A stretch of DNA of 64,000 nt from a virus. Its lineage: Duplodnaviria; Heunggongvirae; Uroviricota; Caudoviricetes. A model generated the notes under the pieces. It did not search any database and was not told the DNA's origin. It was given only the letters and a program-made list of their open reading frames with translations. The DNA is taken from positions 1 through 64,000 of IMG/VR virus record IMGVR_UViG_2795385681_000001; one strand, given 5' to 3'. Position 1 is the first letter of the stretch, and the number at the start of each line of letters is the position of its first letter. Below are positions 1-64,000 of this stretch, piece after piece. The position numbers were made by a program, and so were the translations under genes.

Positions 1-225
1 ATGACATTCAACCTATGCCACGAGTGCGCTACCGCAATCGTCAACGACGACTACTCAAGTTATGACGTTGACGAGGAACGCATACGTCAGTTCTTGGACT
101 CACTGGATAGCTACCTATGTGTGGAGACCGAAGAGTCAGAGCAGGGCAACGGCGGGTACTGGGATTGCGACGCATGCGAACAAGTGCAGATCGGCCCCGG
201 TCACAACGCAACGGAATGTGACTGA
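1..225 (+). CDS. hypothetical Cys-rich small protein; may begin upstream of the window
   Basis: ORF in frame from position 1 with CxxC and CxxC pairs; first gene of a tightly coupled early block. Confidence 0.4.
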   Translation: MTFNLCHECATAIVNDDYSSYDVDEERIRQFLDSLDSYLCVETEESEQGNGGYWDCDACEQVQIGPGHNATECD

Positions 226-226
226 C

Positions 227-349
227 ATGGACTTGTTCATAGCAGCGTTTGTACTTGCCTATCCCCTAGCCCTAATGGGCACATTGGGGGTTGAGAGTTT
301 CTTGCGGGCAATCGATATCCACTGGCATATCAGTGACTACATGGAATAG
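227..349 (+). CDS. hypothetical small hydrophobic protein (41 aa)
   Basis: ATG 2 nt after the upstream stop, in frame with listed ORF 62..349; hydrophobic. Confidence 0.3.
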   Translation: MDLFIAAFVLAYPLALMGTLGVESFLRAIDIHWHISDYME

Positions 350-427
350 GCAGGATGGACAACGGGATTTTTCACGGCCCGTTGTCCGTCTGGTGTATTT
401 CACCAACACACGGAAGGGACAAGACAC
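350..427 (+). promoter_or_regulatory. conserved early intergenic cassette, copy 1 (hairpin, CTGGTGTATT-CACCAACACACGGAAGGGA, then ATG)
   Basis: GC hairpin ggacaacggg..cccgttgtcc followed by the shared motif and the RBS GGAAGGGA, 8 nt before ATG 428. Confidence 0.6.
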
Positions 428-588
428 ATGCCAAGCGTACCGAGAGAGATAACCAAGAAGTATGGAGTCTATTTCAGCTACTGGGGTAGCGATGAAACAT
501 TTCCAGTAACGGATTGGCAAGAAGACGTTTCCAATGACGACACCAGGCTTGGCTACTGGGATTGGGTAGCGGAGAAAATGCAAGGTTG
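428..588 (+). CDS. hypothetical protein (53 aa, below the ORF-track cutoff)
   Basis: ATG immediately after the conserved cassette and RBS; open to TGA at 586-588. Confidence 0.45.
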
Positions 589-589
589 A

Positions 590-669
590 ACCCATTGCGT
601 CGCACCTAACTCGTTTAGGTGCGTGCGTTGTGTGCTCAATGCATGCAAATACACGGAAGGGATAAGGAA
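590..669 (+). promoter_or_regulatory. conserved early intergenic cassette, copy 2
   Basis: gaacccattgcgt..hairpin..gcgttgtgtgctca..atacacggaagggata then ATG 670. Confidence 0.55.
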
Positions 670-828
670 ATGGACATCATTATTTGGACGGATGACGCGA
701 GTGTCAACGCCAAGGAGATAAACCAGGGTCTAACCAAGTACTGGGCGCGCTCAGTGCGCATCTACTTTAGGCCATCTGGTGAGCTACTGGACGAATACAT
801 CTTTACCGCTGGTGACGACGAGGATTAG
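670..828 (+). CDS. hypothetical protein (52 aa)
   Basis: Internal ATG of ORF 619..828 placed right after the conserved ACACGGAAGGGATA RBS motif. Confidence 0.45.
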   Translation: MDIIIWTDDASVNAKEINQGLTKYWARSVRIYFRPSGELLDEYIFTAGDDED

Positions 829-831
829 TGA

Positions 832-915
832 ACCCATTGCGTGACTCACAGAAGCAATTCTGTGGGTTGCGTTGTGTGCTCACGACACACAATCCACACA
901 CGGAAGGGATTAGAA
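832..915 (+). promoter_or_regulatory. conserved early intergenic cassette, copy 3
   Basis: gaacccattgcgt..hairpin..gcgttgtgtgctcacgacacacaatccacacacggaagggatt then ATG 916. Confidence 0.55.
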
Positions 916-1449
916 ATGGAGTTCACCGAAGTTTCCAATGAAGATGGTGTTGCCACGATCGTCATTAACGATCGGGGCGTAAGCGGTAAAGCCACGGTTT
1001 CGCTTTACGTTCATGTGCCCAGATATGACAACGACAACGAGTTTGTGACCCCTGCGGTTCACATTCGATTCCAGGGACGTGTAACGATCAACAACAAGGA
1101 CTACGACGCATGGCGGTGTAGTGCAGATTATGCGCCTGGACGCTGGGGTGATGCTGAACGCAAGGTATTGACCGACAAGGGGTTTAAGAAAGTCCTCTAC
1201 TCACCTAGTGCAGGTGGAACATTCCGCGAGCTCACAGATAGCGCGCGGAAGAAGCTAGAACAGCTCGCAGCCGTTGTAGCTGACAAGTACCTAACGACCG
1301 AAGCGTCTAAGGCGGCGATCGTTCGATCCGCTCAACACAAGGTGGTGGACGCCATCACCGAGAAAGAAAAGGCTGAGGCTGAGGTACTTGAGCGCATTGC
1401 CGAACTAGACAGCGCGCGTATATATCTCGCACAAATGGAACAACTCTAA
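916..1449 (+). CDS. hypothetical protein (177 aa)
   Basis: Start chosen at the ATG after the conserved RBS motif (MEFTEVSNEDG); ORF 841..1449. Confidence 0.6.
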   Translation: MEFTEVSNEDGVATIVINDRGVSGKATVSLYVHVPRYDNDNEFVTPAVHIRFQGRVTINNKDYDAWRCSADYAPGRWGDAERKVLTDKGFKKVLYSPSAGGTFRELTDSARKKLEQLAAVVADKYLTTEASKAAIVRSAQHKVVDAITEKEKAEAEVLERIAELDSARIYLAQMEQL

Positions 1450-1451
1450 GC

Positions 1452-1538
1452 GTATTGCTCGCTTCAGTCGGGCACGGTCTAACCGTGTCCGGTTGTGGCA
1501 ATCAATCACGAGATTGTCTACACACGGAAGGGATACGC
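1452..1538 (+). promoter_or_regulatory. conserved early intergenic cassette, copy 4
   Basis: hairpin gggcacggtctaaccgtgtcc then ctacacacggaagggatacgc then ATG 1539. Confidence 0.55.
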
Positions 1539-2123
1539 ATGTCGAAGAATCGGAAGTCTGACAGCCTCTCAGTCGATGAGATGGCCGACCGGCTCTTTTC
1601 AATCTGGCAGAGCGCGGCACCGTGGCAGCACGATGCGGGTACTAAGTGGTATGACGCTGCACGGCAGTGGGTTATTGAGGCTGCCGAACGTCACAACGTA
1701 AGCAATGAAGTGGTGGCCGGTGTTATCGCGGCCTACTCACCACAAACCCGATGGGTGGACAACCTGCGGGATGCTGAGTACCACCTAGCAGGTTCTCCCC
1801 TGCGCTCTGGCGTGATGGGGGCGAACGTTCGTCGCGCGGCTGCCGTTATTGAGCATGGATTAGAGGGACTAGGCAACGGGCCTAAGGTTAAAGCGTTCGC
1901 GCACAACATCCTTGGAGATACTGACGCTGTCACAGTAGATGTATGGGCAGCACGTGCAGCGTTCGGAACCATGGACAAAGCCATTGCCGCACAAACGATT
2001 GCGTGGGTTGGCGCCTATGACAAGGTGGCTGACGCATACCGCAAGGCAGCTGCCGCTGCTGGTGTTCCTGCCTCGGTAATGCAGGCAACCGTATGGGTAG
2101 CCATTAGAGGCAAAGCCGAATAG
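1539..2123 (+). CDS. hypothetical protein (194 aa)
   Basis: ATG after the conserved RBS (MSKNRKSD); ORF 1455..2123. Confidence 0.6.
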   Translation: MSKNRKSDSLSVDEMADRLFSIWQSAAPWQHDAGTKWYDAARQWVIEAAERHNVSNEVVAGVIAAYSPQTRWVDNLRDAEYHLAGSPLRSGVMGANVRRAAAVIEHGLEGLGNGPKVKAFAHNILGDTDAVTVDVWAARAAFGTMDKAIAAQTIAWVGAYDKVADAYRKAAAAAGVPASVMQATVWVAIRGKAE

Positions 2124-2125
2124 TT

Positions 2126-2253
2126 CTAGATAGGCAAAGTGGGTCACGGGTATTCCCGTGGCCCGCTTGGTGTATCTAGCACCAAAACACATCCTGACCA
2201 GCATCAATTGGGTAAGTGGTCGGATGGTTTCACCACACGGAAGGGATACCAAA
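2126..2253 (+). promoter_or_regulatory. conserved early intergenic cassette, copy 5 (extended)
   Basis: ataggcaaagtg + hairpin gggtcacgggtattcccgtggccc + cttggtgtatctagcaccaaaaca ... caccacacggaagggatacc then ATG 2254. Confidence 0.55.
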
Positions 2254-2676
2254 ATGTCAACACGTTCAATCCTCATGATTGCCACCGATACCGGAGACGC
2301 TGGTGTCTACGTACACAGTGATGGCTACCCGGACGGGGACTATGGCCGCTTGGCTGTATACAGCAAGATCATCGAACGCGATGGGGTGGATAAGTTCCGC
2401 GCCACTATCCTGGCCGGTGCCGAATTCGGCGGCTGGTCATCGATTTTCGGAGAAGACAACCCGAACAACCACCTTGGCACTGACCGGGCTAAGTCTGTAC
2501 CAGGTTACGGCGTGCGCTATCTCGACGCCGATAGCTACTTGATTCGCCCTGGCGATGATCTGTACGACTCTGGCGCTGAGTATATCTACCACGTTGCCAA
2601 GGACGGCACCATCACGTGGGCCGAGGTCAACAGCCGCGCATACAGCGCACTCACATGGAACCGATTCTCAGCCTGA
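2254..2676 (+). CDS. hypothetical protein (140 aa)
   Basis: ATG after the conserved RBS (MSTRSILMIATD); ORF 2158..2676. Confidence 0.6.
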   Translation: MSTRSILMIATDTGDAGVYVHSDGYPDGDYGRLAVYSKIIERDGVDKFRATILAGAEFGGWSSIFGEDNPNNHLGTDRAKSVPGYGVRYLDADSYLIRPGDDLYDSGAEYIYHVAKDGTITWAEVNSRAYSALTWNRFSA

Positions 2677-2678
2677 AT

Positions 2679-2752
2679 AGGCAAGGTGCGCAGCGGGTCA
2701 ACCCGTTGTGCGCCTGGTGTATTCAGCACCAACACACACGGAAGGGATACTA
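2679..2752 (+). promoter_or_regulatory. conserved early intergenic cassette, copy 6
   Basis: aataggcaaggtg + hairpin gcgcagcgggtcaacccgttgtgcgc + ctggtgtattcagcaccaacacacacggaagggatac then ATG 2753. Confidence 0.6.
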
Positions 2753-3517
2753 ATGGACGACAACAAGCGCGCCAAGATCACTGAGAAAGTGGCCAAGCTG
2801 CTCCGTCAGGCTGAGGATGTCGCGGGTACGCCCGAAGAGGGTGTGTTTCAAGCTCGCGCGTTCGAGATTGTGGCCAAGTACGGGCTAGACATGGCTCAAA
2901 TCCACGCGCGCAAAGAAGGTTTGGATATCTCAGACCTACCAGGCGCGGTCGAATGGTCACTATTCGTGCGTGGCAAGTACCAGTCAGCACAAGCCTTGTT
3001 GCTACATGGCATGGCTCGTGCCCTGCATTGCCGCACCGTCTACTCAAACAGTGGCGGTACCTACCACGTCTGGGTGTACGGCGTGCCTCACCATATCGAG
3101 CGTCTCCAGTTCCTATGGGAGATGTTGCGACCGCAGATGGTTCGACTTGTTGAGGCTGTACGGCCATCGTCGGAGTACCAGCGTATTCACGAGCGGTACG
3201 ACTGGGCCACTGACACTTTCACTACCAAGGTGGTGAAAGACGCTGGTCGGCTCAAGACCTACCGGCGTTCATGGCTTGCGGGTTATGCGCAGACCATTGA
3301 GTCGCGCATTTGTGAGCAGGAAACGATCGCCATCGAGTCAGTCGGTGGTGCTGCCATCGTGCTCTATCGGGGTGACGAACAGCGTGCCGAATTGGCAATG
3401 CAGGACGCTCACCCCCGCGCGCGGCAAGCCAAGACACGCACACGGTTTGACCGTGACGGCTACAGCCATGGTCAGCGTGACGGCAGTCAGGCTGAGTTTG
3501 CGCGAGCGATTGGCTGA
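2753..3517 (+). CDS. hypothetical protein with DUF2786-like N-terminal helical domain (254 aa)
   Basis: N-terminus KRAKITEKVAKLLRQAEDVAGTPEEGVFQARAFEIVAKYGLD resembles DUF2786; start after the conserved RBS. Confidence 0.55.
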   Translation: MDDNKRAKITEKVAKLLRQAEDVAGTPEEGVFQARAFEIVAKYGLDMAQIHARKEGLDISDLPGAVEWSLFVRGKYQSAQALLLHGMARALHCRTVYSNSGGTYHVWVYGVPHHIERLQFLWEMLRPQMVRLVEAVRPSSEYQRIHERYDWATDTFTTKVVKDAGRLKTYRRSWLAGYAQTIESRICEQETIAIESVGGAAIVLYRGDEQRAELAMQDAHPRARQAKTRTRFDRDGYSHGQRDGSQAEFARAIG

Positions 3518-3587
3518 GTCATGGATGCCGGATGGATTGTCGCCTGGATTGTCTGCGCGGCCATCTTCATAGCTCAATGCAAACCGT

Positions 3588-3675
3588 CTAAGTAGGGAAG
3601 GTGGGACGCGAAGGGGTACAAGCCTTTTCGTGTCCCGCCTGCTGTATTTAGACAGCACACACGGAAGGGATACCA
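3588..3675 (+). promoter_or_regulatory. conserved early intergenic cassette, copy 7
   Basis: agtagggaaggtg + hairpin gggacgcgaaggggtacaagccttttcgtgtccc + cctgctgtatttagacagcacacacggaagggatacc then ATG 3676. Confidence 0.6.
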
Positions 3676-3918
3676 ATGACAACCATCACGGCACGACCAC
3701 TGAATGTGATTGCGGACGAGATCAAAAGGGACTGGACTAAGCCCTATTTCGGCGCAGTCCCCTACCTGGACGCTATGGCAGCACTCGGCGACATCGACGA
3801 GCGCTATGGCTGTGACTCTGCTGAGTCCATCGTTCTGCACTTCCTGGCCAACTCTGGAACCTGGCGCGGTGAGGTAGCGCGGCGGATCAAGAGGGAGCTG
3901 AAAGACATTCTCGGCTGA
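3676..3918 (+). CDS. hypothetical protein (80 aa)
   Basis: ORF start coincides with the conserved RBS spacing. Confidence 0.55.
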   Translation: MTTITARPLNVIADEIKRDWTKPYFGAVPYLDAMAALGDIDERYGCDSAESIVLHFLANSGTWRGEVARRIKRELKDILG

Positions 3919-3919
3919 A

Positions 3920-3993
3920 TAGGGAGGGTGTGCGGCAGCTGCGCTGTCGTACGCCTGCTGTATTCAACGGCGATACACGGAAGGGATATCTAA
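3920..3993 (+). promoter_or_regulatory. conserved early intergenic cassette, copy 8
   Basis: aatagggagggtg + hairpin + cctgctgtattcaacggcgatacacggaagggatatc then ATG 3994. Confidence 0.6.
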
Positions 3994-4200
3994 ATGCATA
4001 CGTCTAGCATCCTCGGAACCGATGGAACCGGGGTTATGTGGCAGGGGCCTGGCAGGCTCAACCGAGCCGAGGCCTATAAAGAGGCCGAGCAGCACGCACT
4101 GTACTGGTTTGGCCGTAAGAGCGGTGATGTGTCGGTTGACGACGGCATAATTGTCCGCAACGGGGAGCATGTTGCAAACATCCTGGTAGAGAGGGTCTGA
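3994..4200 (+). CDS. hypothetical protein (68 aa)
   Basis: ORF directly after cassette copy 8. Confidence 0.55.
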   Translation: MHTSSILGTDGTGVMWQGPGRLNRAEAYKEAEQHALYWFGRKSGDVSVDDGIIVRNGEHVANILVERV

Positions 4201-4201
4201 G

Positions 4202-4474
4202 ATGGCTAAGACAACCAACGTTGTCCACCACAACGGGCAGACCTACACCCGAACGGGACGCCGATACTCACACCTGGTCATAGTCACGTCATCAGGGGCG
4301 CGACCCGTGATTCACTGGGCATCCACATTGGAGCTGGCAGAACGTAACGCCAGCCAGATTGCCGGGCGTCGTGACCGTGCTCGCAAGGGCACACTGCGCG
4401 GTGGGTGGGGAGTCGAATGGCACGCCGGTATCACCGACATCGATGTCGTGCCGGTTGAGCACGAATCTGAGTAG
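4202..4474 (+). CDS. hypothetical protein (90 aa)
   Basis: ORF starting 1 nt after the upstream stop (GAGATGG); translationally coupled. Confidence 0.5.
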   Translation: MAKTTNVVHHNGQTYTRTGRRYSHLVIVTSSGARPVIHWASTLELAERNASQIAGRRDRARKGTLRGGWGVEWHAGITDIDVVPVEHESE

Positions 4475-4476
4475 GC

Positions 4477-4545
4477 AGGATGGGACGCGAGTGTTCCTCG
4501 CGGCCCGTCTGGTGTGCTCAGCACCAACACGAGAAGGGATACAAC
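4477..4545 (+). promoter_or_regulatory. conserved early intergenic cassette, copy 9
   Basis: agtaggcaggatg + hairpin gggacgcgagtgttcctcgcggccc + gtctggtgtgctcagcaccaacacgagaagggatac then ATG 4546. Confidence 0.6.
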
Positions 4546-4776
4546 ATGGCACGAATCTGTTACCACACCAACGAGTCTTACTTCAGCCGCGACCACCAGG
4601 GTTACTCGGTTGCAAAGATCACCGAGAACGTGGCGGGGTATGAACCACTACCTGGCCACCACCGGCAGCTCAGTGACGCAGTGGCTATCGCTGACGGGCT
4701 GAACAAGGAGCAGGGCCTCACCCAGGATGACGTCTCGTACATTGTGGCCAGCTCAATGCGATTGGGCACGCTCTAG
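4546..4776 (+). CDS. hypothetical protein (76 aa)
   Basis: ATG after the conserved RBS (MARICYHTNES); ORF 4480..4776. Confidence 0.5.
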   Translation: MARICYHTNESYFSRDHQGYSVAKITENVAGYEPLPGHHRQLSDAVAIADGLNKEQGLTQDDVSYIVASSMRLGTL

Positions 4777-4906
4777 TGGACGCGCAACGGCTACGTTTAG
4801 CCAAGTTGTCCGACGAATACCGGACCACAATGGATGGTGAGGTACTCCACTCGTGGGCTAAGGATGTAGTCCGGCTGATCAGGGAGAGCGACGAGGGGTC
4901 GCAATG
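4776..4906 (+). CDS. possible small coupled ORF (GTG start, ~43 aa)
   Basis: GTG overlaps the upstream TAG; stop overlaps the next ATG (ATGA). Confidence 0.25.
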
Positions 4907-5122
4907 ATTCTCGCGGCCATCCTCATTGCAGGAGGCGTATCACTCACTCCCCCAACAGTTCCCGACTGCGCACGATTCGACGTGTGCAAGTACCAGCCAG
5001 GATACAACGGGCCCCTCATGCCCACCTGGAATACTCCGGGCACGTATGGGGGCTGGACCACCAATCCAGTCTTGTGTGACCCGGTCACGTACCAGTGTCA
5101 GCAAGTAGTACCAGGAAACTAG
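4904..5122 (+). CDS. small secreted or membrane Cys-rich protein (72 aa)
   Basis: N-terminal hydrophobic segment MILAAILIAGGVSL then six Cys. Confidence 0.45.
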   Translation: MILAAILIAGGVSLTPPTVPDCARFDVCKYQPGYNGPLMPTWNTPGTYGGWTTNPVLCDPVTYQCQQVVPGN

Positions 5123-5134
5123 AAAGGGGATCAC

Positions 5135-5326
5135 ATGGTTGAAGTATTGGCAGAAGATCAGCGCAGAGGGTGGCGACTCAAGCTTGCCGCAGTCCCACGG
5201 GTTGCCGATAGGGTACGGATTGAAGGTAAAGACGCGGAGGTGAAGAGTGTCGTTTGGATACCTCAGCCGTACGAGTTCGCTGCAGTAGTGCAGGTCAAAC
5301 TGCCGGTAGAGGGCAGGATGCTGTGA
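5135..5326 (+). CDS. hypothetical protein (63 aa)
   Basis: Good RBS aaagggga 6 nt upstream of the ATG. Confidence 0.5.
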   Translation: MVEVLAEDQRRGWRLKLAAVPRVADRVRIEGKDAEVKSVVWIPQPYEFAAVVQVKLPVEGRML

Positions 5327-5541
5327 GCACTGAGCAATACCGCATCATTCTAAAGATGGAGGACGGGTACAGCAATGAGGTAGTGGGAGAAGATCTTCCG
5401 CAGCTCATCACCACCACCAACGCGCTAGCAGCAGAACATGGTGGAGGGGATGCCCACGACTATCTCGACGAGAACGGATCCATCATCTACACCAACAACG
5501 GTCAGGCGACCGGACGGGCTGACGTAACGCCAGTCATCTAA
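5323..5541 (+). CDS. hypothetical protein (72 aa, GTG start overlapping the upstream stop)
   Basis: GTGA overlap with the upstream stop; in frame with ORF 5254..5541. Confidence 0.4.
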   Translation: MSTEQYRIILKMEDGYSNEVVGEDLPQLITTTNALAAEHGGGDAHDYLDENGSIIYTNNGQATGRADVTPVI

Positions 5542-5559
5542 CACATCTGAATATGGAGG

Positions 5560-5600
5560 AGCCGCAGCGGGAGTAATTCCGTTGCGGCTCTGCTGTTTTC
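5560..5600 (+). terminator. rho-independent terminator (first of a tandem pair)
   Basis: gccgcagcgg-gagtaattc-cgttgcggc hairpin followed by tctgctgtttt. Confidence 0.65.
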
Positions 5601-5606
5601 AGCGCA

Positions 5607-5650
5607 AGGGCATGGGACTCGCGAACCCGTGCCCTTTTTCTATGCCCATA
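5607..5650 (+). terminator. rho-independent terminator (second of the tandem pair)
   Basis: gggcatggg-actcgcgaa-cccgtgccc hairpin followed by tttttc. Confidence 0.6.
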
Positions 5651-5662
5651 GGAAGGGACTAC

Positions 5663-6130
5663 ATGTTATTGGAAGGCTGGACATCAACACCTGTTGAACA
5701 CGAACGACTCACTCGCACCGAGGTAGTCGAGCATGAGCGCTATTGGTCCAAGATGGTCCTGAAGGCGCGCAACCTCCGCCGCAAATATGACCGCGCGGTA
5801 TGGCTCAGTGACGCAAATCGGGCTGAGAGCCTCGCAGAGGCACTGAGATCACTTGGGCCCTCTATGTTGTACGCCCACGGTCGTTGGGAGCGCCACGGGC
5901 GCTGGAACCGCTACTACCAAGTGCGTGGCGGCGCTGTGCACACCACACTCACGTGCCGATGCATCAATGGGGACACAGTATTGAACCCGCTCCCCCAATT
6001 CGCCGGTCGGTCAAGGAAGTTCATCGCAGATCGGTACAAGCTGTGCCGCCACTGTGGAGATAGCAACACGGGTGACATCCCCAGCGACCGCGCATATCGG
6101 TCATTCAAGGTCTACCTACTGATGGCCTAA
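5663..6130 (+). CDS. hypothetical protein (155 aa)
   Basis: ATG after ataggaagggactac, an RBS resembling the conserved one; ORF 5582..6130. Confidence 0.5.
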   Translation: MLLEGWTSTPVEHERLTRTEVVEHERYWSKMVLKARNLRRKYDRAVWLSDANRAESLAEALRSLGPSMLYAHGRWERHGRWNRYYQVRGGAVHTTLTCRCINGDTVLNPLPQFAGRSRKFIADRYKLCRHCGDSNTGDIPSDRAYRSFKVYLLMA

Positions 6131-6131
6131 A

Positions 6132-6199
6132 ACACGCCTTGCCCTGCATTAAGTGGGTCGGGTTTACGTTCTAAATACACGACGGAAGGGATACCCAAA
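6132..6199 (+). promoter_or_regulatory. conserved early intergenic cassette, copy 10 (partial)
   Basis: gggtcgggtttacgttctaaatacacgacggaagggataccc then ATG 6200. Confidence 0.45.
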
Positions 6200-6280
6200 A
6201 TGTTCGACGAGGAAGAGATCGACTACGGCCCCGAATGGTGGGGTGACTACCTCCAGGAGTCAGGGAGGTTGGCTCAGTGA
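6200..6280 (+). CDS. possible leader mini-ORF (26 aa)
   Basis: ATG at the conserved RBS distance; stop overlaps the GTG of the next gene. Confidence 0.25.
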   Translation: MFDEEEIDYGPEWWGDYLQESGRLAQ

Positions 6281-6474
6281 AGTGCTCAGTAAGTTACTGC
6301 TGGGAAAAGTCGGTTGCTAGGGAGATGTGCAGCCACCACTACAACCAGAACTATCCGAGGCGAGACACTCGACTCAACCGCAGGAATCGCGCTGCGCTGG
6401 CAAAACGTCTGGAGTCCAAGGGATTCAGTGTCTCCGATGAGTACCTGGACCAACGGTTGGCGGGGTTGCGATGA
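6277..6474 (+). CDS. hypothetical Cys/His-rich protein (65 aa, zinc-binding-like)
   Basis: CSVSYCWEK..CSHHYNQ pattern; GTG start. Confidence 0.4.
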   Translation: MKCSVSYCWEKSVAREMCSHHYNQNYPRRDTRLNRRNRAALAKRLESKGFSVSDEYLDQRLAGLR

Positions 6475-6746
6475 CCATGGTTGTCACCCGCGACGTTCAC
6501 TACCAGTACTTAATGGGCAAGCGCACACTCACCCCCGGGGTTGAGGTGTCCATCAAGGGCAAGACTGGCCGGTATCGGTTCCAGTACTGGCGACGTACCA
6601 GTGCTGGCATGGATGAACTCACGTTTGTTGGTGGGCCGCTCCATGGCCAGGGTGAGCGATACGTTTCGGTCTACCCTGCGCGGATTACTCGGGTGCATCG
6701 AATCAATAAGACGCTCACCAATATTCAGAGGGAGAAGCGCAAGTGA
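6471..6746 (+). CDS. hypothetical protein (91 aa)
   Basis: ATGA overlap with the upstream gene. Confidence 0.5.
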   Translation: MTMVVTRDVHYQYLMGKRTLTPGVEVSIKGKTGRYRFQYWRRTSAGMDELTFVGGPLHGQGERYVSVYPARITRVHRINKTLTNIQREKRK

Positions 6747-6916
6747 GCGCCACACTGAGGCAGGCACGCCAGTTGCGACAAGGCGATTACCTGCCTGAGT
6801 ACGTCGACACCGTGGATGAGGTGCTGCGGCTGGAGGACTTCGTTGCAGTGACGCTTACGGACTGCGGCACAGTCAAGGTTCTGCACGAGCTTGACGAGGT
6901 GGAGGTGTGGGAATGA
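6743..6916 (+). CDS. hypothetical protein (57 aa, GTG start)
   Basis: GTGA overlap upstream and ATGA overlap downstream; acidic protein. Confidence 0.35.
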   Translation: MSATLRQARQLRQGDYLPEYVDTVDEVLRLEDFVAVTLTDCGTVKVLHELDEVEVWE

Positions 6917-7107
6917 TCCACTGCCCAACCCCCCATAAGGAGGTGTATGCCAACAGGGGCGTGGCGCTAAAAGCAATGAAGGACATACGTAAACGATGCA
7001 AGGCACCGCATTCAAACAGGCGGTACATCCCACTAGAGCCGTACCCCTGCCGGTGCGGTGAATACCATCTGTGCACTGCGGACAAGGCGAAGTTCAGAAG
7101 GAAGTAG
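6913..7107 (+). CDS. hypothetical zinc-ribbon-like protein (64 aa)
   Basis: CPTPH..CKAPH..CRCGEYH motifs. Confidence 0.45.
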   Translation: MIHCPTPHKEVYANRGVALKAMKDIRKRCKAPHSNRRYIPLEPYPCRCGEYHLCTADKAKFRRK

Positions 7108-7111
7108 AGAA

Positions 7112-7146
7112 GAGGGTCAGCCCATAAGGGTTGGCCCTTTTCTTTC
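7112..7146 (+). terminator. rho-independent terminator ending the early arm
   Basis: agggtcagccc-ataa-gggttggccct followed by a T-rich tail. Confidence 0.6.
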
Positions 7147-7217
7147 GCCCGGATCGTTAGTCAATCTAATCAGCTACACACCCAATCATTCAGTCTCCTG
7201 CTGTATCATCTGTGACT

Positions 7218-8609
7218 ATGCGAGCTGCTGTCTACCTGCGCCAATCCATGGACCGTGATGGCGATGGGTTGGCTGTCGAACGGCAGCGTGAAGACTGTCT
7301 GAAGATCTGCACAGACCGAGGCTGGGAGCCCACCCAGTACATCGACAACGACACCAGCGCAAGCAGGGGGCGACGCCCTTCCTATGAGCGCATGCTCTCT
7401 GACATTCGTAGCGGCCATATAGATGCGGTAGTGGCGTGGGACCTCGATCGCCTACACCGGCAGCCCAAAGAGCTGGAGCAGTTCATCGAGCTGGCCGACG
7501 AGAAACGACTCTCTCTGGCGACCGTAGGTGGTGACGCTGACCTATCCACCGACAACGGGAGGCTATTCGCGCGTATTAAGGGCGCGGTGGCCAAGGCTGA
7601 GGTGGAACGTAAGTCAGCCAGGCAGAAGCGCGCCTTCCTTCAGATGGCCCAGTCCGGCAAGGGCTGGGGCCCTCGCGCCTTCGGGTATAACGGGGACCAT
7701 GAGAAGGCGAAGATCGTTCCCAAGGAAGCTGACGCACTGCGCAGTGGGTACAAGATGCTCATGTCCGGCGAGACGCTCTACTCCATCGCGAAGAGCTGGA
7801 ACGACGCCGGTCTGAAGACGCCCCGGGGCAACCTATTCACCGGCACCACAGTGCGCAGAATCCTCCAGAATCCACGCTATACAGCCACACGCACCTACCG
7901 CAATGAAACCGTGGGAGATGGCGACTGGCCAGCGATCGTTGATGAGACGACCTGGGAAGCCGCCCACTCCATCCTCAGCGATCCGTCTCGACACCAGCCA
8001 CGCCAGGTGCGTCGATACCTACTGGGTGGACTACTCACATGTAGCGAGTGCGGGAACAAGATGGCTGTGGGTGTGCAGCACAGAAAGAACGGGAACGTTC
8101 CTATCTATCGGTGCAAGCATGTCAGCTGTGGCCGAGTAACGCGCCGTGTTGAACGGATGGATGAGTGGGTGAAAGAGCTTGTCCTACGCAGGATGTCGAG
8201 CAGGCATTGGGTTCCCGGCAATCAGGACAACCGAGAGCTAGCCCTCGAGTTGCGCGAGGAGCTCGACGCTATCAAACACCGAATGGATTCTCTAGCAGTC
8301 GATTTTGCTGAAGGCGAGCTGACCTCCAGCCAGCTGCGCATCGCCAATGAGCGACTACAGGTGAAGCTGGATGAGGTAGAGAGCAAGCTGCGGCGCACCA
8401 ATGTGAAACCACTCCCCGATGGAATACTCACCGCGAATGACCGTGGCCGCTTCTATGACGAGATGTCACTCGATGCAAGACGGGCCCTCATTGAGGCGCT
8501 ATGCGACTCGATTGTGGTGCACCCCATCGGACTCAAGGGAATGCAGGCCACCCACGCTCCGCTCGGGCACAACATCGACGTCCACTGGCACAAGCCCAGT
8601 AATGGATGA
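7218..8609 (+). CDS. int: large serine recombinase (serine integrase)
   Basis: N-terminal resolvase domain AVYLRQSMD carrying the catalytic Ser; central recombinase and zinc-ribbon (CSECG..CKHVSCGR) regions; coiled-coil C-terminus. Confidence 0.85.
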   Translation: MRAAVYLRQSMDRDGDGLAVERQREDCLKICTDRGWEPTQYIDNDTSASRGRRPSYERMLSDIRSGHIDAVVAWDLDRLHRQPKELEQFIELADEKRLSLATVGGDADLSTDNGRLFARIKGAVAKAEVERKSARQKRAFLQMAQSGKGWGPRAFGYNGDHEKAKIVPKEADALRSGYKMLMSGETLYSIAKSWNDAGLKTPRGNLFTGTTVRRILQNPRYTATRTYRNETVGDGDWPAIVDETTWEAAHSILSDPSRHQPRQVRRYLLGGLLTCSECGNKMAVGVQHRKNGNVPIYRCKHVSCGRVTRRVERMDEWVKELVLRRMSSRHWVPGNQDNRELALELREELDAIKHRMDSLAVDFAEGELTSSQLRIANERLQVKLDEVESKLRRTNVKPLPDGILTANDRGRFYDEMSLDARRALIEALCDSIVVHPIGLKGMQATHAPLGHNIDVHWHKPSNG

Positions 8610-8692
8610 GATCCGCGACAACTGGGTCTGAGTGAGTGGTGGTGCGTCACTGAGGATTCGAGTGAAGATAGCTTCATCTTCATCTGACCACG

Positions 8693-8950
8693 TCATCTGG
8701 GTAGAACCTTACTCACTTGCTTCATAACCTCAGCGATGAGCGCCCATGAGCCGTCCGAGTATCGGTGGTGCAGGGTGCCAGATGCGCTGGCTTTCGGAAT
8801 CTTCGTCCCATCCAAAAGCCTGGCGGCACGCTGCTCTGCGTTCCAGCGGTAGACGTATGCACTACCACGGTCAGGGGTGAACATCTCCTCGCGCGAGATG
8901 AATACTTCACCAATAACTCTGCTATTAACCATAATTGGAATGATCAGCAC
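8693..8950 (-). CDS. hypothetical protein (85 aa)
   Basis: GTG start overlapping the stop of the upstream gene. Confidence 0.4.
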   Translation of the reverse strand: MLIIPIMVNSRVIGEVFISREEMFTPDRGSAYVYRWNAEQRAARLLDGTKIPKASASGTLHHRYSDGSWALIAEVMKQVSKVLPR

Positions 8951-9609
8951 TTTGCATCCTCCAGGCCCTGGACGATCTCCACGATCTGATCAACGGTCAC
9001 GGGCGTGTAGTCCCACGCATCTACACCGACATGAATCTGAGTCGTCCTCGACACCGACGACGCACCATCCCAGCGAGGCATGCCGTAGCTGAGCTTCTCA
9101 GCACTGTGCGTGTGGCCATGAATGATGTAGTGCCCATGGTCAGGTAGACGCCACTCGGGATAGCGGTCCTCATCCGTATGGTCGCCCGTGTACGGGAAGT
9201 GGGACACCATCGCGGTTACATGACCCTCGCGCAGTGGAATTCGACGCTTAGCGGCCAACTGGACGGTCTTAAACGCGCCATCCAAATATATCGGCAGCCA
9301 CTTGTGCGAGTCGCGGTGGAGAGGGTGGGGACCGCAGTGGTTCCCGGGGATGAGGTGTTTATCCCCATTGCGGTCTCGGATCCAGTCGAGCGCCTTCAGT
9401 TGGGCGGTCTTCGTCCCAGATGAGATGTCGCCCAGCACCCATACCACGTCATCGGGTGCGACTACGCGGTCCCAGAGGCGAGCTAGCGTGTTGTCATGGC
9501 CGTCTACTTCCACTCCCACATAGCGCGGTAGCACCCATCCGCGCGTACGTTCCCTGGCTACCTTCTCGTGACCGATGTGTAGGTCAGAAGTGAACCAAAC
9601 CTTGCTCAC
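8944..9609 (-). CDS. metallophosphoesterase (calcineurin-like phosphoesterase)
   Basis: Motifs SDLHIGH, VLGDI, GNHC and HGHTH. Confidence 0.8.
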   Translation of the reverse strand: MSKVWFTSDLHIGHEKVARERTRGWVLPRYVGVEVDGHDNTLARLWDRVVAPDDVVWVLGDISSGTKTAQLKALDWIRDRNGDKHLIPGNHCGPHPLHRDSHKWLPIYLDGAFKTVQLAAKRRIPLREGHVTAMVSHFPYTGDHTDEDRYPEWRLPDHGHYIIHGHTHSAEKLSYGMPRWDGASSVSRTTQIHVGVDAWDYTPVTVDQIVEIVQGLEDAKC

Positions 9610-9610
9610 G

Positions 9611-10045
9611 TTAGCTCCTTGAATCTGTTGCGCTCAATGCCAGCCTTCTGTCCGTTGACGTGTGGCACCCATGGCATAGGGGTTCGTAGTGCTCAGGGTC
9701 GGGGCTATAGCGCATGGCGCGTAAATCCCCTGACCTTGCGTCGAGGATCTCTTCAGAACGCTCTCGTTGGCAGTCATGCATATAGGCCCAAGCAGATGCC
9801 ATCGCCCCGCATCCTCTTGCGCACGGATGTAGCCGCGCGGTGCCACGAATCGACTTCACGCGCATATGTGCCGCGTCGTAACCGATCGCATCGCCCTTCC
9901 ATCCGGGGTGTGCAGAACCCCTGGGCGGCACACCGACCATGAGTGGATCGCCGTGTTTCTTCCAACGTCGATAGTGCAGTCTGCACCAACCCCATGCACG
10001 TACCGGTCGGCCACAGCCTTCAATGGCGCATGGATTGGCTACCAC
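9611..10045 (-). CDS. HNH endonuclease
   Basis: CAIEGCGRPVRAWGWCRLHYRRWKKHG N-terminal zinc motif typical of phage HNH nucleases. Confidence 0.7.
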   Translation of the reverse strand: MVANPCAIEGCGRPVRAWGWCRLHYRRWKKHGDPLMVGVPPRGSAHPGWKGDAIGYDAAHMRVKSIRGTARLHPCARGCGAMASAWAYMHDCQRERSEEILDARSGDLRAMRYSPDPEHYEPLCHGCHTSTDRRLALSATDSRS

Positions 10046-10728
10046 CCGAAATTCCGATCGACATAAACCTGGTTCTGTGGTCGGATGAAGTCCGAATCCG
10101 CTGGTGGCATGTCCGATTCAGTGATACGGATCAGCAGACGCCAACCACGCTCGGTGGCTTGCGATGCCTGGTGAATGTTCCACCAATCCCACGAGTACCA
10201 AACAGCTTCTTGCGCAACCAGCTTCCGTAGAGTGGTGCACCCGTCAATCCGGCGAGTCATCTCCGAGTACATCTGCTCGTCTTCGTCGTGCTCAATTGGC
10301 AAGTGCATCAGGCCGTCGATGAATACAGTTGGGCAGTCGTTACCAACATGCAGAGTGTGGTAGCGCGGGTAATAGCCCTCAAGGGACCGATCATTCTGCA
10401 GCGGCAGGGACGGCATGCCCCAATTCGCCGGGTTCACAGTCTTGTCTGTCACGCTGTAGCGCGGAACCCCATCGGTATGCCACCCGGGAATCGCAGGCCA
10501 CCACCCGGGCATCAGCATCGACACCTTTGTGTCCACCGTGATGTGCCTGTGGTCCCCCACAATTGGGGCCGACTGCAGGAGCTGACGCAGAAATGGGCCA
10601 CCGAATAGCACCGCGTTGGACAGGCTGGCGCGGCGCAGGTTTGGCGTCCCCTCGATCAGGCCAGGGGGATCTGAATACGCTTGGGATCCAATGACCACCG
10701 GGTTGCGGTTGAACCAGTATGTGGTCAC
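10039..10728 (-). CDS. hypothetical protein (229 aa)
   Basis: Long ORF in the minus-strand operon; no recognised motif. Confidence 0.55.
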   Translation of the reverse strand: MTTYWFNRNPVVIGSQAYSDPPGLIEGTPNLRRASLSNAVLFGGPFLRQLLQSAPIVGDHRHITVDTKVSMLMPGWWPAIPGWHTDGVPRYSVTDKTVNPANWGMPSLPLQNDRSLEGYYPRYHTLHVGNDCPTVFIDGLMHLPIEHDEDEQMYSEMTRRIDGCTTLRKLVAQEAVWYSWDWWNIHQASQATERGWRLLIRITESDMPPADSDFIRPQNQVYVDRNFGW

Positions 10729-11078
10729 AGTAGCTTCAACTCCCCTGTGATCGGAGCGAGCTCTTCAACCGTTGCAGGTCCAATAGCGCAACACGTGGTC
10801 GTCAAGATGCCATGGAATTCGGTCTTACCGTTATCCGTAATCAGCGCGTTTGGGAGGTTGGCTTTAATTGCCTTGCCCCAGAGGTCAATCAGTGCGTCTT
10901 CGCTCTCCACCCGCACACAGACCTTCGTGAACGAACCGGCGAGCCACTCGACCACCCGTGGGTCATCGCGGTACTCGAGAACGGCACCCAGAGAGGCGTG
11001 AGCACCTTGTGAAACCATCTTCCCGGCACGCATGCCGAGATCCTTACGCATGATAATCATTTGCTTCAGTTCACTCAT
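10725..11078 (-). CDS. pth2: peptidyl-tRNA hydrolase, PTH2 family
   Basis: MIIMRKDLGMRAGKMVSQGAHA matches the PTH2 aminoacyl-tRNA hydrolase N-terminus. Confidence 0.75.
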   Translation of the reverse strand: MSELKQMIIMRKDLGMRAGKMVSQGAHASLGAVLEYRDDPRVVEWLAGSFTKVCVRVESEDALIDLWGKAIKANLPNALITDNGKTEFHGILTTTCCAIGPATVEELAPITGELKLL

Positions 11079-11194
11079 CGCTGTTCACCTCTCCCATAAT
11101 CTGAGCTCCGTCATAGACAGTCACTGGGTCGTAATCGCAAGCTGAATCTCTGAATCCCTTGCCCGGGATTACGGGGTACCTCTCCCACCAGAAC

Positions 11195-11716
11195 TCACCG
11201 AGCAAGAGCGCACGGGCCTGTGTGTGGGTCAATGTGGTAATCGACAACCGGTGAGCACAGTGGTCCACCGAACCCAAAGTTGATTACTGAGATCCCCGCC
11301 TTCTTGGCTCGCTTCATGCAGTCCCACGTACCACGTGAGTCCTTCAGCGGGAAGGCGATACAGATGTCAGCGCCGAGATCCACCATCTTCTGATTGCGAA
11401 GGTGTCCAGCCACTGGGCAGTAACGACTACCGTTCTTCCACCTTGGAGCGTGTGTGCAGTGGTAATCGCACTCGCGATTCCAGTCAGCCGGATGTGGCTC
11501 GTTCTTCACGCGGAATTGTCCCGTGGCTTCGCGGCACTTCGCCCAATCAGCTGCGAATAGATCCGCGCCTGAAGGGCATTCGCCTTGCACTACAACGAGC
11601 TCTAGACCGCGTTTATGAGCCTTGAGCCACTGTGAGTTCAGTGAACTCTGAACATACTTGCGGGAAGGCCAATCACGACTCCCCGTAACTAAGACTCGTC
11701 GGGACAATTCAGTCAT
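11195..11716 (-). CDS. SLOG/DprA-like Rossmann-fold protein (DUF2493-like)
   Basis: N-terminal RVLVTGSRDW motif. Confidence 0.45.
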   Translation of the reverse strand: MTELSRRVLVTGSRDWPSRKYVQSSLNSQWLKAHKRGLELVVVQGECPSGADLFAADWAKCREATGQFRVKNEPHPADWNRECDYHCTHAPRWKNGSRYCPVAGHLRNQKMVDLGADICIAFPLKDSRGTWDCMKRAKKAGISVINFGFGGPLCSPVVDYHIDPHTGPCALAR

Positions 11717-11886
11717 GATCGGATGATGCCCACGACGGTCACGACTAGGCCGAGCAAGAGCATGACGAGTGCTAGTGGGAGTAAAGTTGTTGGCAGATCA
11801 TAGATTCCACCCATGTTTGACATGCCGAGCGATCCGCCTATTAGCATGCCGGAGAAGTATGGGTACAGCGGATTGACGTTGCCCAT
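11713..11886 (-). CDS. small membrane protein (58 aa, below the ORF-track cutoff)
   Basis: ATG 3 nt after the RtcB stop; hydrophobic C-terminus; TGA overlaps the ATG of the next gene. Confidence 0.35.
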   Translation of the reverse strand: MGNVNPLYPYFSGMLIGGSLGMSNMGGIYDLPTTLLPLALVMLLLGLVVTVVGIIRS

Positions 11887-11888
11887 TG

Positions 11889-13115
11889 CTAGGTTCCCTT
11901 CACATTCAGTATCTGGCGCAGCTCAGTTACAACCTCAACCAGAGGCTCCGCGTCTTTCATCACCTGATCGATCGGCTTGTAACAGGAAGGGATCTCGTCA
12001 ATCCACTGCTCACCATGCCGGTACTCAATGCCCTGCATCTGCTCAGCCAAGTCCTCAAGGGTGAAGAGCTCCTTGGCCTTTGTTCGCGAGAATCGCCTCC
12101 CGGCACCATGCGGAGCAGAGAACAGGCCATCCTTGTTGCCCCGACCCCGGACCACATAGGAGCGTGTCCCCATCGAACCGGGGATAAGCCCCAGCTTCCC
12201 CTCCGACGCATCGATCGCGCCCTTCCGGGTCAGCCATACCTTCCGCCCGTCGATTTCAGTCGCAACCGTGTAGTTGTGGTGGCAGTTCACGCGATCGAGC
12301 TCGACGCGTTGGGATTGAACGCCAAGCCAATCCGCAAAGACCCGGACGTAGCGGTCCATCATCTCGGCACGGTTGTCGTAGGCGAACTGTTGGGCCCACC
12401 TCAAGTCCTTGATGTAGCGGTCGAACTCGCACGTGCCCTCGGAGAGGTATGCGAGATCCTTGTTCGCTACAGGCTCCGCGATGCCATAGCGCTGGTGCTT
12501 CACCAGTTGGTTCTGCGCAGCCTTGATGTGCTTCTGCGCGATCTTGTTGCCAACACCGCGACTGCCGGAGTGCAGGAACAACCACACCGTGTCGTCAGAG
12601 TCCAGGCACAGCTCAATGAAGTGGTTCCCACCGCCGAGAGACCCCAATTGCTCCATCCACTTCGGGGAGTGCGAGAGGTCAACGTTCAGCTCATTCTGGA
12701 GCTGAATCAGTCCCTCAATACGCTTGCGTGTGAACGGGAATCGCTTCGTGTCAGCGTTGTAGTTGCCTGGGGATAGTGGGATCGCCTCTTCTATCGCGAC
12801 GCGCAGGCGGGACAGATGACTCTTGTACGCACCGTCGAAGCGCTCCAGCAGGTTGCACTCAGTGAACCGAGTCTTCACCGCGATCATGCCGCATCCAATG
12901 TCCACGCCTACCGCAGCAGGTATGACAGCGCCAACGGTTGGGATCACGGTGCCAACAGCAGAACCCTTGCCCGAGTGTGCATCCGGCATCAGTGCCATAT
13001 GGGGGTAGATGAACGGCAACGTCGCCGTCTCTTTGGCCTGCTCGATCGTCGTGTAGTCGATCTCCGAGGCGAACGAAATGATGTTGTCGCCAATCCGCTG
13101 GCTCAATTCCTTCAT
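11889..13115 (-). CDS. rtcB: RNA-splicing ligase RtcB
   Basis: 408 aa with the RtcB signature (PDAHSGKGSAVGTVIPT, GNHFIELC, SGSRGVGN, the HNY motif). Confidence 0.9.
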   Translation of the reverse strand: MKELSQRIGDNIISFASEIDYTTIEQAKETATLPFIYPHMALMPDAHSGKGSAVGTVIPTVGAVIPAAVGVDIGCGMIAVKTRFTECNLLERFDGAYKSHLSRLRVAIEEAIPLSPGNYNADTKRFPFTRKRIEGLIQLQNELNVDLSHSPKWMEQLGSLGGGNHFIELCLDSDDTVWLFLHSGSRGVGNKIAQKHIKAAQNQLVKHQRYGIAEPVANKDLAYLSEGTCEFDRYIKDLRWAQQFAYDNRAEMMDRYVRVFADWLGVQSQRVELDRVNCHHNYTVATEIDGRKVWLTRKGAIDASEGKLGLIPGSMGTRSYVVRGRGNKDGLFSAPHGAGRRFSRTKAKELFTLEDLAEQMQGIEYRHGEQWIDEIPSCYKPIDQVMKDAEPLVEVVTELRQILNVKGT

Positions 13116-13140
13116 GTACCAATCGTATTGAGCCTCTTGG

Positions 13141-13154
13141 GGTTCATGTGGGTA
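13141..13154 (+). promoter_or_regulatory. 14-bp repeat GGTTCATGTGGGTA (copy at the RtcB start)
   Basis: Exact match. The minus strand reads TACCCACATGAACC, giving an 11-codon mini-ORF MNPKRLNTIGT* whose TGA overlaps the RtcB ATG. Confidence 0.6.
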
Positions 13155-13156
13155 CG

Positions 13157-13185
13157 AAAAAAGCCCCCAGCTTTCGCTGAGGGCT
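13157..13185 (-). terminator. stem-loop with a T-run between the tRNA array and rtcB
   Basis: Minus strand reads gccctcagcgaaagctgggggc followed by TTTTTT. Confidence 0.5.
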
Positions 13186-13193
13186 CTTCCGAG

Positions 13194-13264
13194 TAGTCCA
13201 TGCGGGAATCAAACCCGCACCAACACCTTGAGAGGGTGGTGTGCTCTCACTACACCAATGGACC
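13194..13264 (-). tRNA. tRNA (anticodon not resolved)
   Basis: T-arm gcggg-TTTGATT-cccgc (minus sense) with a complementary acceptor. Confidence 0.45.
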
Positions 13265-13270
13265 TAAGGG

Positions 13271-13609
13271 TTATCGCTCAACCCACGTGCCGGATTCGCG
13301 AACCTCGGTCTTGAGGTTCACCGGCCACATATCACGCTCCACCTGGGCACGCTGTAGGTCTTCACGACCAACCTGACGTTTCACCCATAGCTGGAACTTC
13401 GGCGAGCTCGCCATACGCTTGAACGCGGCCTGCTTGTTCTGCAGCTGGCTACGCTCCTCGCGCGACTCACCCACAGCACCGGACGGTTCATGCGTGATCC
13501 GCACACCCGTCTCGCGCTTGTTCTGGTTTTGACCGCCCTTGCCCCCAGACCGGAATGTGTCAACACGACAATCCGCGAGGGTGACAGACACTACTCGTTC
13601 TCTACTCAC
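13271..13609 (-). CDS. arfB: ArfB-like peptidyl-tRNA hydrolase / ribosome rescue factor (RF-1 GGQ domain)
   Basis: FRSGGKGGQNQNKRETGVRITHEPSG carries the GGQ motif of class I release factors and ArfB (YaeJ); basic C-terminal tail. Confidence 0.7.
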   Translation of the reverse strand: MSRERVVSVTLADCRVDTFRSGGKGGQNQNKRETGVRITHEPSGAVGESREERSQLQNKQAAFKRMASSPKFQLWVKRQVGREDLQRAQVERDMWPVNLKTEVRESGTWVER

Positions 13610-13610
13610 G

Positions 13611-13683
13611 TCAAGTCGACGGGATTTGAACCCGCGTCTTCCGCCTCGACAGGGCGACGCTCTGGACCTCTAAGCTACGACTC
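13611..13683 (-). tRNA. tRNA-Asp (GTC)
   Basis: Cloverleaf parsed by hand: acceptor cgagtcg/cgacttg, anticodon loop ctGTCga, T-loop TTCAAAT. Confidence 0.7.
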
Positions 13684-13794
13684 GATACGCCGTTTTCCGC
13701 ACGCCGGTTTTCGAGACCGACGCGCCAGGGTGGACGGCACCCTGAGCAGACTTTCTGGGAATCAAACCCTGGAGCAGCTCTGCAAAAACTCCCG

Positions 13795-13866
13795 TGGAGA
13801 ATCGGGGAATCGAACCCCGGACGCTGGTGTGCAAAACCAGTGCTTTACCAACTAAGCTAAATCCCC
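13795..13866 (-). tRNA. tRNA-Ala (TGC)
   Basis: Acceptor GGGGATT with the G3:U70 identity pair; D-arm gcttagttggtaaagc; anticodon loop ttTGCac; T-loop TTCGATT. Confidence 0.75.
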
Positions 13867-13892
13867 ATCTAAGCTTCAGGAAGGACATATTT

Positions 13893-14321
13893 ATGAAGCT
13901 CAACCGCATTACTGAACTGGTAGCCAACTCGGCTCACCTGGACGGCCTATCCAACAAGATCCTTAAGCACGCTGACGCGGTCGAGGTCTTAGAATCCGGT
14001 GTCCTTAAGGTTATTTCGCGCTCCGTCCACGATGACGCTACTTGCGAAGACAGCCTTTACCTGGCTCCAGGCGAATGGAAGTCGTTCGCTCAAAGGGGCA
14101 CAACCGTGGTGATCGAGTCCGAGGTCCAAGTCTTTGACTTCGAGATGGGCCTCTCAACCGAAGGCTGCGTCAACTTCGTAGCCGCGTACTTTGAACGAGC
14201 TGAAGGTTACGATCCAGATAACGCTCGCGACCTCGCTCGCGAGGTGGTCTACAACCAGCCGGTTGGTAAGGTCTATGGGTCCAACAAGGTCAAGTTTAGG
14301 TTCGTTTCGAACCCGAACTAG
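13893..14321 (+). CDS. hypothetical protein (142 aa) inside the tRNA array on the opposite strand
   Basis: Strong RBS aggaagga before ATG 13893; clean ORF; listed ORF 13794..14321 trimmed. Confidence 0.5.
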   Translation: MKLNRITELVANSAHLDGLSNKILKHADAVEVLESGVLKVISRSVHDDATCEDSLYLAPGEWKSFAQRGTTVVIESEVQVFDFEMGLSTEGCVNFVAAYFERAEGYDPDNARDLAREVVYNQPVGKVYGSNKVKFRFVSNPN

Positions 14322-14347
14322 TCCTCCACGGATCCAACTACCTACGA

Positions 14348-14420
14348 GCCGCATCGAGGTCTCGAACCCCGTACCTCTTCGTTACTAAGGAAGCGCTCTA
14401 GCCTGATGAGCTAATGCGGC
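14348..14420 (-). tRNA. tRNA-Thr (AGT), tentative anticodon
   Basis: Acceptor GCCGCAT/ATGCGGC perfect; D-arm gctcatcaggctagagc; T-loop TTCGAGA. Confidence 0.6.
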
Positions 14421-14425
14421 AAAGT

Positions 14426-14495
14426 ACCTTGCGAGAGAATTGAACTCCCATCCTCGGGGTGTAAACCCGGTGCCCTTCCGTTGGACGAGCAAGGC
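14426..14495 (-). tRNA. tRNA-Val (TAC), tentative
   Basis: T-arm gagag-TTCAATT-ctctc; acceptor gccttgc/gcaaggt; anticodon loop ttTACac. Confidence 0.5.
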
Positions 14496-14621
14496 ATATG
14501 AGCTTTTGGTTGAGGGTGCCCATGCTGCAGCGAGAGGTCCCTGGCGGATGCTCTATCCGCGCACAAGCTTCCGGCGACAACCGAGGTCTCCACCGTAGGG
14601 TCGCCCATCCCAGGGCGTCGA

Positions 14622-14694
14622 ACGAGTGACCAGATTCGAACTGGCACGATCTGTTTGGAAGACAGAGATGCTAACCGTTAAACATCACACTCGC
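14622..14694 (-). tRNA. tRNA-Gly (TCC)
   Basis: T-loop TTCGAAT; anticodon stem tctgt/acaga with loop ctTCCaa. Confidence 0.6.
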
Positions 14695-14699
14695 ATGGA

Positions 14700-14765
14700 G
14701 CGGCAGAGGTGACTCGAACACCCTTGCAGCGGCTTAGGAGGCCACGCACTTTCCGGAACTACCGC
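14700..14765 (-). tRNA. short tRNA-like gene, possibly Arg (CCT)
   Basis: T-arm gggtg-TTCGAGT-cacct, acceptor gcggtag/ctgccgc, but only about 66 nt with a reduced D-arm. Confidence 0.3.
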
Positions 14766-14770
14766 TTGGT

Positions 14771-14841
14771 AGGTTCGCACAGAATTGAACTGTGATTGCC
14801 GACGTATCAGATCGGTGTCCTTACCGTTGGACGACGAACCA
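14771..14841 (-). tRNA. tRNA-Ile (GAT)
   Basis: T-arm cacag-TTCAATT-ctgtg; D-arm gtccaacggtaaggac; anticodon loop ctGATac. Confidence 0.65.
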
Positions 14842-14843
14842 GT

Positions 14844-14914
14844 GGGTCTGGTAGGACTCGAACCTACGTCTCCGACTTAAGAGGACGGAGCTAAACCATC
14901 TCAGCTACAAACCC
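14844..14914 (-). tRNA. tRNA-Lys (CTT)
   Basis: T-arm gtagg-TTCGAGT-cctac; anticodon loop ctCTTaa. Confidence 0.6.
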
Positions 14915-14924
14915 ATTGTTGGTA

Positions 14925-14993
14925 GGGCGCACGGGATTTGAACCCGCAACTCATAGATTAAAAGTCTAGGGTGATTCCGTTTCACCAACGCCC
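14925..14993 (-). tRNA. tRNA-Lys (TTT), tentative
   Basis: T-arm cggg-TTCAAAT-cccg; acceptor gggcgtt/tgcgccc; anticodon loop ctTTTaa. Confidence 0.5.
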
Positions 14994-14994
14994 A

Positions 14995-15207
14995 TTAACT
15001 TGTGATCGCAGGAAACGCTACCCACACATGCGGGTGAGCCTTCCTATATCCATCGCGCCCACATGAGCGCTCAGAGTGGTATCGCTGACAGTCACTAGCT
15101 CTAACGCCGTACTCTGCTTCAACTAGGGCCCTAGCACCTTCCGGGGTGAGCTCCTTGCCCCAGGCAAGATACGAGGCCCCCGCAGCTGTCAGGCGATACT
15201 TGTTCAC
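14995..15207 (-). CDS. possible small protein (70 aa, GTG start) between tRNAs
   Basis: Listed ORF with protein-like composition (LAWGKELTPEGARALVEAEYGV); weak RBS; could be spurious. Confidence 0.25.
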   Translation of the reverse strand: MNKYRLTAAGASYLAWGKELTPEGARALVEAEYGVRASDCQRYHSERSCGRDGYRKAHPHVWVAFPAITS

Positions 15208-15209
15208 GT

Positions 15210-15283
15210 AGTCGGCGCGAGGATCGAACTCGCAGACACCGAGGTTTGAGCTCGGCGGCTTTGCCAGGTTTGCCTAGCCGACC
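15210..15283 (-). tRNA. tRNA with anticodon CAA (Leu-type) but a class I body
   Basis: T-arm gcgag-TTCGATC-ctcgc; anticodon stem ccgag/ctcgg perfect with loop ctCAAac; short variable arm. Confidence 0.5.
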
Positions 15284-15353
15284 AGGCTCGGTGTTTGATC
15301 ACGCAGCTTTACCGAAGTACTGCGGGCCCTTTCACGGGGGCCAGTCGTCGAGT

Positions 15354-15427
15354 ACTCCGAGAGGGATTCGAACCCACAACCTCCAGGGTCTAAGCCTGTC
15401 GCCTCTGCCAAATTGGGCTACCGGAGC
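15354..15427 (-). tRNA. tRNA with anticodon TAG (Leu-type) but a class I body
   Basis: Acceptor gctccgg/tcggagt; T-loop TTCGAAT; anticodon loop ctTAGac; short variable arm. Confidence 0.5.
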
Positions 15428-15531
15428 ATGGTGCCGATACTTTGTGTAGAGCGCCACCCGCTATCTGGGGTAACACGCGCCCAAGCGCCTCGGCCAACGA
15501 GGGAGTTTCACCTTATCGACGGCGCTTTGGA

Positions 15532-15602
15532 GACGAAGACCGGATTCGAACCGGTGTGGGTCAGGGTTGCAGCCTGCCAGCTAGCCACTCACTCACTTCG
15601 CC
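15532..15602 (-). tRNA. tRNA-Cys (GCA)
   Basis: T-arm accgg-TTCGAAT-ccggt perfect; anticodon loop ctGCAac. Confidence 0.6.
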
Positions 15603-15610
15603 TTGTGGTT

Positions 15611-15698
15611 GGTGTGCGCAGGAATTGAACCTGCCGGGGACCATAACGCGAGAACTCGCGCTGCGGACTCGAACCGCCCTCTCACCGAGAGACACACC
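15611..15698 (-). tRNA. tRNA-like region with two T-arm motifs (class II tRNA or tRNA plus fragment)
   Basis: gcagg-AATTGAA-cctgc and gcgg-ACTCGAA-ccgc on the + strand lie within 88 nt; no single cloverleaf resolved. Confidence 0.3.
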
Positions 15699-15715
15699 AG
15701 GTTCGATGCTATCCC

Positions 15716-15879
15716 CTATTCTGCGGCTGGGGCGACCTTCTTAGCCGGTGCCTTCTTAGGCGCTGGCTTCTCTTCAACCGCGTAGTTGAAGTCCTCGAGA
15801 TTGGCAACTCGGGAGATCAGATCATTGACGGCATCGACTACCGGCTTCGGCGCGATTCCGCTCTTCAGAAATTCAGTCA
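15716..15879 (-). CDS. small Lys/Ala/Pro-rich protein (54 aa, GTG start) inside the tRNA array
   Basis: RBS aaagggtag before the GTG; protein VTEFLKSGIAPKPVVDAVNDLISRVANLEDFNYAVEEKPAPKKAPAKKVAPAAE with a histone-like tail; below the ORF-track cutoff. Confidence 0.3.
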
Positions 15880-15904
15880 CTACTACCCTTTCCAAGGTTG
15901 AACG

Positions 15905-15974
15905 TCCCTATGCACGGTTACGATCCGTGGTCGCCGGGGTCACATCCCGGAGCTCTGCCATTGAGCTACACAAG
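15905..15974 (-). tRNA. tRNA-His (GTG) with an unusual T-loop
   Basis: Canonical D-arm GCTCAATGGCAGAGC; anticodon stem ccggg/cccgg with loop atGTGac; T-arm cacgg-ATCGTAA-ccgtg. Confidence 0.5.
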
Positions 15975-16082
15975 GTATGGAGCAAGTGGCCATGGTGTCC
16001 CACATCTGACGGGCTGCGGTAACCGACGCGTGGCTGTGGCATTCCATGTTTATCCGGGCTCTCCATCACCGGCACTTGTCGA

Positions 16083-16156
16083 CCCGTTGACAGGATTCGA
16101 ACCTGCATGCGTTGCGCCTTCGTAGGGCGGTGGGCGCTCCATTGCCCAACAACGGG
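16083..16156 (-). tRNA. tRNA-Arg (ACG)
   Basis: Acceptor cccgttg/caacggg perfect; T-loop TTCGAAT; anticodon loop ctACGaa. Confidence 0.65.
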
Positions 16157-16217
16157 ATTGGAGCCGCATTGGTGCTAGGCTGCGGCGGGCCTAACCAGGT
16201 GCCCCTGGATTTTGCGT

Positions 16218-16291
16218 GGCGGGGGTGGGATTTGAACCCACGGTCTCTGACTTATGAGGACAGCGAGATGGCCGAACTTCTCTACCCCGAC
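16218..16291 (-). tRNA. tRNA-Met (CAT)
   Basis: T-arm gtggg-TTCAAAT-cccac perfect; anticodon loop ctCATaa. Confidence 0.6.
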
Positions 16292-16412
16292 ATGAGACTC
16301 ATTCCGATAGGACAGTTCATCGCCTACCGTATCCGCGCGAGTCGACGCGACCGTTTACGTGGAGTGCCCGGTTTTTCACCAGTAACCGTGGAAGCTGGTT
16401 TCCCTTACACGC

Positions 16413-16486
16413 CGGATCGCTTGGAGTCGAACCAAGGCCCTCTCGGGTTTCAACCGAGCGCTCTCACCAAACTGAGCTACGAACCG
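16413..16486 (-). tRNA. tRNA-Phe (GAA)
   Basis: D-arm gctcagtttggtgagagc; anticodon stem ctcgg/ccgag perfect with loop ttGAAac; T-arm cttgg-TTCGACT-ccaag. Confidence 0.75.
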
Positions 16487-16781
16487 ATTTTTGTTAGAGG
16501 CTGAGAGTACACCTGCTATCGAGAACCTTTGCGGCATTATTGATTCGCCACTTCTCCACGTCATTCCTGAACGTAGTTCTCACGCCCGGTCGGTTACGCC
16601 AACCACTCGTCATGCCGAAAGCTACTCCGCGACTTTGGTTTCGCGATGGGATGGCCGTCCCATCGTTGCGCTACTTGTCTACGAACCACCGTCGCCTTGC
16701 GAGCTCGTGATGGCCCTGGTTCCCGAAGGCCAGGGATTAGAGGCGCTTTTGCTCCTCGGCAGGGGAAGGACTTTTGCTTTT

Positions 16782-16851
16782 ATTGACGACGGGAATCGAA
16801 CCCGCACATCCTGTTCCATATACAGGTGGCCTGCCGTTGGCCTACGTCATT
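16782..16851 (-). tRNA. tRNA (anticodon ambiguous, loop atATGga)
   Basis: T-arm cggg-TTCGATT-cccg; D-arm ggccaacggcaggcc; anticodon stem cctgt/acagg perfect. Confidence 0.5.
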
Positions 16852-17292
16852 CTCGCAGCGGAGAATGATTTGACTGAAGACGTGCTTCCCCATGAAGTTC
16901 CGAACCCTTTTGGGGCACAGAATGCTTCACGTCTCTCGCGCTTTCGCCTGGCGGGGCTAATAACACTCTCTCTCAACCGCATTGCGAGCCGTCACCCGAC
17001 GCGAGATCGATCATGGAAAACGCCCTTGCTTGCGAGGTTCGGACTCAGTTCCCTCCGCTCCACAGGAGGCTTGTTCAATAGCGCTTTCCACCGCACGACG
17101 GCTTGGTAGTCCCACCGGTTCACGGCCCTGGACTCACGCGTAACTCGCCACCTGGCAGCCATCTCTGACTGCTCAAGGATTGGATTGCATGGATTGCCCT
17201 TGCGGGTGGTGGGTTGTCACCCCACCTTTCACCACCTTGCGGTGACTTATGGGCCATGCCCCGAATGTCTAAACAATATCCCCCACAACAGA

Positions 17293-17305
17293 GTTCGTGT
17301 GGGTG
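17293..17305 (+). promoter_or_regulatory. variant copy of the 14-bp repeat (GTTCGTGTGGGTG) in the intra-array spacer
   Basis: 12/13 match to GTTCATGTGGGTG. Confidence 0.4.
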
Positions 17306-17378
17306 ACCCTGGCGTGCGTTAGCCAACCACCGGGGCCAGACAGATCGTGGGGCCGTAGCCGCAGGATCCGTACTTTGC

Positions 17379-17460
17379 GGAGAGGCAGGTATTCGAAACC
17401 TACTGCGAGCAGCGATCCGGTTAGCAACCGGGCCTAGTCACCTGACTAGTTGCGCTCTCC
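17379..17460 (-). tRNA. tRNA-Ser (GCT), class II
   Basis: 82 nt; anticodon stem ccgg/ccgg with loop ttGCTaa; long variable arm; T-arm aggt-TTCGAAT-acct. Confidence 0.65.
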
Positions 17461-17541
17461 AAAATCCACCCCTTCGGCGTCAACACTGGACTCGACGCAC
17501 CTGTATTCACTCTTAGCCATGGCCAGGCGGGTGGAGAACGA

Positions 17542-17625
17542 GGAAGGTAGAGGAATCGAACCCCCGAGTTTTCAGGCTCGCCCCGGTATTCGACGCCGGT
17601 TGCCGACCATTCAGCGGTGCCTTCC
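17542..17625 (-). tRNA. class II tRNA, probably Ser (CGA)
   Basis: 84 nt; T-arm ggggg-TTCGATT-cctct; acceptor ggaaggc/accttcc; anticodon loop gtCGAat; tentative. Confidence 0.45.
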
Positions 17626-17706
17626 ATATGCCCCATTTTGATAACGCAACTGGAGCTACTGCGGACAGTCAACTCATGGCAGGTACCTACCGGTTGACCC
17701 AAACGC

Positions 17707-17777
17707 TGACGACCCTGGATTCGAACCAAGAACTGCGAAGTTCAGAGCTTCGTGTGTTGCCGTTACACCAATCGTCA
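17707..17777 (-). tRNA. tRNA-Gln (CTG)
   Basis: D-arm gtgtaacggcaacac; anticodon stem cgaag/cttcg perfect with loop ctCTGaa; T-loop TTCGAAT. Confidence 0.7.
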
Positions 17778-17857
17778 AAGCTGAGACTGGCCTTGCGGGC
17801 AGTGGAACGTTTCTGCTTGCCGCAAGCCTTCAGTTCGTTCCACACCAGTCTCATTGT

Positions 17858-17933
17858 CTCGCCGTCAGGAGTCGAACCTGCACACCCAAAGGAACAGATT
17901 TACAGTCTGCGTTGATCGCCTATTCGCGACGAG
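17858..17933 (-). tRNA. tRNA-Tyr (GTA)
   Basis: T-arm gcagg-TTCGACT-cctga; anticodon loop ctGTAaa; extended variable region. Confidence 0.55.
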
Positions 17934-18011
17934 ATTGGAGGCACATCTTTTGCAGTGATGTGCCAATTCGTCTGGCCCACAATCGGATAGCTACTCCACT
18001 GTCGACGGCGC

Positions 18012-18082
18012 TGGCCTACCTGGACTCGAACCAGGAGTCAGGGATTAACAGTCCCACGGTTTGCCGATTAACCGACAGGCCA
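18012..18082 (-). tRNA. tRNA-Asn (GTT)
   Basis: T-arm cctgg-TTCGAGT-ccagg perfect; D-arm ggttaatcggcaaacc; anticodon loop ctGTTaa. Confidence 0.7.
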
Positions 18083-18288
18083 AGACCTCGGATATTTCAC
18101 GTCGATACCGAGGATAGGACGGACACCTTTCGCGGTCTCCCGCTCAGCTGTCAAGCTGGCCCAGATTCTCCCGACCTCACGGGTTAGCTCTGTGGCAGGC
18201 GCTTAGGTCTACTTCCCACCATGGTGACGCTAGGTGGGCGTAGCGGACAGTTCCCTTCTCGTGGAGGTGTACTGACAACCCGTCCCGT

Positions 18289-18358
18289 CAAGCTGGGAGG
18301 AATTGAACCTCCACCACCGGTACCCAAAACCGGCATGATCCCGTTTCACTACAGCCTG
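18289..18358 (-). tRNA. tRNA-Pro (TGG)
   Basis: T-arm ggagg-TTCAATT-cctcc perfect; anticodon stem ccggt/accgg perfect with loop ttTGGgt. Confidence 0.7.
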
Positions 18359-18642
18359 ATTGATGAACGACACGGCCCAGGTACGGCACCTCAGATCGGT
18401 GGCGGTTAGGCCCCTACTGCGGGATTACCCTGTCGTTCATTTGACCATCAGCATCCCGATGGCCGCGCGGAGATGTCTCTCCACATTCCCCGTAAGAACC
18501 GCTCCGTTCCGAGCGCTACTCGTACTTGGTTCTGGTTATGCGAGCCGGGGCCACGCGTCGTTTAACGAGGGTGCTCTGCCACTGAGCTACGGCCAGGGGG
18601 CTCCCCTAGCTGACCGGGATCGAACCGGCAACCTCCCTCTCG

Positions 18643-19007
18643 TGGAGCTGTGCGGAATTGAACCGCAGTCTTACGCTTCTCTTCACTGCCTTCTACGTGC
18701 GTAGTGATTTGGCTGCTTCTATACCGCTGCCCTACACAAAGCGGTTCGTCGGGCTTGCCACCGACGCTGCGTCACTTGCGCTGTTAGCCTCTGCGTAGTG
18801 TTTCTTCGTCACCTTTGAGGGTTCCCCGTATTGGCGACGGTGGATTGGTACACGGAACGGGTAAACCGTTATACCCCACCGGACTATGCCGCTAGGACGT
18901 AGTCGGACTGATGAGCGTTTGCGCTTATCAAGGTTGCACTGTTACGGGCGTTGCTTCCCGGCACGCTTCTCAGTAAGTTGACACGCAATCGAATGCCTGT
19001 CAGCCCC
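18643..19007 (-). ncRNA. ssrA: tmRNA (SsrA), about 365 nt, encoding tag peptide ANAHQSDYVLAA
   Basis: Minus-strand 5' end GGGGCTGACAGGCATTCGA pairs with 3' end GCGGTTCAATTCCGCACAGCTCCA (tRNA-like domain). Internal ORF GCAAACGCTCATCAGTCCGACTACGTCCTAGCGGCATAG gives A-N-A-H-Q-S-D-Y-V-L-A-A-stop, close to the mycobacterial tag ADSHQRDYALAA. Confidence 0.75.
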
Positions 19008-19063
19008 ATTGAAACTACTATCTCTATGGAGTTTTCAAATGTCATGCCACACAGGGGCATTGC

Positions 19064-19133
19064 ACGGGTGGAGAGAATCGAACTCCCACTAACGGGTTTG
19101 GAATCCGTTGTCCTACCTTTGGACCACACCCAT
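19064..19133 (-). tRNA. tRNA-Trp (CCA)
   Basis: T-arm gggag-TTCGATT-ctctc; anticodon loop ttCCAaa; first gene after the upstream motif and terminator. Confidence 0.65.
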
Positions 19134-19187
19134 ATCACCAGGTTTTCGGGCTCTGGTAGCCCCTCTTGCTGTACCGAGTCTATGGCC

Positions 19188-19201
19188 TACCCACATGAAC
19201 C
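19188..19201 (-). promoter_or_regulatory. 14-bp repeat (minus strand reads GGTTCATGTGGGTA) just upstream of the tRNA/tmRNA array
   Basis: Exact TACCCACATGAACC on the + strand, between the terminator at 19209-19247 and tRNA-Trp; position fits a promoter for the array. Confidence 0.55.
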
Positions 19202-19208
19202 TCCACGG

Positions 19209-19247
19209 AATAAAAATGGGCCCCGATCCGCTGAGGAACCGGGGCCC
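19209..19247 (-). terminator. rho-independent terminator after gene 19268..19448
   Basis: Minus strand: ggccccggttcctcagcggatcggggcc followed by CATTTTTATT. Confidence 0.65.
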
Positions 19248-19267
19248 AAACGCCGTGAAGTCAGTGC

Positions 19268-19448
19268 TTACTGCTTGGTTGGGAAAGTTCCATCATCAGC
19301 CGGAATGGTGCCGTTCCACCATCCATGAGCCTTCGCCTGTGACCACTTGTCGCGGTCAGCCGACCCATAAATGGCCTCAACCACCTGCGAGCGGAAGAGA
19401 TCCGCCTGCGGGGTACCGGCCACTGGCTTGTTGGTCTGGTTAGCCATT
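19268..19448 (-). CDS. hypothetical protein (60 aa)
   Basis: ATG with RBS aaggac (MANQTNKPVAG...); listed ORF 19268..19486 trimmed. Confidence 0.4.
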
Positions 19449-19524
19449 TGAGAGTCCTTGCGTGAAAGTCTTTGATGCACAGACACTGTGCTTACACATT
19501 AATGATAGCACGTGTTTGCTGGCT

Positions 19525-19842
19525 CTATTCTCGCCAGTTACGCGAGGTGGGGTGTTTGACCTTCTTCTTGGCCTTCCCGCCTCGGCGCTGGTTGCAAACC
19601 AGATGGCAGGGAACGAGATTCGAAACGTCGTAGCACAACGGGTCGTCCCACGCGAGATCTTTCACGGGGATAATATGGTCAACGGTCGCGCTCTTAGGAT
19701 CGGGCCATGGAAGGGTTAGGTCGATGATTTCATGGCACTCGTCGCAGATCTGGTTCGCCCGTAGTACTCGGGCTTTCGCCTTGTCGAACTTGACTCCAGT
19801 GCGACCGAGAGAGCGCGGGCCGTTCTTCGATGAAGTCGGCAA
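19525..19842 (-). CDS. HNH endonuclease
   Basis: CDECHEIID..DHIIP..CHLVCNQRRG HNH motifs. Confidence 0.7.
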   Translation of the reverse strand: MPTSSKNGPRSLGRTGVKFDKAKARVLRANQICDECHEIIDLTLPWPDPKSATVDHIIPVKDLAWDDPLCYDVSNLVPCHLVCNQRRGGKAKKKVKHPTSRNWRE

Positions 19843-19863
19843 TGGGTTCCTCTACCCATTATC

Positions 19864-20076
19864 TCACGATCTGTCAGCTTCACTCTCCGCATCGCTGTAG
19901 CCCATGTCGTATCCCTCGTCGTACCCGGTGTCATAACCGCGCCGGTAATCAGGCCCCCTAGTGCTACTAAGGCTGTGTGACAGGTCTTCCCAACGAAGCT
20001 GCTCTTCGTGCTCCAGCTCGTACCAGTACTTCGAACCGCATGGACGCCATAGGTCATAGATCTCAGAGCCAGTCAT
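19864..20076 (-). CDS. hypothetical acidic protein (70 aa)
   Basis: Listed ORF with GYD-repeat acidic C-terminus. Confidence 0.4.
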   Translation of the reverse strand: MTGSEIYDLWRPCGSKYWYELEHEEQLRWEDLSHSLSSTRGPDYRRGYDTGYDEGYDMGYSDAESEADRS

Positions 20077-20479
20077 AGGTTGACTCTTTGTAGTCGTCCG
20101 GGTGGTGAATTCCGTTCTTACCCAGACGAAACCATCCGCGCCCCGGCCAGGTCACATCAAGGATGTCTAGGAAGTATCGCCTCTTGGAGACCTCGACAAT
20201 GTCAAGCTTGACGGGATACTTATCTATTACAGACTTCGTGGGTGAGACGCGGTGGGCGTAAGGAAAGAACCAATCGTCGCGGCCATCAAAGTACTCAATA
20301 CTCCCCGCCCATGAGTCTTTCCAGTCTGTCCCGCCATCCACCGAAAGCCGACTGATGGCGATGTAGTTCGTTCCGTCCTGCTCCTGTAGCTCACGACGCC
20401 ACCAGCAGATGACGGTCGGCTTCTTTCGGGTGTCACCCGCCACTACCAGTAGCCTGCTCACAGTGGCAACCCGGCCCAA
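20063..20479 (-). CDS. hypothetical protein (138 aa)
   Basis: Listed ORF, coupled to neighbouring genes. Confidence 0.5.
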   Translation of the reverse strand: MGRVATVSRLLVVAGDTRKKPTVICWWRRELQEQDGTNYIAISRLSVDGGTDWKDSWAGSIEYFDGRDDWFFPYAHRVSPTKSVIDKYPVKLDIVEVSKRRYFLDILDVTWPGRGWFRLGKNGIHHPDDYKESTYDWL

Positions 20480-20703
20480 CCTTCAAGGCGCACTAGACGG
20501 CGCTCAAGCTCATCTAGACGCGAGTTCTGGGTCCTGTCGGTGTCATCTACAGTCAGACGGAATCCAGCCGCGTAGAGCGCTTCCGCAGACTTCTTGGCCG
20601 ACGACTCTGTCACGTAATGGCTCTTCCAGTCACCCCATCGGTCTTGCACCCTGGCGGTTGAGTGCTGGAGGACCAGCGCGGCCATCACATCAACGTCGGA
20701 CAC
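20458..20703 (-). CDS. hypothetical protein (81 aa)
   Basis: Listed ORF. Confidence 0.45.
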   Translation of the reverse strand: MSDVDVMAALVLQHSTARVQDRWGDWKSHYVTESSAKKSAEALYAAGFRLTVDDTDRTQNSRLDELERRLVRLEGWAGLPL

Positions 20704-20711
20704 GTCCCCAC

Positions 20712-21572
20712 CTACTTGGTGGGGACGGTCGGCATAACTGGCGTCGGCCAGCAGAGGAGCGCGAGGCCTCTCTCCTTAGCAATGTCCAAGCACTTGGAGA
20801 CAAGGACGTTGGGATCATGAGACACCGAGTCGGCAAGCTTCTTGTTAGCGTCCGCTTGGGCCAGCGCGGTCTGCTGATCCTGGAGGGCTACCGAGGTGGC
20901 CGCGCGAGCCTGGTTGATCTGGTTGATCTTCGCTTCCGTGCCCTCGTCGTAGTCGATCGTCGGGACAGCTACGTCCAAGATTTCGACTTGGGTGCCCACC
21001 TTTTCGGCAAGGATTTTGCGGGCCTGATCGGAGAGCTCCGGTAGCGGAGACTTGTCCAGATTCTTTGGGGCCAAAGGGTCGAACGTCGCGAACACCTCGT
21101 TCAACGCAACCTGCAGATTTCGTGTCACCAAGTTGGTCCGTACGTTGTCGAACGTCTTGTACTGGACGAACAGCTCCGGGGTGGCTTCCTGCTTGATCTG
21201 CCAGCGCACTGACACGTCAGCGTCTGCGGTCGACGAGTTACCGAGGCGTACCTTGATTCGGTTCGTGTCCTTGTGCTGATCGATCTGGATAGCCCCATCC
21301 ATTTCAGTCACATTCGCCCATGGAGCCTTGAAGTGCAGACCATTGGACAGAGTGCTTCCGTTGGGTCGGCCAAAGGTGGTCTCGATACCGATCTGGCGAG
21401 TACCAACGGTGGTAATCGAGGCGAAGATGCCGAAGACAAGCGCAAGCACTCCCGCGACTCCAGTTACCAGGAGGGAGGCTGGGCGATCTTCCTTACGCAG
21501 GATCGGTGTCGCAACCAAAGCAACAGCGCCAATGATGAGCAGGATCAGGGTGATCCACATTGTGGGCGGCAT
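20712..21572 (-). CDS. SPFH/band-7 (prohibitin/HflC-like) membrane protein
   Basis: N-terminal TM helix, then an SPFH core (KAPWANV..IQIDQ..VSVRWQI) and a coiled-coil C-terminus. Confidence 0.75.
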   Translation of the reverse strand: MPPTMWITLILLIIGAVALVATPILRKEDRPASLLVTGVAGVLALVFGIFASITTVGTRQIGIETTFGRPNGSTLSNGLHFKAPWANVTEMDGAIQIDQHKDTNRIKVRLGNSSTADADVSVRWQIKQEATPELFVQYKTFDNVRTNLVTRNLQVALNEVFATFDPLAPKNLDKSPLPELSDQARKILAEKVGTQVEILDVAVPTIDYDEGTEAKINQINQARAATSVALQDQQTALAQADANKKLADSVSHDPNVLVSKCLDIAKERGLALLCWPTPVMPTVPTK

Positions 21573-21677
21573 AAGCGTTCTCCTAGAGTTTGTTGGTGAG
21601 TAGTTCGGCTACGGTCACGGGACGTTGGGCCCCGCGCCGGAAGTGAAACAACCTGCGGTAGAACTCAATTAGTCGCT

Positions 21678-22250
21678 TCATGCGACCGAGTAGAAGCGGT
21701 CCATGAAGGACTCGACAGACACGTCATGGGCTTCCCACTTCGTCAGCTGCTCGTTGTAGCGCGACTGGATATCTCCACTACCGAAGCTGTGCACCCACTT
21801 CAGGTTCTCCGCGCTGCAGTTGTCGGGGTCGTCGTCAAGGTGCTGCACTCGCCAGAGCTGGCATGCGCTGCGGTCATTGCGGTTGTATGGCAGTCCGTGG
21901 AATGCCGACGCAACGAGGGTGTCGACTCGGTGGTCTTGGGTCCAGCTGCTTTCGCGGCCCGAACCTCGGTAGATCGACACATACAGGTGGTCGTTCAGAA
22001 GGTGTCGGCCACCTCCCCCGCCGCCAACCCGCTGGATCAGCAGGCGACCTCGGTAGTGACGGGCGAATGTAGTGCCATCCTTCCGCACGTACTCCTTGTG
22101 GTAGGGGCGCGTGCGAACCTGTCCCGTGTTGGATACTTGGAATCGTTCCTCCAAAAATGGGACCTGCTTCCACACCAGCGCAGGCGTCTCCAGTTCCGGC
22201 CAGGTGTCCATCGGGGTCTTCCAGGGCTTCCGGTGTCCGGTCACACCCAT
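21678..22250 (-). CDS. HNH homing endonuclease (NUMOD4 + HNH_3)
   Basis: RFQVSNTGQVRTRP (NUMOD4-like) and HLDDDPDNCSAENLKWV (HNH_3-like). Confidence 0.6.
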   Translation of the reverse strand: MGVTGHRKPWKTPMDTWPELETPALVWKQVPFLEERFQVSNTGQVRTRPYHKEYVRKDGTTFARHYRGRLLIQRVGGGGGGRHLLNDHLYVSIYRGSGRESSWTQDHRVDTLVASAFHGLPYNRNDRSACQLWRVQHLDDDPDNCSAENLKWVHSFGSGDIQSRYNEQLTKWEAHDVSVESFMDRFYSVA

Positions 22251-22765
22251 GACAGCACCTCAGCTTCGAACGCGGGGTTGCATAGAACCGCTGGCGATCG
22301 AGTGGCACGAAGGTGCTCAACGATCTCCTTGCCGGTACCGATTTCCCCGTCAAGCCAAAGTGCGCGGGCCGCAATCAGAGCTGACCGGTTTAGTCCGGCC
22401 TGGCAATGAACGAGCACGGGGCCGGTACGTCTCTTAGCGGCAACCCAGAGGGCGATCTCCTCAACCTGCGAGGTGTCCTGCCCTGTTGAGTCATACATAG
22501 TGACGTAGAGCTCCGAGGCGAGATGCTCGTGAGTCTTGTAGCGCTCCCACGGATACAGAGACACAAGGTGCTTGATGTTCCCGGGAAGCTTCAGACCTGT
22601 CTCGCATCCACCCTGCCAGAGGTTCTCACCGATCTCCGTCATGTACGGAACGTCGAACGGGATCCAGCCGTGAGCGGTGGTGCCGCGCATACGGCGCTCG
22701 AGAGGGTTAGTGGAGATGTCAATCGCGGTGGGATCTAGATGATCCCCATTCAGCTTCCCCATCAA
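22241..22765 (-). CDS. dual-specificity / protein-tyrosine phosphatase
   Basis: Active-site P-loop VHCQAGLNRS (CX5R). Confidence 0.7.
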   Translation of the reverse strand: MMGKLNGDHLDPTAIDISTNPLERRMRGTTAHGWIPFDVPYMTEIGENLWQGGCETGLKLPGNIKHLVSLYPWERYKTHEHLASELYVTMYDSTGQDTSQVEEIALWVAAKRRTGPVLVHCQAGLNRSALIAARALWLDGEIGTGKEIVEHLRATRSPAVLCNPAFEAEVLSWV

Positions 22766-22977
22766 CGTCCTTCCTCAGCCCAGTAGGCCTCCATCACCTT
22801 GGTGACTGCCTTGTACCAGTCCGGGCGACCGCTCAGCTCTCCATCCACGGCGTCGAAATACACTTCACCCGTGGTGGTTTCCTCGATCTCGCCGTCCAAG
22901 TACTGCCGGTCGAGCTCACTGACGAATACCTCTTCGAGCTGGCGGATGAGCACCGTGTCGTCAGGGCGCAAACTCAC
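22762..22977 (-). CDS. hypothetical protein (71 aa)
   Basis: Listed ORF, overlap-coupled. Confidence 0.45.
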   Translation of the reverse strand: MSLRPDDTVLIRQLEEVFVSELDRQYLDGEIEETTTGEVYFDAVDGELSGRPDWYKAVTKVMEAYWAEEGR

Positions 22978-23187
22978 CTAGATCTGCTCCAATTCGGCGA
23001 TGAACTCCTCAGGGAAGGCACCCGAGTCTTTCGCGGCTGCGACGAAGGCGTCAGCGAGTGCGTTGATTCCCGCGTCCGTGCCAAGCCATGAGAAGAACTG
23101 GCCGGATGACTCGATGGGGATACCCGTGAAACCGATATCCACGGTTTCGCCCACAATCTTGAACGTGGTAACAATCTGTGAACTCAT
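22978..23187 (-). CDS. hypothetical protein (69 aa)
   Basis: Listed ORF. Confidence 0.45.
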   Translation of the reverse strand: MSSQIVTTFKIVGETVDIGFTGIPIESSGQFFSWLGTDAGINALADAFVAAAKDSGAFPEEFIAELEQI

Positions 23188-23188
23188 A

Positions 23189-23995
23189 CTAAACTCCCAC
23201 TACTTCAATGGATTTCATGGACTTGACATCGCGCAACCACTTGCCACACTCCTGGCATTGGAACCTCGCGTATTCGCGCGTCGCGGACTTCCGCGTCCCT
23301 TGGCGGGTAATGTGCGTGGAACTGCAATTTGGACAGTGCATCTCACCGTCCGTCTCCCACATGCCGAGGTTCATGCCTCGCAACCATGGTCGCGAGTCGT
23401 AGAAGAGCTCGACGGTCTGGTCGACATCGCGGATGTTGTACTTCTTCATCGACCTTCGCGCACGACGAAGCACGTCACCTTGACCGAAGCGCAGGTCCCG
23501 CCAGAGACCCTTCGCGGTCTCTTCCTTGCCGTCCATCGCCTTCGCCTTGGTGACGTAGCGCATTGACTTGGCGTAGGGGTTGAAGTTCCGCGCGATCTCC
23601 TTCATGAGATCGATATCCACATGGGGTGCGGGTGGGGTGAGGTCGTAGTACCAGAACGCTGTGTTGAGGTGCTTGACGTCGAAGTTCTTGCTGTTGTAAC
23701 CGACGACGTAGTCCGCTGCCGAAAGGAGATCCCAGGCTTCCTCCACCATTGACTGATGGCCACCGCCAGGGGTGTGGGACTCGTTATCCTGCGGAAGGTT
23801 TCCATCCCATTCGGCGACGAACTGTGTCTTGTGGTCAGGATCGTCAATCCACCGGTAGGCAAAGCAGATGGTGCGAGGTGGCTCGATAACACGTTCAGGG
23901 GCAATCCAACTGCCGTACTGCTTCCCTTCCCACACACCGTCGACCAAAGCCGACTGGCGCTCGATATCGATGGCCAGGATCTTCGCATCCGTCAT
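23189..23995 (-). CDS. DnaQ-like 3'-5' exonuclease (RNase H-like fold) with a C-terminal zinc finger
   Basis: ILAIDIE (Exo I) and GYNSKNFDVKHL (Exo II) motifs; CPNC..CQEC zinc ribbon; start set at MTDAKIL with RBS gagatagg. Confidence 0.6.
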   Translation of the reverse strand: MTDAKILAIDIERQSALVDGVWEGKQYGSWIAPERVIEPPRTICFAYRWIDDPDHKTQFVAEWDGNLPQDNESHTPGGGHQSMVEEAWDLLSAADYVVGYNSKNFDVKHLNTAFWYYDLTPPAPHVDIDLMKEIARNFNPYAKSMRYVTKAKAMDGKEETAKGLWRDLRFGQGDVLRRARRSMKKYNIRDVDQTVELFYDSRPWLRGMNLGMWETDGEMHCPNCSSTHITRQGTRKSATREYARFQCQECGKWLRDVKSMKSIEVVGV

Positions 23996-24008
23996 GTATT
24001 CGCCTATC

Positions 24009-24242
24009 TCAGTTCTGGAACTGCTTTTCGAGCTTCGCGATGTCGAGCCCATCCCAATGGGCGACGAATTCTCCTGTCATGGAGCGCAATTGCTCTCCAG
24101 ACATGAGGAAGGCATGTACGTCACCGCTCTCATGAGCAAGTACCTGAACGAAGATGTTCTCGGTGACGCGGATAGTCACGCCCATATCCGTCTTGATGGC
24201 TTCGAGCTGACCGAAATGCTCGAACTCGCCCGTGGCACTCAC
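24009..24242 (-). CDS. hypothetical protein (77 aa)
   Basis: Listed ORF. Confidence 0.4.
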   Translation of the reverse strand: MSATGEFEHFGQLEAIKTDMGVTIRVTENIFVQVLAHESGDVHAFLMSGEQLRSMTGEFVAHWDGLDIAKLEKQFQN

Positions 24243-24508
24243 TAGGAGGCTGTGAAGCAGTCGAGGGTCGTACCAGTGAGAAGGGCCTCGAGCAGCCTGT
24301 CAGCCATCTCGTTGCGCTCTTCCACGGTCTGCACCCAGGCGCTCTTTGGAGACGCTACGAGCGTGTCGGGCCCTGCGACGATCAGGAGGTAACGTCCATC
24401 CTCCAGTGCGACCGTGACGTGTCCGTTGGAGTAATGGAACGGGAGCTGCGTCCCTGGTGTTTTCAAAGTTTCCATGTGTCCCAGTTTATTTCGGCACACT
24501 GGGTTCAT
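24242..24508 (-). CDS. hypothetical protein (88 aa) whose ATG lies inside the 14-bp repeat
   Basis: Start MNPV inside TACCCACATGAACC (minus sense); alternative start METLK at 24475. Confidence 0.4.
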   Translation of the reverse strand: MNPVCRNKLGHMETLKTPGTQLPFHYSNGHVTVALEDGRYLLIVAGPDTLVASPKSAWVQTVEERNEMADRLLEALLTGTTLDCFTAS

Positions 24509-24515
24509 GTGGGTA
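24502..24515 (+). promoter_or_regulatory. 14-bp repeat GGTTCATGTGGGTA
   Basis: Exact copy at an intergenic boundary. Confidence 0.55.
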
Positions 24516-24516
24516 G

Positions 24517-24738
24517 CTATTTTCGGCCGAAACCTGCGTACGGGTCGACCTTCTCGTTGAGGTAGTTCAGGAGATGCAATCCTGTAATTCCAACTGCTGC
24601 ATGGCAAATGGTCCAACCAAGACGAGAGCCCAGCCACCGGTCGAACTGGTGACTGAGCTTCTCATCATCGGGGGCAAAGTATTCAATGGCGGCGATATAC
24701 GCCACCAGGCCGATCCAGCCCTTTTCGGAATAGCGCAT
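24517..24738 (-). CDS. small membrane protein (73 aa)
   Basis: Two hydrophobic segments. Confidence 0.45.
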   Translation of the reverse strand: MRYSEKGWIGLVAYIAAIEYFAPDDEKLSHQFDRWLGSRLGWTICHAAVGITGLHLLNYLNEKVDPYAGFGRK

Positions 24739-25337
24739 TAGTCGCGGGTGAACGGCCCGTTGTTATAGGTGTAGGTGAGCAGATTCTCCGAAGACCACGA
24801 CCACCTGTGATAGCCCGGGTCGTCAGCACGGTAATGCCAACCTGATTTTCCGCTGTCGGCCCTCCAAGCATAAATCAGATACCTGCTGCGCCATTCGAAC
24901 TCCCGCATCCACTCTTCGTCCAGGTTTTTGACCTCCCTGGGTCGAGGCACCTTCGGCCACACCTGCTCGCCAAGCTTCTCCTCTAGCCTCTTAGGGATCT
25001 TGAAGCGGTCATCGAACTCTGGGAAATGCTTGCGGAAGTACTTGAGTGTCAGCGCATGGAAGATCACACAGTCCAGGTGTTCCTGGCCGGTTCCACCCTC
25101 GCCGTCGTCGAACTCATTCCCCGCCCACCACTCCATGGCATGACGGTTCATCGCGTCATAGCTCTTCGACCACTCATAGCCCTTGGCCCAGTTGTGGTCT
25201 GAGTACTTCTTCGCGCCCTTGCCGTAGAGCTCCGCGACCTCTAGCAGCTCACGTACGGGAAGTAGGGACATGCGAACGTCATTGCCCGCCTTCTGCCCTC
25301 CAGTGGGTGACGTGGTCATCACTTCGCCAACACTCAC
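24738..25337 (-). CDS. dATP/dGTP diphosphohydrolase-like domain protein
   Basis: LLPVRELLEVAELYGKGAKKYSDHNWAKG..AMNRHAMEWWAG resembles the phage dATP/dGTP pyrophosphohydrolase N-terminal domain. Confidence 0.5.
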   Translation of the reverse strand: MSVGEVMTTSPTGGQKAGNDVRMSLLPVRELLEVAELYGKGAKKYSDHNWAKGYEWSKSYDAMNRHAMEWWAGNEFDDGEGGTGQEHLDCVIFHALTLKYFRKHFPEFDDRFKIPKRLEEKLGEQVWPKVPRPREVKNLDEEWMREFEWRSRYLIYAWRADSGKSGWHYRADDPGYHRWSWSSENLLTYTYNNGPFTRD

Positions 25338-25519
25338 GCGCCAATGCTCCTTGCCAACTCGTTCAGAAAATCGTTTGCCTGGTCGTGAATGTCTCGCAGC
25401 ACCGACTCGTCAACCTCAATGAGTTCGTCACGCTCGTACACGGAGCTGAACTCGATTCCGTCTTCCAGGTGCTCGATTGCGATCTGGCGCGCGACTTCGG
25501 TGATCGCTTCTGGGGTCAC
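25334..25519 (-). CDS. hypothetical acidic protein (61 aa)
   Basis: Listed ORF. Confidence 0.4.
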   Translation of the reverse strand: MTPEAITEVARQIAIEHLEDGIEFSSVYERDELIEVDESVLRDIHDQANDFLNELARSIGA

Positions 25520-25920
25520 TTCTTCACCCAGACCTTGATCGTCTTCTCACGCGCCACAACCTCATCAGTCGGGCCGTCATAGTCCCCGCCATGGAACGAG
25601 GCATAGTAGCCATTGCGACGGAAGAAGCGCTCGCCATCGGCGTTGGTGACCTTGAAGACGAACCAGTACTGATCGCCCTGGCCTTCACCGCCGAAGTCAT
25701 CCACCAGGACCGCCTGACCAATGCCAGGGATCTCCGCGCCGGGAACCTCAAGCAGGTCTCGGATGATCAGGCCCTCCGCGTCGCGCACGTAGTTGCCATC
25801 CGCGTCACGCCGCACCTCGTGTGTGTGCTCGACTACCTCGCGGAACTCGAGCCAGTTCCCCTCCCAAGTGTTGTCCTCGTTCTCGATCGCGTCTTCGAGC
25901 TCTCCGATGGTGTAACTCAC
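25516..25920 (-). CDS. MSYT-family paralog 1 (134 aa)
   Basis: Shares MSYTIGELEDAIE..W(E/F)GNW..HTHE(V/Y)..FVF.VT(N/D)A.G...FRRNGYYASF..DGPT(D/E)EV with the next gene. Confidence 0.6.
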   Translation of the reverse strand: MSYTIGELEDAIENEDNTWEGNWLEFREVVEHTHEVRRDADGNYVRDAEGLIIRDLLEVPGAEIPGIGQAVLVDDFGGEGQGDQYWFVFKVTNADGERFFRRNGYYASFHGGDYDGPTDEVVAREKTIKVWVKK

Positions 25921-26345
25921 TTGAATGCCTCCCAGACAGATACGAGCTTCTCGACGGAGCGCACTTCCTCGGTGGGGCCATCGAAATTGGAGCCAACAAA
26001 CGATGCGTAATAGCCGTTGCGTCGGAAGTGGCGCACATTGCCAGTAGCGTCAGTGACAGCGAACACGAACCAACGCTCTTCGCCTGATCCCTCACCACCA
26101 CCATGATCTTCAACAAGATGAGCGCGGCCAAGACCTGGGATCTCGACGCCCGGTTCGGCCTTCGGAAGGTACTTTTCGAATGTCTTCCCGCCATCAAAGC
26201 TGTGGGCACCCTTCGTACCCTCGGGGACCTTCACGTACTCATGCGTGTTTTCAGCGCGATCGTAGAAGCCGTACCAGTTGCCCTCCCACCGCTCCTCGGT
26301 GTCTTCTTCGATCGCAGTGTTGAGTTCATCAACGGTGTAGCTCAT
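25917..26345 (-). CDS. MSYT-family paralog 2 (142 aa)
   Basis: Tandem paralog of 25516..25920. Confidence 0.6.
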   Translation of the reverse strand: MSYTVDELNTAIEEDTEERWEGNWYGFYDRAENTHEYVKVPEGTKGAHSFDGGKTFEKYLPKAEPGVEIPGLGRAHLVEDHGGGEGSGEERWFVFAVTDATGNVRHFRRNGYYASFVGSNFDGPTEEVRSVEKLVSVWEAFK

Positions 26346-26674
26346 CAGATTGCCCTCCAGTCGGTCTTCTTTACTGCAGCTGCCTCAACTTCGAATGTCT
26401 CTCCACCCCAGTGGATTCCGTCGTAGGAGGTGGCATAACCCTTGTGCTTGAAGTGGCGCTTACCCGCGAAGCTATTCACCTCGAAGACGAAGTACACCTG
26501 CGTGTGCTCACCCTCTTCCTTCTCGGGCGTGTGCGCTTCCACGAGAGTGGCGATGCCGATGCCAGGCAGGCCAACAGAAGCACCCATCTGCAGGAGGTTG
26601 TAGAGACCTTCCCAGGCAACTCCCGGGGCTACGAACGTGGTAGCAAGGTCGGTGATGTCATCAACGGTGTAGCT
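26345..26674 (-). CDS. MSYT-family paralog 3 (about 109 aa, diverged)
   Basis: Internal start MSYTVDDITD of ORF 26345..26827; conserved FVFEV..HFKHKGYATSYDG. Confidence 0.5.
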   Translation of the reverse strand, partial: SYTVDDITDLATTFVAPGVAWEGLYNLLQMGASVGLPGIGIATLVEAHTPEKEEGEHTQVYFVFEVNSFAGKRHFKHKGYATSYDGIHWGGETFEVEAAAVKKTDWRAI

Positions 26675-27477
26675 CATGCGGTTTCCAATCGCTTCAGAAA
26701 ATGGCTGTTGTCCTTGTGCCACTGCACGTAGTTGAGGTCCGGCGCGCGGAACTCGTCGAAGTGGCTCACGATGAACTGAGCGCTCTTCCCCTTCGTCAGG
26801 GAAGTGATGGTGCGGCGCAGGGCCCACTGGTATGCCGCCCCGGGTGAGTACTTGTAGTCATTGGGGATCACCAACCGCTCCAGCGCCGTCACGTAGATCT
26901 CCTCGCGGAACATCTGCACGATCCGCTCGTGTGGCATAGCCCAGACCTTCGCCATGTCCATCTGGACCGACTTACCATCCTTCAGGCACTCGTCGTAGAT
27001 GGGCTTCCCGGGCGTGTAGGCCACTGAGTGGTGGATGGAGTCATGGTCGTAGATGCGCTTCACCGCATCAGTGAAGAACTCGTCCGACTCCTGGGTGAGA
27101 TCCACCTGCTTCTTGCCGTGGAGGTCTTCCCAAACCTTGTAGAGCACGTCATGCCATTCGGGAATGAGCTTGGCTCCCCTGCGCTTGAGATCCAGCAGGT
27201 CAGTCATGTGCTTACCCCAGGAGCTGTTCTTCAGCTCCCAATAGGCGTGCGAGTGCTTGATCGTGTACAGCTCATCTGGTGTCGCCACACCACCCGTATG
27301 GATGGGATCACGCAGGCGTTCATCCCAGAAGAAGTCACCCTTCAGATCGCAGTCGGTGATCATGGAGACGTCGATCTGCTCCCGATCAGTGAACGCATCC
27401 ACATCCTTGGGTTCCCGCCAGTCGGTAAACCAATGCTTCGCCGCGACAGAACCAATGACGAGGGTGGTCAAATCCAT
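26674..27477 (-). CDS. hypothetical protein (267 aa)
   Basis: Start MDLTTLVIG, whose ATG overlaps the TGA of the upstream gene; ORF 26674..27594 trimmed. Confidence 0.55.
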   Translation of the reverse strand: MDLTTLVIGSVAAKHWFTDWREPKDVDAFTDREQIDVSMITDCDLKGDFFWDERLRDPIHTGGVATPDELYTIKHSHAYWELKNSSWGKHMTDLLDLKRRGAKLIPEWHDVLYKVWEDLHGKKQVDLTQESDEFFTDAVKRIYDHDSIHHSVAYTPGKPIYDECLKDGKSVQMDMAKVWAMPHERIVQMFREEIYVTALERLVIPNDYKYSPGAAYQWALRRTITSLTKGKSAQFIVSHFDEFRAPDLNYVQWHKDNSHFLKRLETA

Positions 27478-27689
27478 GCCTTCTGTCGGCGGATGCGGTG
27501 GATGCGACGGCGTACACGGGAGCGCTTCGGGTTGTACTCGCCACGTCCCATAGCGAGGCGGCGCTTCAGCGCGCGGCCCGGGATACGAGACCAACGCTCA
27601 GGCGCATCTTCCGAATCTGCGGGAACCATCGGGTTGTCATCGGCCACATGCACGTGATCTTCATGAGCTTCGGTCATTTCTCTCCACAT
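27468..27689 (-). CDS. hypothetical basic protein (73 aa)
   Basis: Arg-rich C-terminus; coupled downstream. Confidence 0.4.
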   Translation of the reverse strand: MWREMTEAHEDHVHVADDNPMVPADSEDAPERWSRIPGRALKRRLAMGRGEYNPKRSRVRRRIHRIRRQKAWI

Positions 27690-28144
27690 CCGTTGCGTTC
27701 TATGAACTTTCGCCAGTGTTTCCAGCCGTTTGGGCAGTGGAATCCCCAGGACCGCACCTTCGGTCCCGTCAGAATCAGGGTGGTGGCTGGGATATCGAAG
27801 CTGGGCCCCGCGTCATTCGGATCCCACGGGTCTACAAAAGCTCCAGTCTCGAGCTCCACGCGATGGGCCGTGGTGGCTCGACGAAACGCAACACTGGGAG
27901 CCTTGCGCAGGTTCCGTGAGCCATCAGCTCGATGCTCCCAATATCTGCCCTTCAGCAGGATCGAGACGAACCACCAGGGGTGGTCATGAAGCGCGCGGTC
28001 ATCATCCGAACCAAGGAACTTGTGAAGGTAGATGTTGAATCGCTTGTTGCGCGGGATCACGTGCCACCGCAACAGGTATGGAGTTCCATCCTGTCGATTC
28101 AACGTGACATCGGGAGGTCGACTCATCGGTTGAGTCCTGCCCAC
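27674..28144 (-). CDS. hypothetical protein (156 aa) with HDHPWWF motif
   Basis: YLLRWHVIPRNKRFNIYLHKFLGSDDDRALHDHPWWF conserved-looking core. Confidence 0.5.
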   Translation of the reverse strand: MGRTQPMSRPPDVTLNRQDGTPYLLRWHVIPRNKRFNIYLHKFLGSDDDRALHDHPWWFVSILLKGRYWEHRADGSRNLRKAPSVAFRRATTAHRVELETGAFVDPWDPNDAGPSFDIPATTLILTGPKVRSWGFHCPNGWKHWRKFIERNGCGEK

Positions 28145-28371
28145 CGCTCGATCGCACGTTCAATCGATGCGTATCCAGATCGGACGGCGATGCCGTAGAC
28201 CTCACCAAGTGCGAAGTACGCGTCGCCAACCTGCTTGTTCAGCTCTGCGACCTGAAGCTTCTGTGTCGCAATGGTTTCCGAGAGCGCCTGAATGCTGCCA
28301 TTCAGTGTTGCTGTTGCGCCCCAGTCATTTCCATCCATAAATAGAATGGTATCGACGGGGTCGGGGTTCAT
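28123..28371 (-). CDS. hypothetical protein (82 aa); ATG inside the 14-bp repeat
   Basis: Start MNPDPVD encoded by CCCACATGAACCCC. Confidence 0.45.
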   Translation of the reverse strand: MNPDPVDTILFMDGNDWGATATLNGSIQALSETIATQKLQVAELNKQVGDAYFALGEVYGIAVRSGYASIERAIERWAGLNR

Positions 28372-28378
28372 GTGGGTG
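28365..28378 (+). promoter_or_regulatory. 14-bp repeat GGTTCATGTGGGTG
   Basis: 13/14 match; contains the start codon of 28123..28371 on the opposite strand. Confidence 0.55.
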
Positions 28379-28507
28379 AGAAAAAGTAGAGCCCCGGTCG
28401 GCGGCGCGTGAGAGGGCGTCTAGATACATCGACCGGGGCGACTACTGGAGCGTAGCTCTACAGCAGCTACTTATATTATATAGCGATGGTGAGCGAGACC
28501 GGGTTTG

Positions 28508-29152
28508 CTAGATACCCAACTCGCGGCACACCAAACTGAACAACTGGCTAAAGAAGTTCGATGACTTCCCAATGCGTGCAGCCAGATCCGTAGTAGGAGT
28601 GGATGGATTTGCAATGACTGCATCCACCACGTCCAAGCATGCCTGACGGCCCTGGTGACCCACGCGACGGTGGAACACAGCGAACTCAGGCTGAGAGGAC
28701 AGCATCTCGTGAGCCAACCGCGCTTTGACCAGGCGATTGCGGTAGCGGGTATCCACACCGTTGTGCTCATGGAGAGCCTCACCCGGTAGTGGCTCTACCG
28801 GGTGATAGGTGATCTTCTTGATCGCGGGCCACTCGGGGCGCAACGCAGCGCGCTCAGCAGGGGTGGTTCCACCCCAGATGCCGAACTCCTCGCCATTCTC
28901 CAGGGCCCAGGTACGGCACTTATCCCTCACGGGGCAGCGTGAGCACGTGGCCTTTGCGCGTTGTTCGGCATAGGCCACCATTTCTGTAGCCAGATCCTGC
29001 GGAACTCCATCCTCCACGAGGTCTTCCACGGTCTGGAAGTGGGACTCAGTATCAGATGGATCGCACACAGCTTTGCTGCGCCAATCAAGATCCAGGTCGC
29101 TAGCCGGTGATGGGTGGTCGATAATAGCGGTCATTTGGTTGTATCCCTTCAA
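28508..29152 (-). CDS. whiB: WhiB-family transcriptional regulator with a C-terminal extension
   Basis: AVCDPSDTESHF..ATCSRCPVRDKCRTWALENGEEFGIWGGTTPAER: four Cys and the GIWGG turn. Confidence 0.7.
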   Translation of the reverse strand: MKGYNQMTAIIDHPSPASDLDLDWRSKAVCDPSDTESHFQTVEDLVEDGVPQDLATEMVAYAEQRAKATCSRCPVRDKCRTWALENGEEFGIWGGTTPAERAALRPEWPAIKKITYHPVEPLPGEALHEHNGVDTRYRNRLVKARLAHEMLSSQPEFAVFHRRVGHQGRQACLDVVDAVIANPSTPTTDLAARIGKSSNFFSQLFSLVCRELGI

Positions 29153-29629
29153 TCAATCCCGGTCGTGTACCGGAATTTTTGTTGCAAGTGCGACAAGTTC
29201 GGCGAGAGTACAGCTAACCCACTGCTTCATGGGATCGGTTGTGCCCTTGCGCTTGTGAACGAAGAACCCGGCAAGAGCGCCCGCGTTCTTGGCCTCCACT
29301 TTAGCCTCCCCGACCCCTTCGGGAAGGCTTAATGTAGTTACGTCCTTAGTTTCGATAACGATGTCTTGGCCACCGATTCGGAAGTTGACAACGTCACCCT
29401 TGTCGACACTCCCCCAGCTTGGTGCAACTTGAATGTTGGGATCCTGCAATGCCTCTCGCAGACCATCAACAATAAGGCGATTGAACTTCGCCCCTGCGGC
29501 TTTCGCCGAACTTCGGTTCCTACTCAACGACCCGCTACCTTTACGTTCGAACCTTCTCACGCGACAGACCGTCAACCTCCCCGGTTGGCTGTCCGTCGTT
29601 GGAATCACCATACCGAGAGGGTATGACAT
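29153..29629 (-). CDS. PD-(D/E)XK nuclease-like protein
   Basis: GDVVNF...DIVIETK (D..ExK) motif; start MSYPLG 4 nt downstream of a 14-bp repeat copy. Confidence 0.4.
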   Translation of the reverse strand: MSYPLGMVIPTTDSQPGRLTVCRVRRFERKGSGSLSRNRSSAKAAGAKFNRLIVDGLREALQDPNIQVAPSWGSVDKGDVVNFRIGGQDIVIETKDVTTLSLPEGVGEAKVEAKNAGALAGFFVHKRKGTTDPMKQWVSCTLAELVALATKIPVHDRD

Positions 29630-29633
29630 GCGG

Positions 29634-29646
29634 TACCCACATGAAC
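29634..29646 (-). promoter_or_regulatory. 14-bp repeat (minus sense GTTCATGTGGGTA) directly upstream of an ATG
   Basis: + strand TACCCACATGAAC; 4 nt before the ATG of 29153..29629. Confidence 0.55.
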
Positions 29647-29775
29647 TGCAAACGATCCCCCACCTCCCCATTAGCTTCCTCCCAGCTCCCTGTCAGGAGA
29701 CTGTAACCCCGGTCACATGGGGTAAAAATCTGGGGATTGTTGATTACCAAACAACTACTGGGTGAGGTTTGCCGT

Positions 29776-30099
29776 CTACCGGATGAAATCGGGCCGGACG
29801 GCCTCTTCAGCGGGGATGCGGCTGGCCATGCCTGAATAGAACGACGCGCGGCGAGCCTTCGCGTTCTTCGTCTTGCCAGGCATCTCAGGGATCCATTCCC
29901 CAGCCACCCAGACCGTAGCCTCTTGTCGGTCAACGCAATTGGCCTTCAGGCACTCGGGCCGCACCGGGCACTGCGCGCAAATTGCTTTGACCTCAGCAGT
30001 GTCTTTCGGTCCAAGTTCGTTGGGATCCATAATGAACCGGATATCCCCACCGCACTGGGCGTACTGGTACCACTCCTGGCTTGAGTTCCAGAGCTTCAT
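29776..30099 (-). CDS. whiB: WhiB-family transcriptional regulator
   Basis: C..C..AICAQCPVRPECL plus the W/G-rich turn. Confidence 0.7.
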   Translation of the reverse strand: MKLWNSSQEWYQYAQCGGDIRFIMDPNELGPKDTAEVKAICAQCPVRPECLKANCVDRQEATVWVAGEWIPEMPGKTKNAKARRASFYSGMASRIPAEEAVRPDFIR

Positions 30100-31391
30100 G
30101 CCGCAAACCGCATCTGGTCGAAACGCTCGGCGAGGATCACGACATCCTCAGGGCCCTGTCGGTTCTTCACGAAGCACGCATTCATCAGTGGGACGCTCTG
30201 GTCCTCACCATCACCGTTAGAGGCAGGTGGCCGCGCGAGGATCACCGCGACGTCAGCGGTCTGTTCAATACCCCCAGATTCACGGAAGTCTGACTTGTTC
30301 GGCATGCGCGGCTTTCCGTTCGTCTGTTCAAGGCTCCTATTGAGCTGTGCTGCAACAAGAACCGCGCAATCCAGGCGGCGAGCGATACTACGCGCCATGG
30401 TTGCGATGTAGTCGACCTCAAGCACACGCGAGTCAAACCGCTTGGCCGACTTGACAAGCTGCAAGTAGTCAATGAACACGAAGTCCAGGCCGTAGCGCTG
30501 CTTGTGTACGCGGCAGCGCTGGGCGATCTCCTCAATAGTGAGGTCTGGCTCATCATCAATCGTGAACCGGATCTCCGCGTTGTCCGCTGCCCAGCGGCTG
30601 ATCTTCTCCTGCTGAGATGGGTCCATCTTGCGCCGGAAGATTGGGGTGTATGCGGTTTCAGTGCCGCACGCAGCGAGTCGACCCATCAGGTCGTCCTTCG
30701 AGAGCTCCAGTGAGAACACGAGCGTCTCAAAGCCCTGCTTGGCAACGTGCCACGACACCTGCGTTCCAAAGATCGTCTTGCCACATCCAGGGCGTGCGCC
30801 GGTCACATACAGGCGCTGGCTCTGATATCCCCCGCCAAGCTGCTCATTGACGTTGCGCCACGGAGTGGGTAGGAAGGGCCGATCGTCTTCCTGTGCCGTC
30901 GACCACTGGTCGTACAGGTCTCGGAAGCCGAGAGAATAGACCTCCTGCATGTCATCGAGCTGGTCCAGGAATGAGCGCGCGGCCTCAAGCGCCTCAGGGA
31001 TCTCTCCCGGGTCGTCGTGAAGCTGCTGAAACCTCTGACCGAGGCTGTTGACGGTGCGGAGCTTCCACTGCTCGGTGACGATCCGCGCGTAGTACCCCAC
31101 GTTCCCAGGAACATTGCAGTGCTCCATGCAGGTTTGCAGGTAGGGGGCACCGCCAGACTGACGGAGTTCCTTATTGCGGCGCAGTCGGTCAAACACCGTC
31201 ATGGCGTCGATTGGCACGGCCTCCGCATACATCCCCTGGATGCACGTGAAGAGGAGCTCGTTGGTGGGGTGGTAGAAGTAGTCTGCCCTCAGGCCCTCCA
31301 GTTTGGAGAACACATCAGGGTTCAGGAGAAGGGCACCAATTACGCCTTGCTCGGCTCGGAGGTCGTGGGCTGGCTCTCGGTCTCCTGACAC
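30096..31391 (-). CDS. dnaB: DnaB-like replicative helicase
   Basis: N-terminal DnaB domain; Walker A GARPGCGKT; FIDYLQLV; arginine finger region. Confidence 0.9.
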   Translation of the reverse strand: MSGDREPAHDLRAEQGVIGALLLNPDVFSKLEGLRADYFYHPTNELLFTCIQGMYAEAVPIDAMTVFDRLRRNKELRQSGGAPYLQTCMEHCNVPGNVGYYARIVTEQWKLRTVNSLGQRFQQLHDDPGEIPEALEAARSFLDQLDDMQEVYSLGFRDLYDQWSTAQEDDRPFLPTPWRNVNEQLGGGYQSQRLYVTGARPGCGKTIFGTQVSWHVAKQGFETLVFSLELSKDDLMGRLAACGTETAYTPIFRRKMDPSQQEKISRWAADNAEIRFTIDDEPDLTIEEIAQRCRVHKQRYGLDFVFIDYLQLVKSAKRFDSRVLEVDYIATMARSIARRLDCAVLVAAQLNRSLEQTNGKPRMPNKSDFRESGGIEQTADVAVILARPPASNGDGEDQSVPLMNACFVKNRQGPEDVVILAERFDQMRFAA

Positions 31392-31861
31392 TCGACCTTC
31401 TCTCTATAAACTTTGGTGATCCATGCCCGCGATTCCTCCCTGTGCCAGAAGCGAATAGCCTCAGGGTTGGTCATCTCATCAGGCGGATACAGCTTGGGCA
31501 TCTTGATACCGAATCGGTCCTCAACTGCCTTGACGTTTGCGCTTTTCCATTGCTGCTTCAGCCAATTTCGCTGTGCCGCTCGCTCATCGGCGAACAGGTC
31601 GACATCGTCGTACCGGCCCTGCTTGAGCCAGGAATGCGCCGAGGGGACATACGTCAGATCGTTTGGATCGCATGTCATTGCGAAGTTCTGCGCTGACGTA
31701 ATCAGCTTGGCCGGATCTTGCCCCTTATTCTCAACGAGGTCAGCGAAAACACGCTCGGCCTCACTGATGGCAATGTGTTTGGGATACGCATCCCAGAACT
31801 GCCTGAAGGACCGAGCGTGTTTCTTACGCGCCTCGCCGGGGGTGAGCTTCTCGCTCACCAA
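31340..31861 (-). CDS. hypothetical protein (173 aa), possible replication accessory protein
   Basis: Overlaps the dnaB start by about 50 nt; no motif recognised. Confidence 0.5.
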   Translation of the reverse strand: MVSEKLTPGEARKKHARSFRQFWDAYPKHIAISEAERVFADLVENKGQDPAKLITSAQNFAMTCDPNDLTYVPSAHSWLKQGRYDDVDLFADERAAQRNWLKQQWKSANVKAVEDRFGIKMPKLYPPDEMTNPEAIRFWHREESRAWITKVYREKVECQETESQPTTSEPSKA

Positions 31862-32289
31862 TCCGGTTCATCGTTGTTGGCGTCGCCGCCCCATGCATCT
31901 TCAGCGGGCTTCTGACGTGCACCGCCACCGGCCTTCTGTGGTGCAGCGGTTGCGAATCGCAGATCAGGGCCGAAGGAGTCGAACTCCACCTCCAGGACGC
32001 GACGCTTCTCACCTGCATTCGTCTCGAACTCGCGCTGCTTGATCTGGCCGTGGCCGATGACTCGGTCTCCGCGAGAGAGACTCTCAGCGATGTTCTCCGC
32101 GAACTTGTCCCACACGTTGCCGTTCAGGAAGGTGGTGTCGCCGTCGACCCAGTTGCCAGCCGGATCCTTCTTGCGGGTGTTCGTTGCGACCGACACACTC
32201 ACGACAGCCTTACCGCTGCCGGTGAAGCGCAGTTCAGGATCGCGGGTGAGGGTTCCGACAACGGTCACGTCAGGAAGGGTGATACTCAT
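31855..32289 (-). CDS. ssb: single-stranded DNA-binding protein
   Basis: OB-fold N-terminus (VGTLTRDPELRFTGSGKAVVSVSVA), Gly-rich linker, acidic tail DEPDW. Confidence 0.8.
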   Translation of the reverse strand: MSITLPDVTVVGTLTRDPELRFTGSGKAVVSVSVATNTRKKDPAGNWVDGDTTFLNGNVWDKFAENIAESLSRGDRVIGHGQIKQREFETNAGEKRRVLEVEFDSFGPDLRFATAAPQKAGGGARQKPAEDAWGGDANNDEPDW

Positions 32290-32310
32290 AAGCTCTCGAT
32301 TCGTTCGGGA

Positions 32311-32757
32311 TCAGTTGTCGGACCATGGGTCTCGTAGATCAACGTCTCTATGATATTCGCCCCCTAGTAGGTTCATGTGGGTGAACTTTCCCAGGTGGTG
32401 CTGGTAGATCGGAATGGAACTTGGTTCTTCCCAAGGCCTTACGTGATACCCCTCAGAGTGTGCCGCGTTGGGGTTGTGTTCGATCCAACCGTGGCAACCG
32501 ACAGTTCCGTGGCCGCAGACGTGGACGATGTTGTCGAGGCTCCAGAGGCCGCCCTGAGACCTCTTCTTGCGGTGGTGCATGGACAACCCACCTCCGATGC
32601 CGCAACGCTCACACAGCCCACCTGAGCGTCGAGGGATCTCAATCCGGCAGAGCCTCTCCGTCACAACAAAGACGAGTTGAACGCAAGCATGGCTTCCACT
32701 AGCTTGCGTCGAAAGTTCTCCAGGGAGATGAACAGCGGGAATTGATAAACCCCACAC
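32311..32757 (-). CDS. HNH endonuclease
   Basis: CERCG..HHRKKRSQGG..NIVHVCGHGTVGCHGWIEH. Confidence 0.65.
   Translation of the reverse strand: MWGLSIPAVHLPGELSTQASGSHACVQLVFVVTERLCRIEIPRRSGGLCERCGIGGGLSMHHRKKRSQGGLWSLDNIVHVCGHGTVGCHGWIEHNPNAAHSEGYHVRPWEEPSSIPIYQHHLGKFTHMNLLGGEYHRDVDLRDPWSDN
32370..32383 (+). promoter_or_regulatory. 14-bp repeat GGTTCATGTGGGTG inside the 3' end of the HNH gene
   Basis: 13/14 match; minus sense encodes MNLL.. in the HNH frame. Confidence 0.45.
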
Positions 32758-32789
32758 CAGTCCCGCAGCTCAGCGTGTAGTGCGTCGAA

Positions 32790-32970
32790 GTCAGCCATTG
32801 CGCTTGCCCCTCTTGAACTCTTCGGCCTTGCGACGTTCCAGCATGCCGCGTAGTACCTTCGGGAACGACATGGTCTTGCCGCTCTGTATATCGCCGTTGA
32901 TGTCCTTGTAAGGACGCTGGTCGGGCAGCCTGTTCGGCATGCCAGGTGCGTGAAAATGTGATGGGCGCAT
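32790..32970 (-). CDS. small basic protein (59 aa, below the ORF-track cutoff)
   Basis: ATG overlaps the upstream stop (TGATG); protein MRPSHFHAPGMPNRLPDQRPYKDINGDIQSGKTMSFPKVLRGMLERRKAEEFKRGKRNG. Confidence 0.3.
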
Positions 32971-33275
32971 CAGGATCCAAGTCCCTTCATTTCGACATTG
33001 AGCCCAGAGAGCGAGCTGTACAGGGTCCAGCGCTCAGGGAAGTTGAATCCGCGCGCCTCGAACCAGTCGCGATCCCATTCGGGTGTCTCTGTGGCCCAGA
33101 TGAATTCACCCGTAGATAGTTCGACTACCGATGATTTAACGGTCTTCTCGTCAGGGTGTGCGACGAGGTAGTCACCCAGGTAGTAGCAGAACCACGCACC
33201 CGGGGCGAGGTCAGGTTCCTGGAGCTCGCCGAAGATGATGGCCAGCTTCCGCAGCACCCAAGCTAGGGGGTTCAC
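32970..33275 (-). CDS. hypothetical protein (about 101 aa, GTG start)
   Basis: Strong RBS aaggagaa 7 nt before the GTG (V of VNPLAWV); GTGA overlap with the upstream stop. Confidence 0.5.
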   Translation of the reverse strand: MNPLAWVLRKLAIIFGELQEPDLAPGAWFCYYLGDYLVAHPDEKTVKSSVVELSTGEFIWATETPEWDRDWFEARGFNFPERWTLYSSLSGLNVEMKGLGS

Positions 33276-33475
33276 AGAATGTTCTCCTTGAATTCCAGAG
33301 TGAGCCAAAGCCCATCTGGCTCTTGAGTAATTCGAACGGAATGCGCATCACCCCCGGGGATTGTCAGTAGCGCAGCGCCGTGGGTAAGCGTGAGGGCAAC
33401 CTGGTAGTCCGAGCGAGGGTGACTGCGAATAGCTTGTGCGATGCGGCTTTCCAGTCGCACGCGGACGGAGTTCAC
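33272..33475 (-). CDS. hypothetical protein (67 aa)
   Basis: Listed ORF; its 3' end supplies the RBS for the next gene. Confidence 0.45.
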   Translation of the reverse strand: MNSVRVRLESRIAQAIRSHPRSDYQVALTLTHGAALLTIPGGDAHSVRITQEPDGLWLTLEFKENIL

Positions 33476-33924
33476 ATCTCCCCCAGATACTTTGTCTCGA
33501 TGTAGCTTTGGGACTGACTTGGCGCGTCCATGGTGGGAGTCCAGTCGTGGAAGTTCCTCACACAGAAGCGAAGGTTCGTCTCCTCCTCAGGCTTGTCCCA
33601 CCACACAACGTCGTCATCAAGGACGCGGTACTCGACGTAGCCGTTCGCCGCGTCACACCGCAGGATCGTGAACCCGAAGGGAGAGTTGATCGCCGTAATG
33701 CGATCCCTATCCATGAGAACAGGGTCGAGGCCCTTCCCGGCGAGCATGTACTCGTCGGCAGCCAGAATGACTGGTTCGTCGTCGCTATGGCCGACACAGA
33801 AGCGTCCAACCTGGCCATACCCCTCGGCCAGTACAGTGTCGTTGAAGAACTCTTCGCCGGTCTCCGGGTCTTGCCACCCCTCATCGGGCCACTTACCTAC
33901 GAGTCGAAGCACAATTTCACTCAA
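33472..33924 (-). CDS. hypothetical protein (150 aa)
   Basis: Listed ORF; ATGA-coupled. Confidence 0.55.
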   Translation of the reverse strand: MSEIVLRLVGKWPDEGWQDPETGEEFFNDTVLAEGYGQVGRFCVGHSDDEPVILAADEYMLAGKGLDPVLMDRDRITAINSPFGFTILRCDAANGYVEYRVLDDDVVWWDKPEEETNLRFCVRNFHDWTPTMDAPSQSQSYIETKYLGEM

Positions 33925-34231
33925 GGCCCAGCTCCTTCGACCATTCCTCGAAATGCACCGAGGAGTTCTCGTCGCGGAGTGCCTTGCTGTCCAACCACTT
34001 AGCGAGCCCCTCAGCAGACTGAGCGGTGTATCGCCTCACAGCTTCTTCGGAGATTCCTCTGGCCTGTAGCGCCTTTGTGCGGTCATGGTTGTAGGAGGCG
34101 AGCACCACGCGCATGTTCGTGGCCATTCCCGCTGGGTACTCTCCATACTCTTCCAGGTAGTCGAGTACATGCGAGAGGGCCACATACAAGACCTCGCCGT
34201 ATGAGATGGGAATCTGGGCAGCGCTACTCAT
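33917..34231 (-). CDS. hypothetical protein (about 104 aa)
   Basis: Start MSSAAQ chosen to avoid a long overlap. Confidence 0.45.
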   Translation of the reverse strand: MSSAAQIPISYGEVLYVALSHVLDYLEEYGEYPAGMATNMRVVLASYNHDRTKALQARGISEEAVRRYTAQSAEGLAKWLDSKALRDENSSVHFEEWSKELGLE

Positions 34232-34583
34232 CGCGCATCTCGTCCTCAAGGCGATTGAAGAAGTCTCCCTCGGCCTCGTTGTACAGCTCGGTTACGGTCT
34301 CCAGGAAGTTCTTGCCGACCTGCTGCGCGATGGCCTCGCCTGCGGCCACGCCCATGGGTCCATAAGCTGCATGGAGGTACTCAGCGAGCATCTCGTTGTA
34401 TCCGAGAAGCCAGTCCGCGATCTTGTCGCGGTAGCTCTTGGGGATGTTTGTGTGTAGCGCCAGGAAGTTGATGAACGTTCGCGGCGCTTCGGCGATGGCG
34501 AATGGCAGTGAGATCGCGAATGGATCGAACTGCGGGGCCTGCGGGGGCAAATAAATAGGATCTGGGATTGGCTTGCGGGCCAT
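34224..34583 (-). CDS. hypothetical protein (119 aa)
   Basis: Listed ORF. Confidence 0.5.
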   Translation of the reverse strand: MARKPIPDPIYLPPQAPQFDPFAISLPFAIAEAPRTFINFLALHTNIPKSYRDKIADWLLGYNEMLAEYLHAAYGPMGVAAGEAIAQQVGKNFLETVTELYNEAEGDFFNRLEDEMRDE

Positions 34584-34960
34584 TAGAAGTTTCCTCCACC
34601 GGTTCCGAATACTTGCGCCAACAGCTTGGAGCGCATTCCGATCGCGATCAGTTCTTTCTCAAGCGCTGACAACCGGCGCTCACAGAGACCAAGCTGGGCA
34701 TTGGCGATATCGAGATCGATGCGCTCTTGCTCAGTCTCCTTGGCTGCGTGAGCCTTTGCCTTGCCAACTGCACCCCCGAAAGACATCATTTGACGTGCTT
34801 CGGCTACCGCGAATCGAGTTGCGCGCCAGTCCTTCTGCGCACGGTGCCAAGCGAGTATCTTGTTCCATTTCGTGATCAGGTAGTTCACCCGGTCCAACTC
34901 ACGATCGATGTGATCCGGCGTGAGATCCGTATAGTCGTAACCCTCTAGCTCGTCACTCAT
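34583..34960 (-). CDS. hypothetical coiled-coil protein (125 aa)
   Basis: Internal start MSDELEGYDY; the upstream part of ORF 34583..35143 is Arg/Ser-rich junk overlapping two other genes. Confidence 0.5.
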   Translation of the reverse strand: MSDELEGYDYTDLTPDHIDRELDRVNYLITKWNKILAWHRAQKDWRATRFAVAEARQMMSFGGAVGKAKAHAAKETEQERIDLDIANAQLGLCERRLSALEKELIAIGMRSKLLAQVFGTGGGNF

Positions 34961-35147
34961 TGCGGTAGATCTCCTGCAGCACACCGGGGATGTCTGAGTA
35001 GTGCAGTGCGCGACGCTCCAGGCAACGGGCCTGATCGTTCTTGCACTCGAGCCAGTCGATCCGCCACGACGTGAAGGAGCGCACAACCCTGCCGCCAAAC
35101 TCTTCGACGTTCGCCGATTCGGGACTGACGGTGAGATTCGCAATCAT
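34953..35147 (-). CDS. hypothetical protein (64 aa)
   Basis: ATGA-coupled on both sides. Confidence 0.4.
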   Translation of the reverse strand: MIANLTVSPESANVEEFGGRVVRSFTSWRIDWLECKNDQARCLERRALHYSDIPGVLQEIYRNE

Positions 35148-35353
35148 TCGGCCTCATACCATTCAGTGACAGTGCGCTGCATCAGCTTCCGCTCAGGATG
35201 CTGGGATGTGTAGTTTCGCGCCTGCGCCTCTGTAAGTTCGCCAACCTCATCGCGGTGCGCCAGCTCTCCGCACGGATACGCGAAGTTCCACTCCAGGTGG
35301 CACTTTGGCAACGACTTAGACTGGATCTCGAGCTGCTCACTGACGCTGCTCAT
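35144..35353 (-). CDS. hypothetical protein (69 aa)
   Basis: Listed ORF. Confidence 0.45.
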   Translation of the reverse strand: MSSVSEQLEIQSKSLPKCHLEWNFAYPCGELAHRDEVGELTEAQARNYTSQHPERKLMQRTVTEWYEAE

Positions 35354-35880
35354 CCGATACCGTCCACAATCCCCAGCGCCACAGCCTCATCCATCGCCAG
35401 GTACCACTCTTTGTCCCGAATGCGTTCACGGAATTCGGCGTGCGAGATATTGCAGCGGTCATGGGCGTCGATGTATCGCTCCACCCACTTCTCGCAGAAC
35501 TCGAGCTCATTGCGCACCTGGGCCATCGTCTGGTCATGGAACGTAGACAACGGCTCGTGCATGTAGATGTAGCTCATTCGTCCACCAAGGCGCTTATCAC
35601 CAGCCTGGAGGATCAAGGAAGCGGCAGATGCAGCACGACCGCGTACGCGCGTGGTGACGTGGTGTCCTCCACCACCCGCAACAGACATCCGCACGAGCTC
35701 GTCGTAGATGGCGTCCCCGTGCTCCATGGACCCACCGGGTGAGTTGATGATCAGATCGATTGGACGCCCAGGCGTATTGATATCGATGTCACGAAGATGG
35801 CTCAGGGTCTTACGGGCGACCTTGTCATCGATCTCGCCATGGAGACTGAGCTCTGCTGGATCTGATGGTTCTGCAGACAT
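35350..35880 (-). CDS. clpP: ClpP-family serine protease
   Basis: LIINSPGGSMEHGDAIYD..GRAASAASLILQAG..MHEP pattern; start MSAEPSD overlapping the upstream stop. Confidence 0.75.
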   Translation of the reverse strand: MSAEPSDPAELSLHGEIDDKVARKTLSHLRDIDINTPGRPIDLIINSPGGSMEHGDAIYDELVRMSVAGGGGHHVTTRVRGRAASAASLILQAGDKRLGGRMSYIYMHEPLSTFHDQTMAQVRNELEFCEKWVERYIDAHDRCNISHAEFRERIRDKEWYLAMDEAVALGIVDGIG

Positions 35881-36737
35881 CAGGCAACCCTCTTCAGCTC
35901 GGGGACGACACGAAGCTTGCGGGCCCACTGGCCACCACGAACAATGTCTCGGCCACGCGCAAGGGGAACCTCGTAGATCCCCCACTTCCAGCGGCCACGC
36001 GAGTCGGGTGTCTGCGGGCAATGGAACATCAGAGCGGTCTCGGTGTCACACTCATGGTCAGCGAACTCAGCGGTGCCATCGGCGTTCGGCCAGAAGTCGG
36101 CCCACGGAATGTCCTGATGGACAGCGGAATCCTGGTAGAGCTTGCCAAGTACGTAGAGCGCTAGCTGTGCGCAGACACCCATCCGGTACTGGTCGTCCTT
36201 ACCGGTCTTGATGTCGACCATATAGCGGGTGCCATCCCATTCGACAATGCGGTCAGCGGATCCAGCCGCACGCAGCGTGGCGATCCGGCCATCCGGCAGC
36301 TCGATGCGATCATTCGCCTGCAGGAAGACCTCACGCGCCAGGAAGTTCATCCCAGGAAGGGATGCGATGAATTCGTGGTACCCATCCAGGATGGGCTTCA
36401 TATCCTCATCAACCAGTGACCAGTCGAGGTTCCCCTCTTCCAGAACACCCGTGAAGTCGTGGATGGAAGTTCCCCGGGAGGACTTGTTCATCGCCCCGCC
36501 GATGGTCTCGGCCTGTGAGATGACCTCTTTGATCTCGCCCTTGCTCGAATCCCAGGAGCCGCCCTTGGCGATGATCGCCTTGACGCGGTTCAGAAGCTGG
36601 GGATTCTGCGCGAGACCGAACATGGCATTGGCCTGGTGCCAGGCGAACAACCCATCTCCGGGCTTGTCGAGATCCTTAGCCAGCGTCGAGCATCGCGAGT
36701 AGGCGACCCGACGTCCACCGTCAGGGGTGAACAGCAT
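35880..36737 (-). CDS. RecB-family / Cas4-like PD-(D/E)XK exonuclease
   Basis: RIVEWDGTRYMVDIKTGK D-x-K nuclease core; paired with the downstream ERF gene. Confidence 0.6.
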   Translation of the reverse strand: MLFTPDGGRRVAYSRCSTLAKDLDKPGDGLFAWHQANAMFGLAQNPQLLNRVKAIIAKGGSWDSSKGEIKEVISQAETIGGAMNKSSRGTSIHDFTGVLEEGNLDWSLVDEDMKPILDGYHEFIASLPGMNFLAREVFLQANDRIELPDGRIATLRAAGSADRIVEWDGTRYMVDIKTGKDDQYRMGVCAQLALYVLGKLYQDSAVHQDIPWADFWPNADGTAEFADHECDTETALMFHCPQTPDSRGRWKWGIYEVPLARGRDIVRGGQWARKLRVVPELKRVA

Positions 36738-36778
36738 GGGTCGCTGGTATCGGTCCCGAGGGATGGCCCAGTCAGTAA

Positions 36779-37417
36779 TTAGGCGCTCGCAAGCAGCTCA
36801 AAGTGGGCAGCTGTCGCGGTCAGTGCATCGACATCAGTGGAGCTCACTACCGCACCTCCATCTGGGTACGTCTCGGCGAACCATGCCTGAACGTCCTTCG
36901 ACACGACACCGGCAGCCTTGGCTGCGGCCTTTACGCGCTCGAGTGCCTCAGCGGCTTCGGGGTTGGTAGCGACCTTCTTCGGCGTGGCCTTACGCGGCGC
37001 GGCCTTGGCTGGAGCTGATGCCGCGTTCCCGTCATCGTCCACATCTGCCACCAGACCAAGCGCAGCCATGTAGGCGTAGCGACGTGCGTAGGTGATCGCG
37101 GAGCCGTGAGCCTGCGGATCATTCTTCACCGGGTGGAGGACCATCGTCGAAGCGGACTGCTCACCGCTCTCATGGATGACAACAGACTTGAGGGTGTCGT
37201 AGATCTTGCCATCGGCATTGAAGTACGAAGGCTGCTGCGACACAGCAAGTCCATGCTTGGCCAGTACCGGCTGAGCCTCGCGCATCACTGCAGGAAGGTC
37301 CGCATACTTCGACTTGAAGAACGGGTTCTGAGTGTCCTTGGCTACGAAGCCAACTTCGGCCTGGAAGGCAACGAGGGCCTCTGCGAGGGTTGAATGCTTG
37401 ACGGCTTCGCTCACCAT
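36779..37417 (-). CDS. ERF-family single-strand annealing protein
   Basis: FQAEVGFVAKDTQNPFFKSKYADLPAVMREAQPVLAKHGL; RBS taggag before ATG 37417. Confidence 0.7.
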   Translation of the reverse strand: MVSEAVKHSTLAEALVAFQAEVGFVAKDTQNPFFKSKYADLPAVMREAQPVLAKHGLAVSQQPSYFNADGKIYDTLKSVVIHESGEQSASTMVLHPVKNDPQAHGSAITYARRYAYMAALGLVADVDDDGNAASAPAKAAPRKATPKKVATNPEAAEALERVKAAAKAAGVVSKDVQAWFAETYPDGGAVVSSTDVDALTATAAHFELLASA

Positions 37418-37478
37418 GCTCCTATGTAGAGAAAAACGAAAAAAATGAATGCCCATGGCCACCATGGGATTTGAAACA

Positions 37479-37697
37479 TCAATTGAGGGTCTTGTCGAGC
37501 ACCTTGGTGATGAGCACCAGAATCCCCGCAAGCATGGCCATCACGAGCAGGAAGGCAGTTCCTGCCCACATGGGAGCGGTGACCCACCACCAGGACCAAT
37601 CCTGGACTGGGTTATCCCAGGGACAGATCTTCAAGAGGGCAAGGATGCCAAAAAGGAGGGTGCAGCCAATCGTGCCGCCTGTGCTGGAATCACTCAC
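37479..37697 (-). CDS. small membrane protein (72 aa, GTG start)
   Basis: GTGA overlap with the upstream stop; two TM helices and a W-rich segment. Confidence 0.35.
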   Translation of the reverse strand: MSDSSTGGTIGCTLLFGILALLKICPWDNPVQDWSWWWVTAPMWAGTAFLLVMAMLAGILVLITKVLDKTLN

Positions 37698-38098
37698 GCT
37701 GGTGTCACTTTCTTCTGAGCCTGTAGGACCGCGCCGTGACTCCGGGCGACTCCACGGATGAGTTCCACGACCTGCCCCTGCGTACGGGCCGGGTCGTCGT
37801 TGTAGGCCGACACATCCCCACCGAATCCAGCTGGGAGCGCGCGCGAAATCAACCGGTGGGCTCCCCACCAGGTCCGGGCGTCGTCCTTCGCTGCCGACTT
37901 ACCTACTGCGGCGTCAAGAGCCCCAAGGATGTCGTAGCGCATACCGTCGCCTACCCGCTCAAAGCGGATTCCCTGAGTCCATCCGTTTGCCACAAGACGG
38001 GCCCCGATCTGCAGAGTTGCCGATACCGCGTCTGGATTATCAAGCACGACAACGTTGTTATTACGCGCCAAGCGACGTAGCCAGTTAGCAGTAGACAT
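37694..38098 (-). CDS. hypothetical protein (134 aa), first gene of the leftward operon
   Basis: Start MSTANWLRRLARNNN; a 14-bp repeat copy lies 17 nt upstream. Confidence 0.45.
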   Translation of the reverse strand: MSTANWLRRLARNNNVVVLDNPDAVSATLQIGARLVANGWTQGIRFERVGDGMRYDILGALDAAVGKSAAKDDARTWWGAHRLISRALPAGFGGDVSAYNDDPARTQGQVVELIRGVARSHGAVLQAQKKVTPA

Positions 38099-38115
38099 AG
38101 CTGCAATTCTATCAA

Positions 38116-38358
38116 CTACCCACATGATGCAGTTTGCTGGCGAACAAGCCAACTGTTGTCTCGCACCACATCAAGAGGCCATGGCTCAACGTCCATTCCT
38201 CGGAGTTCTTTGCACATCCGCCCGCGCTGGATCTTCAGCGTCAGTACAGCGTCTGCATCAGATTCCTTGTGCCGCTCGCGAATTGCCTCGTCAAGCAGGA
38301 AGAGCTCAAGGATGTTTTCGTTCCGACTCTCCAGGAACTTGGCTGCGGATTCACTCAC
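38116..38358 (-). CDS. possible small protein (80 aa, GTG start) in the regulatory hub
   Basis: Listed ORF with protein-like composition but no RBS; doubtful. Confidence 0.2.
   Translation of the reverse strand: MSESAAKFLESRNENILELFLLDEAIRERHKESDADAVLTLKIQRGRMCKELRGMDVEPWPLDVVRDNSWLVRQQTASCG
38117..38129 (-). promoter_or_regulatory. 14-bp repeat (TACCCACATGATG), candidate leftward promoter/operator
   Basis: 12/13 match, 17 nt upstream of ATG 38098. Confidence 0.5.
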
Positions 38359-38388
38359 GCCCCAAGCGTGGTGCTACTCCCCGACTGT

Positions 38389-38401
38389 GTTCGTGTGGGT
38401 T
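38389..38401 (+). promoter_or_regulatory. variant 14-bp repeat (GTTCGTGTGGGTT)
   Basis: 11/13 match, in the divergent region. Confidence 0.35.
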
Positions 38402-38573
38402 TGAGCGCCGAGGGACACGACCCCCTCGGCGGCGCAACTGCGCACTCAGGTCGACAGGAAGGGATACTACTTTGCTCGGCCTCCCTGAGTCTCGAGACCC
38501 ATTCTACTGATGCTCCCATTCCTGGACTTCCTGATTGAAGATTCCCGCGTGTTTAAGCAGGTCACAGTGGTTT

Positions 38574-38587
38574 CACCCACATGAACC
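38574..38587 (-). promoter_or_regulatory. 14-bp repeat (CACCCACATGAACC)
   Basis: 13/14 match; the + strand encodes the mini-ORF MNPAPCRSLPKRRVRTQ*. Confidence 0.5.
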
Positions 38588-38836
38588 CTGCACCGTGTCG
38601 TAGCCTCCCTAAAAGGAGAGTGCGAACGCAGTGAGCACGCACCTCCCGCTAGGGAGGCCCACGCCGGATAGGCGTGGCTGCCCGAAGGGCATACAACCTC
38701 CAGACCGCAGTGTCCCCACTTGGGCAGGGTTCTCGGTGCAATGAATAACCCTTGCAGTCAACGCATCTCACGTTGACATAGAGGTAGTCGTTACGTAAGT
38801 CGGGAACGCTACTAGAGCGCGTGCGCGCGGGATAGC

Positions 38837-38850
38837 CACCCACACGAACC
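38837..38850 (-). promoter_or_regulatory. variant 14-bp repeat (CACCCACACGAACC) 20 nt upstream of the first rightward gene
   Basis: 12/14 match. Confidence 0.4.
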
Positions 38851-38869
38851 CGGAACGCGGTGCAACACT

Positions 38870-39304
38870 TTGGCTATGGGAATTGCTTACACGCCCGCTC
38901 GTTCAGCATCCATCGAGTACAAAGCCGAGTCGGGCATGATTCCGTGTTCTGCCGTAGCCACGTCAGCACGGCAGAACGAGTGGACCATATCGATTGGCGA
39001 CGTTCACCGCTTCATCCTTTCCGGGAATCGAAGCAAGGCCGAGGAGCTAGTGCAGGCATACGGCGAGCTCTACGACTTCGCGTTTACCGCTCCCGTCAAA
39101 CCACGTGAGCTCCAGAGGCTGGACTGCGACGAAGCCCGCGACGGCACGGTTTGGGCTGACTCGGATGAGGGGTTCCCTTTCCACTACCAATTCCGTGGAC
39201 ATCATTGGGAATACTTCGCCCTCGAAGGTGTCCGCAAGTGGACGGTGCTGGACGACCCGGACACGCTAACCAGCCATGGCCCTTACACAGAGGTAGTTAA
39301 GTGA
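38870..39304 (+). CDS. hypothetical protein (144 aa), first gene of the rightward operon
   Basis: Listed ORF. Confidence 0.5.
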   Translation: MAMGIAYTPARSASIEYKAESGMIPCSAVATSARQNEWTISIGDVHRFILSGNRSKAEELVQAYGELYDFAFTAPVKPRELQRLDCDEARDGTVWADSDEGFPFHYQFRGHHWEYFALEGVRKWTVLDDPDTLTSHGPYTEVVK

Positions 39305-40104
39305 GCCACCACTCCCCTCGACATAGGGAGATCGCATCGAGAGGTCTGATTCTCCTCACCGAGGTTGGATCCGGTCTGCATGGTGTGACTCTCGCCAACA
39401 CTGACGACCATGACGAGATGGGCGTTTGCATCCCACCACCGGAATGCGTGCTGGGACTGGAGAAGTTCGAGCAGTACGCCGATCGCTGGCACGCTGATGG
39501 TACTCGCATTCCCGATGGTGTGCGTAGCCAGCACGGGGACACTGACCACACGACGTACGCACTGAACAAGTGGGCACGCCTTGCGGCGCAGGGTAATCCG
39601 ACTGTGCTACCGCCGTTGTTCGCACCACCCAAATCCATCTACCACAAGTCCCCAGAAGGCCAACAGATCGTATCTAACCGGAATCTGTTCCTCTCCAAGG
39701 ACGCTGGGTGGAGGTTCCATGGGTACCTCAAGGATCAGCGCGCACGTATGGTCGGCGAGAAGGGTAAGTCCAAGCACAAGAACCGCCACGAGCTGGTCGA
39801 GCAGTTCGGTTTCGATACCAAGATGGCGTACCACGCTCTTCGCTTGGCCGTCCAAGGTGCGCAACTAATGACGCACCACAACATCACCATCCCGATGCAT
39901 GCGATCGATGTGACGTGGCTACGCGCAGTTCGACGCGGTGATTACGCGCTGGAAACGGTTACCGAATGGCTGGACACCTACACCGAAGGCCTTGAGGCCA
40001 ACATCGAAACGTCCACGCTGCCTGATCACGTCGACCACGACCAACTGAACGACTTTCTCATCGGCCTGCACTACAGCTTCTGGAAACGCACGGGACAACT
40101 TTGA
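39301..40104 (+). CDS. pol-beta-superfamily nucleotidyltransferase-domain protein
   Basis: GSGLHGVTLANTDDHDEMGV fits the GS-x(9-11)-DxD nucleotidyltransferase motif; GTG start overlapping the upstream stop. Confidence 0.5.
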   Translation: MSHHSPRHREIASRGLILLTEVGSGLHGVTLANTDDHDEMGVCIPPPECVLGLEKFEQYADRWHADGTRIPDGVRSQHGDTDHTTYALNKWARLAAQGNPTVLPPLFAPPKSIYHKSPEGQQIVSNRNLFLSKDAGWRFHGYLKDQRARMVGEKGKSKHKNRHELVEQFGFDTKMAYHALRLAVQGAQLMTHHNITIPMHAIDVTWLRAVRRGDYALETVTEWLDTYTEGLEANIETSTLPDHVDHDQLNDFLIGLHYSFWKRTGQL

Positions 40105-40122
40105 ACACGAAGGGATACGCAT

Positions 40123-40482
40123 ATGAGTAACAAGCGCAAGGACAGCATCGGAGTTCTCTCCAAGACTCAGGGAATGGTGAAGCTCGCGAAGCCAGGCCCG
40201 CCCATCGCCGTTGGCACACGGGTCACTGGACACAACCTTGGCGCGGTAACCCACATCGTCTCCATTGAGGCTGAGCGCGTAGGCGAGAAGCGCGGCGTGG
40301 GAATTACTTTCAACGAGGATGGCAGCCTGAACGCAGTGAGCATCCACTCAGCTGAGGGTGCACTCGCGGAGTTCAAGCCAGGCGTCCATCTAGTCATCGG
40401 CGATACGGGCGATGTTGTCGTCTTCGACGATGACAACTTCTATGACCCCAGCAGCGGTGACCCTGTCGTCGAGGTTCCCTGA
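40123..40482 (+). CDS. hypothetical protein (119 aa)
   Basis: Preceded by gaacacgaagggatacgcat, the same RBS motif as the early arm. Confidence 0.55.
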   Translation: MSNKRKDSIGVLSKTQGMVKLAKPGPPIAVGTRVTGHNLGAVTHIVSIEAERVGEKRGVGITFNEDGSLNAVSIHSAEGALAEFKPGVHLVIGDTGDVVVFDDDNFYDPSSGDPVVEVP

Positions 40483-40754
40483 TGAAGACGTACACCCACA
40501 ACCCCACCGAGGTTGAGGCCATTCAGGTGGCGCGGCCATGGAAGCGAGTTCAGGATGCAATCCCATTCGCTCACCACGTCAAGGAGGCTAGCGGAGCCTT
40601 CGCGTTCTTCAAACTCTCCATGCCGGGGACGTTGGACGTAGCTCGCGCCTACGAGGGTGACTGGATCGTCAAGCACCCCAACGGGTACTACGAGAAGCTC
40701 ACTGACGACGAGTTCCAGCGTGATTACGGAGACGGCGATGGCAACAGCGACTGA
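40482..40754 (+). CDS. hypothetical protein (90 aa)
   Basis: ATGA overlap. Confidence 0.5.
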   Translation: MKTYTHNPTEVEAIQVARPWKRVQDAIPFAHHVKEASGAFAFFKLSMPGTLDVARAYEGDWIVKHPNGYYEKLTDDEFQRDYGDGDGNSD

Positions 40755-41028
40755 GACTGACGTCTCGCAGCTGGTGGAGGCGGCATTTGATGACTGCCGC
40801 TGTGGATCCACTACCAAAGAGGTCCAGCATCAAGGGAAGATCGCTGGACTTTGGGTAGGCCATACCTGCGCGAATTACCTACTGTGCGAGGCGCACTTGA
40901 AGCGAGCAATCGAGGTGTGTATCCCTCGGCACAAGCGCAAGGTAGAGAAGTTCGGTCACATCATCTGCGCTGAATGCAATCACAAGTTCCCCACCAATCA
41001 GGAATTCGTCACGGTGTATCCGCTATGA
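40738..41028 (+). CDS. hypothetical Cys-rich protein (96 aa)
   Basis: Start MATATETD; CRCG..CANYLLCEAH..CAECNH. Confidence 0.45.
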   Translation: MATATETDVSQLVEAAFDDCRCGSTTKEVQHQGKIAGLWVGHTCANYLLCEAHLKRAIEVCIPRHKRKVEKFGHIICAECNHKFPTNQEFVTVYPL

Positions 41029-41642
41029 CCACCGCGCTCCCTGATCTCAGGGATCTCGACATGGAATCCGTGCTCGAACACTCCTACAAGGACTACCACG
41101 TCAAGGGATTCGACTACCTCTGCCTTCATCGCTCAGAGGGTCTCACTCTGAAGGCCTACTTCTTCGAAGGCGATGTTCAGAACGCCAGCGAGGTGGTGAA
41201 CCCACACAACCACCGCTACGACTTCCACACCACATGCTTGTCCGGCGCGGTGGAGAATCGCTGGTATCGGTCGTATCCGTTCGGATTCAACGGAGATACA
41301 AGGCCGCAGCGTTACAACATGTTTGAGTGGCGTACCCCGCTCAACGGTGGTGGTGGCTTCACCCTCAGTGGTGAGATCACGCTGCAGAACTACCGAGCGA
41401 TGCAATGTTCGCGCGGCGAGGGATATGACATGGCAGCGGACGAACTCCACACCATTCAGATCCTGAAACCTGACACCGTCCTGCTCTTGGTCCAGCATGA
41501 GGATGTGGTGCCAGTCGATCAGCCAACGCTGACCTTCACACAGTCGGTTGAACCACCGGATCTTTCGGGTCTGTACAACAAGTTCACTGCTGACCAGGCT
41601 GTGAAGAGGATCGAGCAGCTAAAGTCGCTGACGGCGGGATAA
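41025..41642 (+). CDS. hypothetical protein (205 aa)
   Basis: Start MTTALPD with ATGA overlap; His-rich core HNHRYDFHTTC. Confidence 0.55.
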   Translation: MTTALPDLRDLDMESVLEHSYKDYHVKGFDYLCLHRSEGLTLKAYFFEGDVQNASEVVNPHNHRYDFHTTCLSGAVENRWYRSYPFGFNGDTRPQRYNMFEWRTPLNGGGGFTLSGEITLQNYRAMQCSRGEGYDMAADELHTIQILKPDTVLLLVQHEDVVPVDQPTLTFTQSVEPPDLSGLYNKFTADQAVKRIEQLKSLTAG

Positions 41643-41756
41643 AGGGACAGGCCCCTTCGTTCTCGGACGCCCCTTCCGGGAGGCTTGCGAGGCACGAACA
41701 TAAGTTGCAAGAATCAACCCTGTTTTGAACGGCACAGAAGCCGAAAGCGGGAAACC

Positions 41757-42005
41757 ATGAAGACACATGGGGACGAACGCGCACGCGAACGCGCGGCGTT
41801 GAAAGCGGAGTACGAGGCCGGTGCCAGCATCCGCGCCCTGGCTACTGCTGGTGGGCATTCCTATGGCTACGTCCGCGATGCCCTCACCCAAAGCGGCACC
41901 CAGCTACGTGGACGCGGCGGGGCGAACAACCGTAATCCGATCCCCATCGCGCCCGAGAAAGCCTATCGGCGACAGCGTGCGGCACAGCCAACCCCGGAGC
42001 AGTAG
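41757..42005 (+). CDS. helix-turn-helix DNA-binding protein
   Basis: ASIRALATAGGHSYGYVRDAL HTH; internal ATG of ORF 41685..42005. Confidence 0.55.
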   Translation: MKTHGDERARERAALKAEYEAGASIRALATAGGHSYGYVRDALTQSGTQLRGRGGANNRNPIPIAPEKAYRRQRAAQPTPEQ

Positions 42006-42211
42006 AACGCTAGCCCGTCCGACCGCAGCATGCCTGCACACAGCAACCGGCAATTCGCATTGCCCAGGTGACGGTAGGTTACCGGCAAGTTGAGTACCAC
42101 GATCCGCGCTAGCACTCTGGGATAGCAAACACCCAAATTGTCGATAAATCTGGACATTGCCAGGTGTCTTCTGACATGATCCGAGAAACATAGCTACACC
42201 CGCGCCGGTGT

Positions 42212-43282
42212 GTGGCACGAGCGGGAGGGCTTTCTCGGGTGGTAACGAGTGATCGTTGGCGCATGTCGCCAGCTTTGCGCCGCACATCAGCAGTCATCGC
42301 CGTCACGGCGCTAGCCATTGGTGGTGCGAAGATCGTCAGCGACCACACCATGCCCGGCAGCGGATTCTCGACCGTGGCGACGGTGGCAGCTGATCCAACT
42401 GGAGGCCCGACCGGAGGCCCTGGCGGTCCGGATGGAATGAACGGTGGTGCTTTCCAACCTCCCGGTTTACCGCCCCAGCAACCCGGTTATCAGGGCGGTA
42501 TCAACCAGCCGCCCCTGAATCAGGACGGCGGGGTGAGCATATACAACACGGGATCGCCTGGCGCACAACAAGTTCCGGGTCAGCAGGGAGCACAACAGCC
42601 TCAGCAAGGATGGGATCAACCCGCGCACGGCAGTCAAATTCCTGATTACCAGACCAACCCCGGATACACCCAAGGCCCTGGTCAGCCGAACCCTAACTAC
42701 CAGGCACCGCAGCAGCAGTCCCCGCAGCAAGGCCAGCAACCCCAACAAGGTCAGCAGCCGCAACAGCAGCAGCCGGAAAACCAGCAAGACGATCGTATCC
42801 AGCAGATGGATCAAGAAAAGCAGCAGAAATGCATGAACGCGGCCGTCAACCTCGACTATGTCAGTCTTGCCTCAGGCGGCGGCGGGTCTCTCGACATGCT
42901 GCCAGAGGACCCGCTAACCCCCTTGGTGCCGTGCAACGGCGCGTGCTCACAGCTTAGCCAGCCCGGAGGAAGACACAGCATCCAGAAGAAAGAACCGCTG
43001 CCGAAAGCTGATGACCCGAAAGCTCAGAAGCAAATTGATGAGCTAAAGAAGATGTACGAGGATCAGGCTAAAAAATGCGGCGTAACCGATATTATAGGCG
43101 ATATTGCGCAAATTAACACTGGCATCTACGGCGTGATCCTGAGCCTTCCGGCCATTCCAGCCTTTGGAGCGGGTTTTGTCTCAGGAATCGGTGCCGGTTG
43201 GGTGGCCATAGATGGGATATCCAAAATAGCTGATTGCACACGTAGCTCCCAAGGAATTCACTTCACACAGCCAGGTAAGTAA
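42212..43282 (+). CDS. membrane-anchored Pro/Gln/Gly-rich low-complexity protein (true start probably about 42266)
   Basis: TM segment AVIAVTALAIGG; long PGQQ-rich region; Cys-containing C-terminal domain. Confidence 0.5.
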   Translation: MARAGGLSRVVTSDRWRMSPALRRTSAVIAVTALAIGGAKIVSDHTMPGSGFSTVATVAADPTGGPTGGPGGPDGMNGGAFQPPGLPPQQPGYQGGINQPPLNQDGGVSIYNTGSPGAQQVPGQQGAQQPQQGWDQPAHGSQIPDYQTNPGYTQGPGQPNPNYQAPQQQSPQQGQQPQQGQQPQQQQPENQQDDRIQQMDQEKQQKCMNAAVNLDYVSLASGGGGSLDMLPEDPLTPLVPCNGACSQLSQPGGRHSIQKKEPLPKADDPKAQKQIDELKKMYEDQAKKCGVTDIIGDIAQINTGIYGVILSLPAIPAFGAGFVSGIGAGWVAIDGISKIADCTRSSQGIHFTQPGK

Positions 43283-43292
43283 GGTATCCAGA

Positions 43293-43568
43293 ATGATTAT
43301 TGCCACTATTGTTGTCGGTATAATTCTCTTAATTGCTGTGTCAATTATTGTGGGCATGACATGGAAGAGCCCGATGCCCGTCAGAATCCGAGTTTCGGCT
43401 ATCGGTATGCTCGTATGCGCTGCCCTCATGTGCATAAGGCTAGGTATCGACATCTACCTGGGTCTCAGCTGGACCAAGTCAGCCGGGTTTGTAGCCATGT
43501 TCATCGCATCTTCGGTCCTGGTGTGGTTCGCAGGTAAGAAGAAGATTGAGCAACAATCAAAGAAATGA
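43293..43568 (+). CDS. small polytopic membrane protein (91 aa)
   Basis: Three hydrophobic helices and a KKKIEQQSKK tail; lower GC than neighbouring genes. Confidence 0.5.
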   Translation: MIIATIVVGIILLIAVSIIVGMTWKSPMPVRIRVSAIGMLVCAALMCIRLGIDIYLGLSWTKSAGFVAMFIASSVLVWFAGKKKIEQQSKK

Positions 43569-44131
43569 ACACTAAACTCGTCATCGCGGCTGCCACGCTC
43601 GTCGTGACAGCATGCGGACAAGACACCCCAACCGTCCAGCAGGCCACCGCTACGTCCACACAGCCATTAGCGGCGACGTTTGACAACATTCCGGGCCAGT
43701 ATCCGGCGCAAGCTCCGGGTATTCCAGGGGCTAAGTCAGCGCCAGTAGGAGCGTGCGTGAGCCTTGAAGGTAAACGGGACGTCCCGAAACTGAACGTGGT
43801 GGATTGCGGCTCCCCCACCAACGGATTCAAAGTCGTGCAGCGCGTCTCGACACCGGACCAATGCCCTAAAGATGTGGATCAGCGGTTCTACCGCTACCCC
43901 GAAGATGAGGGTGAGTGGACGGCTTGCCTAGACCTTGCCTGGTCAGCAAATGATTGCCTCACCACAAACCAGACTTCCGCCCGTCGGGTGGCTTGCGACG
44001 ATAAGAATGTCGCAAACCGGGTCAAGCCGGTGGGGGTGCTTCTCAATACAACCGACATATCCGGCTGCGACGAAACCGGCTATGCCCATCCTGACCGGAA
44101 ATTCACGATCTGCATAGAGACACAGAAGTAG
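43565..44131 (+). CDS. lipoprotein
   Basis: Signal peptide with lipobox VVTAC; Cys-rich mature domain. Confidence 0.6.
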   Translation: MNTKLVIAAATLVVTACGQDTPTVQQATATSTQPLAATFDNIPGQYPAQAPGIPGAKSAPVGACVSLEGKRDVPKLNVVDCGSPTNGFKVVQRVSTPDQCPKDVDQRFYRYPEDEGEWTACLDLAWSANDCLTTNQTSARRVACDDKNVANRVKPVGVLLNTTDISGCDETGYAHPDRKFTICIETQK

Positions 44132-44158
44132 ACCGACACCATAGCTCCACAACGAAAG

Positions 44159-44194
44159 AACCCCGGCTCCACTATGGAGTCGGGGTTTTCTCTT
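44159..44194 (+). terminator. rho-independent terminator, likely bidirectional
   Basis: ccccggctcc-acta-tggagtcgggg followed by TTTTCTCTT. Confidence 0.7.
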
Positions 44195-44216
44195 GTCTGC
44201 GGCGATCTGAGGGCGA

Positions 44217-44468
44217 CTATGCGGCCATTGCTCGGTGGTCCGCGATCAACTCCTTCAGCTCATCGGATGCGAACCCTTCCCAAACGTTGTCATCATCGAT
44301 CAACACCACAGGTGCGTTCATGAACCCGTGGGAAGTCACACGCTCATGCCAGGTGGCGTCCTCATCCAAGCGGATCTCCTCGAATGGGATTTCGTTCTTC
44401 CTCAGTTGGTTCTTCACCAGGGTGCAGCGGTGGCAGGACGGGCCGGTGGAAAAAACAGTGATGGTCAA
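44217..44468 (-). CDS. nrdH: NrdH-like glutaredoxin
   Basis: TVFSTGPSCHRCTLVK..PFEEIRLDED..APVVLIDD thioredoxin fold with CxxC; TTG start with RBS aagga; the longer ORF 44217..44786 carries a spurious Arg-rich extension. Confidence 0.55.
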   Translation of the reverse strand: MTITVFSTGPSCHRCTLVKNQLRKNEIPFEEIRLDEDATWHERVTSHGFMNAPVVLIDDDNVWEGFASDELKELIADHRAMAA

Positions 44469-44476
44469 GAGATTCC

Positions 44477-45442
44477 TTAGAGCGACCGCAGGTACGCGAC
44501 TGCGGGTTCGATGTCGTAATTGATATGGGGAAGCGTCGGCGGCGACTGGGCGACGAACTGTCCCCCGTAGATGATCGCCCGGAACGCGGCGAAGATCTCC
44601 ACAGGCGGATTGCGGATGATCTGGCCAACCTGCTCGAGAAGAGAGTCGGCACCAATGAAGGCATTCTTCAGCTCCTGAACCACACGGTAGACGGCGGTCA
44701 TCATCTCGCCGGTCTTGTCGTCCGGGGTGTCGGTGTAGATGTCGCGGCCCCATGGAGTGTTCGCACCGTGGGCATAGTCGTACCACCAGACTGGGGTGTC
44801 GATGATGCGATCGTCACCAATGCCGCGACCAGTTGGTATGGGCCATCCAGCCGAGCGGTTGCCGTTAGCCACGCCTACCTCGCGGCAGGGGTTGCCGTAG
44901 GTGACAGCTCCGATGATGCGGTCCTCAAGGTCGGTGCCCTTGATATAGCGCTTCCACACCATCGAAGTGACGATGGCTCCCTGTGAATATCCGGCCAGCA
45001 CGAACATCGCAGCCGGATAGCGCTCCAACCGCAGCTTCATCAGGCGAAGCAGCTCGGCGATGCCAGCATCCACCGAAGTTCCCATGGGGAACGCCGCAGC
45101 CGGGTAGTTGACGCCCTGCCAGCGGAACAGGCCGAGCACCGCGCGCGCGAGGTCGGCGGGATAGCCAGCATCCCAACCAGCACCCGTACCGGCCACAGTG
45201 AACAGCCATGGCTTCAACGCCTCTAGGACTCCCAGCGCCTTCTGAGTCTCGTAGTCCATGACGCCATCGGTGCGTAGCCCAGCCTTATTGCGTTGGAACG
45301 TCTTCAGCGCTTCAGTCAGTTCTGGGGTGAACTTCTGTGTCAGCGTCAACGACTTACCGTACGTAAACTTCGCGCGTAGCTCACCGATAGCTGCGAGAAC
45401 AGGAAGGCCTTCCATGCCTTCCTGCCAGCCAATCCATGCCAT
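44477..45442 (-). CDS. lysB: Lysin B (mycolylarabinogalactan esterase)
   Basis: N-terminal peptidoglycan-binding repeat (ETQKALG); cutinase-like GYSQGA nucleophile elbow. Confidence 0.85.
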   Translation of the reverse strand: MAWIGWQEGMEGLPVLAAIGELRAKFTYGKSLTLTQKFTPELTEALKTFQRNKAGLRTDGVMDYETQKALGVLEALKPWLFTVAGTGAGWDAGYPADLARAVLGLFRWQGVNYPAAAFPMGTSVDAGIAELLRLMKLRLERYPAAMFVLAGYSQGAIVTSMVWKRYIKGTDLEDRIIGAVTYGNPCREVGVANGNRSAGWPIPTGRGIGDDRIIDTPVWWYDYAHGANTPWGRDIYTDTPDDKTGEMMTAVYRVVQELKNAFIGADSLLEQVGQIIRNPPVEIFAAFRAIIYGGQFVAQSPPTLPHINYDIEPAVAYLRSL

Positions 45443-45505
45443 AGGAACTGCTTTCAGAGATGGCGAACGGACCCACCGATAGCGGTGAGCCCGTCGCTTG
45501 TTCGA

Positions 45506-45820
45506 TTAGTGAGAGGTGCGGTACTGGTCGATCAGTTCCTGGACCAGCTCCGGGTTGGCCTTCACCACGGTCTCAACGTGGGCAGGATCGGTCGCGCCTT
45601 CGCGAAGGATCTTCTCCACCAAGTCCATGGCGGTCTTGTTCTTCTTCAAGAACGTCAAAACTGCAGTGATACCGGCGAATCCGACCATGAGGCCATGAAC
45701 CCAGTTGGGCGGCAGTCCATCTGCAATAGCCAACACAGTCCCTTCCTGCGCAGCGAGTGCGCCGAGGAAGGCAACGAGAGCCTTATAGATCTCTGGTAGA
45801 CGACGCAGGAAGTCCATCAC
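45506..45820 (-). CDS. holin-like membrane protein
   Basis: Two TM helices (LVAFLGALAA, LMVGFAGITAVLTFL) between lysA and lysB. Confidence 0.55.
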   Translation of the reverse strand: MMDFLRRLPEIYKALVAFLGALAAQEGTVLAIADGLPPNWVHGLMVGFAGITAVLTFLKKNKTAMDLVEKILREGATDPAHVETVVKANPELVQELIDQYRTSH

Positions 45821-46026
45821 TTACCTCCGAATAGCTTCCCGATCGGCCCGAGGATCTGCTCTACGGCGTTCTCGACGGTCTTCTCGATACACTCAGGCAG
45901 CATTTCCCAGGCTTCGGTCTTCGCCTTTTCAATCTCCTCGCGGATGATCTTCTCGATCACCGGCTTGAGCTCACGCACGATCGGCGTAACGACTGCTTCC
46001 CCAACGAACTTCGCTAGTGCGCTCAC
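45817..46026 (-). CDS. small lysis-cassette protein (69 aa)
   Basis: Listed ORF coupled between lysA and the holin. Confidence 0.4.
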   Translation of the reverse strand: MSALAKFVGEAVVTPIVRELKPVIEKIIREEIEKAKTEAWEMLPECIEKTVENAVEQILGPIGKLFGGK

Positions 46027-47366
46027 TTTGCAGCCTCCTTGTATGCCTCGAGGATCTCCTTGGGCACCGTGGCGAGCACCTTCTTCGCACGCGCTACGTT
46101 GCCCTTGTCTGCCACAGCGCCTTCGCCTGCAGCAGTGCGAATTACGCGCTGCAATGAGTCCTCATCACCAAGAACTGCAAGGCGCTCAATGAGCTCCGCA
46201 TGCTCCATACCGTCGTCATTCAGAAGCATTCCAGCGAGCGTATCCACGGGGCCCTCACCCGGGGTGCGGTAGATCGAGCGGGACTCCCAGCGGTTAGTCA
46301 GCTCGAAGTAGACGCGGTTCAGCTTCAGCCGATCGTCGTCGTTGAACATGTCATCCTCTCCAGCCTGAGCTGAGAATTCGAGTAGGTAGTTGTTGAAGAC
46401 GTCCCACGGGAAGTTCGGGCCGACGTCGGTGTGGCTTCCGATGCCCAGGCCGACCGTGATGCCGTTGTGGTCAGTGATTCCGTCAGTGGTGGGCAGCTGC
46501 GAATACTTGTTCCCCACCAACAGCTGAACGGGAATGCCGTACTTCAAGCAGTCCTGCACGGCGAGATAGGCCGCTACGCGAATTGCCTTGTCGTACTTCT
46601 CCAGCCACTCAACACGACTCATCGCCGCGCGCGACCCACCGAACACCAAGTTGATGGTGTAGTTGTTCGCGTCTAGGACAGACCAGGAAGCATCGTCGGT
46701 GTCGACCAGATCCCATGTCTTGCCGTCTGGGTTGACGAGGTAGTGGTACGAGACCGAAGCCCCCGCCATGTAGTCGACGAGGTCCATACCTGCAGCACCC
46801 TCGGAGGTGTGCAGAACAAAGAGGCGCGGCTTACGGCCATTGCGGGACTGCCAGTTTGGTGCCCACTCCCCGATAATGTTGATCTCTTCGAAGAACCTTG
46901 GCGGGAGAACAATCCCAGTGGTCAGTCGGTTGAAGTACTCAACAGCCACTCCCATTGCCTGGTCGTAACGATCGGGGAACGCGGAGCGCTGTACCTTCTG
47001 GGCACACTGGCCTGGGGTGAGGGTCGGATCGTTGTAGTCGAAGGCCTTGATGCCGTACTTCGTAGGGTTCGCCAAGTGATCGAAGAACATACGAGCAGGC
47101 GCGTAAAGGTCCATACGCTCGTCGAGCGAACCCCATTCAGCAAAATTCTGCTGCTGCATGTAATTAACGGACATACCGTCCGAGCCCACCGCGTCATACT
47201 TGAACCTCTTGTCAAGGGACTCTGGGTAATTGGAGTTCGCATAGAAGACAAACTTGGACTCAACCCAACCGGTTGCGAGCGCGATGTGGATACCGCGCGA
47301 GGTGATGCCCATCTGCTGGCCCACCTGGATGATGACGCGCGCGATGTCATCCTTGGTGTAGTACAT
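46023..47366 (-). CDS. lysA: Lysin A (endolysin with a central amidase_2-like domain)
   Basis: LFVLHTSEG..YHYLVNPDGKTWD amidase_2/PGRP-like core; the N-terminal region is unassigned; start MYYTKDD (the ORF extends to 47411). Confidence 0.8.
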   Translation of the reverse strand: MYYTKDDIARVIIQVGQQMGITSRGIHIALATGWVESKFVFYANSNYPESLDKRFKYDAVGSDGMSVNYMQQQNFAEWGSLDERMDLYAPARMFFDHLANPTKYGIKAFDYNDPTLTPGQCAQKVQRSAFPDRYDQAMGVAVEYFNRLTTGIVLPPRFFEEINIIGEWAPNWQSRNGRKPRLFVLHTSEGAAGMDLVDYMAGASVSYHYLVNPDGKTWDLVDTDDASWSVLDANNYTINLVFGGSRAAMSRVEWLEKYDKAIRVAAYLAVQDCLKYGIPVQLLVGNKYSQLPTTDGITDHNGITVGLGIGSHTDVGPNFPWDVFNNYLLEFSAQAGEDDMFNDDDRLKLNRVYFELTNRWESRSIYRTPGEGPVDTLAGMLLNDDGMEHAELIERLAVLGDEDSLQRVIRTAAGEGAVADKGNVARAKKVLATVPKEILEAYKEAAK

Positions 47367-47373
47367 GAATCCC

Positions 47374-48375
47374 TTAGGGAGTGTCGGCGATGATGATGTC
47401 GGAGATCTCAACCCCGGGAGTCAGAAGGTCCGACTTGAAGCCAAGTCCGAAATAGCGCTCCCCTTCACCGTGATTCACGATCTGCGTGGTGTCCGTCCAG
47501 CTGACGATTGGAGTCAGGGAAGTTCCCACATATAGGGAGTAGGTGTTGGTGAGCGGGTTGTACTCAGCGGTGTAGTTCTGGTTGGTTGCCGTCGAGTAGT
47601 TCACAGGAGTAGTGCGCGACTGGAGCGTCACGGGCCCTGAACCGGTCACAACCTCTACGGTGTCGTGATCCCATAGACCGGATAGGAACACTCCCCTATG
47701 ACGGATGGCCGCATAGTTGGTCATGTCATAGTTCGAGCAGATCGCCACCCAGCCGTAGCCAGCTCCAAACCGAATAGTGTTGTACGTAAGTCGGATTGCG
47801 TCTGTTTTCAGTGGAGCGAAGTAAAGCATCGCAACGTCGTCGAACAGGGTTGGCCCACCGCCAGCGCCATCGGTGATAGAAGCCGCCGCAACAGCATTGG
47901 GAAGGCTGCGGCTCGAATTGTCGTAGACACGGGGCTTGCCGTTCATTATGCTCCAGGCGGGATCCACCACGAAGCCAGGAGTGCCGAAACTGTAGCGGTA
48001 CTGCACGCCGTCGAACTCACCCGAATGCGGAGGAGCGTCTGGGAATGGGGCCTCGCTGCGGATCACTGTCCCCTGGAGCTCGAGCCTTGGCTCATCCAAC
48101 TCCGGTGTCTGTACATGTAGTGTCCAGGAAGCACCACGAGGTAGGGCGTTCGCAATAGCCTTGGTTTCAAGGAAAGTCACGGTTCCGCCCGCGACAACGC
48201 CCTCGTATGTTCCCAGCGTCTGGCTGTACGTGTTCTTGATCGTCAGGAAGGCTGTGGTACCCGAAGGAAACTTCTTTCCACCACTCAATGTGTACGAGTA
48301 GTGGAGCGGATTGTCGCGATTCAGCTCAAGAGGCTGGTTGCTGAGAACCCGAGTCGAGGGCGTCCAAATCGCCAT
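47374..48375 (-). CDS. minor tail protein
   Basis: Start MAIWTPS; beta-rich sequence in the tail gene block. Confidence 0.55.
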   Translation of the reverse strand: MAIWTPSTRVLSNQPLELNRDNPLHYSYTLSGGKKFPSGTTAFLTIKNTYSQTLGTYEGVVAGGTVTFLETKAIANALPRGASWTLHVQTPELDEPRLELQGTVIRSEAPFPDAPPHSGEFDGVQYRYSFGTPGFVVDPAWSIMNGKPRVYDNSSRSLPNAVAAASITDGAGGGPTLFDDVAMLYFAPLKTDAIRLTYNTIRFGAGYGWVAICSNYDMTNYAAIRHRGVFLSGLWDHDTVEVVTGSGPVTLQSRTTPVNYSTATNQNYTAEYNPLTNTYSLYVGTSLTPIVSWTDTTQIVNHGEGERYFGLGFKSDLLTPGVEISDIIIADTP

Positions 48376-48397
48376 CAAAACTCTCTCTTTCAGTGTA

Positions 48398-48754
48398 TCA
48401 GGAGACGCGCTTCGCGAGATTGATCTTGCGCCGCAACGCGATACGCTCTTCCTCATCTAGGCCAGTGATCTTTGGGAAGAGGTCGTCAAGGATGTCCGTC
48501 AACCCCGTTACTGCGCCCAAGAGCTGGTCTAGGCGGTCACGTAGTTCGGCATTCTCCTTGCGGACTTCCTCACGGATCGCGGTCGAGATGGCCGAAAGAA
48601 CCTGCGCCTCATCGACCTTGCGCTTGCGGCGACCTGTTACGAACTCGATGGCCTTGCTCAGTACGCCACCAGCTGCCAGTGCCCCAAAGAGGGAAACGAC
48701 AGTTTCGGCGTCAAGATCAATGAGTTCGTCCACAAGGCTCACAACACGGCCCAA
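48398..48754 (-). CDS. hypothetical coiled-coil protein (118 aa, TTG start)
   Basis: Listed ORF. Confidence 0.45.
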   Translation of the reverse strand: MGRVVSLVDELIDLDAETVVSLFGALAAGGVLSKAIEFVTGRRKRKVDEAQVLSAISTAIREEVRKENAELRDRLDQLLGAVTGLTDILDDLFPKITGLDEEERIALRRKINLAKRVS

Positions 48755-48891
48755 TCAGCGACCTCAGTATCGGCGGCATAGTGACCACCCTCTGCCGAGT
48801 GCATCACTGCCCACCTTCCGTCCGCGCGCTGAATCGCAACGGAAAGCCGATCCGCTGACACGCGAATCTCCGGGGTCCTATTGTCAGTCAA
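48739..48891 (-). CDS. possible small protein (50 aa, TTG start, below the ORF-track cutoff)
   Basis: RBS aggaaa 6 nt before the TTG. Confidence 0.25.
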   Translation of the reverse strand: MTDNRTPEIRVSADRLSVAIQRADGRWAVMHSAEGGHYAADTEVADWAVL

Positions 48892-48899
48892 AGGTTTTC

Positions 48900-50486
48900 C
48901 TATACAGATGTGGTGGTATCGAGCCCAGGGACATCCACACCACGTGTCGTCTCATCAACGGAGAGAGCGCGACTCTCGCCGGAAACGACACCCATTCGCT
49001 CAACTGAGGCGATGTCCATCGCTCGCTCAGTTACACCCACAGTTGCGCTGCGTTCGCTTTCAATCACCGCGATATCGCGTTCAGTTTCAATGACGCTCGC
49101 CGAACGGTCCACGGGATCGACGTAAAGAATCTCGCGGACGGATCCGAACCAGGCCCACATAGATGCGTTGACCACAAGCTCGGTGTCAGCGGAGAACTGG
49201 GCCCCCACCATTCCGGCGCTCAGTACCTCAACAGCCAGGCTCGCCGCTGCCGCGTAGTTGACTTGAGCTGCGGCAGTCATCGCGGCTACTGCGTCAAGAC
49301 TGGTATCAGCGACATTTCCACCAGTGGCATCTGATGGACCATCTGCGGCGACTGCCAGTACGGCGTCTGCCCCAACAGTCCTCTGCGCCTCTGCGGTAAG
49401 GAATGCCACTGCCACGAGGTTCGCGGCCAGGCTTCCTTCGTACTTGAGTCCACCCTGAGTCTGGGCCGTAACGTCAAGCACTCCGCCGATGGCCTGACCA
49501 CGTGACAGTGCCGCAGTAAGTTCGGCTGCCAGATTCAGAGTGCCTGCCACGCCGAGATCTACGTTCGCCCCAGCTAGCATCGAGGCCGCGAGGGTGAGAC
49601 TGACATCGCCCACCCCGAATTCAGTCGCAGCCGATGAGGTAGATGCCGTCAAAGCAAGCGTGGACGCCGCGTTCAGAACTTTGACGATCGCACCAATTGG
49701 TGTGACGCCAAGGAACAGGTTCGCCTGAGCCTTGGCGTCATATCGATCAGCGCCGGAAGGCGTGGCTGTCGCAGAAAGATTTGCCCCCATTGACTGCCCG
49801 CGCGATAGAGCCACAGTCGGCGTCGCAACGACTGGAAGAACTCCAGCAGCCGTGAATACACCAGACAGCCCAGCGGAAGGAGCTGCGGCTACACCCAAGC
49901 TCGCTGCAGCTGTGTAGGCAACAGGCTCGTACCAGGCGTAGAACCACACGCGGCCTGCGCCACCAGCCTTGCCAGCATTGGCCATGCCGAACGCGCCACC
50001 CGAGCCGGGTCCACCGCCAGCGCCCGGATCAGTACCAGCGTTGTTCGTGGAACCGCCTACGCCCCCGCTGTAGGTGCGCCCGTTGTATGTCGCATCCCCT
50101 GGACTCTCCCCGGGCTTGTTCTTGCCGTTACCGGAATACGCTCCAGCGCCCCCTGCACCGCCGACTGCGGTGGTTGTGGAACCGTTGAACGTGGCCGTGG
50201 AAGCGCCACCGGCTCCTCCGTTGTTCTCCTTGGGGCCCGCAGTACCAGCTGCACCGACTACACCAGTGACAGCAACCGCTGCCCAGGAGCCGCCGTCCAC
50301 CCGCACAAGCTGGTAGGTCTGCCAGGTCGCCTTCTTGCCACCCTCGCCGGTTGTGCCAAGACCACCATCACCGCCACCGCCACCGCCGCCTCCACCGATG
50401 AGGATGACGTCAACGCGGTTAGCCTCTGGGGGCAACGTGTAGCTGTACGAGCCGACAGTAGAAAAAGTCGACAGCCCCAGCGCCAT
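48900..50486 (-). CDS. glycine-rich minor tail protein
   Basis: GGGGGGGGDGG and repeated GGAGG tracts typical of actinophage minor tail proteins. Confidence 0.75.
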   Translation of the reverse strand: MALGLSTFSTVGSYSYTLPPEANRVDVILIGGGGGGGGGDGGLGTTGEGGKKATWQTYQLVRVDGGSWAAVAVTGVVGAAGTAGPKENNGGAGGASTATFNGSTTTAVGGAGGAGAYSGNGKNKPGESPGDATYNGRTYSGGVGGSTNNAGTDPGAGGGPGSGGAFGMANAGKAGGAGRVWFYAWYEPVAYTAAASLGVAAAPSAGLSGVFTAAGVLPVVATPTVALSRGQSMGANLSATATPSGADRYDAKAQANLFLGVTPIGAIVKVLNAASTLALTASTSSAATEFGVGDVSLTLAASMLAGANVDLGVAGTLNLAAELTAALSRGQAIGGVLDVTAQTQGGLKYEGSLAANLVAVAFLTAEAQRTVGADAVLAVAADGPSDATGGNVADTSLDAVAAMTAAAQVNYAAAASLAVEVLSAGMVGAQFSADTELVVNASMWAWFGSVREILYVDPVDRSASVIETERDIAVIESERSATVGVTERAMDIASVERMGVVSGESRALSVDETTRGVDVPGLDTTTSV

Positions 50487-50876
50487 TTACGCCGCCAGTG
50501 GGCCTAGAGACAACCCGCAGGACGTAAGGGTCAGGGTGTCGCCCGACTGAACGTTCTTCGATACCGACAACGCCGCCGACCACTGGAAGTTGCCGCCAGA
50601 GCTCGCATCCCAAACTGAGATGTGAGTGATGGTCTCGGTAGCGGTCATCGACCAGGATGGGTTAGTTCCAGTAAGCGCGATGGCCCCGGAGGCGGCGACC
50701 GCGAAAGTCGCCTGACTCCTTGATGTTACAGCCGAGCCAGCAGTGGTACCTGCTGCGCCAGGATCGGCGGTGTGAAGGCGAACCCACAGCCCACCAGGCT
50801 GTGCCCATGCAGTACCACCACGGAGGTGGTCAAGAATCTTGTTAGCAAGATTGACAGTGTGAAGACCAACCGTCAT
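50487..50876 (-). CDS. minor tail protein (129 aa)
   Basis: Immediately upstream of the Gly-rich gene with no gap. Confidence 0.55.
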   Translation of the reverse strand: MTVGLHTVNLANKILDHLRGGTAWAQPGGLWVRLHTADPGAAGTTAGSAVTSRSQATFAVAASGAIALTGTNPSWSMTATETITHISVWDASSGGNFQWSAALSVSKNVQSGDTLTLTSCGLSLGPLAA

Positions 50877-50962
50877 ACGGAATCCTTTGAGTCACTGGGG
50901 CGCTCAACTTCGGCGTCTGCCCACACCGTCAGAGCGAGAACAATCTGAGTAGGCTCGGTCAC

Positions 50963-51244
50963 CTACATCTCCTTGATTTCGACCGTGAAAGTTCGGTCAT
51001 CTTCACGACCACCGTTCGTAATGACGTGGACGGTGACGTCGTACTTATTTCCGGCTGCACCGGCAGAAACCCAAACGGTCACTGCGTCAACAGTGTTTGA
51101 AACAGTTCCGACAGTTAGGCCACCACTTGGGGACACCGTCGCCGTCGCAGACGTGATGGTGTCACCGGGAGCGAGCCAGGCACTCCAATTAAGTGTGTAG
51201 TCGAGAACCGCGTCAGGATCTTGCTTGAATGTCCTGAGCGACAA
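50963..51244 (-). CDS. minor tail protein (93 aa, TTG start)
   Basis: RBS taggag 9 nt before the TTG. Confidence 0.5.
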   Translation of the reverse strand: MSLRTFKQDPDAVLDYTLNWSAWLAPGDTITSATATVSPSGGLTVGTVSNTVDAVTVWVSAGAAGNKYDVTVHVITNGGREDDRTFTVEIKEM

Positions 51245-51256
51245 TTGAACTCCTAA

Positions 51257-51415
51257 TTACGGGCCCGAGAACCCAACACTCGAAACGATGTTTTCGTTCG
51301 AGTCGGTGCCGGTGATCTGGATCCATGACGGATTGAGTTTCCCGTCAGGGTCGAGACCCCCACGCTCAACGGTGAAGGTGATGTCGGGTAGTTCAGGCAT
51401 GGCGAATGTGGTCAT
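51257..51415 (-). CDS. possible small tail-region protein (52 aa, below the ORF-track cutoff)
   Basis: ATG..TAA ORF filling the gap between two tail genes. Confidence 0.3.
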   Translation of the reverse strand: MTTFAMPELPDITFTVERGGLDPDGKLNPSWIQITGTDSNENIVSSVGFSGP

Positions 51416-51433
51416 CGCTGAGGCCTCTCTGGG

Positions 51434-53479
51434 TTATGCGATTCGTCGGCCATCGAATGTTGCGATGCCCGATAGGGCTGTGATGCTGCGCGAAACAACG
51501 GTTTCCGACCCTGTTGAGCCATTGGACCGTAGGTCGTAGTCGACCGCGATAAATCCGGGCTGCACGAAATCTCCAGCCACAAGCGGGATCTCAAACGGGC
51601 ATCCCGACGGAATAGCCCCGGTGATGCGAGTGCCGTTCTTGTACACCACCCAATAGGGAACGGACGTGCCCTTGGCGGTGACTGATCGGTACGTCGTGTT
51701 AATCCGGTACAGGCCGGTGGTGGCGATCTCGATGCGTGCCGTGCCCAGGTCATCGAGAGTCACGTCGGTGGTGTAGTCGTTGAACGTGAAGAACCCGGAC
51801 GGGAATGCACCGGACGAGTAGGGCCCGTACGTCACATTAGCGGTGCTATCGCGCCTGATGCTCCACGAATTTGACATCGAGAATCCTGCCCCCGCAGAGG
51901 TGTAGTCGGACATCGCGAACGCCGCGACACGGTACGAGTCGTAGGTGAAAAACGGGCTTGCCCGCTGAACGCTGAACATCGAATAGCGGTATGCCGCACC
52001 AATACTGATCGTGTTGCCAGCGTCCGTCGCCGAGAGAACCTGTCGACCATTGACCCGCACGAAATAGTTGGTGCCCGAGCAGCGGATCTCGACGCGCGCG
52101 CCTTGCTTGACCGCAGAGAGTCCCGTCTGAAGCGTTAGGGGTGCGCTGAACGACCAGCTAGAGCCCGACCGGGTGAACTTGCCGATACGGATCTCGCCCT
52201 CTTTGGCCAGGCAGTAGGCTCCCTGCGTGCGGCCCGAGTCGCAGCGGATGTAGACACCGGAGTAGTAGTTGCCGTTCTGGGTGTCGCCCAACACAAACGA
52301 CGCCGACTGTCCATCGGTGGCATAGGTGTAGTTCGGGCTGGCGAAGAAGTACCCGTCCGGGTTGCCATTCTTCACGCCCGCATATCCCGAGTCCCCACGA
52401 ATAGTGATATCTCCCGGGTTGGGGCCGGTAGTCCAGTCCGTCGAGTTCAGTGCGGCACCGTCAGCACCAGAGAACACGAAGCTGTAGCTGTTGCCACCGC
52501 CCGTGTTCTGTTCGGTCTCCTGCTCCTGCAGCGTGGTCTGGGCGGCAATCGCGCTCTTCAGCGCGTCCTTCGACAACCCCAGAAGCCCAAGCAGGGAATC
52601 CTTCGCCTGATCGATCTGATCGGACAGGGTTCCCGAGGTGCCAGTAGTGGTTCCGTCAGCGCCCTTCTTTACGCCGGACAGCATGTTCCCCAGGTTCTCC
52701 ACAAGGCTGGTCACCTTGTCGATCCCGAGGTTGCCGTCATGGGTCAGGTTGGAGGTCTTGCCCGTAAGCGCGTTCCACCAGTCCTTGACGTCCTGAAGGG
52801 CCTGATTGATCGGGGTGACGAGTACGCCACGGAAGATGTCGATGACCTGGTTGATCATCGAATTGATGCCGTTAAGCACTCCCCCAAGGCCTGCGATCAT
52901 GTCCTGCGCGAACTGGCCTGAGACGATCTTCGAGGCGTCCAACCCTGGGATCACGCTGCCCGAAAGCAATCCTCCGATTAGAGTTGCTAGCTTCCCAACC
53001 GGGGCCAGGATCATGTCGATGAAGATCCCCGCCGCCGCCAGCGGATTGAATGTTGGCGAGTTGAAATCGATATGCGCGAGGAACTGCTTCAGGTTGTCGA
53101 ACCAAAGCTTGAGCTCGGCGATTCCGCCATCGGCCACGCCAGTGATCCACTTGACGATGTCCCCGAGAAGTGGAACTTCCTTCAGGCTGTTGAGGAATGC
53201 TTCCATTCCCCCGTCGAGGTCAATATTCAACCCCGGGAAAAGCCTGTTGATCAACGCCTCAAGGATCGCGAGCGGCAACCCAAGAGCGGCGTTGAGCCCG
53301 TGGAAGATCGCATCAGATGCGTTGTTCAGAGACGTGGTGTTCTGAACGCGCGCTTTGAGCATGTCCTCGATGGGCCCGCGCTGACGACCGGCTAGATCGC
53401 CTAGTCCCGCACCAACAACGCCGCCGTCATGTCCAGAGAGGTCATAACCACTCGGATCGCTGCCGGACGGCATCGTCAT
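51434..53479 (-). CDS. minor tail protein (681 aa)
   Basis: Large tail-block gene with a beta-rich C-terminal half. Confidence 0.7.
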   Translation of the reverse strand: MTMPSGSDPSGYDLSGHDGGVVGAGLGDLAGRQRGPIEDMLKARVQNTTSLNNASDAIFHGLNAALGLPLAILEALINRLFPGLNIDLDGGMEAFLNSLKEVPLLGDIVKWITGVADGGIAELKLWFDNLKQFLAHIDFNSPTFNPLAAAGIFIDMILAPVGKLATLIGGLLSGSVIPGLDASKIVSGQFAQDMIAGLGGVLNGINSMINQVIDIFRGVLVTPINQALQDVKDWWNALTGKTSNLTHDGNLGIDKVTSLVENLGNMLSGVKKGADGTTTGTSGTLSDQIDQAKDSLLGLLGLSKDALKSAIAAQTTLQEQETEQNTGGGNSYSFVFSGADGAALNSTDWTTGPNPGDITIRGDSGYAGVKNGNPDGYFFASPNYTYATDGQSASFVLGDTQNGNYYSGVYIRCDSGRTQGAYCLAKEGEIRIGKFTRSGSSWSFSAPLTLQTGLSAVKQGARVEIRCSGTNYFVRVNGRQVLSATDAGNTISIGAAYRYSMFSVQRASPFFTYDSYRVAAFAMSDYTSAGAGFSMSNSWSIRRDSTANVTYGPYSSGAFPSGFFTFNDYTTDVTLDDLGTARIEIATTGLYRINTTYRSVTAKGTSVPYWVVYKNGTRITGAIPSGCPFEIPLVAGDFVQPGFIAVDYDLRSNGSTGSETVVSRSITALSGIATFDGRRIA

Positions 53480-53482
53480 GGG

Positions 53483-53938
53483 TTACTCCTTGGACTTGAT
53501 GTACTCAGTGAGCAGAATCAATTTCTTGATCTCCGACTCGAACTGCTTCGAAATCTTGGCGCGCTCTTCGTCGCTGCCAGCAGACTTGATCTTCTTCAGA
53601 AGCTCCGCATACTCGGGATGTTCCTCGGCGATATACCCAAGAACCTCTTCAGCTTTCGCCTTGAGGTTAGAATCTTCCCCGAAGTCTTCAGGCTTCTCTT
53701 TGACAATGTCCGCGACTGCAAACTGGCCACCACCGACCGCCCATTTCGTGGCAAGCTCTGGGTGCCAACGCAGTCCGAGTTCCCACCACAATTCCGAAGT
53801 GGGCTCCCAGGATTGGACGATCGCCATAACCTGATTAGGATTCGCTCCCGGGCGGGGATCAACCATCCCAACGCCAAGCACCCAGGCCATCCCCTTGGGG
53901 TTATCCGGGTCTGGCCGATGCACGTTAACTGGAGGCAT
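53483..53938 (-). CDS. hypothetical protein (151 aa)
   Basis: Listed ORF. Confidence 0.5.
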   Translation of the reverse strand: MPPVNVHRPDPDNPKGMAWVLGVGMVDPRPGANPNQVMAIVQSWEPTSELWWELGLRWHPELATKWAVGGGQFAVADIVKEKPEDFGEDSNLKAKAEEVLGYIAEEHPEYAELLKKIKSAGSDEERAKISKQFESEIKKLILLTEYIKSKE

Positions 53939-53983
53939 CTGCTCCTACCTCTATTGTCTCATGAATTAGCCTGCAGGACAGCG

Positions 53984-55753
53984 TCAACTAATGAGGTGGA
54001 CACCGATGTTCTGAAGGATGTCCTTGATCTTCTTAGTTAGCCGGGCAAGTCGTTCGCCAACAGACATCGCTGCCTTGTTCTGGCCGATCTTGACCTGGAC
54101 GCTCACAGGCGTACTGGATGCGTTATCCCAAGACGGAATGATCTCTTCGACCTGGGAAACGAAAATGCGGTCACCGTATCCACGGCTAGTGGAGCCGACG
54201 CGGGAACCAATTGCGAAGTGGGCACCCGGAATAATCCAGGAGTTACCCCTCAATGACAGTGTATGCGAGGTCTCCGACTTCGATGCCAGGAAACCACCAC
54301 GTAGAGCAGCCAAAGCGGACAGCGACCACGAGTTATTCTCCGCGCCCTGCTGATACAGCTCCCAAAGGTGAACCCATCCAAGGTTCTTCGCGCGTCCAGT
54401 GTTCTTCCACTCGAGCCATGCGGCGATCGTTCCCACGAGGAACGGCATGATCACGTCAGCTGCAATAGTTCCTGCCGACGAGAATCCACCAAGAAGGAAG
54501 TACCCGAGGATGTTTCCAGTGGTCTCAATAATCAGGCGTGCGATAGCATCTGCCGCAGGGTTATCACCACCAACCACCACAGACACTGCGGTTGCCGGAC
54601 TCCACGTGAGCTCGCTAGTCTCGATCGGAGACCAGCTTGAATCTCTGATGACCAACCACGGCATTTGCGCCAAGGTGGCAAGCCACCCGCTCCCGTAGTA
54701 TTCGTCAGGGTGGTAGGTCTCGTCATCGGAGATGACAGTTGCGGTGTCCTCAATGAATCCACCCACGTACTGCACAACCGAACGGACCATGCCGTCAGCG
54801 ATCGTGCCGCCCAGGAAAGTACCGCCCAGGATCGGGTTGTAGTACCCACTGTCATCGACAATTTCAAAGATCAAGGCACCGTTGGCAGGATTCTCAACGA
54901 AGAGAATCCCGTTCTCAGTCTCGCCCTCATCGGAGAAGCAGCGCCTCCACCTGATAGTCAGCTGGGCGTCCTCAAGTGCATCCGCGATCACCGAGTCAAT
55001 CGGGTTCATGCGGGTGCCGAGAACCGTCCACAGCGACGAATCATCAAGCGGCAGTGGGTTGGCCTTGATGTGACACTGCCAGTTCTCCCACTCGGTAGGC
55101 AGTAGCCCGAGCCACTGACTAAGGTCGAATGGATCGTCTGGCAGGTGATAGATGGGTGCCTGAACTCGAATCAGGTTGATCAAGATCATGATCGAGCAGG
55201 CCCACTTCGCGGGGCCCAGGATGGGCAGCACCCTTGGCCACTGGAAGACTGGGATAGGTAGGGCCGGGTTCGGTGGTCCGAGAAGGAACTGGAGAAACTG
55301 CAGGTCGTCGTTGAACGTTAACTCCATGTACGCCATGCCGTCTCGCATCTTCTTGGCATGGTGGTGAAGCAACCCAGTCCAGCGGAGTTTGCCGCCAAAG
55401 AAGTCGATACGAATTACGACGTTCTTTCGCGCGTGTGGATCGTCTGGAATGGAGCGCATCCATTCCGAGATGTAGTGATCGAAGCGCAGCTCCAGAACAC
55501 CCTGTGTGGAGGTGTTCTTCTTGAACGGGAACGAAGCCTTGATGGTGTCGCGGTAATCGACTCGCCCGTAGAACTCCAGGCCGGGTGATCCGTCCTCCTT
55601 GTTGCGCCAGAACGAGATAACAGGCTTGGCCATTCGGAGCCACATCAGCTCCTGGCGGTACGCCTCAACGGAGGTACCGATGTCCGCGATCTCATCGAGA
55701 GTCCTTAGGCTCATACCGCACCCACTGGACGGCTCCATGGGCGCGAGTACCAC
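53984..55753 (-). CDS. minor tail protein (589 aa)
   Basis: Position two genes from the tape measure. Confidence 0.7.
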   Translation of the reverse strand: MVLAPMEPSSGCGMSLRTLDEIADIGTSVEAYRQELMWLRMAKPVISFWRNKEDGSPGLEFYGRVDYRDTIKASFPFKKNTSTQGVLELRFDHYISEWMRSIPDDPHARKNVVIRIDFFGGKLRWTGLLHHHAKKMRDGMAYMELTFNDDLQFLQFLLGPPNPALPIPVFQWPRVLPILGPAKWACSIMILINLIRVQAPIYHLPDDPFDLSQWLGLLPTEWENWQCHIKANPLPLDDSSLWTVLGTRMNPIDSVIADALEDAQLTIRWRRCFSDEGETENGILFVENPANGALIFEIVDDSGYYNPILGGTFLGGTIADGMVRSVVQYVGGFIEDTATVISDDETYHPDEYYGSGWLATLAQMPWLVIRDSSWSPIETSELTWSPATAVSVVVGGDNPAADAIARLIIETTGNILGYFLLGGFSSAGTIAADVIMPFLVGTIAAWLEWKNTGRAKNLGWVHLWELYQQGAENNSWSLSALAALRGGFLASKSETSHTLSLRGNSWIIPGAHFAIGSRVGSTSRGYGDRIFVSQVEEIIPSWDNASSTPVSVQVKIGQNKAAMSVGERLARLTKKIKDILQNIGVHLIS

Positions 55754-56622
55754 TTAGGGACCTCGAGCAACATTCGGTACCCACCAACGACGTCCTTCAC
55801 CTGAATGGGAATGCGGCTATATGTGCCGCCAGCGATTGGGTACAGAAGATCCTTGCCTTTCCAAAGGCCCTGGAGATGAATCCTGTTGGCTGCCATGAGT
55901 GTCTGAACTCGAGGATCGGAATCAGCCACGCATCCAGCACCCTTGGGTAGGTATGGGAGTTCGACGGTGCGACCTGAGTCCTGAATCCCTCGCCCGTACT
56001 CCTGGTTGCCGAACGAGAAGTCAGGCAGACGCCACCGCGCCTGATCAGTGAGGGTCCACCTCGGCCAGACCGGAACGTCACAGTCCACATCGAGCTTGAA
56101 AGTCTGTCGACCGCTTGAGGTATCGCCCGACCACTCGTAGAAGTCCGAGGGGCCGACGTAGAACGGGAGCTCAGCAGCGAGCGTCATAACCACGGTGCTG
56201 CAGGCGTAGAGCGCGGGATCTTTACCTTCCCAGCCGCCGTCCTCATACGCTTTGGGCTCTTCGAGAAGCCGAACCTTCAGGTCGCGGTATCCGTCAGAGG
56301 TGGTGAAGCGAATGGTCGCTTCCTTCACATAGTCAAATGCGAAGCGCCACTTCGAATCGATGGTGCGCCATACTTCGGCGTCTCCCCCATCGTCAAAGAT
56401 GTTGACGGTGAAGACGACGTCACGCCTCTCCCAACGGAAGTCGACGAATGTCTGGCCGTAGGCACCCGGAAGCCATAGAGACTTGACCGGAGCGTCGATC
56501 ATTCCCTTGAGCTTGGGCATGAGATCAACGCCCTGCTCGCCCTTACCAGGCCCGGAGATGCAGAAGTACTCCCCGTGGACGCCGAAGATCTCAATTTTCG
56601 CCGTGTTGTCGATAGTGTCCAT
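55711..56622 (-). CDS. minor tail protein (distal tail protein position, 303 aa)
   Basis: Start MDTIDNTAKIEIF just after the tape-measure stop; the upstream part of ORF 55711..56781 overlaps the tape measure. Confidence 0.6.
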   Translation of the reverse strand: MDTIDNTAKIEIFGVHGEYFCISGPGKGEQGVDLMPKLKGMIDAPVKSLWLPGAYGQTFVDFRWERRDVVFTVNIFDDGGDAEVWRTIDSKWRFAFDYVKEATIRFTTSDGYRDLKVRLLEEPKAYEDGGWEGKDPALYACSTVVMTLAAELPFYVGPSDFYEWSGDTSSGRQTFKLDVDCDVPVWPRWTLTDQARWRLPDFSFGNQEYGRGIQDSGRTVELPYLPKGAGCVADSDPRVQTLMAANRIHLQGLWKGKDLLYPIAGGTYSRIPIQVKDVVGGYRMLLEVPKWYSRPWSRPVGAV

Positions 56623-56671
56623 CACAAATTTCCCGTAGAAGGGCAATGAAAAGCGCAGCAGTAGAGGGCGT

Positions 56672-59600
56672 TTAGCCGTACTTCTGGATGTATGGCATTG
56701 CTGCCTGCGCGTCCGACGTCTGCTGAACCCGCTTGAATTCGTCGAGGTTCGTGACGTGGTACTGACGGTTGTCGTTGACAAGCTTTGGCACGCCCGTCTG
56801 CTGCGGCTGGCGCTGCGGCATCATCGGAATACCCGAGGCCGACTGAGTAGATCCACCAGTCGCGGTTCCGACCATCAGGGACGACAGGATGTTGACCGCA
56901 CCAGAGATGGCCTGGCCACCGATCTGGAATCCAGCCTGAATGCCCTGTCCCGCTGCACCACCTGCGCCTGGAGCGCCCATGTTTGTTGCCATTGACGCTG
57001 CGGTTGCGGCAAGGCTTCCGATCGCACCGGCAGCACCCTTGATAGCGCCCGAGACGCTGGGGTTGTTGTGCTCCTGCGACATAGGTGCGGCACCGAGAGT
57101 CGCGCGTGCATCAGGCTGATCGGTAGGCGATGCACCAGGCTGAGCCCCAGGGTCACCGGCCTGCGGACCAGCACCCAAAGCAGCGCCAGCGCCACCGACT
57201 TCGGCCAGAGCGTCATTGACAGTGGGGAGGGCACCAGGGACAGGCGCGGGAGCAGTCGCCCCTGGCCCCGGTGCACCTCCGGTCGAAGGGACCGCACCCG
57301 CCGCGCCAATCGACGGCATGGGGGTGTTTCCCGGGCCTGGCTGATCCGACTGGTCAGGCTGGCCAAGGTCGAGCGGTCCAGGGGTTTGTCCACCGCCACC
57401 TGGAGCAGGTGGGGGTGGAATGAAGAGCGGGAATCCACCATCGGCGAATCCATTGCGCGGGATCTTCTTGCTGTTCAGGGCATCGAACAGCGCAGGCCCG
57501 TAGAACTGGGTTGCATCTCCACCCATGCGGTACTCGCCCGTGGATAGCCATGCAAGGTTGTCAGCCCATCCACCGTTGGCGAATCCAGTGCCCTTGCCAA
57601 TGCGGTTCGGCGATCCGTCCTTGTTTACACCCCAGCGCTTGGTGGTGTAGTTGATCGCAGCTGCGATCTGCGAAACAGGGTCGTTGATGCTTCCCGAGCC
57701 GATATTCTCGACCTTGTAAGCGTCGAAAGTGGTTGGCAGGAAGTTGAATAGACCCTTGACGGTCTGCTTACCACCCTTGCCATCGGAGTCATTCGGGTTG
57801 ATCGAGAAAGGGTCACCCTTCGACTCGGTCCAGATCTGCTCCTCAAGAGGCTTCTGCCACATCGCAGGATCCACACCCATAGCCGCACAGATCTGCGCGA
57901 TGAGCGCTCCGTAGCGTGCGTGGATCTGCTCCTTGGTGACTGACTGCCCGAGACCACTGGTTGGGGTTGCGCCCTTGCCCGAGCTGTTGGAGCTTGGATC
58001 GAAGGACATCCCATTGGCCGACAGTTTCTGCTGCAGCTGCGGGCTCAGTCCGGCGATGCCATTCGTGTAGTCCGACATCGCCTGGTCAGCCACATCGGTT
58101 CCTGCTGATCCGCCATTGAGTGCACCCATGAAGCTGCCGAGTGGGTCGCTCTTCTTCTTGGACTCATCACCGAGGTAGAAGTTGCCGACCTGCTGGGCAG
58201 CCTGCAAGTAGGTCAGGTCGAGCCCGAACATTCCGGCCAGGGCCTGCAGACCTACCTGACCCACCTGCTTGGCGATGGAAACCGGCTGAATGTTGTCAGG
58301 AAGAGTCTTCAGTGCCGCCAACAGGTTTGGCGTACCGGATCCACCGGGAAGCTGCTGATACACACCCGGGAGACCTGACTGCCCACCAGGCATGGGAATG
58401 GACCAGCTCTGGCGAGTGTGGACGTGGTCGGTGTGGCCACCCCAGTCGTCTCGGTAGTAGTCCTCGATCGACTGGTTCACGCCACGATCGCCAGGATCGA
58501 TGCCGATCTTGGTTCCGTCACGCGGGTCCATGAAGATGACCTGCTCCATACCTGGAACAGACTTCACATACTCAGCGAAGGCGCGCAGATTCTCGGGAGG
58601 CCCGGACCAGTCGATCCCCTTGTTGAGGCCAGCCTTCTCCTGGTGGCCAGGGTAGGTGGACGGCTTCACACCGAACGCGGCACCAACCTGGTTAACCCAG
58701 TCGGGGAACTTGACACCCTGACCGCCGTACCCCTGACTGTTAGAACCAAGCGCAAGTCCGTAAGGCTCACGTACAGCAGGGATTCCACCGCCGAGTGCTA
58801 CATCTGCACCTGGGATGCTGAGATCAGCACCGGGCCCAGGAGTGACAGGCGTGTCATCGAGGGGTGGGGTGGGCTTACCGATAGACGGAGGACCACCCGG
58901 GTTTAGGGTCTGCTTCGGCCCGATTGGTGCGAGGTCGGGAGCAGGCGGAGGAGGCGGTGCAGGAAGTGGCGCAGGCCTGCCCATTGCGATATCGATCGCT
59001 GGGCTACCAGTTGGACCCGGCGCGGGAGCTGGAGCAGAGGGACCAAGCATTGCCGATGTGATGTCGGGAGCTGGCAGCGGAACGGGTGTTGGTGGCTGCT
59101 GCGGAATGTCGAACGGGAATCCGCCACCGAAGTGGCGAGGGATTCGCTTGTTGTTCAAATCATCAAACAGCTTGACGCCGTAGTAACTCACCGCGTCTGC
59201 ATTGGTGATGTGCTCGTATGGCGAGACGCGAACAAGGTTCATGTCATCGCGAGGACCGCCGATTCCCTTGACCAGTCCGCCGTCCTTGAACTTCTGAACG
59301 TCCAAGAGTTGTGCAGTGGCATCTGCGGTCAGGCGCGTCTCATACTGACCATCGCGAATCCGGGTAGTGGAGCCAATGGTGTTGTCAACATTCGGGTCGC
59401 GGTCGGTGGTGATGACACCGTTTCCGTCCTGACCAATTGCGATGTGCGACGAATCGTTTAGTCCACCAAAGGGCCCGAAGATTGCGCCACCACGGCCACC
59501 GGGCTTAAATCGGCCCTGACCATTGGACGCCTCATTCACCTGGCGCTTGTCCGCACTGTGCTGCCCCAGCGAGTTCGGAATGTCGCTAAGACCGATCAGA

Positions 59601-62401
59601 GGGGCCGCGAGGTCAATAGTCCCAGTGGACTTCAGGACCGACGTGAAGTCGTGTGGGATGGATCCAGTGGCTTGCCCAGCGGAAATGCGAGGCGTGTTGA
59701 TAGCCGCAGGCATCCACGAGAAGATGTTGTGGCTCTCGAGGATTTCGTTGTAGGCCTTGTCAACCTTCGCCTTAGCCGTCTGATCGCCACGCAAGCCAGC
59801 GACGAATGTGTCCAGGTCGATGCCGCGCTCATTCCACAGGTTGGCATCGCCACGCCACACCTCACTGGAGCCGATAACCGACTTCAGCCGCTCCTGGCCT
59901 GCCCCGAGAAGCTGGCTGCGCTGTGCATCGTTACCCGGAAGCATTGCCGCAAGAAGCTGGGCATCGCTTTGCACCTGATTGGTGCGACGAGCATCCTCAA
60001 AGAGGTTCCGGTCCCCCAGGCCTGGGATCGCGTACTTCTGAGCCTTCTGAGCGGTATCGGTTACACCCTGCGCGTTGAGGTTTCCGGTGACATCGTCGAT
60101 AGCACCCTTGAGATCCTCAAGAGCGCTCCTCTGCCTGTCAGCGTCCTCTGCGGCCTTGCGGTGCGACTCCCCCAGCTTGTCGATCGCCATGATCGCGCCA
60201 CCAACGGCAGCAGTCAGTGCCAGCGGGCCAAAGAGTGCTCCAGCAAGAGCGCCAACACGGGTGAGCATCGAAGCCTTACCAGCTCCACCGATCTTCTCCC
60301 CGGCACGACCAGCCGCGTCACCAGCGTCAGTGAAGCTCTTACCGGCATTACCTGCAGCGGTCGCGGTTGCAGTGAGCTTGGGCTCAACGTCCTTTAGCTT
60401 GCGCCCGAACGCGTCGTACCTGTTGCCCGCACGGTCGACAGCTTCACCGAAGCGCAGGGCCTCCTCGCGGGCCTGGCGACTCGATAGGCCGGGAAGTTCC
60501 TCACCCTTGGCGATGCGCAGGTTGCGCGCAGTCGACTGGACGCCAGGCAGGTTGCGAGTTCCCTCGAAGCGTGCAGCCGCCTCAACGACCTTGTTGTAGT
60601 TCTTCCACGTCGAAGTAAGCCCCTCGATGATGGGCTTCACGGTGCGGTAAGTCAGGTAGACCTTCAGCAGAGTGGAGAGCGCGTGGGTGTGCTGCTCAAT
60701 CCACCTGGCCGAGCTGATGAACACGCCGAGCGTTCCAAGCATTGCAGCCGACCACTCACGCGCGGCCTCTACTGCGTCACCAATGCCACCCTTGATGCGC
60801 TTGAGTGCATCCCATAGACGGTCGATGAAGTCCCGGGCCTCGTCAAAGTACTTGGCGAGCAGGTTCTGCCCACGCGTGGACTTCAGGAACTCGTCTAGCC
60901 TCTTAGTTCCATCAGCCAGCGAGGAGATCAATCCACCCTTGTGCCCGGATGCCTTGTCGAAGGCAGCGGCAACAGAGGAGACGATCCCACCGATGTTGAG
61001 CAGCGAATTGCCCAGATCGCCAACAGCCTTCAGTCCCGTGTCGATCCATCGGTCCAGTGATCCGTCAGCTGAGACGCGCTGGGTGAACTGGTCGAAACGG
61101 TTGAAGACAGCGGTGAATGCGTTGCCGATACGTGGCAGGAAGTCCGACGATTCCTTGGTCAGGCGAATGATTCCACTGATCAGTGGATCCATGCCCCTGG
61201 CCATGTTGCGCCAGAAGATGTCGGTGTTACCGAAGATGGAGGACAGGAAGCCCTGGTTGGAATTGCTGGCGACTGAGGTCAGTGCGCTCTTTAGCGCGGC
61301 GTTGATTCCGCTTGCGGTACGGCGGATTCCGATCGAAAGTCCTGGAATTGCCTTGGTGCCAAGGTCGGTAATCTGCTTGTCAAGACCCTCCGCGAGGCTG
61401 TCCTGTGCACCCTGCTGAAGCTCCTGCCACGCGCCCGACAATCCATGGATCGCTTGTACGGTCGCGCGCATGTTTGGCGATAGCTTCCCAAGGGCCTTGT
61501 CGACCTCAGTAATCTTCGAGGCGCTGAGAGCCTCTGTGTTCTTCGCGATCTGGTCTAGGGCATCCAGTACCCGATCAGCGCCTTCTACGCCCTGAGCGTT
61601 CGCGTCAGCGGCATCCTGCGCGGTCCTCTGGGCCTTGGTCTGTACCTCCTGGAGGTGGTCCAGTGCCTGCAGGTACGAAAGCTGGTCACGCTTCAACTCA
61701 GTGAGCGAGCGCTGACCACCCGCACGGATGCGGTCAGCCGCTTCCTGTACGGACAGAACGGCATCCGCGACATTCAGAGACGAGCGTCGGTTCTCCGCAT
61801 TCAGATCCTGAATTTCACGGACCGTGTCACGGATTGCCATACCGTATGAGCGGTAGGAACTCTCAACACTACGGTTGGCGGTTGCGATCTCACGGGCGCG
61901 CGAGGCGGCATCCTTTGAGTCTGAGGAGTACGCCTTGAAAGCAGCACCTACACCGTTAAGGCCAACAGCTAGGGCACCGACCGACGCCAGAGCTCCTCCG
62001 ACAAGACCAGGAAGAGCGAAGGCACTCTTGGCCAACGCGTCTAGGCCCGACGCAGCGCTACCAGCCGCATACGCGAGAGCTGGTAGGGCGTCGAGCCCAA
62101 TTACCTTGACATTTAGGCGAAGTGCCTTGGAAAGAGAGTTCCGCTTGAAAATGTGCTCGACCTGAGATAGGTCGCGACGGAACGTCTGAAGATCTGCCCG
62201 AACCGGGATAGTGACCGCATCATGCTCCTGGCGCTGACGCCAGGCCTGGACCTGCGCCTCAGCCTTGGCAAGCTGCGGGTCGAATTCGATCTTAATGTGA
62301 TCGAACTTCATCGCCTGGAGGCGGCGATCCGCCTCAGTCTTGAACCCACGCAGAGTAGGGACAATGCGGATTGCGGCCTCACCCACTAGGGTGGCAGCCA
62401 T
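56672..62401 (-). CDS. tape measure protein (1909 aa)
   Basis: Giant coiled-coil ORF after the G/GT chaperones; embedded transglycosylase-like motif GLFNFLPTTFDAYKV. Confidence 0.9.
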   Translation of the reverse strand: MAATLVGEAAIRIVPTLRGFKTEADRRLQAMKFDHIKIEFDPQLAKAEAQVQAWRQRQEHDAVTIPVRADLQTFRRDLSQVEHIFKRNSLSKALRLNVKVIGLDALPALAYAAGSAASGLDALAKSAFALPGLVGGALASVGALAVGLNGVGAAFKAYSSDSKDAASRAREIATANRSVESSYRSYGMAIRDTVREIQDLNAENRRSSLNVADAVLSVQEAADRIRAGGQRSLTELKRDQLSYLQALDHLQEVQTKAQRTAQDAADANAQGVEGADRVLDALDQIAKNTEALSASKITEVDKALGKLSPNMRATVQAIHGLSGAWQELQQGAQDSLAEGLDKQITDLGTKAIPGLSIGIRRTASGINAALKSALTSVASNSNQGFLSSIFGNTDIFWRNMARGMDPLISGIIRLTKESSDFLPRIGNAFTAVFNRFDQFTQRVSADGSLDRWIDTGLKAVGDLGNSLLNIGGIVSSVAAAFDKASGHKGGLISSLADGTKRLDEFLKSTRGQNLLAKYFDEARDFIDRLWDALKRIKGGIGDAVEAAREWSAAMLGTLGVFISSARWIEQHTHALSTLLKVYLTYRTVKPIIEGLTSTWKNYNKVVEAAARFEGTRNLPGVQSTARNLRIAKGEELPGLSSRQAREEALRFGEAVDRAGNRYDAFGRKLKDVEPKLTATATAAGNAGKSFTDAGDAAGRAGEKIGGAGKASMLTRVGALAGALFGPLALTAAVGGAIMAIDKLGESHRKAAEDADRQRSALEDLKGAIDDVTGNLNAQGVTDTAQKAQKYAIPGLGDRNLFEDARRTNQVQSDAQLLAAMLPGNDAQRSQLLGAGQERLKSVIGSSEVWRGDANLWNERGIDLDTFVAGLRGDQTAKAKVDKAYNEILESHNIFSWMPAAINTPRISAGQATGSIPHDFTSVLKSTGTIDLAAPLIGLSDIPNSLGQHSADKRQVNEASNGQGRFKPGGRGGAIFGPFGGLNDSSHIAIGQDGNGVITTDRDPNVDNTIGSTTRIRDGQYETRLTADATAQLLDVQKFKDGGLVKGIGGPRDDMNLVRVSPYEHITNADAVSYYGVKLFDDLNNKRIPRHFGGGFPFDIPQQPPTPVPLPAPDITSAMLGPSAPAPAPGPTGSPAIDIAMGRPAPLPAPPPPPAPDLAPIGPKQTLNPGGPPSIGKPTPPLDDTPVTPGPGADLSIPGADVALGGGIPAVREPYGLALGSNSQGYGGQGVKFPDWVNQVGAAFGVKPSTYPGHQEKAGLNKGIDWSGPPENLRAFAEYVKSVPGMEQVIFMDPRDGTKIGIDPGDRGVNQSIEDYYRDDWGGHTDHVHTRQSWSIPMPGGQSGLPGVYQQLPGGSGTPNLLAALKTLPDNIQPVSIAKQVGQVGLQALAGMFGLDLTYLQAAQQVGNFYLGDESKKKSDPLGSFMGALNGGSAGTDVADQAMSDYTNGIAGLSPQLQQKLSANGMSFDPSSNSSGKGATPTSGLGQSVTKEQIHARYGALIAQICAAMGVDPAMWQKPLEEQIWTESKGDPFSINPNDSDGKGGKQTVKGLFNFLPTTFDAYKVENIGSGSINDPVSQIAAAINYTTKRWGVNKDGSPNRIGKGTGFANGGWADNLAWLSTGEYRMGGDATQFYGPALFDALNSKKIPRNGFADGGFPLFIPPPPAPGGGGQTPGPLDLGQPDQSDQPGPGNTPMPSIGAAGAVPSTGGAPGPGATAPAPVPGALPTVNDALAEVGGAGAALGAGPQAGDPGAQPGASPTDQPDARATLGAAPMSQEHNNPSVSGAIKGAAGAIGSLAATAASMATNMGAPGAGGAAGQGIQAGFQIGGQAISGAVNILSSLMVGTATGGSTQSASGIPMMPQRQPQQTGVPKLVNDNRQYHVTNLDEFKRVQQTSDAQAAMPYIQKYG

Positions 62402-62414
62402 TTAGTCTCCTGGA

Positions 62415-63154
62415 CTATTGACGCTGTGTCCGTTCGCGATTGCGCTGTTGCGCGCGCTCGACAGCGTTCTGGGTTTTGATCAACTTCCGCTGGAGACGCA
62501 ATTCGAGGCCGGGAATGACGGGACTTGGTAGCGACTTGCCGATCTGCACCTCAACGAGGCGCTTCAACCACACAATGTCTTCGGTGTGCCCGAAGATGCG
62601 TACCTTTGATGGACCGTCATCGCTGTCCTTCCGAGACCCCATCCATTCGATAGTTTCCGGGTCGTTGAGAACAGCCTCATTGGTCAGAGTGCCCTGGATA
62701 TTCATCAGGGTGTCAAAGAAACCGAGTAGCTCATCAATGGGCCGCTTGCGTCGCCATCGGCCATCGCCAACCGGCTCCCACTGGAAGTACTCGTAGGCAG
62801 AGAAATGAAGAATGTGCTGGCAGTCCCAGCAGATCGCAGACCAGTAACGGTCAACGATCGTGATTAGCCTTTTAGGCCGTCATCACCGGGGGCCCCGAAG
62901 AAGTGCTTCAGGTAGAGAGTGTTGAAGTTTTCCCACACGTGCTTTGGCAGCGGGTCGAACAGCTCATGCACGGCGTCATACTGATCACCGAACAAGGCGC
63001 GCTCACCGGCCTCAATCGTTGGGGCGGAACGCCACTCGTTCACCTGCGCCTGAGTCGGCTCAAGGAACTTCAGTCCCTGGAACTCCAGCGAAGGGATCGC
63101 GTTCTCCGTCTGGAGCTTCTCCCAGACGGAATCAACGTTCTTTGCAGTAGCCAC
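62415..63154 (-). CDS. tail assembly chaperone GT (product of a -1 frameshift near 62868-62876)
   Basis: The -1 frame is open from just upstream of the G stop down to 62415; candidate slip site CTAAAAGG. Confidence 0.45.
62864..63154 (-). CDS. tail assembly chaperone G
   Basis: 96-aa ORF between the major tail and tape measure genes. Confidence 0.65.
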   Translation of the reverse strand: MATAKNVDSVWEKLQTENAIPSLEFQGLKFLEPTQAQVNEWRSAPTIEAGERALFGDQYDAVHELFDPLPKHVWENFNTLYLKHFFGAPGDDGLKG

Positions 63155-63248
63155 TTGATCTGCTCCTATCGAAAGTGGTTGTTACAGAGGTATTCCCCAG
63201 CCCCACGGGTTCACCGCAGGGCCGGGGAAAGTCAGGAAAGAGTCAGGG

Positions 63249-63980
63249 TCAGCTGACGGTGATCGACACGGTCGAGGTCTTGCCCTGGTAAGTCGCGGTG
63301 ATAGTCGCGCTACCGGTAGCTACACCAGTCACCTTGCCCTGCTTATCAACCGAAGCCTTGGTAGGTGCCGAGCTGACGTACTTGGCGATCGGGGTGTAAT
63401 TGATCCCGTTGTCGCCGGTTACGGTGATCTGCGAGTTCCCAGCTACGGCCACGGTCGCGGTCGAAGGCGTCGCGGTAATGGAGACCACTGGCGCCACGAA
63501 GCCGGTCTTGTCGACCAGTCGCAGCCATCCCGGTCCACACCAACCCTGAAGTACCGAGAAGCCCATCTCCCTGTCGCGGAAGGCCTGGAACGTCATCTTG
63601 TAGGTGACGGCTCCATCGTCCTTGCTGTCCTGGTTGTCAACCTTGACCAGCTTGGTGCGCGGCATGATGTAGTAGGCGAAGAGATCCTCGCCGTTCACGT
63701 CGTCGCTTGCGACCAGGTACGCACGGTAGAAGATGTTGCGAGGCAGCGTAGGAGCCTTCAGCGTCACGCCACCACCGGGCGAGACAGTCAGGTTGTCGCT
63801 ACCGAAGACAGTCCCCCAGAACTTCTCCAGGACAACCTTCTTGGTCTCCAGGAACTCGGCCTCGAACTGAACCGTACGCTTCGAGATGATGGTGCGCGCA
63901 GGCTCTGCGTCACCGTAGGACTCGATGTCAGTCGAGTCGATGTTGTGGGTGATCGAGACACCGGCCTTCTTCTCGATCAT
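63249..63980 (-). CDS. major tail protein with a C-terminal Ig-like (Big_2) domain
   Basis: Position upstream of G/GT; C-terminal ITATPSTATVAVAGNSQITVTG..TITATYQGKTSTVSITVS Ig-like repeat. Confidence 0.8.
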   Translation of the reverse strand: MIEKKAGVSITHNIDSTDIESYGDAEPARTIISKRTVQFEAEFLETKKVVLEKFWGTVFGSDNLTVSPGGGVTLKAPTLPRNIFYRAYLVASDDVNGEDLFAYYIMPRTKLVKVDNQDSKDDGAVTYKMTFQAFRDREMGFSVLQGWCGPGWLRLVDKTGFVAPVVSITATPSTATVAVAGNSQITVTGDNGINYTPIAKYVSSAPTKASVDKQGKVTGVATGSATITATYQGKTSTVSITVS

Positions 63981-64000
63981 GCCCGCCGACTCAGCGGTCG

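What the first reader, a model, noticed from the sequence alone, without database searches (positions are those of the whole stretch)
18643..19007. Phage-encoded tmRNA (SsrA) with a mycobacterial-type tag
The minus strand carries a complete tmRNA-like molecule. Its 5' end GGGGCTGACAGGCATTCGA pairs with a 3' tRNA-like domain GCGGTTCAATTCCGCACAGCTCCA. An internal reading frame GCA AAC GCT CAT CAG TCC GAC TAC GTC CTA GCG GCA TAG encodes ANAHQSDYVLAA*, very close to the Mycobacterium SsrA tag ADSHQRDYALAA. It sits inside the tRNA array next to Pth2, ArfB-like and RtcB genes.
Basis: partly seen in the sequence, partly recalled or inferred. Interest (0 to 1): 0.75.

Follow-up and report, generated by a model that had tools for sequence, protein, structure and literature searches.

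The report
Prophage tmRNA gene with host-like tag
This is a genuine, complete ribosome-rescue RNA (tmRNA) gene carried by a Mycobacterium abscessus-type prophage, but the same gene has already been annotated and published in its closest relatives, so it is a new copy of a known feature and not a discovery.

Summary
ARAGORN calls a tmRNA at 18642-19007(-) with tag ANAHQSDYVLAA*. Rfam RF00023 scores 92.2 bits (threshold 47, E 1.4e-34) over the full model.

All core parts are present: a 7-bp acceptor stem with G3:U70, discriminator A, T-arm, P2, PK1, a GCA resume codon, a stop codon inside helix 5, and PK2. Nine base pairs show compensatory changes across 10 related phage tmRNAs.

The window is colinear with M. 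abscessus cluster MabI prophages (prophiGD54-2, prophiT49-2, prophi86-1). Their GenBank records already annotate this tmRNA between tRNA-Trp and tRNA-Pro. Dedrick et al. 2021 and Morgado & Vicente 2018 describe the tmRNA together with a release factor and Pth in these tRNA arrays.

The gene is ancestral to cluster M/Mclasvirinae phages. It is only 52-57% identical to host ssrA, so it is not a recent capture. The tag matches host ADSHQRDYALAA at 8 of 12 positions and keeps the C-terminal LAA.

No SmpB gene is in the window and no CCA is encoded, so the RNA must use host factors.

The "ArfB-like" neighbour is a stand-alone GGQ domain that fails the ArfB cut-off.

Verdict: real, very probably functional, a new allele of a known kind, low interest.

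The parts
18643..19007 (-). tmRNA (ssrA-like) gene, from G1 at 19007 to discriminator A at 18643. No CCA is encoded; the next bases are CGA.
   Evidence: ARAGORN; Rfam RF00023 at 92.2 bits, E 1.4e-34; sequence
19001..19007 (-). Acceptor stem, 5' strand GGGGCUG. G3 at 19005 pairs with U at 18646, giving the G3:U70 alanine identity pair.
   Evidence: Pairs listed; GU in 10 of 10 related phage tmRNAs
18644..18650 (-). Acceptor stem, 3' strand CAGCUCC.
18651..18667 (-). T-arm: UGCGG, loop UUCAAUU, CCGCA.
   Evidence: Three of 5 pairs show compensatory changes across relatives; 100% of cells paired
18961..18988 (-). Helix P2, 5' strand (P2a, P2b, P2c), linking the tRNA-like domain to the mRNA-like domain.
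   Evidence: Rfam alignment. P2a and P2c are conserved or invariant. P2b pairs in the window but is poorly supported in cluster M rows.
18671..18700 (-). Helix P2, 3' strand.
18936..18960 (-). Pseudoknot PK1. Stem a is CGGG/CCCG; stem b is GCA/UGC.
   Evidence: Stem a is invariant. Stem b has a C-G to A-U compensatory change, 4 rows against 6.
18884..18922 (-). Tag reading frame: GCA resume codon at 18920-18922, ANAHQSDYVLAA, UAG stop at 18884-18886. It is preceded by ...CAACCUUGAUAAGC, the same resume context as host ssrA (...GCAACC..(A/U)UAAGC|GCC).
18882..18904 (-). Helix 5, formed by the 3' part of the tag frame and the stop codon. It has one C.A mismatch in the window. The Ala-to-Val codon change (GCC to GUC) keeps the pair as G.U.
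18825..18881 (-). Pseudoknot PK2: a three-part hairpin, with loop CCCGU pairing to ACGGG downstream.
   Evidence: 95% identical to MabI relatives. Three pairs show compensatory changes. The pseudoknot stem is invariant.
18705..18824 (-). Hypervariable centre, at the position of PK3/PK4 in canonical tmRNA.
   Evidence: Only 35-40% identity to relatives whose flanks are 91-95% identical. The fold is no more stable than shuffles, z -0.37. Partial similarity to the Rey and Estes centres.
19017..19045 (-). Promoter-like site ATGACA-17-GATAGT, ending 10 nt upstream of G1. The surrounding leader is conserved in MabI prophages.
   Evidence: Consensus scan: 1 found against 0.5 expected; alignment A6. 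Weak evidence only.
13193..19133 (-). tRNA array containing the tmRNA. There are 22 ARAGORN tRNAs, from tRNA-Trp at 19062-19133 down to tRNA-Glu at 13193-13264. The tmRNA is the second gene in transcription order.
13271..13609 (-). Stand-alone GGQ (RF-1 domain) protein of 112 aa, between tRNA-Asp and tRNA-Glu.
   Evidence: PF00472, E 4.9e-19; GGQ motif; below the ArfB cut-off
11889..13115 (-). RtcB RNA ligase.
   Evidence: PF01139, E 4.7e-110
10725..11078 (-). Pth2 peptidyl-tRNA hydrolase. No homolog in the equivalent region of prophiGD54-2.
   Evidence: PF01981, E 8.5e-30; TIGR00283 at 91 bits, above its cut-off of 82; no tblastn hit in L001

Best explanation
The element is a complete, one-piece tmRNA gene belonging to the tRNA array of a temperate siphovirus of the cluster M / MabI lineage (Vilmaviridae, Mclasvirinae), here a relative of M. 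abscessus prophages.

Shown here:
- It has every core tmRNA element: acceptor stem with G3:U70 and A73, T-arm, P2, PK1, a host-type resume context, a 12-codon frame ending at a stop inside helix 5, and PK2.
- These elements are kept by compensatory substitutions across the phage lineage.
- The gene is syntenic (tRNA-Trp then tmRNA) in all relatives examined.
- It is far from host ssrA in sequence.

Inferred mechanism:
- It is processed by host RNase P and 3' nucleases and given CCA by the host CCA-adding enzyme.
- It is charged with alanine by host AlaRS.
- With host SmpB and EF-Tu it enters ribosomes stalled on broken or non-stop mRNAs.
- Translation resumes on GCA and appends (A)ANAHQSDYVLAA.
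- The host-like C-terminal LAA hands the product to host Clp proteases, and the ribosome is recycled.

Together with about 22 tRNAs, a GGQ release-factor domain, Pth2 and RtcB, it would keep the translation apparatus running during phage growth.
For: Identity as a tmRNA:
- ARAGORN call and Rfam full-length match at 92.2 bits, E 1.4e-34.

Structure:
- 87% of cells paired, against 32-50% for slid controls.
- 9 pairs with changes on both sides, reached by 0 of 500 shuffles.
- Acceptor, P2c, PK1a and PK2b are invariant.

Selection pattern:
- The functional core is 91-95% identical to MabI relatives while the centre is 35-40%.
- QSDY(A/V)LAA is kept despite synonymous changes in the last two Ala codons.
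- The Val codon change preserves the helix 5 pair as G.U.

Host compatibility:
- The acceptor stem GGGGCUG/CAGCUCC is identical to Mycobacteriales ssrA, and the resume context is the same.
- Many host ssrA genes also lack an encoded CCA.

Phage origin and lineage:
- The window is colinear with MabI prophages.
- A homologous tmRNA sits in the same position in prophiGD54-2, prophiT49-2 and prophi86-1 and in cluster M phages Rey, GenevaB15, PegLeg, Nanosmite, Reindeer and Estes.
- Identity is 72-76% to MabI, 57-65% to cluster M and 52-57% to host ssrA.

Published descriptions:
- PMC8092301, PMC9934374, PMC5966550.
Against: - There are no expression, aminoacylation or tagging data for this or any related phage tmRNA in the literature I could search.
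- No SmpB homolog is in the window. The best hit to a profile built from 72 host SmpB sequences has E 0.77, so function depends on an untested fit to host SmpB.
- CCA is not encoded.
- Helix 5 has one C.A mismatch.
- PK3/PK4 cannot be demonstrated, and the centre evolves as if unconstrained.
- Sister phages isolated on M. smegmatis carry tags ending VGA or VAA rather than LAA. The degron function is therefore not universal in the lineage.
- ARAGORN fails on four relatives.
Confidence: 0.8

Rival explanations
1. The gene is a working tmRNA, but its main role is counter-defence or hijacking rather than housekeeping rescue. In this view it belongs to a phage module (tRNAs, GGQ protein, Pth2, RtcB, GOLLD) that neutralises host tRNA-, rRNA- or mRNA-cleaving toxins or abortive-infection nucleases. 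Alternatively it competes with host tmRNA to redirect tagged proteins, for example to the phage ClpP-like protease.
For: - It is co-located with RtcB, a GGQ domain protein, Pth2 and about 22 tRNAs.
- A ClpP-like protease is encoded at 35350-36021.
- Tags differ systematically between M. abscessus prophages (LAA) and M. smegmatis phages (VGA or VAA).
Against: - No nuclease target or defence system was identified here.
- The co-location spans 5-8 kb and may only reflect a common 'translation' gene neighbourhood.
- Nothing distinguishes this reading from simple capacity boosting.
Confidence: 0.12
2. The gene is a decaying, non-functional relic of an anciently captured ssrA, carried along passively in the tRNA array.
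For: - The centre is hypervariable.
- Helix 5 has a C.A mismatch.
- No CCA and no SmpB gene are present.
- ARAGORN misses several relatives.
Against: - The core elements are invariant or maintained by compensatory changes.
- The reading frame has the same length and the same stop position in all 10 genomes.
- Rfam scores are 83-112 bits in every relative.
- From established knowledge of E. coli tmRNA, PK2-PK4 are dispensable for tagging, so a variable centre is not evidence of decay.
Confidence: 0.06
3. The element is host ssrA sequence at a prophage attachment junction. Some mycobacteriophages integrate into the host tmRNA gene and duplicate its 3' end.
For: MabG and MabM prophages and K1 phages use attB sites inside host tmRNA (PMC8092301; PMC10865867).
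Against: - The gene is full length.
- It lies about 18.7 kb inside the prophage, between phage tRNA genes.
- It is only 52-57% identical to host ssrA.
- MabI prophages use a serine integrase at other attB sites.
- The same gene is present in the virion genomes of cluster M phages isolated on M. smegmatis.
Confidence: 0.01

Closest known systems
tmRNA of Mycobacterium phage prophiGD54-2 (gene 104, MW584202; cluster MabI), and those of prophiT49-2 and prophi86-1
   Same: - Same position, between tRNA-Trp and tRNA-Pro.
- Same length (355-366 nt) and same architecture.
- 5' core and PK2 are 91-95% identical.
- The prophiGD54-2 tag ANAHQSDYALAA differs at one residue.

   Different: - Full-length identity is only 72-76% because the 116-nt centre is unrelated (35-40%).
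- The window tag has Val at position 9.
- The window also carries a Pth2 gene that the equivalent prophiGD54-2 region lacks.

tmRNAs of cluster M mycobacteriophages (PegLeg gp91, Rey gene 105, GenevaB15, Aziz; Mclasvirinae)
   Same: - tRNA-Trp then tmRNA synteny.
- Conserved tRNA-like domain, PK1 and PK2.
- 12-codon frame with the stop at the same position.
- Rfam 93-112 bits.

   Different: - 57-65% identity.
- Tags AAFVAADYAVGA or AAFVDADYAVAA, which lack the LAA end.
- Some of these genes encode CCA.

Chromosomal ssrA of Mycobacteriales (tags ADSNQRDYALAA or ADSHQRDYALAA)
   Same: - Identical acceptor stem and the same resume-codon context.
- The segment GAAGCGUGCCGG, 12-residue tag length and the ..Q.DY.LAA end.
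- Frequent absence of an encoded CCA.

   Different: - 52-57% nucleotide identity, with 4-5 of 12 tag residues different.
- The host gene lies 1-3 kb from smpB, whereas this one lies in a phage tRNA array with no smpB.

Other mycobacteriophage tmRNAs, for example cluster V (Wildcat, Cosmo, EniyanLRS; tag AVDTDVDFAMWEAELASDLVAA)
   Same: Phage-borne one-piece tmRNA. The 3' tRNA-like domain is alignable.
   Different: Only about 66 nt of similarity, with a long and unrelated tag.

Membership tests
tmRNA (Rfam RF00023, one-piece) | Covariance-model score above the curated gathering threshold, over the full model | tested here: met
   92.2 bits against 47, E 1.4e-34, model positions 1-374 of 374
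tmRNA (Rfam RF00023, one-piece) | 5' and 3' ends form a 7-bp acceptor stem with the G3:U70 wobble pair and discriminator A (alanine identity) | tested here: met
   Pairs GC, GC, GU, GC, CG, UA, GC, then A at 18643. Invariant in 10 of 10 relatives.
tmRNA (Rfam RF00023, one-piece) | T-arm with a GGUUCNANUCC-type loop | tested here: met
   UGCGG-UUCAAUU-CCGCA. Three of 5 pairs show compensatory changes.
tmRNA (Rfam RF00023, one-piece) | Pseudoknot PK1 just upstream of the resume codon | tested here: met
   Stem a is invariant. Stem b has one C-G to A-U compensatory pair.
tmRNA (Rfam RF00023, one-piece) | Internal frame that starts at an Ala (GCN) resume codon without a start codon and ends at a stop inside helix 5 | tested here: met
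   GCA ... UAG at 18922-18884. Helix 5 has 8 of 9 pairs in the window. Same frame and stop position in all relatives.
tmRNA (Rfam RF00023, one-piece) | Downstream pseudoknots PK2-PK4 | tested here: inconclusive
   PK2 is well supported. The PK3/PK4 region is hypervariable and its fold is not better than shuffles.
tmRNA (Rfam RF00023, one-piece) | 3'-terminal CCA | tested here: not met
   The gene continues CGA after the discriminator. Many host Mycobacteriales ssrA genes also lack an encoded CCA, so this is not disqualifying. Post-transcriptional addition is inferred.
tmRNA (Rfam RF00023, one-piece) | Alanylation, SmpB binding and trans-translation activity | not testable with these tools
   Biochemical properties. 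No smpB is in the window (best E 0.77), so host SmpB would be required.
Mclasvirinae (cluster M / MabI) phage tmRNA lineage | Position directly after tRNA-Trp at the head of the phage tRNA array, with a shared 5' core of about 190 nt | tested here: met
   Synteny in 9 relatives. Core identity is 91-95% to MabI (all three core segments); to cluster M it is 74-77% for the 5' TLD-P2-PK1 segment and 68-94% for PK2, but only 41-51% for the tag frame.
Host chromosomal ssrA ortholog (Mycobacteriales) | Tag AD(S/T)(H/N)QRDYALAA, high sequence identity, chromosomal context near smpB | tested here: not met
   8 of 12 tag identity; 52-57% nucleotide identity; phage context and no smpB.
   25.6 bits against a cut-off of 100. 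Better matches to the GGQ domains of prfB, prfA and prfH (71, 66 and 55 bits). GGQ motif present.

The most novel reading that the evidence does not exclude
The tmRNA may be one arm of a single phage-borne 'translation rescue and repair' unit. The other parts would be tRNA-Trp, the conserved structured spacer, about 22 tRNAs, GOLLD RNA, the GGQ protein, RtcB and Pth2. Its purpose would be to defeat host tRNA-, rRNA- or mRNA-cleaving toxins or abortive-infection nucleases. The host-mimicking LAA degron would be retained specifically in M. abscessus prophages because the RNA is also expressed in lysogens. There it would give the bacterium a second trans-translation system that changes tolerance to ribosome-targeting drugs or to trans-translation inhibitors.
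Probability: 0.15. Interest if true: 0.55.

Novelty: new member of a known kind. Interest (0 to 1): 0.18.

Why it matters
On its own it matters little. Phage tmRNAs in mycobacterial tRNA arrays have been catalogued since at least 2014-2021.

Two points have modest value.

1. The phage tag differs from the host tag at 4-5 positions. Phage-driven and host-driven tagging could therefore be told apart by mass spectrometry. That makes the untested question 'do phage tmRNAs actually work, and when?' directly testable in M. abscessus lysogens.
2. According to my recollection of the literature, trans-translation is essential in M. tuberculosis. tmRNA is also reported to be induced by ribosome-targeting drugs in mycobacteria (a reference cited in PMC6582537). 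A prophage-borne second tmRNA in a clinically difficult pathogen could therefore matter for drug tolerance and for phage therapy design, if it is expressed.

Tried and rejected
- **Plasmids.** A distant blastn of the locus against plasmids found nothing, so this is not one of the plasmid-borne arrays.
- **Metagenomes.** Two metagenome scans, one for the exact tag DNA and one for a lineage-specific two-anchor pattern, returned nothing.
- **IMG/VR.** The scan gave only three prophiT49-2-like prophages plus Rey and Reindeer. None is identical to the window.
- **Reference genomes.** Nearly all hits were Mycobacteriales host ssrA; a few were tmRNAs of unrelated bacteria such as Yersinia and Bacteroidia. 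No M. abscessus record was among the 80 rows whose titles were printed, and the other 40 were not inspected for organism. The host comparison therefore rests on other Mycobacteriales.
- **Literature.** Searches for 'phage-encoded tmRNA' and 'phage tmRNA' with trans-translation found no papers. Pope et al. 2014 (PMC3958112) is not held.
- **PK3/PK4.** Folding the central 120 nt gave no signal, z -0.37.
- **SmpB.** tblastn with a remembered E. coli SmpB sequence found nothing in the window. That sequence was validated by an 85% hit in a Yersinia locus and 38-47% identity hits in the actinobacterial loci near ssrA. An HMM built from 72 of those hits also found nothing in the window, best E 0.77.
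- **Recent host capture.** Rejected on 52-57% identity.
- **att-site fragment.** Rejected on position and completeness.
- **YrlA.** The YrlA match next to the tmRNA is weak (24.9 bits against 69) and its closing stem borrows tmRNA 3' sequence. I do not claim a Y RNA.

Full report
**1. The observation**

ARAGORN on the whole window returns 22 tRNA genes on the minus strand between 13193 and 19133. It also returns one tmRNA at 18642-19007(-), with tag peptide ANAHQSDYVLAA* encoded at positions 86-124 of the gene. An independent covariance-model scan against all of Rfam gives RF00023 (tmRNA) at 18640-19007(-). The score is 92.2 bits against a gathering score of 47, E 1.4e-34, covering model positions 1-374 of 374 (repeated).

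**2. Anatomy**

I transferred the Rfam alignment to explicit pairs. The window RNA has the following parts:
- a 7-bp acceptor stem, GGGGCUG/CAGCUCC, with G3:U70 and discriminator A;
- a T-arm, UGCGG-UUCAAUU-CCGCA;
- helix P2 in three segments;
- PK1, with stems CGGG/CCCG and GCA/UGC;
- the resume codon GCA, preceded by ...CAACCUUGAUAAGC;
- a 12-codon frame whose UAG stop lies inside helix 5, which forms 8 of 9 pairs with one C.A mismatch;
- PK2, a three-part hairpin whose loop CCCGU pairs with ACGGG downstream.

I counted these pairs on an alignment of 10 related phage tmRNAs (A1). 87% of cells form standard pairs, against 32-50% when partners are slid by 1-3 columns. Nine pairs have changes on both sides: three in the T-arm, three in PK2, and one each in PK1b, helix 5 and P2. 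None of 500 shuffles reached that number. The acceptor stem, P2c, PK1a and the PK2 pseudoknot stem are invariant.

The 116 nt between PK2 and the 3' strand of P2 (18705-18824) occupy the place of PK3/PK4. This stretch is only 35-40% identical to relatives whose flanking segments are 91-95% identical. Its predicted fold is no more stable than shuffles, z -0.37, so PK3/PK4 remain undemonstrated. From established work on E. coli tmRNA, cited from memory, PK2-PK4 can be replaced without loss of tagging. A free-running centre is therefore compatible with function.

CCA is not encoded; CGA follows the discriminator. Many host ssrA genes recovered here also lack it, ending CCACCG, CCACAA or CCACTG. 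Post-transcriptional CCA addition is therefore normal for this host group.

**3. What genome this is**

The tmRNA region matches three M. abscessus prophages at 84-88% identity: prophiGD54-2, prophiT49-2 and prophi86-1. The rest of the window is colinear with them from their right end, through the serine integrase, RtcB, the tRNA array, replication and recombination genes and lysins, to the tape measure and tail genes. The locus has no match in the plasmid collection. 'Phage-encoded' is therefore correct.

No record in the phage collection, IMG/VR or the metagenome collection is the same genome. The window is a new relative at about 81-86% nucleotide identity.

**4. Already known**

The GenBank records of all three prophages annotate a tmRNA in the same slot, between tRNA-Trp and tRNA-Pro. 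Their tags are ANAHQSDYALAA and AASAQSDYALAA.
- Dedrick et al. [quoted passage not shown]
- PMC9934374 lists 24 tRNAs plus a tmRNA for prophiT49-2.
- Morgado & Vicente 2018 (PMC5966550) describe tmRNA, RF-1, Pth and a structured RNA of about 430 nt within mycobacterial tRNA arrays.

**5. Lineage and origin**

A sensitive blastn of the tmRNA alone finds homologs in cluster M mycobacteriophages: Rey, GenevaB15, Aziz, PegLeg, Bongo, Nanosmite, Reindeer, Estes and others. In each of the six cluster M loci I fetched, the gene follows tRNA-Trp. In each it scores 93-112 bits with Rfam.

Full-length identity to the window is 72-76% for MabI, 57-65% for cluster M and 52-57% for 15 host Mycobacteriales ssrA genes. 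The gene is thus an old, vertically inherited component of this phage lineage. It is of actinobacterial type, sharing the acceptor stem, the GAAGCGUGCCGG segment and the resume context with host ssrA. It is not a recent capture, and it is not an att-site remnant of host ssrA.

**6. The tag**

ARAGORN called 119 tmRNAs in the loci held at that point, nearly all of them from the Mycobacteriales-dominated genome scan. The dominant tags are ADSNQRDYALAA (54) and ADSHQRDYALAA (34). The window tag shares 7 and 8 of 12 residues with these, including Q5, D7, Y8 and the terminal LAA.

Within the MabI group the N-terminal half varies (NAH against ASA). QSDY(A/V)LAA is kept, with synonymous changes in the last two Ala codons. 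The Ala-to-Val change is a C-to-U change that keeps the helix 5 pair as G.U.

Cluster M phages isolated on M. smegmatis instead carry AAFVAADYAVGA or AAFVDADYAVAA. The host-like LAA end is therefore specific to the M. abscessus prophage branch. From established E. coli work, cited from memory, the C-terminal LAA is the ClpX determinant. The residue four from the end matters mainly for ClpA.

**7. Dependence on the host**

A profile HMM built from 72 SmpB sequences found next to host ssrA detects nothing among 965 six-frame ORFs of the window. The best hit has E 0.77. No SmpB is annotated anywhere in prophiGD54-2. The RNA must therefore use host SmpB, AlaRS, EF-Tu, RNase P and the CCA-adding enzyme. 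This is inference.

**8. Neighbourhood**

A strong terminator-like hairpin at 19248-19217 precedes tRNA-Trp. In transcription order the array then runs:
- tRNA-Trp, then the tmRNA;
- a conserved structured spacer;
- tRNA-Pro and the remaining tRNAs, including a GOLLD RNA;
- a 112-aa GGQ protein between tRNA-Asp and tRNA-Glu;
- RtcB, a YspA/SLOG protein and Pth2.

The GGQ protein has the motif GGQ. It scores 25.6 bits against an ArfB cut-off of 100, and it matches the GGQ domains of RF2, RF1 and PrfH better. It works like a codon-independent peptidyl-tRNA hydrolase domain but is not shown to be ArfB.

A promoter-like site, ATGACA-17-GATAGT, ends 10 nt upstream of G1, and the leader is conserved in MabI prophages. 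This is only a consensus match.

**9. Verdict**

The most likely mechanism is ordinary trans-translation carried out by a phage-supplied tmRNA using host partners. It would add a host-type Clp degron as part of a phage package that props up translation during lytic growth.

Identity as a tmRNA is near certain. Function as described is probable, about 0.8, but untested for any phage of this lineage.

Because the same gene is annotated and published in the nearest relatives, novelty is limited to a new allele: Val at tag position 9 and a replaced centre, in a new MabI-like genome. Interest is low.

Noticed in passing
window 16498-16937 (-): A full-length GOLLD RNA (RF02032, 203 bits, E 7.5e-56) lies inside the tRNA array. 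A tRNA-like gene is embedded in its variable insert; ARAGORN calls it tRNA-His(atg) at 16781-16851, and prophiGD54-2 annotates the homolog as tRNA-OTHER with a 2-base anticodon. GOLLD in mycobacterial tRNA arrays is already reported (PMC5966550, PMC6582537).
   Followed up: partly
window 18547-18656 (-), directly 3' of the tmRNA: tRNA-like pieces occur in permuted order. A T-arm-like hairpin GCCGGTTCGATCCCGG starts about 10 nt after the tmRNA end, followed by GTAGCTCAGTGGCAGAGCA (D-arm-like). Rfam YrlA (Y RNA-like) matches weakly: 24.9 bits against a threshold of 69, E 0.003 in a 342-nt search, and its closing stem borrows tmRNA 3' sequence. A GGTTCGA hairpin follows the tmRNA in seven of the nine relatives examined, with a degenerate GGGTCAGA version in GenevaB15 and none in Estes (A4). 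Stronger YrlA-like hits lie after tRNA-Asn in Rey (43.6 bits). No Ro60 gene is annotated in the closest annotated relative.
   Followed up: partly
window 18359-18520 (-), between the tmRNA and tRNA-Pro: This spacer is conserved only in MabI-type prophages; the motif TACGGGGAATGTGGAGAGACATCTC sits at 18470-18494. RNAalifold on 4 sequences predicts 40 pairs, 10 of them with compensatory changes. No Rfam family matches. It may be an unnamed structured RNA or a processing element.
   Followed up: partly
window 17857-17934 (-) and 17542-17625 (-): Two tRNA-like genes are missed by ARAGORN and are seen only as weak tRNA-Sec model hits (24-25 bits). The first has anticodon loop CUGUAAA, giving tRNA-Tyr(GUA); a tRNA-Tyr(GUA) is annotated between tRNA-Gln and tRNA-Asn in prophiT49-2, and the window stretch is about 94% identical to a prophiT49-2-like IMG/VR prophage (L132) carrying the same tRNA-Tyr. 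The second is a long-variable-arm tRNA-like sequence with an apparently 9-nt anticodon loop. It is conserved in, and unannotated in, prophiT49-2 and prophi86-1.
   Followed up: partly
L007 701-1053, L011 701-1064, L009 663-1033 (Nanosmite, Estes, Reindeer): Rfam finds full-length tmRNAs (96-112 bits) in cluster M phages whose GenBank records have no tmRNA feature and where ARAGORN finds none. The Estes/Aziz announcement (PMC7953290) credits a tmRNA only to Aziz. tmRNA is therefore probably universal, and under-annotated, in cluster M.
   Followed up: partly
window 18705-18824 (-): The tmRNA centre is replaced rather than diverged. It is 35-40% identical to MabI relatives whose flanks are 91-95% identical, yet it shares recognisable blocks with the centres of subcluster M2 phages Rey and Estes. 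This suggests mosaic exchange inside the tmRNA gene.
   Followed up: partly
window 13271-13609 (-) and 11889-13115 (-): The stand-alone GGQ protein hits PrfH (54.6 bits) and the RtcB hits the PrfH-partner model 'release_rtcB' (143 bits). Both are below their cut-offs. This hints at a PrfH/RtcB-like ribosome rescue-and-repair pair rather than ArfB.
   Followed up: partly
window 10725-11078 (-): The Pth2 peptidyl-tRNA hydrolase gene has no homolog in the equivalent 19-kb region of prophiGD54-2 (tblastn). It is an accessory addition to the translation module in this genome.
   Followed up: partly
window 13867-14345: A stretch of about 480 bp lies between tRNA-Ala and tRNA-Thr, which are adjacent in prophiGD54-2. 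It contains a 175-aa ORF on the opposite strand (13794-14321, +) with no Pfam match.
   Followed up: no
window 35350-36021 (-): A ClpP-like protease (PF00574, E 4.7e-21) lies in the early region next to an ERF recombinase, not among the head genes. It could be relevant to the fate of tmRNA-tagged proteins.
   Followed up: no
window 1-234: The first ~230 bases have no nucleotide match in the MabI prophages. They form a 74-codon ORF starting at base 1, with CxxC-type motifs (CHEC ... CDAC). They could be phage accessory sequence or flanking DNA.
   Followed up: no

Follow-up and report, generated by a model that had tools for sequence, protein, structure and literature searches.

When a stretch of phage DNA separates genes read to the left from genes read to the right, and seems to code for nothing itself, the question arises of what it is for. 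Such a stretch runs from 38100 to 38870 of the window, by which we mean the whole 64,000-nt sequence analysed here (positions 1 to 64,000 of IMG/VR record IMGVR_UViG_2795385681_000001). A sequence-only reading took it for a gene-poor switch region, with several copies of a 14-bp repeat, an orphan ribosome-binding-site (RBS) motif and two mini-ORFs, which could house divergent promoters, operators or a replication origin. All the sequence features it listed are present, but the stretch is not free of genes, and the main feature it missed is a set of conserved non-coding blocks, including a candidate small RNA. Judging from sequence comparison, we regard 38100-38870, with moderate confidence and one small gene aside, as the central divergent transcription-control region of a temperate mycobacteriophage of the Cluster M/MabI type.

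Limits of the intergenic gap

The window is ~80% identical to MabI prophages, and its lineage is Mclasvirinae, as for the Cluster M phages. Our comparison set comprised 10 MabI-like and 8 Cluster M phages. The statement that the region has no convincing ORF proved wrong for its left third, where 38116-38358 of the minus strand, the opening gene of the leftward early arm, encodes a gp57-like protein of 80 aa that phrog_15756 matches from end to end. Its syntenic homologs show 76-79% identity in MabI prophages and ~35% in M2 phages, and the substitutions in the gene, distributed over the three codon positions as 11, 10 and 29, are in excess at the third. The start codon of this gene is probably GTG 38358; the 5′ extension annotated in relatives lies in the most variable stretch, which has indels, and the start codon of these relatives has likely been mis-annotated, which the present analysis corrects. 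Since this segment codes for protein, the true intergenic gap shrinks to ~38359-38875 (~515 bp). It is bordered on the left by the first early-lytic gene, which in MabI prophages is the head of the predicted early-lytic arm, and on the right by a rightward operon encoding the RNA-repair nucleotidyltransferase RlaP. Among the 32 annotated GenBank records examined, none carries any annotation inside the gap. Two blocks of this gap are nevertheless 96-98% identical (97.6% for block A, at 38388-38510, and 95.7% for the RNA), versus 64-80% for the flanking coding sequences and 24-53% for the spacers; in the calculation that gave the two block values, the flanking coding sequences stand at 65-79% and the spacers at 31-50%.

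Promoter-like sites and the 14-mer repeat

The proposal of divergent promoters is well supported by sequence comparison: four promoter-like sites in the gap, two outer leaderless and two inner, face outward with their key bases in register in up to 15 genomes, and three of them are built on the 14-mer. A consensus sigma-70 scan gave no promoter in 37000-40000 or in the gaps of M1 and M2, for want of -35 hexamers; as mycobacterial promoters lack a -35 consensus, such a scan is uninformative here. No TTGACA-like -35 hexamer stands 16-18 nt upstream, and it is the 14-mer that takes this position. The SigA -10 pattern T-A-N-N-N-T is found, with its register kept, at the inner sites P_sRNA (TAGCCT) and P_L1 (TAGAAT), as well as at a site just outside the gap (38098-38114, minus strand), where an extended -10 promoter-like sequence, TGATAGAAT, is followed after 7 nt by ATG 38098 in a leaderless layout. 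The gene opening there (gp58) encodes a Pfam DUF6197 protein, and TAGAAT or TAAAAT is kept in register at this site in all MabI-like sequences.

The 14-mer reads CACCCACAYGAACC in the window, and its core, ACCCACAYGAAC, occurs in 10 exact copies in 64 kb, against ~0.015 expected by our own calculation. The copies reported for the region were all found again: two exact ones at 38574-38587 and 38837-38850 (plus strand), one at 38388-38401 (minus strand) with an exact 12-nt core, and a degenerate one, TACCCACATGATGC, at 38117-38130 (plus strand, 11 of 14 positions). This last copy overlaps the stop codon of the 80-aa gene and probably does not function as a promoter; neither a -10 hexamer nor an ORF lies downstream of it in plus orientation. 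Placed as a -35 element, the repeat stands 12-17 nt upstream of a -10-like hexamer, and because this hexamer lies 6-8 nt before the start codon, the layout would give rise to leaderless mRNAs. In seven of the ten core copies, TANNNT is found 14-15 nt from the end of the core (~1e-10 by our own binomial estimate); in four cases an ORF of 71-408 aa begins with an ATG 26-27 nt on, and several copies stand directly after terminator hairpins. The predicted layout of a leaderless start is seen at the two outer sites (15/15 genomes) and at four further copies in the window. Two copies (19188 and 29634, both plus strand) speak against a promoter, since they oppose local transcription and have no correctly spaced -10.

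The outer leftward site, P_L2 (38356-38401, minus strand), consists of the 14-mer at 38401-38388, a weak -10, CACGCT, at 38370-38365, and GTG 38358, and would serve the first early gene. In all 15 genomes over which the outer geometry was scored, N-A-N-N-N-T comes after the leftward repeat copy and GTG another 6-8 nt on, although the P_L2 spacer of 16-17 nt, versus 13-14 at other copies, counts against this site. Its rightward counterpart, P_R (38837-38878, plus strand), with the 14-mer at 38837-38850, a weak -10, AACACT, at 38864-38869, and ATG 38876, would serve the first gene of the RNA-repair operon, which has a PF10127 RlaP match; the order of repeat, 13-14 nt, N-A-N-N-N-T, 6-7 nt and ATG also recurs in 15/15. 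The geometry of both sites is thus constant across 15 genomes despite varying intervening bases. Their hexamers retain only A2 and T6, and given this weakness P_L2 and P_R probably need a factor, encoded by the phage, that recognises the 14-mer.

At the three places where the gap has the 14-mer, Cluster M phages carry a different repeat, CCTGTAATCAC, which elsewhere in MrMagoo is found in the same layout. This swap of repeats at the same sites suggests that a phage-encoded reader has co-evolved with them, for which a WhiB-like protein of 208 aa, the C-terminal half of which is unassigned, is a candidate only. That the 14-mer is a phage-specific promoter element occupying the -35 position is the explanation that we favour, taken as a whole and with some reserve.

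Operators may also be present in the gap, the candidates being the 14-mer and several conserved palindromes. The 14-mer could be an operator or a stoperator-like site for the immunity repressor, which would shut the promoters in the lysogen. In favour of this reading, the sites are asymmetric and scattered and run for the most part in the direction of transcription, and MabI-like and Cluster M phages have different motifs in the same places, which is what immunity specificity would predict; no repressor is known for either group, its location in MabI prophages being called “unclear”, and polymerase leaving P_L1 would meet the copy at 38388, which could serve as a roadblock. However, a -10 spacing constant within 1 nt at 7/10 sites fits the recruitment of RNA polymerase better, and outer promoters with a weak -10 and no -35 fit a recruiting element better than a pure block, so that repression through the 14-mer is in our view a tentative possibility. 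It is compatible with the promoter map, from which it differs only in the sign of control. Considered as a regulator, the gp57-like protein was discarded, its predicted structure being a helical hairpin without HTH; the structure model of the gp56-like protein (pLDDT 33) was too low in confidence for use.

The inner sites and block A

Returning to the 14-mer as a promoter element, the inner rightward site, P_sRNA (38574-38606, plus strand), combines the copy at 38574-38587, a 13-nt spacer and the -10 TAGCCT at 38601-38606, with a predicted start at ~38611-38614 and the same layout as six other copies in the window. Its Cluster M counterpart has the repeat CCTGTAATC(A/G)C and a -10 that retains T-A-N-N-N-T in five different hexamers. 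The inner leftward site, P_L1, has the -10 TAGAAT at 38501-38506 on the minus strand, with a predicted start near 38494; its hexamer is invariant in MabI-like sequences, while in Cluster M all eight phages keep T-A-N-N-N-T on the same strand with six different hexamers. Across the 590 columns of the Cluster M alignment, the two inner -10s are the only places where T, A and T stay in register with varying middle bases. Back to back between the outer sites, P_sRNA would start a non-coding RNA at ~38613, and P_L1 would transcribe block A, whose conservation stops just upstream of the P_L1 hexamer, as a structured leader with a hairpin and an exact antisense of an RBS module. A short motif, GCAGGTCA, at 38557-38564, just upstream of P_sRNA, is kept in all groups; in M1, M3 and Nanosmite there is one copy on each side of the repeat.

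The hairpin of this block, hairpin A (38406-38431), pairs 38406-38414 with 38423-38431 in a 9-bp stem and exposes the loop ACACGACC at 38415-38422. Cluster M phages have an identical loop on a stem that differs with compensation. In the covariation test, 94% of the cells are paired, 4/10 pairs have changed on both sides and 0/500 shuffles reach the score, and the signal collapses in slid controls; these tests compare only 4-6 distinct sequences, which limits their power, and helices other than hairpin A and the hairpin H2 described below found no support in them.

Farther along block A, the orphan RBS core, GACAGGAAGGGATAC, was confirmed at 38453-38467 with its 12-codon TTG ORF 4 nt on (38472-38510; 38453-38510 in all, plus strand), as was the 17-codon MNP ORF (ATG-AAC-CCT) at 38581. 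The module family to which the former belongs (a stem-loop, ACACGGAAGGGATAC, 2-6 nt and ATG) stands upstream of at least 10 genes: eight copies lie at 656-6185 (plus strand) and others at 29141 (minus) and 40109 (plus), each with an ATG 2-6 nt on and most with an upstream stem-loop, and equivalent modules are found in the right arms of MrMagoo and PegLeg. The 38453 copy precedes no gene, and only the 12-codon TTG ORF follows it; its minus strand is an exact antisense of the RBS core. At the syntenic place, the sequence in eight Cluster M phages is GAAGGGAA(A)TACC, and no start codon follows. As conserved coding units both mini-ORFs were rejected, the MNP ORF being cut to 7 codons by an indel in the T49-2 clade, and the TTG ORF showing non-synonymous changes only and missing its start codon in Cluster M.

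Block A could still be a rightward translation unit, in which the module at 38406-38467 drives the 12-codon TTG peptide, for instance a leader peptide. The module has the same sense as the working copies, the TTG falls within the 2-6 nt of the family, the length of the ORF is constant in 11/11 MabI-like sequences despite a TGA-to-TAA change, and the plus strand folds well (z = -3.4). We consider this quite unlikely, because in Cluster M there is no start codon at the equivalent place, all four substitutions in the ORF are non-synonymous, and no conserved plus-strand -10 lies upstream, whereas a conserved minus-strand -10 lies downstream. A leftward leader transcribed from P_L1 remains our preferred reading of block A.

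A candidate small RNA

The element at 38613-38728, which is a minimum extent and may reach ~38830, is probably a new small non-coding RNA, whose plus strand and 3′ end we infer. It would begin with a near-invariant core of ~26 nt (38613-38638), which stays near-identical between phages even where the identity of their flanking proteins is only 33-57%, followed by the hairpin H2 at 38659-38677 (CCACGCC-GGATA-GGCGTGG) and a further hairpin at 38679-38691. In H2, 5/7 pairs have changed on both sides, 96% are paired and 1/500 shuffles reaches the score. Indels rule out every ORF in the region. A long-range helix, 38679-38726, was dismissed, as changes in the T49-2 clade disrupt it and are not compensated. 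In M2 a putative intrinsic terminator follows the RNA: the terminator scan called it in MrMagoo and not in PegLeg, where the T-run begins 6 nt past the stem, and in the window it gave no canonical terminator after the RNA.

Rfam gave no match at gathering score in the gap, and none at E<=10 in 38300-38950. Neither a 23-mer of the core in public genome contigs nor a 24-position pattern of it in public metagenome contigs found any match; a 17-mer gave ~120 matches in genome contigs, which is chance level, and all were rejected, none having the extended core. On account of these searches, the element seems to be limited to phages of the Cluster M and MabI groups. Inside the phage no convincing target of the core was found; the only hit, a borderline one of 14 nt, falls at 40329-40342 on a gene's non-coding strand. 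Literature searches for text on the CR1-CR4 repeats and for mycobacteriophage non-coding RNAs were unproductive.

Thermodynamics does not settle the strand, because the two strands of the RNA region give folds of similar stability (consensus energy -31.8 for plus versus -30.6 for minus, with mixed single-sequence z-scores). The conserved RNA might come from the minus strand, or form part of a sense/antisense pair, starting from the possible -10 at 38811-38806 and ending at a core-complement hairpin with UUUU (38616-38613). That hexamer is in register on the minus strand (TAGCGT, and TACCGT in relatives), in MrMagoo the terminator scan picked out the core complement and its T-run on the minus strand, and such a transcript would explain why the sequence between 38729 and 38835 is conserved in MabI-like phages. 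Nevertheless, TACCGT of Cluster M sits in an invariant block, CCTACGGTAC, and this invariance makes it silent on selection for a -10; no repeat element stands upstream of 38811-38806, and the minus-strand hairpin in M2 needs four G.U pairs in a stem that is not kept between groups. M2 also has a strong hairpin, rich in GC and with a U-tract, that makes sense on the plus strand only, and H2, where MrMagoo and Estes have a U.G pair compatible with the plus strand alone, would show C.A and C.U mismatches on the minus strand. A minus-strand origin is for these reasons unlikely, and we keep the plus strand for the candidate RNA.

The stretch 38729-38835 is itself non-coding and 89-94% identical. 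It contains two dyads, GTCAACG-N7-CGTTGAC (38757-38777) and TTACGTAA (38791-38798), and in Cluster M the equivalent place has different invariant palindromes (TTGGTACCAA). The hairpin 38757-38777 and a TTGACA at 38773 were set aside, as they are not kept in the T49-2 clade.

Hairpins and repeated motifs in a non-coding region could also suggest a phage origin of replication, with the 14-mers as iterons, and the 40-nt AT maximum at 38741-38780 is at the 99th percentile of the window. This third proposal of the sequence-only reading found no support: there is no GC-skew inflection, no DnaA boxes were found, no AT-rich tract is marked, and the repeats, far from clustered, are dispersed over >40 kb at promoter-like positions, while relatives have genes for a RepA-like initiator and a helicase ~6.5 kb away. 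An origin here is highly improbable.

No more credible is the idea that the similarity of the blocks reflects recent recombination of a mosaic module and not selection on function, even if phages have mosaic genomes and little variation is seen within the blocks among MabI-like sequences. The RNA core, the hairpin loop and the -10 registers persist in Cluster M, with flanking proteins only 33-57% identical, the stems covary, and the block edges coincide with promoter elements.

Implications

A more far-reaching proposal, which we advance with little confidence, is that in Cluster M and MabI phages the decision between lysis and lysogeny is largely under the control of RNA from this gap, the 14-mer being read by a phage WhiB-type factor. 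The rightward small RNA or the P_L1 leader would act in trans as a determinant of immunity or timing; the antisense in the leader would match the extended RBS module of at least 10 phage genes, a WhiB-like transcription factor among them, and the WhiB-type factor would take over the -35 contact of the host sigma factor. If the RNA or the antisense-RBS leader is regulatory, the control exerted here would be of a kind unusual among actinobacteriophages; otherwise, the gap is an ordinary phage promoter hub. The analysis gives an unannotated gap of 0.5 kb a map with four predicted start sites, a promoter element switched between subgroups and a small RNA candidate. Clinical Mycobacterium abscessus commonly carries MabI prophages, and Cluster M is a well-studied group relevant to teaching and therapy.

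Comparison with known systems

Close parallels come from Cluster M itself, whose conserved repeats CR1-CR4 (Pope et al. 2014, J Virol 88:2461, as summarised in PMC7953290) are, according to that summary, short and intergenic, with a stem-loop preceding an RBS-associated repeat, at many small genes beside the integrase. The window likewise has a start-codon-adjacent repeat with a stem-loop in its integrase-side block of small genes, as in the CR3/CR4 class. The window differs from Cluster M in the repeat at promoter positions, which here is CACCCACAYGAACC, and in the RBS core, GAAGGGATAC versus GAGAAGGGAA. The Cluster M repeat CCTGTAATCAC and the 14-mer occupy the same three places in a syntenic gap, which shows them to be equivalent in position.

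Sigma appropriation at the middle promoters of phage T4, with the MotA box and AsiA, offers a second comparison. These promoters are read by the host RNA polymerase together with a phage factor and, like those predicted here, have a phage motif that replaces the -35 at a fixed distance, ~12-13 nt, from a TAnnnT -10. In contrast to T4, the phages considered here have no known homolog of MotA or AsiA, their motif bears no relation to the MotA box, and many of their promoters are predicted to be leaderless. The stoperators of Cluster A phages, which are the repressor sites of L5 and Bxb1, number ~24-30 per genome and have no fixed spacing to -10s or start codons. They resemble the 14-mer as asymmetric sites of 13-14 bp, dispersed, mostly co-oriented and differing in sequence between related groups, but the sites here are ~10 and keep a fixed promoter register.

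In mycobacterial leaderless units, a TANNNT -10 with no conserved -35 directs transcription to begin with the A or G that opens the start codon. The sites described here share with them an A2/T6 hexamer 6-8 nt before ATG or GTG and the lack of a Shine-Dalgarno sequence, and differ in the conserved 14-mer upstream and in outer promoters without the first T of the hexamer. Finally, the switch regions of several phages produce regulatory RNAs, such as lambda OOP, P22 sar, P1/P7 c4 and the P4 CI RNA. The candidate RNA has no sequence or Rfam similarity to them and no antisense target found in the phage, but, like them, it would be a short non-coding transcript lying between divergent early units, with a promoter of its own, predicted here, and, in M2, its own putative terminator.

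A divergent control region with four promoter-like sites

The nearest relatives of this region, at ~80-83% identity, are the Mycobacterium abscessus Cluster MabI prophages prophiGD54-2, prophiT49-2 and prophi86-1, classed in the Vilmaviridae, Mclasvirinae. The interval 38100-38870 had been described in a sequence-only reading as a divergent control region; this was correctly sensed. The gap holds four promoter-like sites, and every sequence feature listed in that reading was found where it had been placed. Its mini-ORFs were over-read, and no sign was found in the interval of the replication origin that it had also suggested.

In all 15 genomes compared, the two outer sites consist of outward-facing repeats followed by 12-17 nt and N-A-N-N-N-T, with a start codon 6-8 nt past this hexamer, GTG leftward and ATG rightward. 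The leftward outer site of the window, P_L2, comprises the phage-specific 14-mer repeat (38401-38388), CACGCT (38370-38365) and GTG 38358, and the rightward one, P_R, the 14-mer (38837-38850), AACACT (38864-38869) and ATG 38876. The two inner sites carry the -10 elements TAGCCT (P_sRNA, 38601-38606, plus strand) and TAGAAT (P_L1, 38506-38501, minus strand), both at the same site throughout the MabI-like set. T, A and T in register around three variable middle bases occur at only two places in the 590-column Cluster M alignment; the inner plus-strand site upstream of the conserved core shows five different hexamers among these phages, and the inner minus-strand site, immediately right of conserved block A, shows six. 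A conserved extended -10, TGATAGAAT, is followed after 7 nt by ATG 38098 of the next gene.

The exact 14-mer core, ACCCACAYGAAC, occurs 10 times in the 64 kb, against ~0.015 expected by our own calculation. Seven copies have T-A-N-N-N-T 14-15 nt past the core (our binomial estimate, ~1e-10), four have an ATG 26-27 nt downstream that opens an ORF of 71-408 aa, and several are directly preceded by terminator-like hairpins. We infer that this layout is that of a promoter with a special motif at the -35 position and a leaderless mRNA. The 14-mer may instead be the binding site of a repressor, but the fixed register and the weak -10 hexamers favour the reading in which it would recruit polymerase via a phage factor. 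The authors of the published MabI work regard the repressor position in MabI as unclear.

Other copies lie elsewhere in the window. Downstream of the one at 13141-13154 (minus strand), which lies just past a terminator hairpin and a tRNA-Glu gene, come TACGAT, 6 nt and the ATG of a 408-aa ORF; by synteny with prophiGD54-2 gene 127 this ORF encodes the RtcB-like RNA ligase, so RtcB would be a leaderless, repeat-dependent unit. A promoter-like copy with TATTGT (17292-17305, minus strand) lies ~330 nt upstream of a full-length GOLLD RNA (16498-16937, minus strand; Rfam RF02032, 203 bits), which sits within the tRNA array and has a tRNA (16781-16851) nested in it; in all, 22 tRNA genes and a tmRNA accompany this GOLLD RNA in the window. 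Two exact early-arm copies, 19188-19201 and 29634-29647 (both plus strand), misfit the promoter reading, being oriented against local transcription and lacking a -10 at the right distance; they may serve as antisense starts or operator-type sites.

An overlooked gene and the limits of the gap

The earlier view that the interval has no convincing ORF is refuted by a leftward gene that is annotated in relatives. Its window counterpart (38116-38358, minus strand) encodes 80 aa that match phrog_15756 over the full length, with syntenic homologs in MabI phages and in the M2 subgroup of Cluster M, and its substitutions cluster at third codon positions (e.g. 11/10/29). The 20-codon N-terminal extension annotated in relatives maps to 38359-38387, the most variable and indel-containing stretch (24-31% identity), so GTG 38358 is the likelier start and the gap proper spans about 38359-38875. 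To the right of it, the second gene of the operon encodes the RNA-repair nucleotidyltransferase RlaP (PF10127).

In the three GenBank prophages, the annotated ATG of the gp57 homologs (gene 57/65/67; N-termini at 5866-5925 in L001 and at 5860-5919 in L002 and L003) overlaps the repeat and has non-conserved, indel-containing surroundings. Since a conserved GTG 60 nt 3' of it agrees better with the family profile as well as with the leaderless geometry, the ATG is probably a mis-annotation.

Conserved blocks and their counterparts in Cluster M

Seven further MabI-like IMG/VR contigs, found through a conserved core, and the three GenBank prophages gave an 11-sequence alignment with two nearly invariant blocks, A (38388-38510) and B (~38597-38835). 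Identity to prophiT49-2 is 97.6% in block A and 95.7% in the RNA part of block B, compared with 65-79% in the flanking CDS and 31-50% in the two spacers; the motif GCAGGTCA (38557-38564) is also conserved. The edges of block A are explained by promoter elements, as it spans from just upstream of the P_L1 -10 to the P_L2 repeat, and all block B ORFs are broken by single-base indels at 38608, 38693 and 38740.

The syntenic gap of Cluster M, reached through the flanking proteins, measures ~560 bp and is bare of annotated features in every one of the 29 GenBank records retrieved for Cluster M, as are the gaps of the three MabI records. The architecture is the same with a different repeat, CCTGTAATC(A/G)C, at three shared positions: leftward by the first early gene, rightward before the core, and rightward before the first rightward gene. 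A further copy in MrMagoo keeps the layout (motif, 14 nt, TACCGT, 8 nt, ATG). In the Cluster M gaps (L011 2640-2660, L012 2650-2670 and equivalents), an invariant 10-bp palindrome, TTGGTACCAA, with TAGGTA-c-TACCTA nearby, lies past the RNA terminator and ahead of the rightward promoter. At the equivalent place the window carries another palindrome, TTACGTAA (38791-38798), and these may be group-specific operator sites.

Block A and the ribosome-binding modules

Block A contains a stem-loop, hairpin A (38406-38431). Its loop, ACACGACC, is unchanged in every group, and the stem shows covariation, with 4 of 10 pairs differing on both sides and none of 500 shuffles reaching the covariation score. 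What had been noted as an orphan RBS belongs to a genuine family of modules, built of a stem-loop, ACACGGAAGGGATAC, 2-6 nt and ATG, that is found upstream of at least 10 genes, mostly small ones on the integrase side. Eight small genes at 656-6185 (plus strand) each have a ~35-nt conserved module upstream, an unusually uniform translation-initiation cassette made up, in this order, of a hairpin (for example CTGGTG-TATTCA-GCACCA), ACACACACGGAAGGGATAC, 2-6 nt and ATG.

In Cluster M, no start codon follows the block A copy, so it is no working RBS there. The conserved -10 on the minus strand makes leftward transcription of block A more probable, and such an RNA would carry the exact antisense of the module core. 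The only other early-arm module that joins a ACACGACC-loop hairpin to GAAGGGATAC precedes a WhiB-family gene (28508-29175, minus strand) of 208 aa, with PF02467 at residues 18-98 and a 110-residue C-terminal half outside this assignment; its product is a candidate for the protein that would read the 14-mer.

A candidate small RNA

P_sRNA predicts an RNA starting at ~38611-38614. Its core of ~26 nt (AAGGAGAGTGCGAACGCAGTGAGC...) is near-identical in phages that share only 33-57% identity in their flanking proteins. In its hairpin H2 (38659-38677), 5 of 7 pairs differ on both sides between groups and 96% of cells are paired; the covariation score was reached by 1 of 500 shuffles, and slid controls collapse. 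The U.G pair of H2 in MrMagoo and Estes becomes A.C if read from the other strand, which favours the plus strand. Thermodynamics does not tell the strands apart, and production from the minus strand is a live rival to the P_sRNA transcript.

The M2 phages have a GC-rich hairpin and a U-tract after the candidate RNA; in M1, the T-run is offset from the hairpin and the terminator scan makes no call. The same scan found no canonical terminator after the RNA in the window, where the transcript would extend to at least 38728 and perhaps to ~38830. The stretch 38729-38835 is conserved in the MabI-like phages. Rfam gave no match, scans of genome and metagenome collections with the RNA core gave chance-level matches or none, and the distribution of the candidate appears restricted. 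Part of the core, GAACGCAGTGAGCA, recurs as a 14-nt exact direct repeat at 40329-40342 (plus strand), within a 119-aa ORF of the rightward operon; its significance is borderline (maximum of 13 in 30 shuffles).

Relation to known systems

The four-promoter layout, the position-fixed switch of repeat sequence between subgroups and the conserved RNA candidate are, as far as checked, annotated in no record. According to the published MabI work, the genome organisation of these prophages resembles that of Cluster M mycobacteriophages. The window repeats are of a kind known from earlier work on Cluster M, whose CR3/CR4-type repeats with stem-loops, as described in PMC7953290, are the counterpart of the RBS modules of the window.
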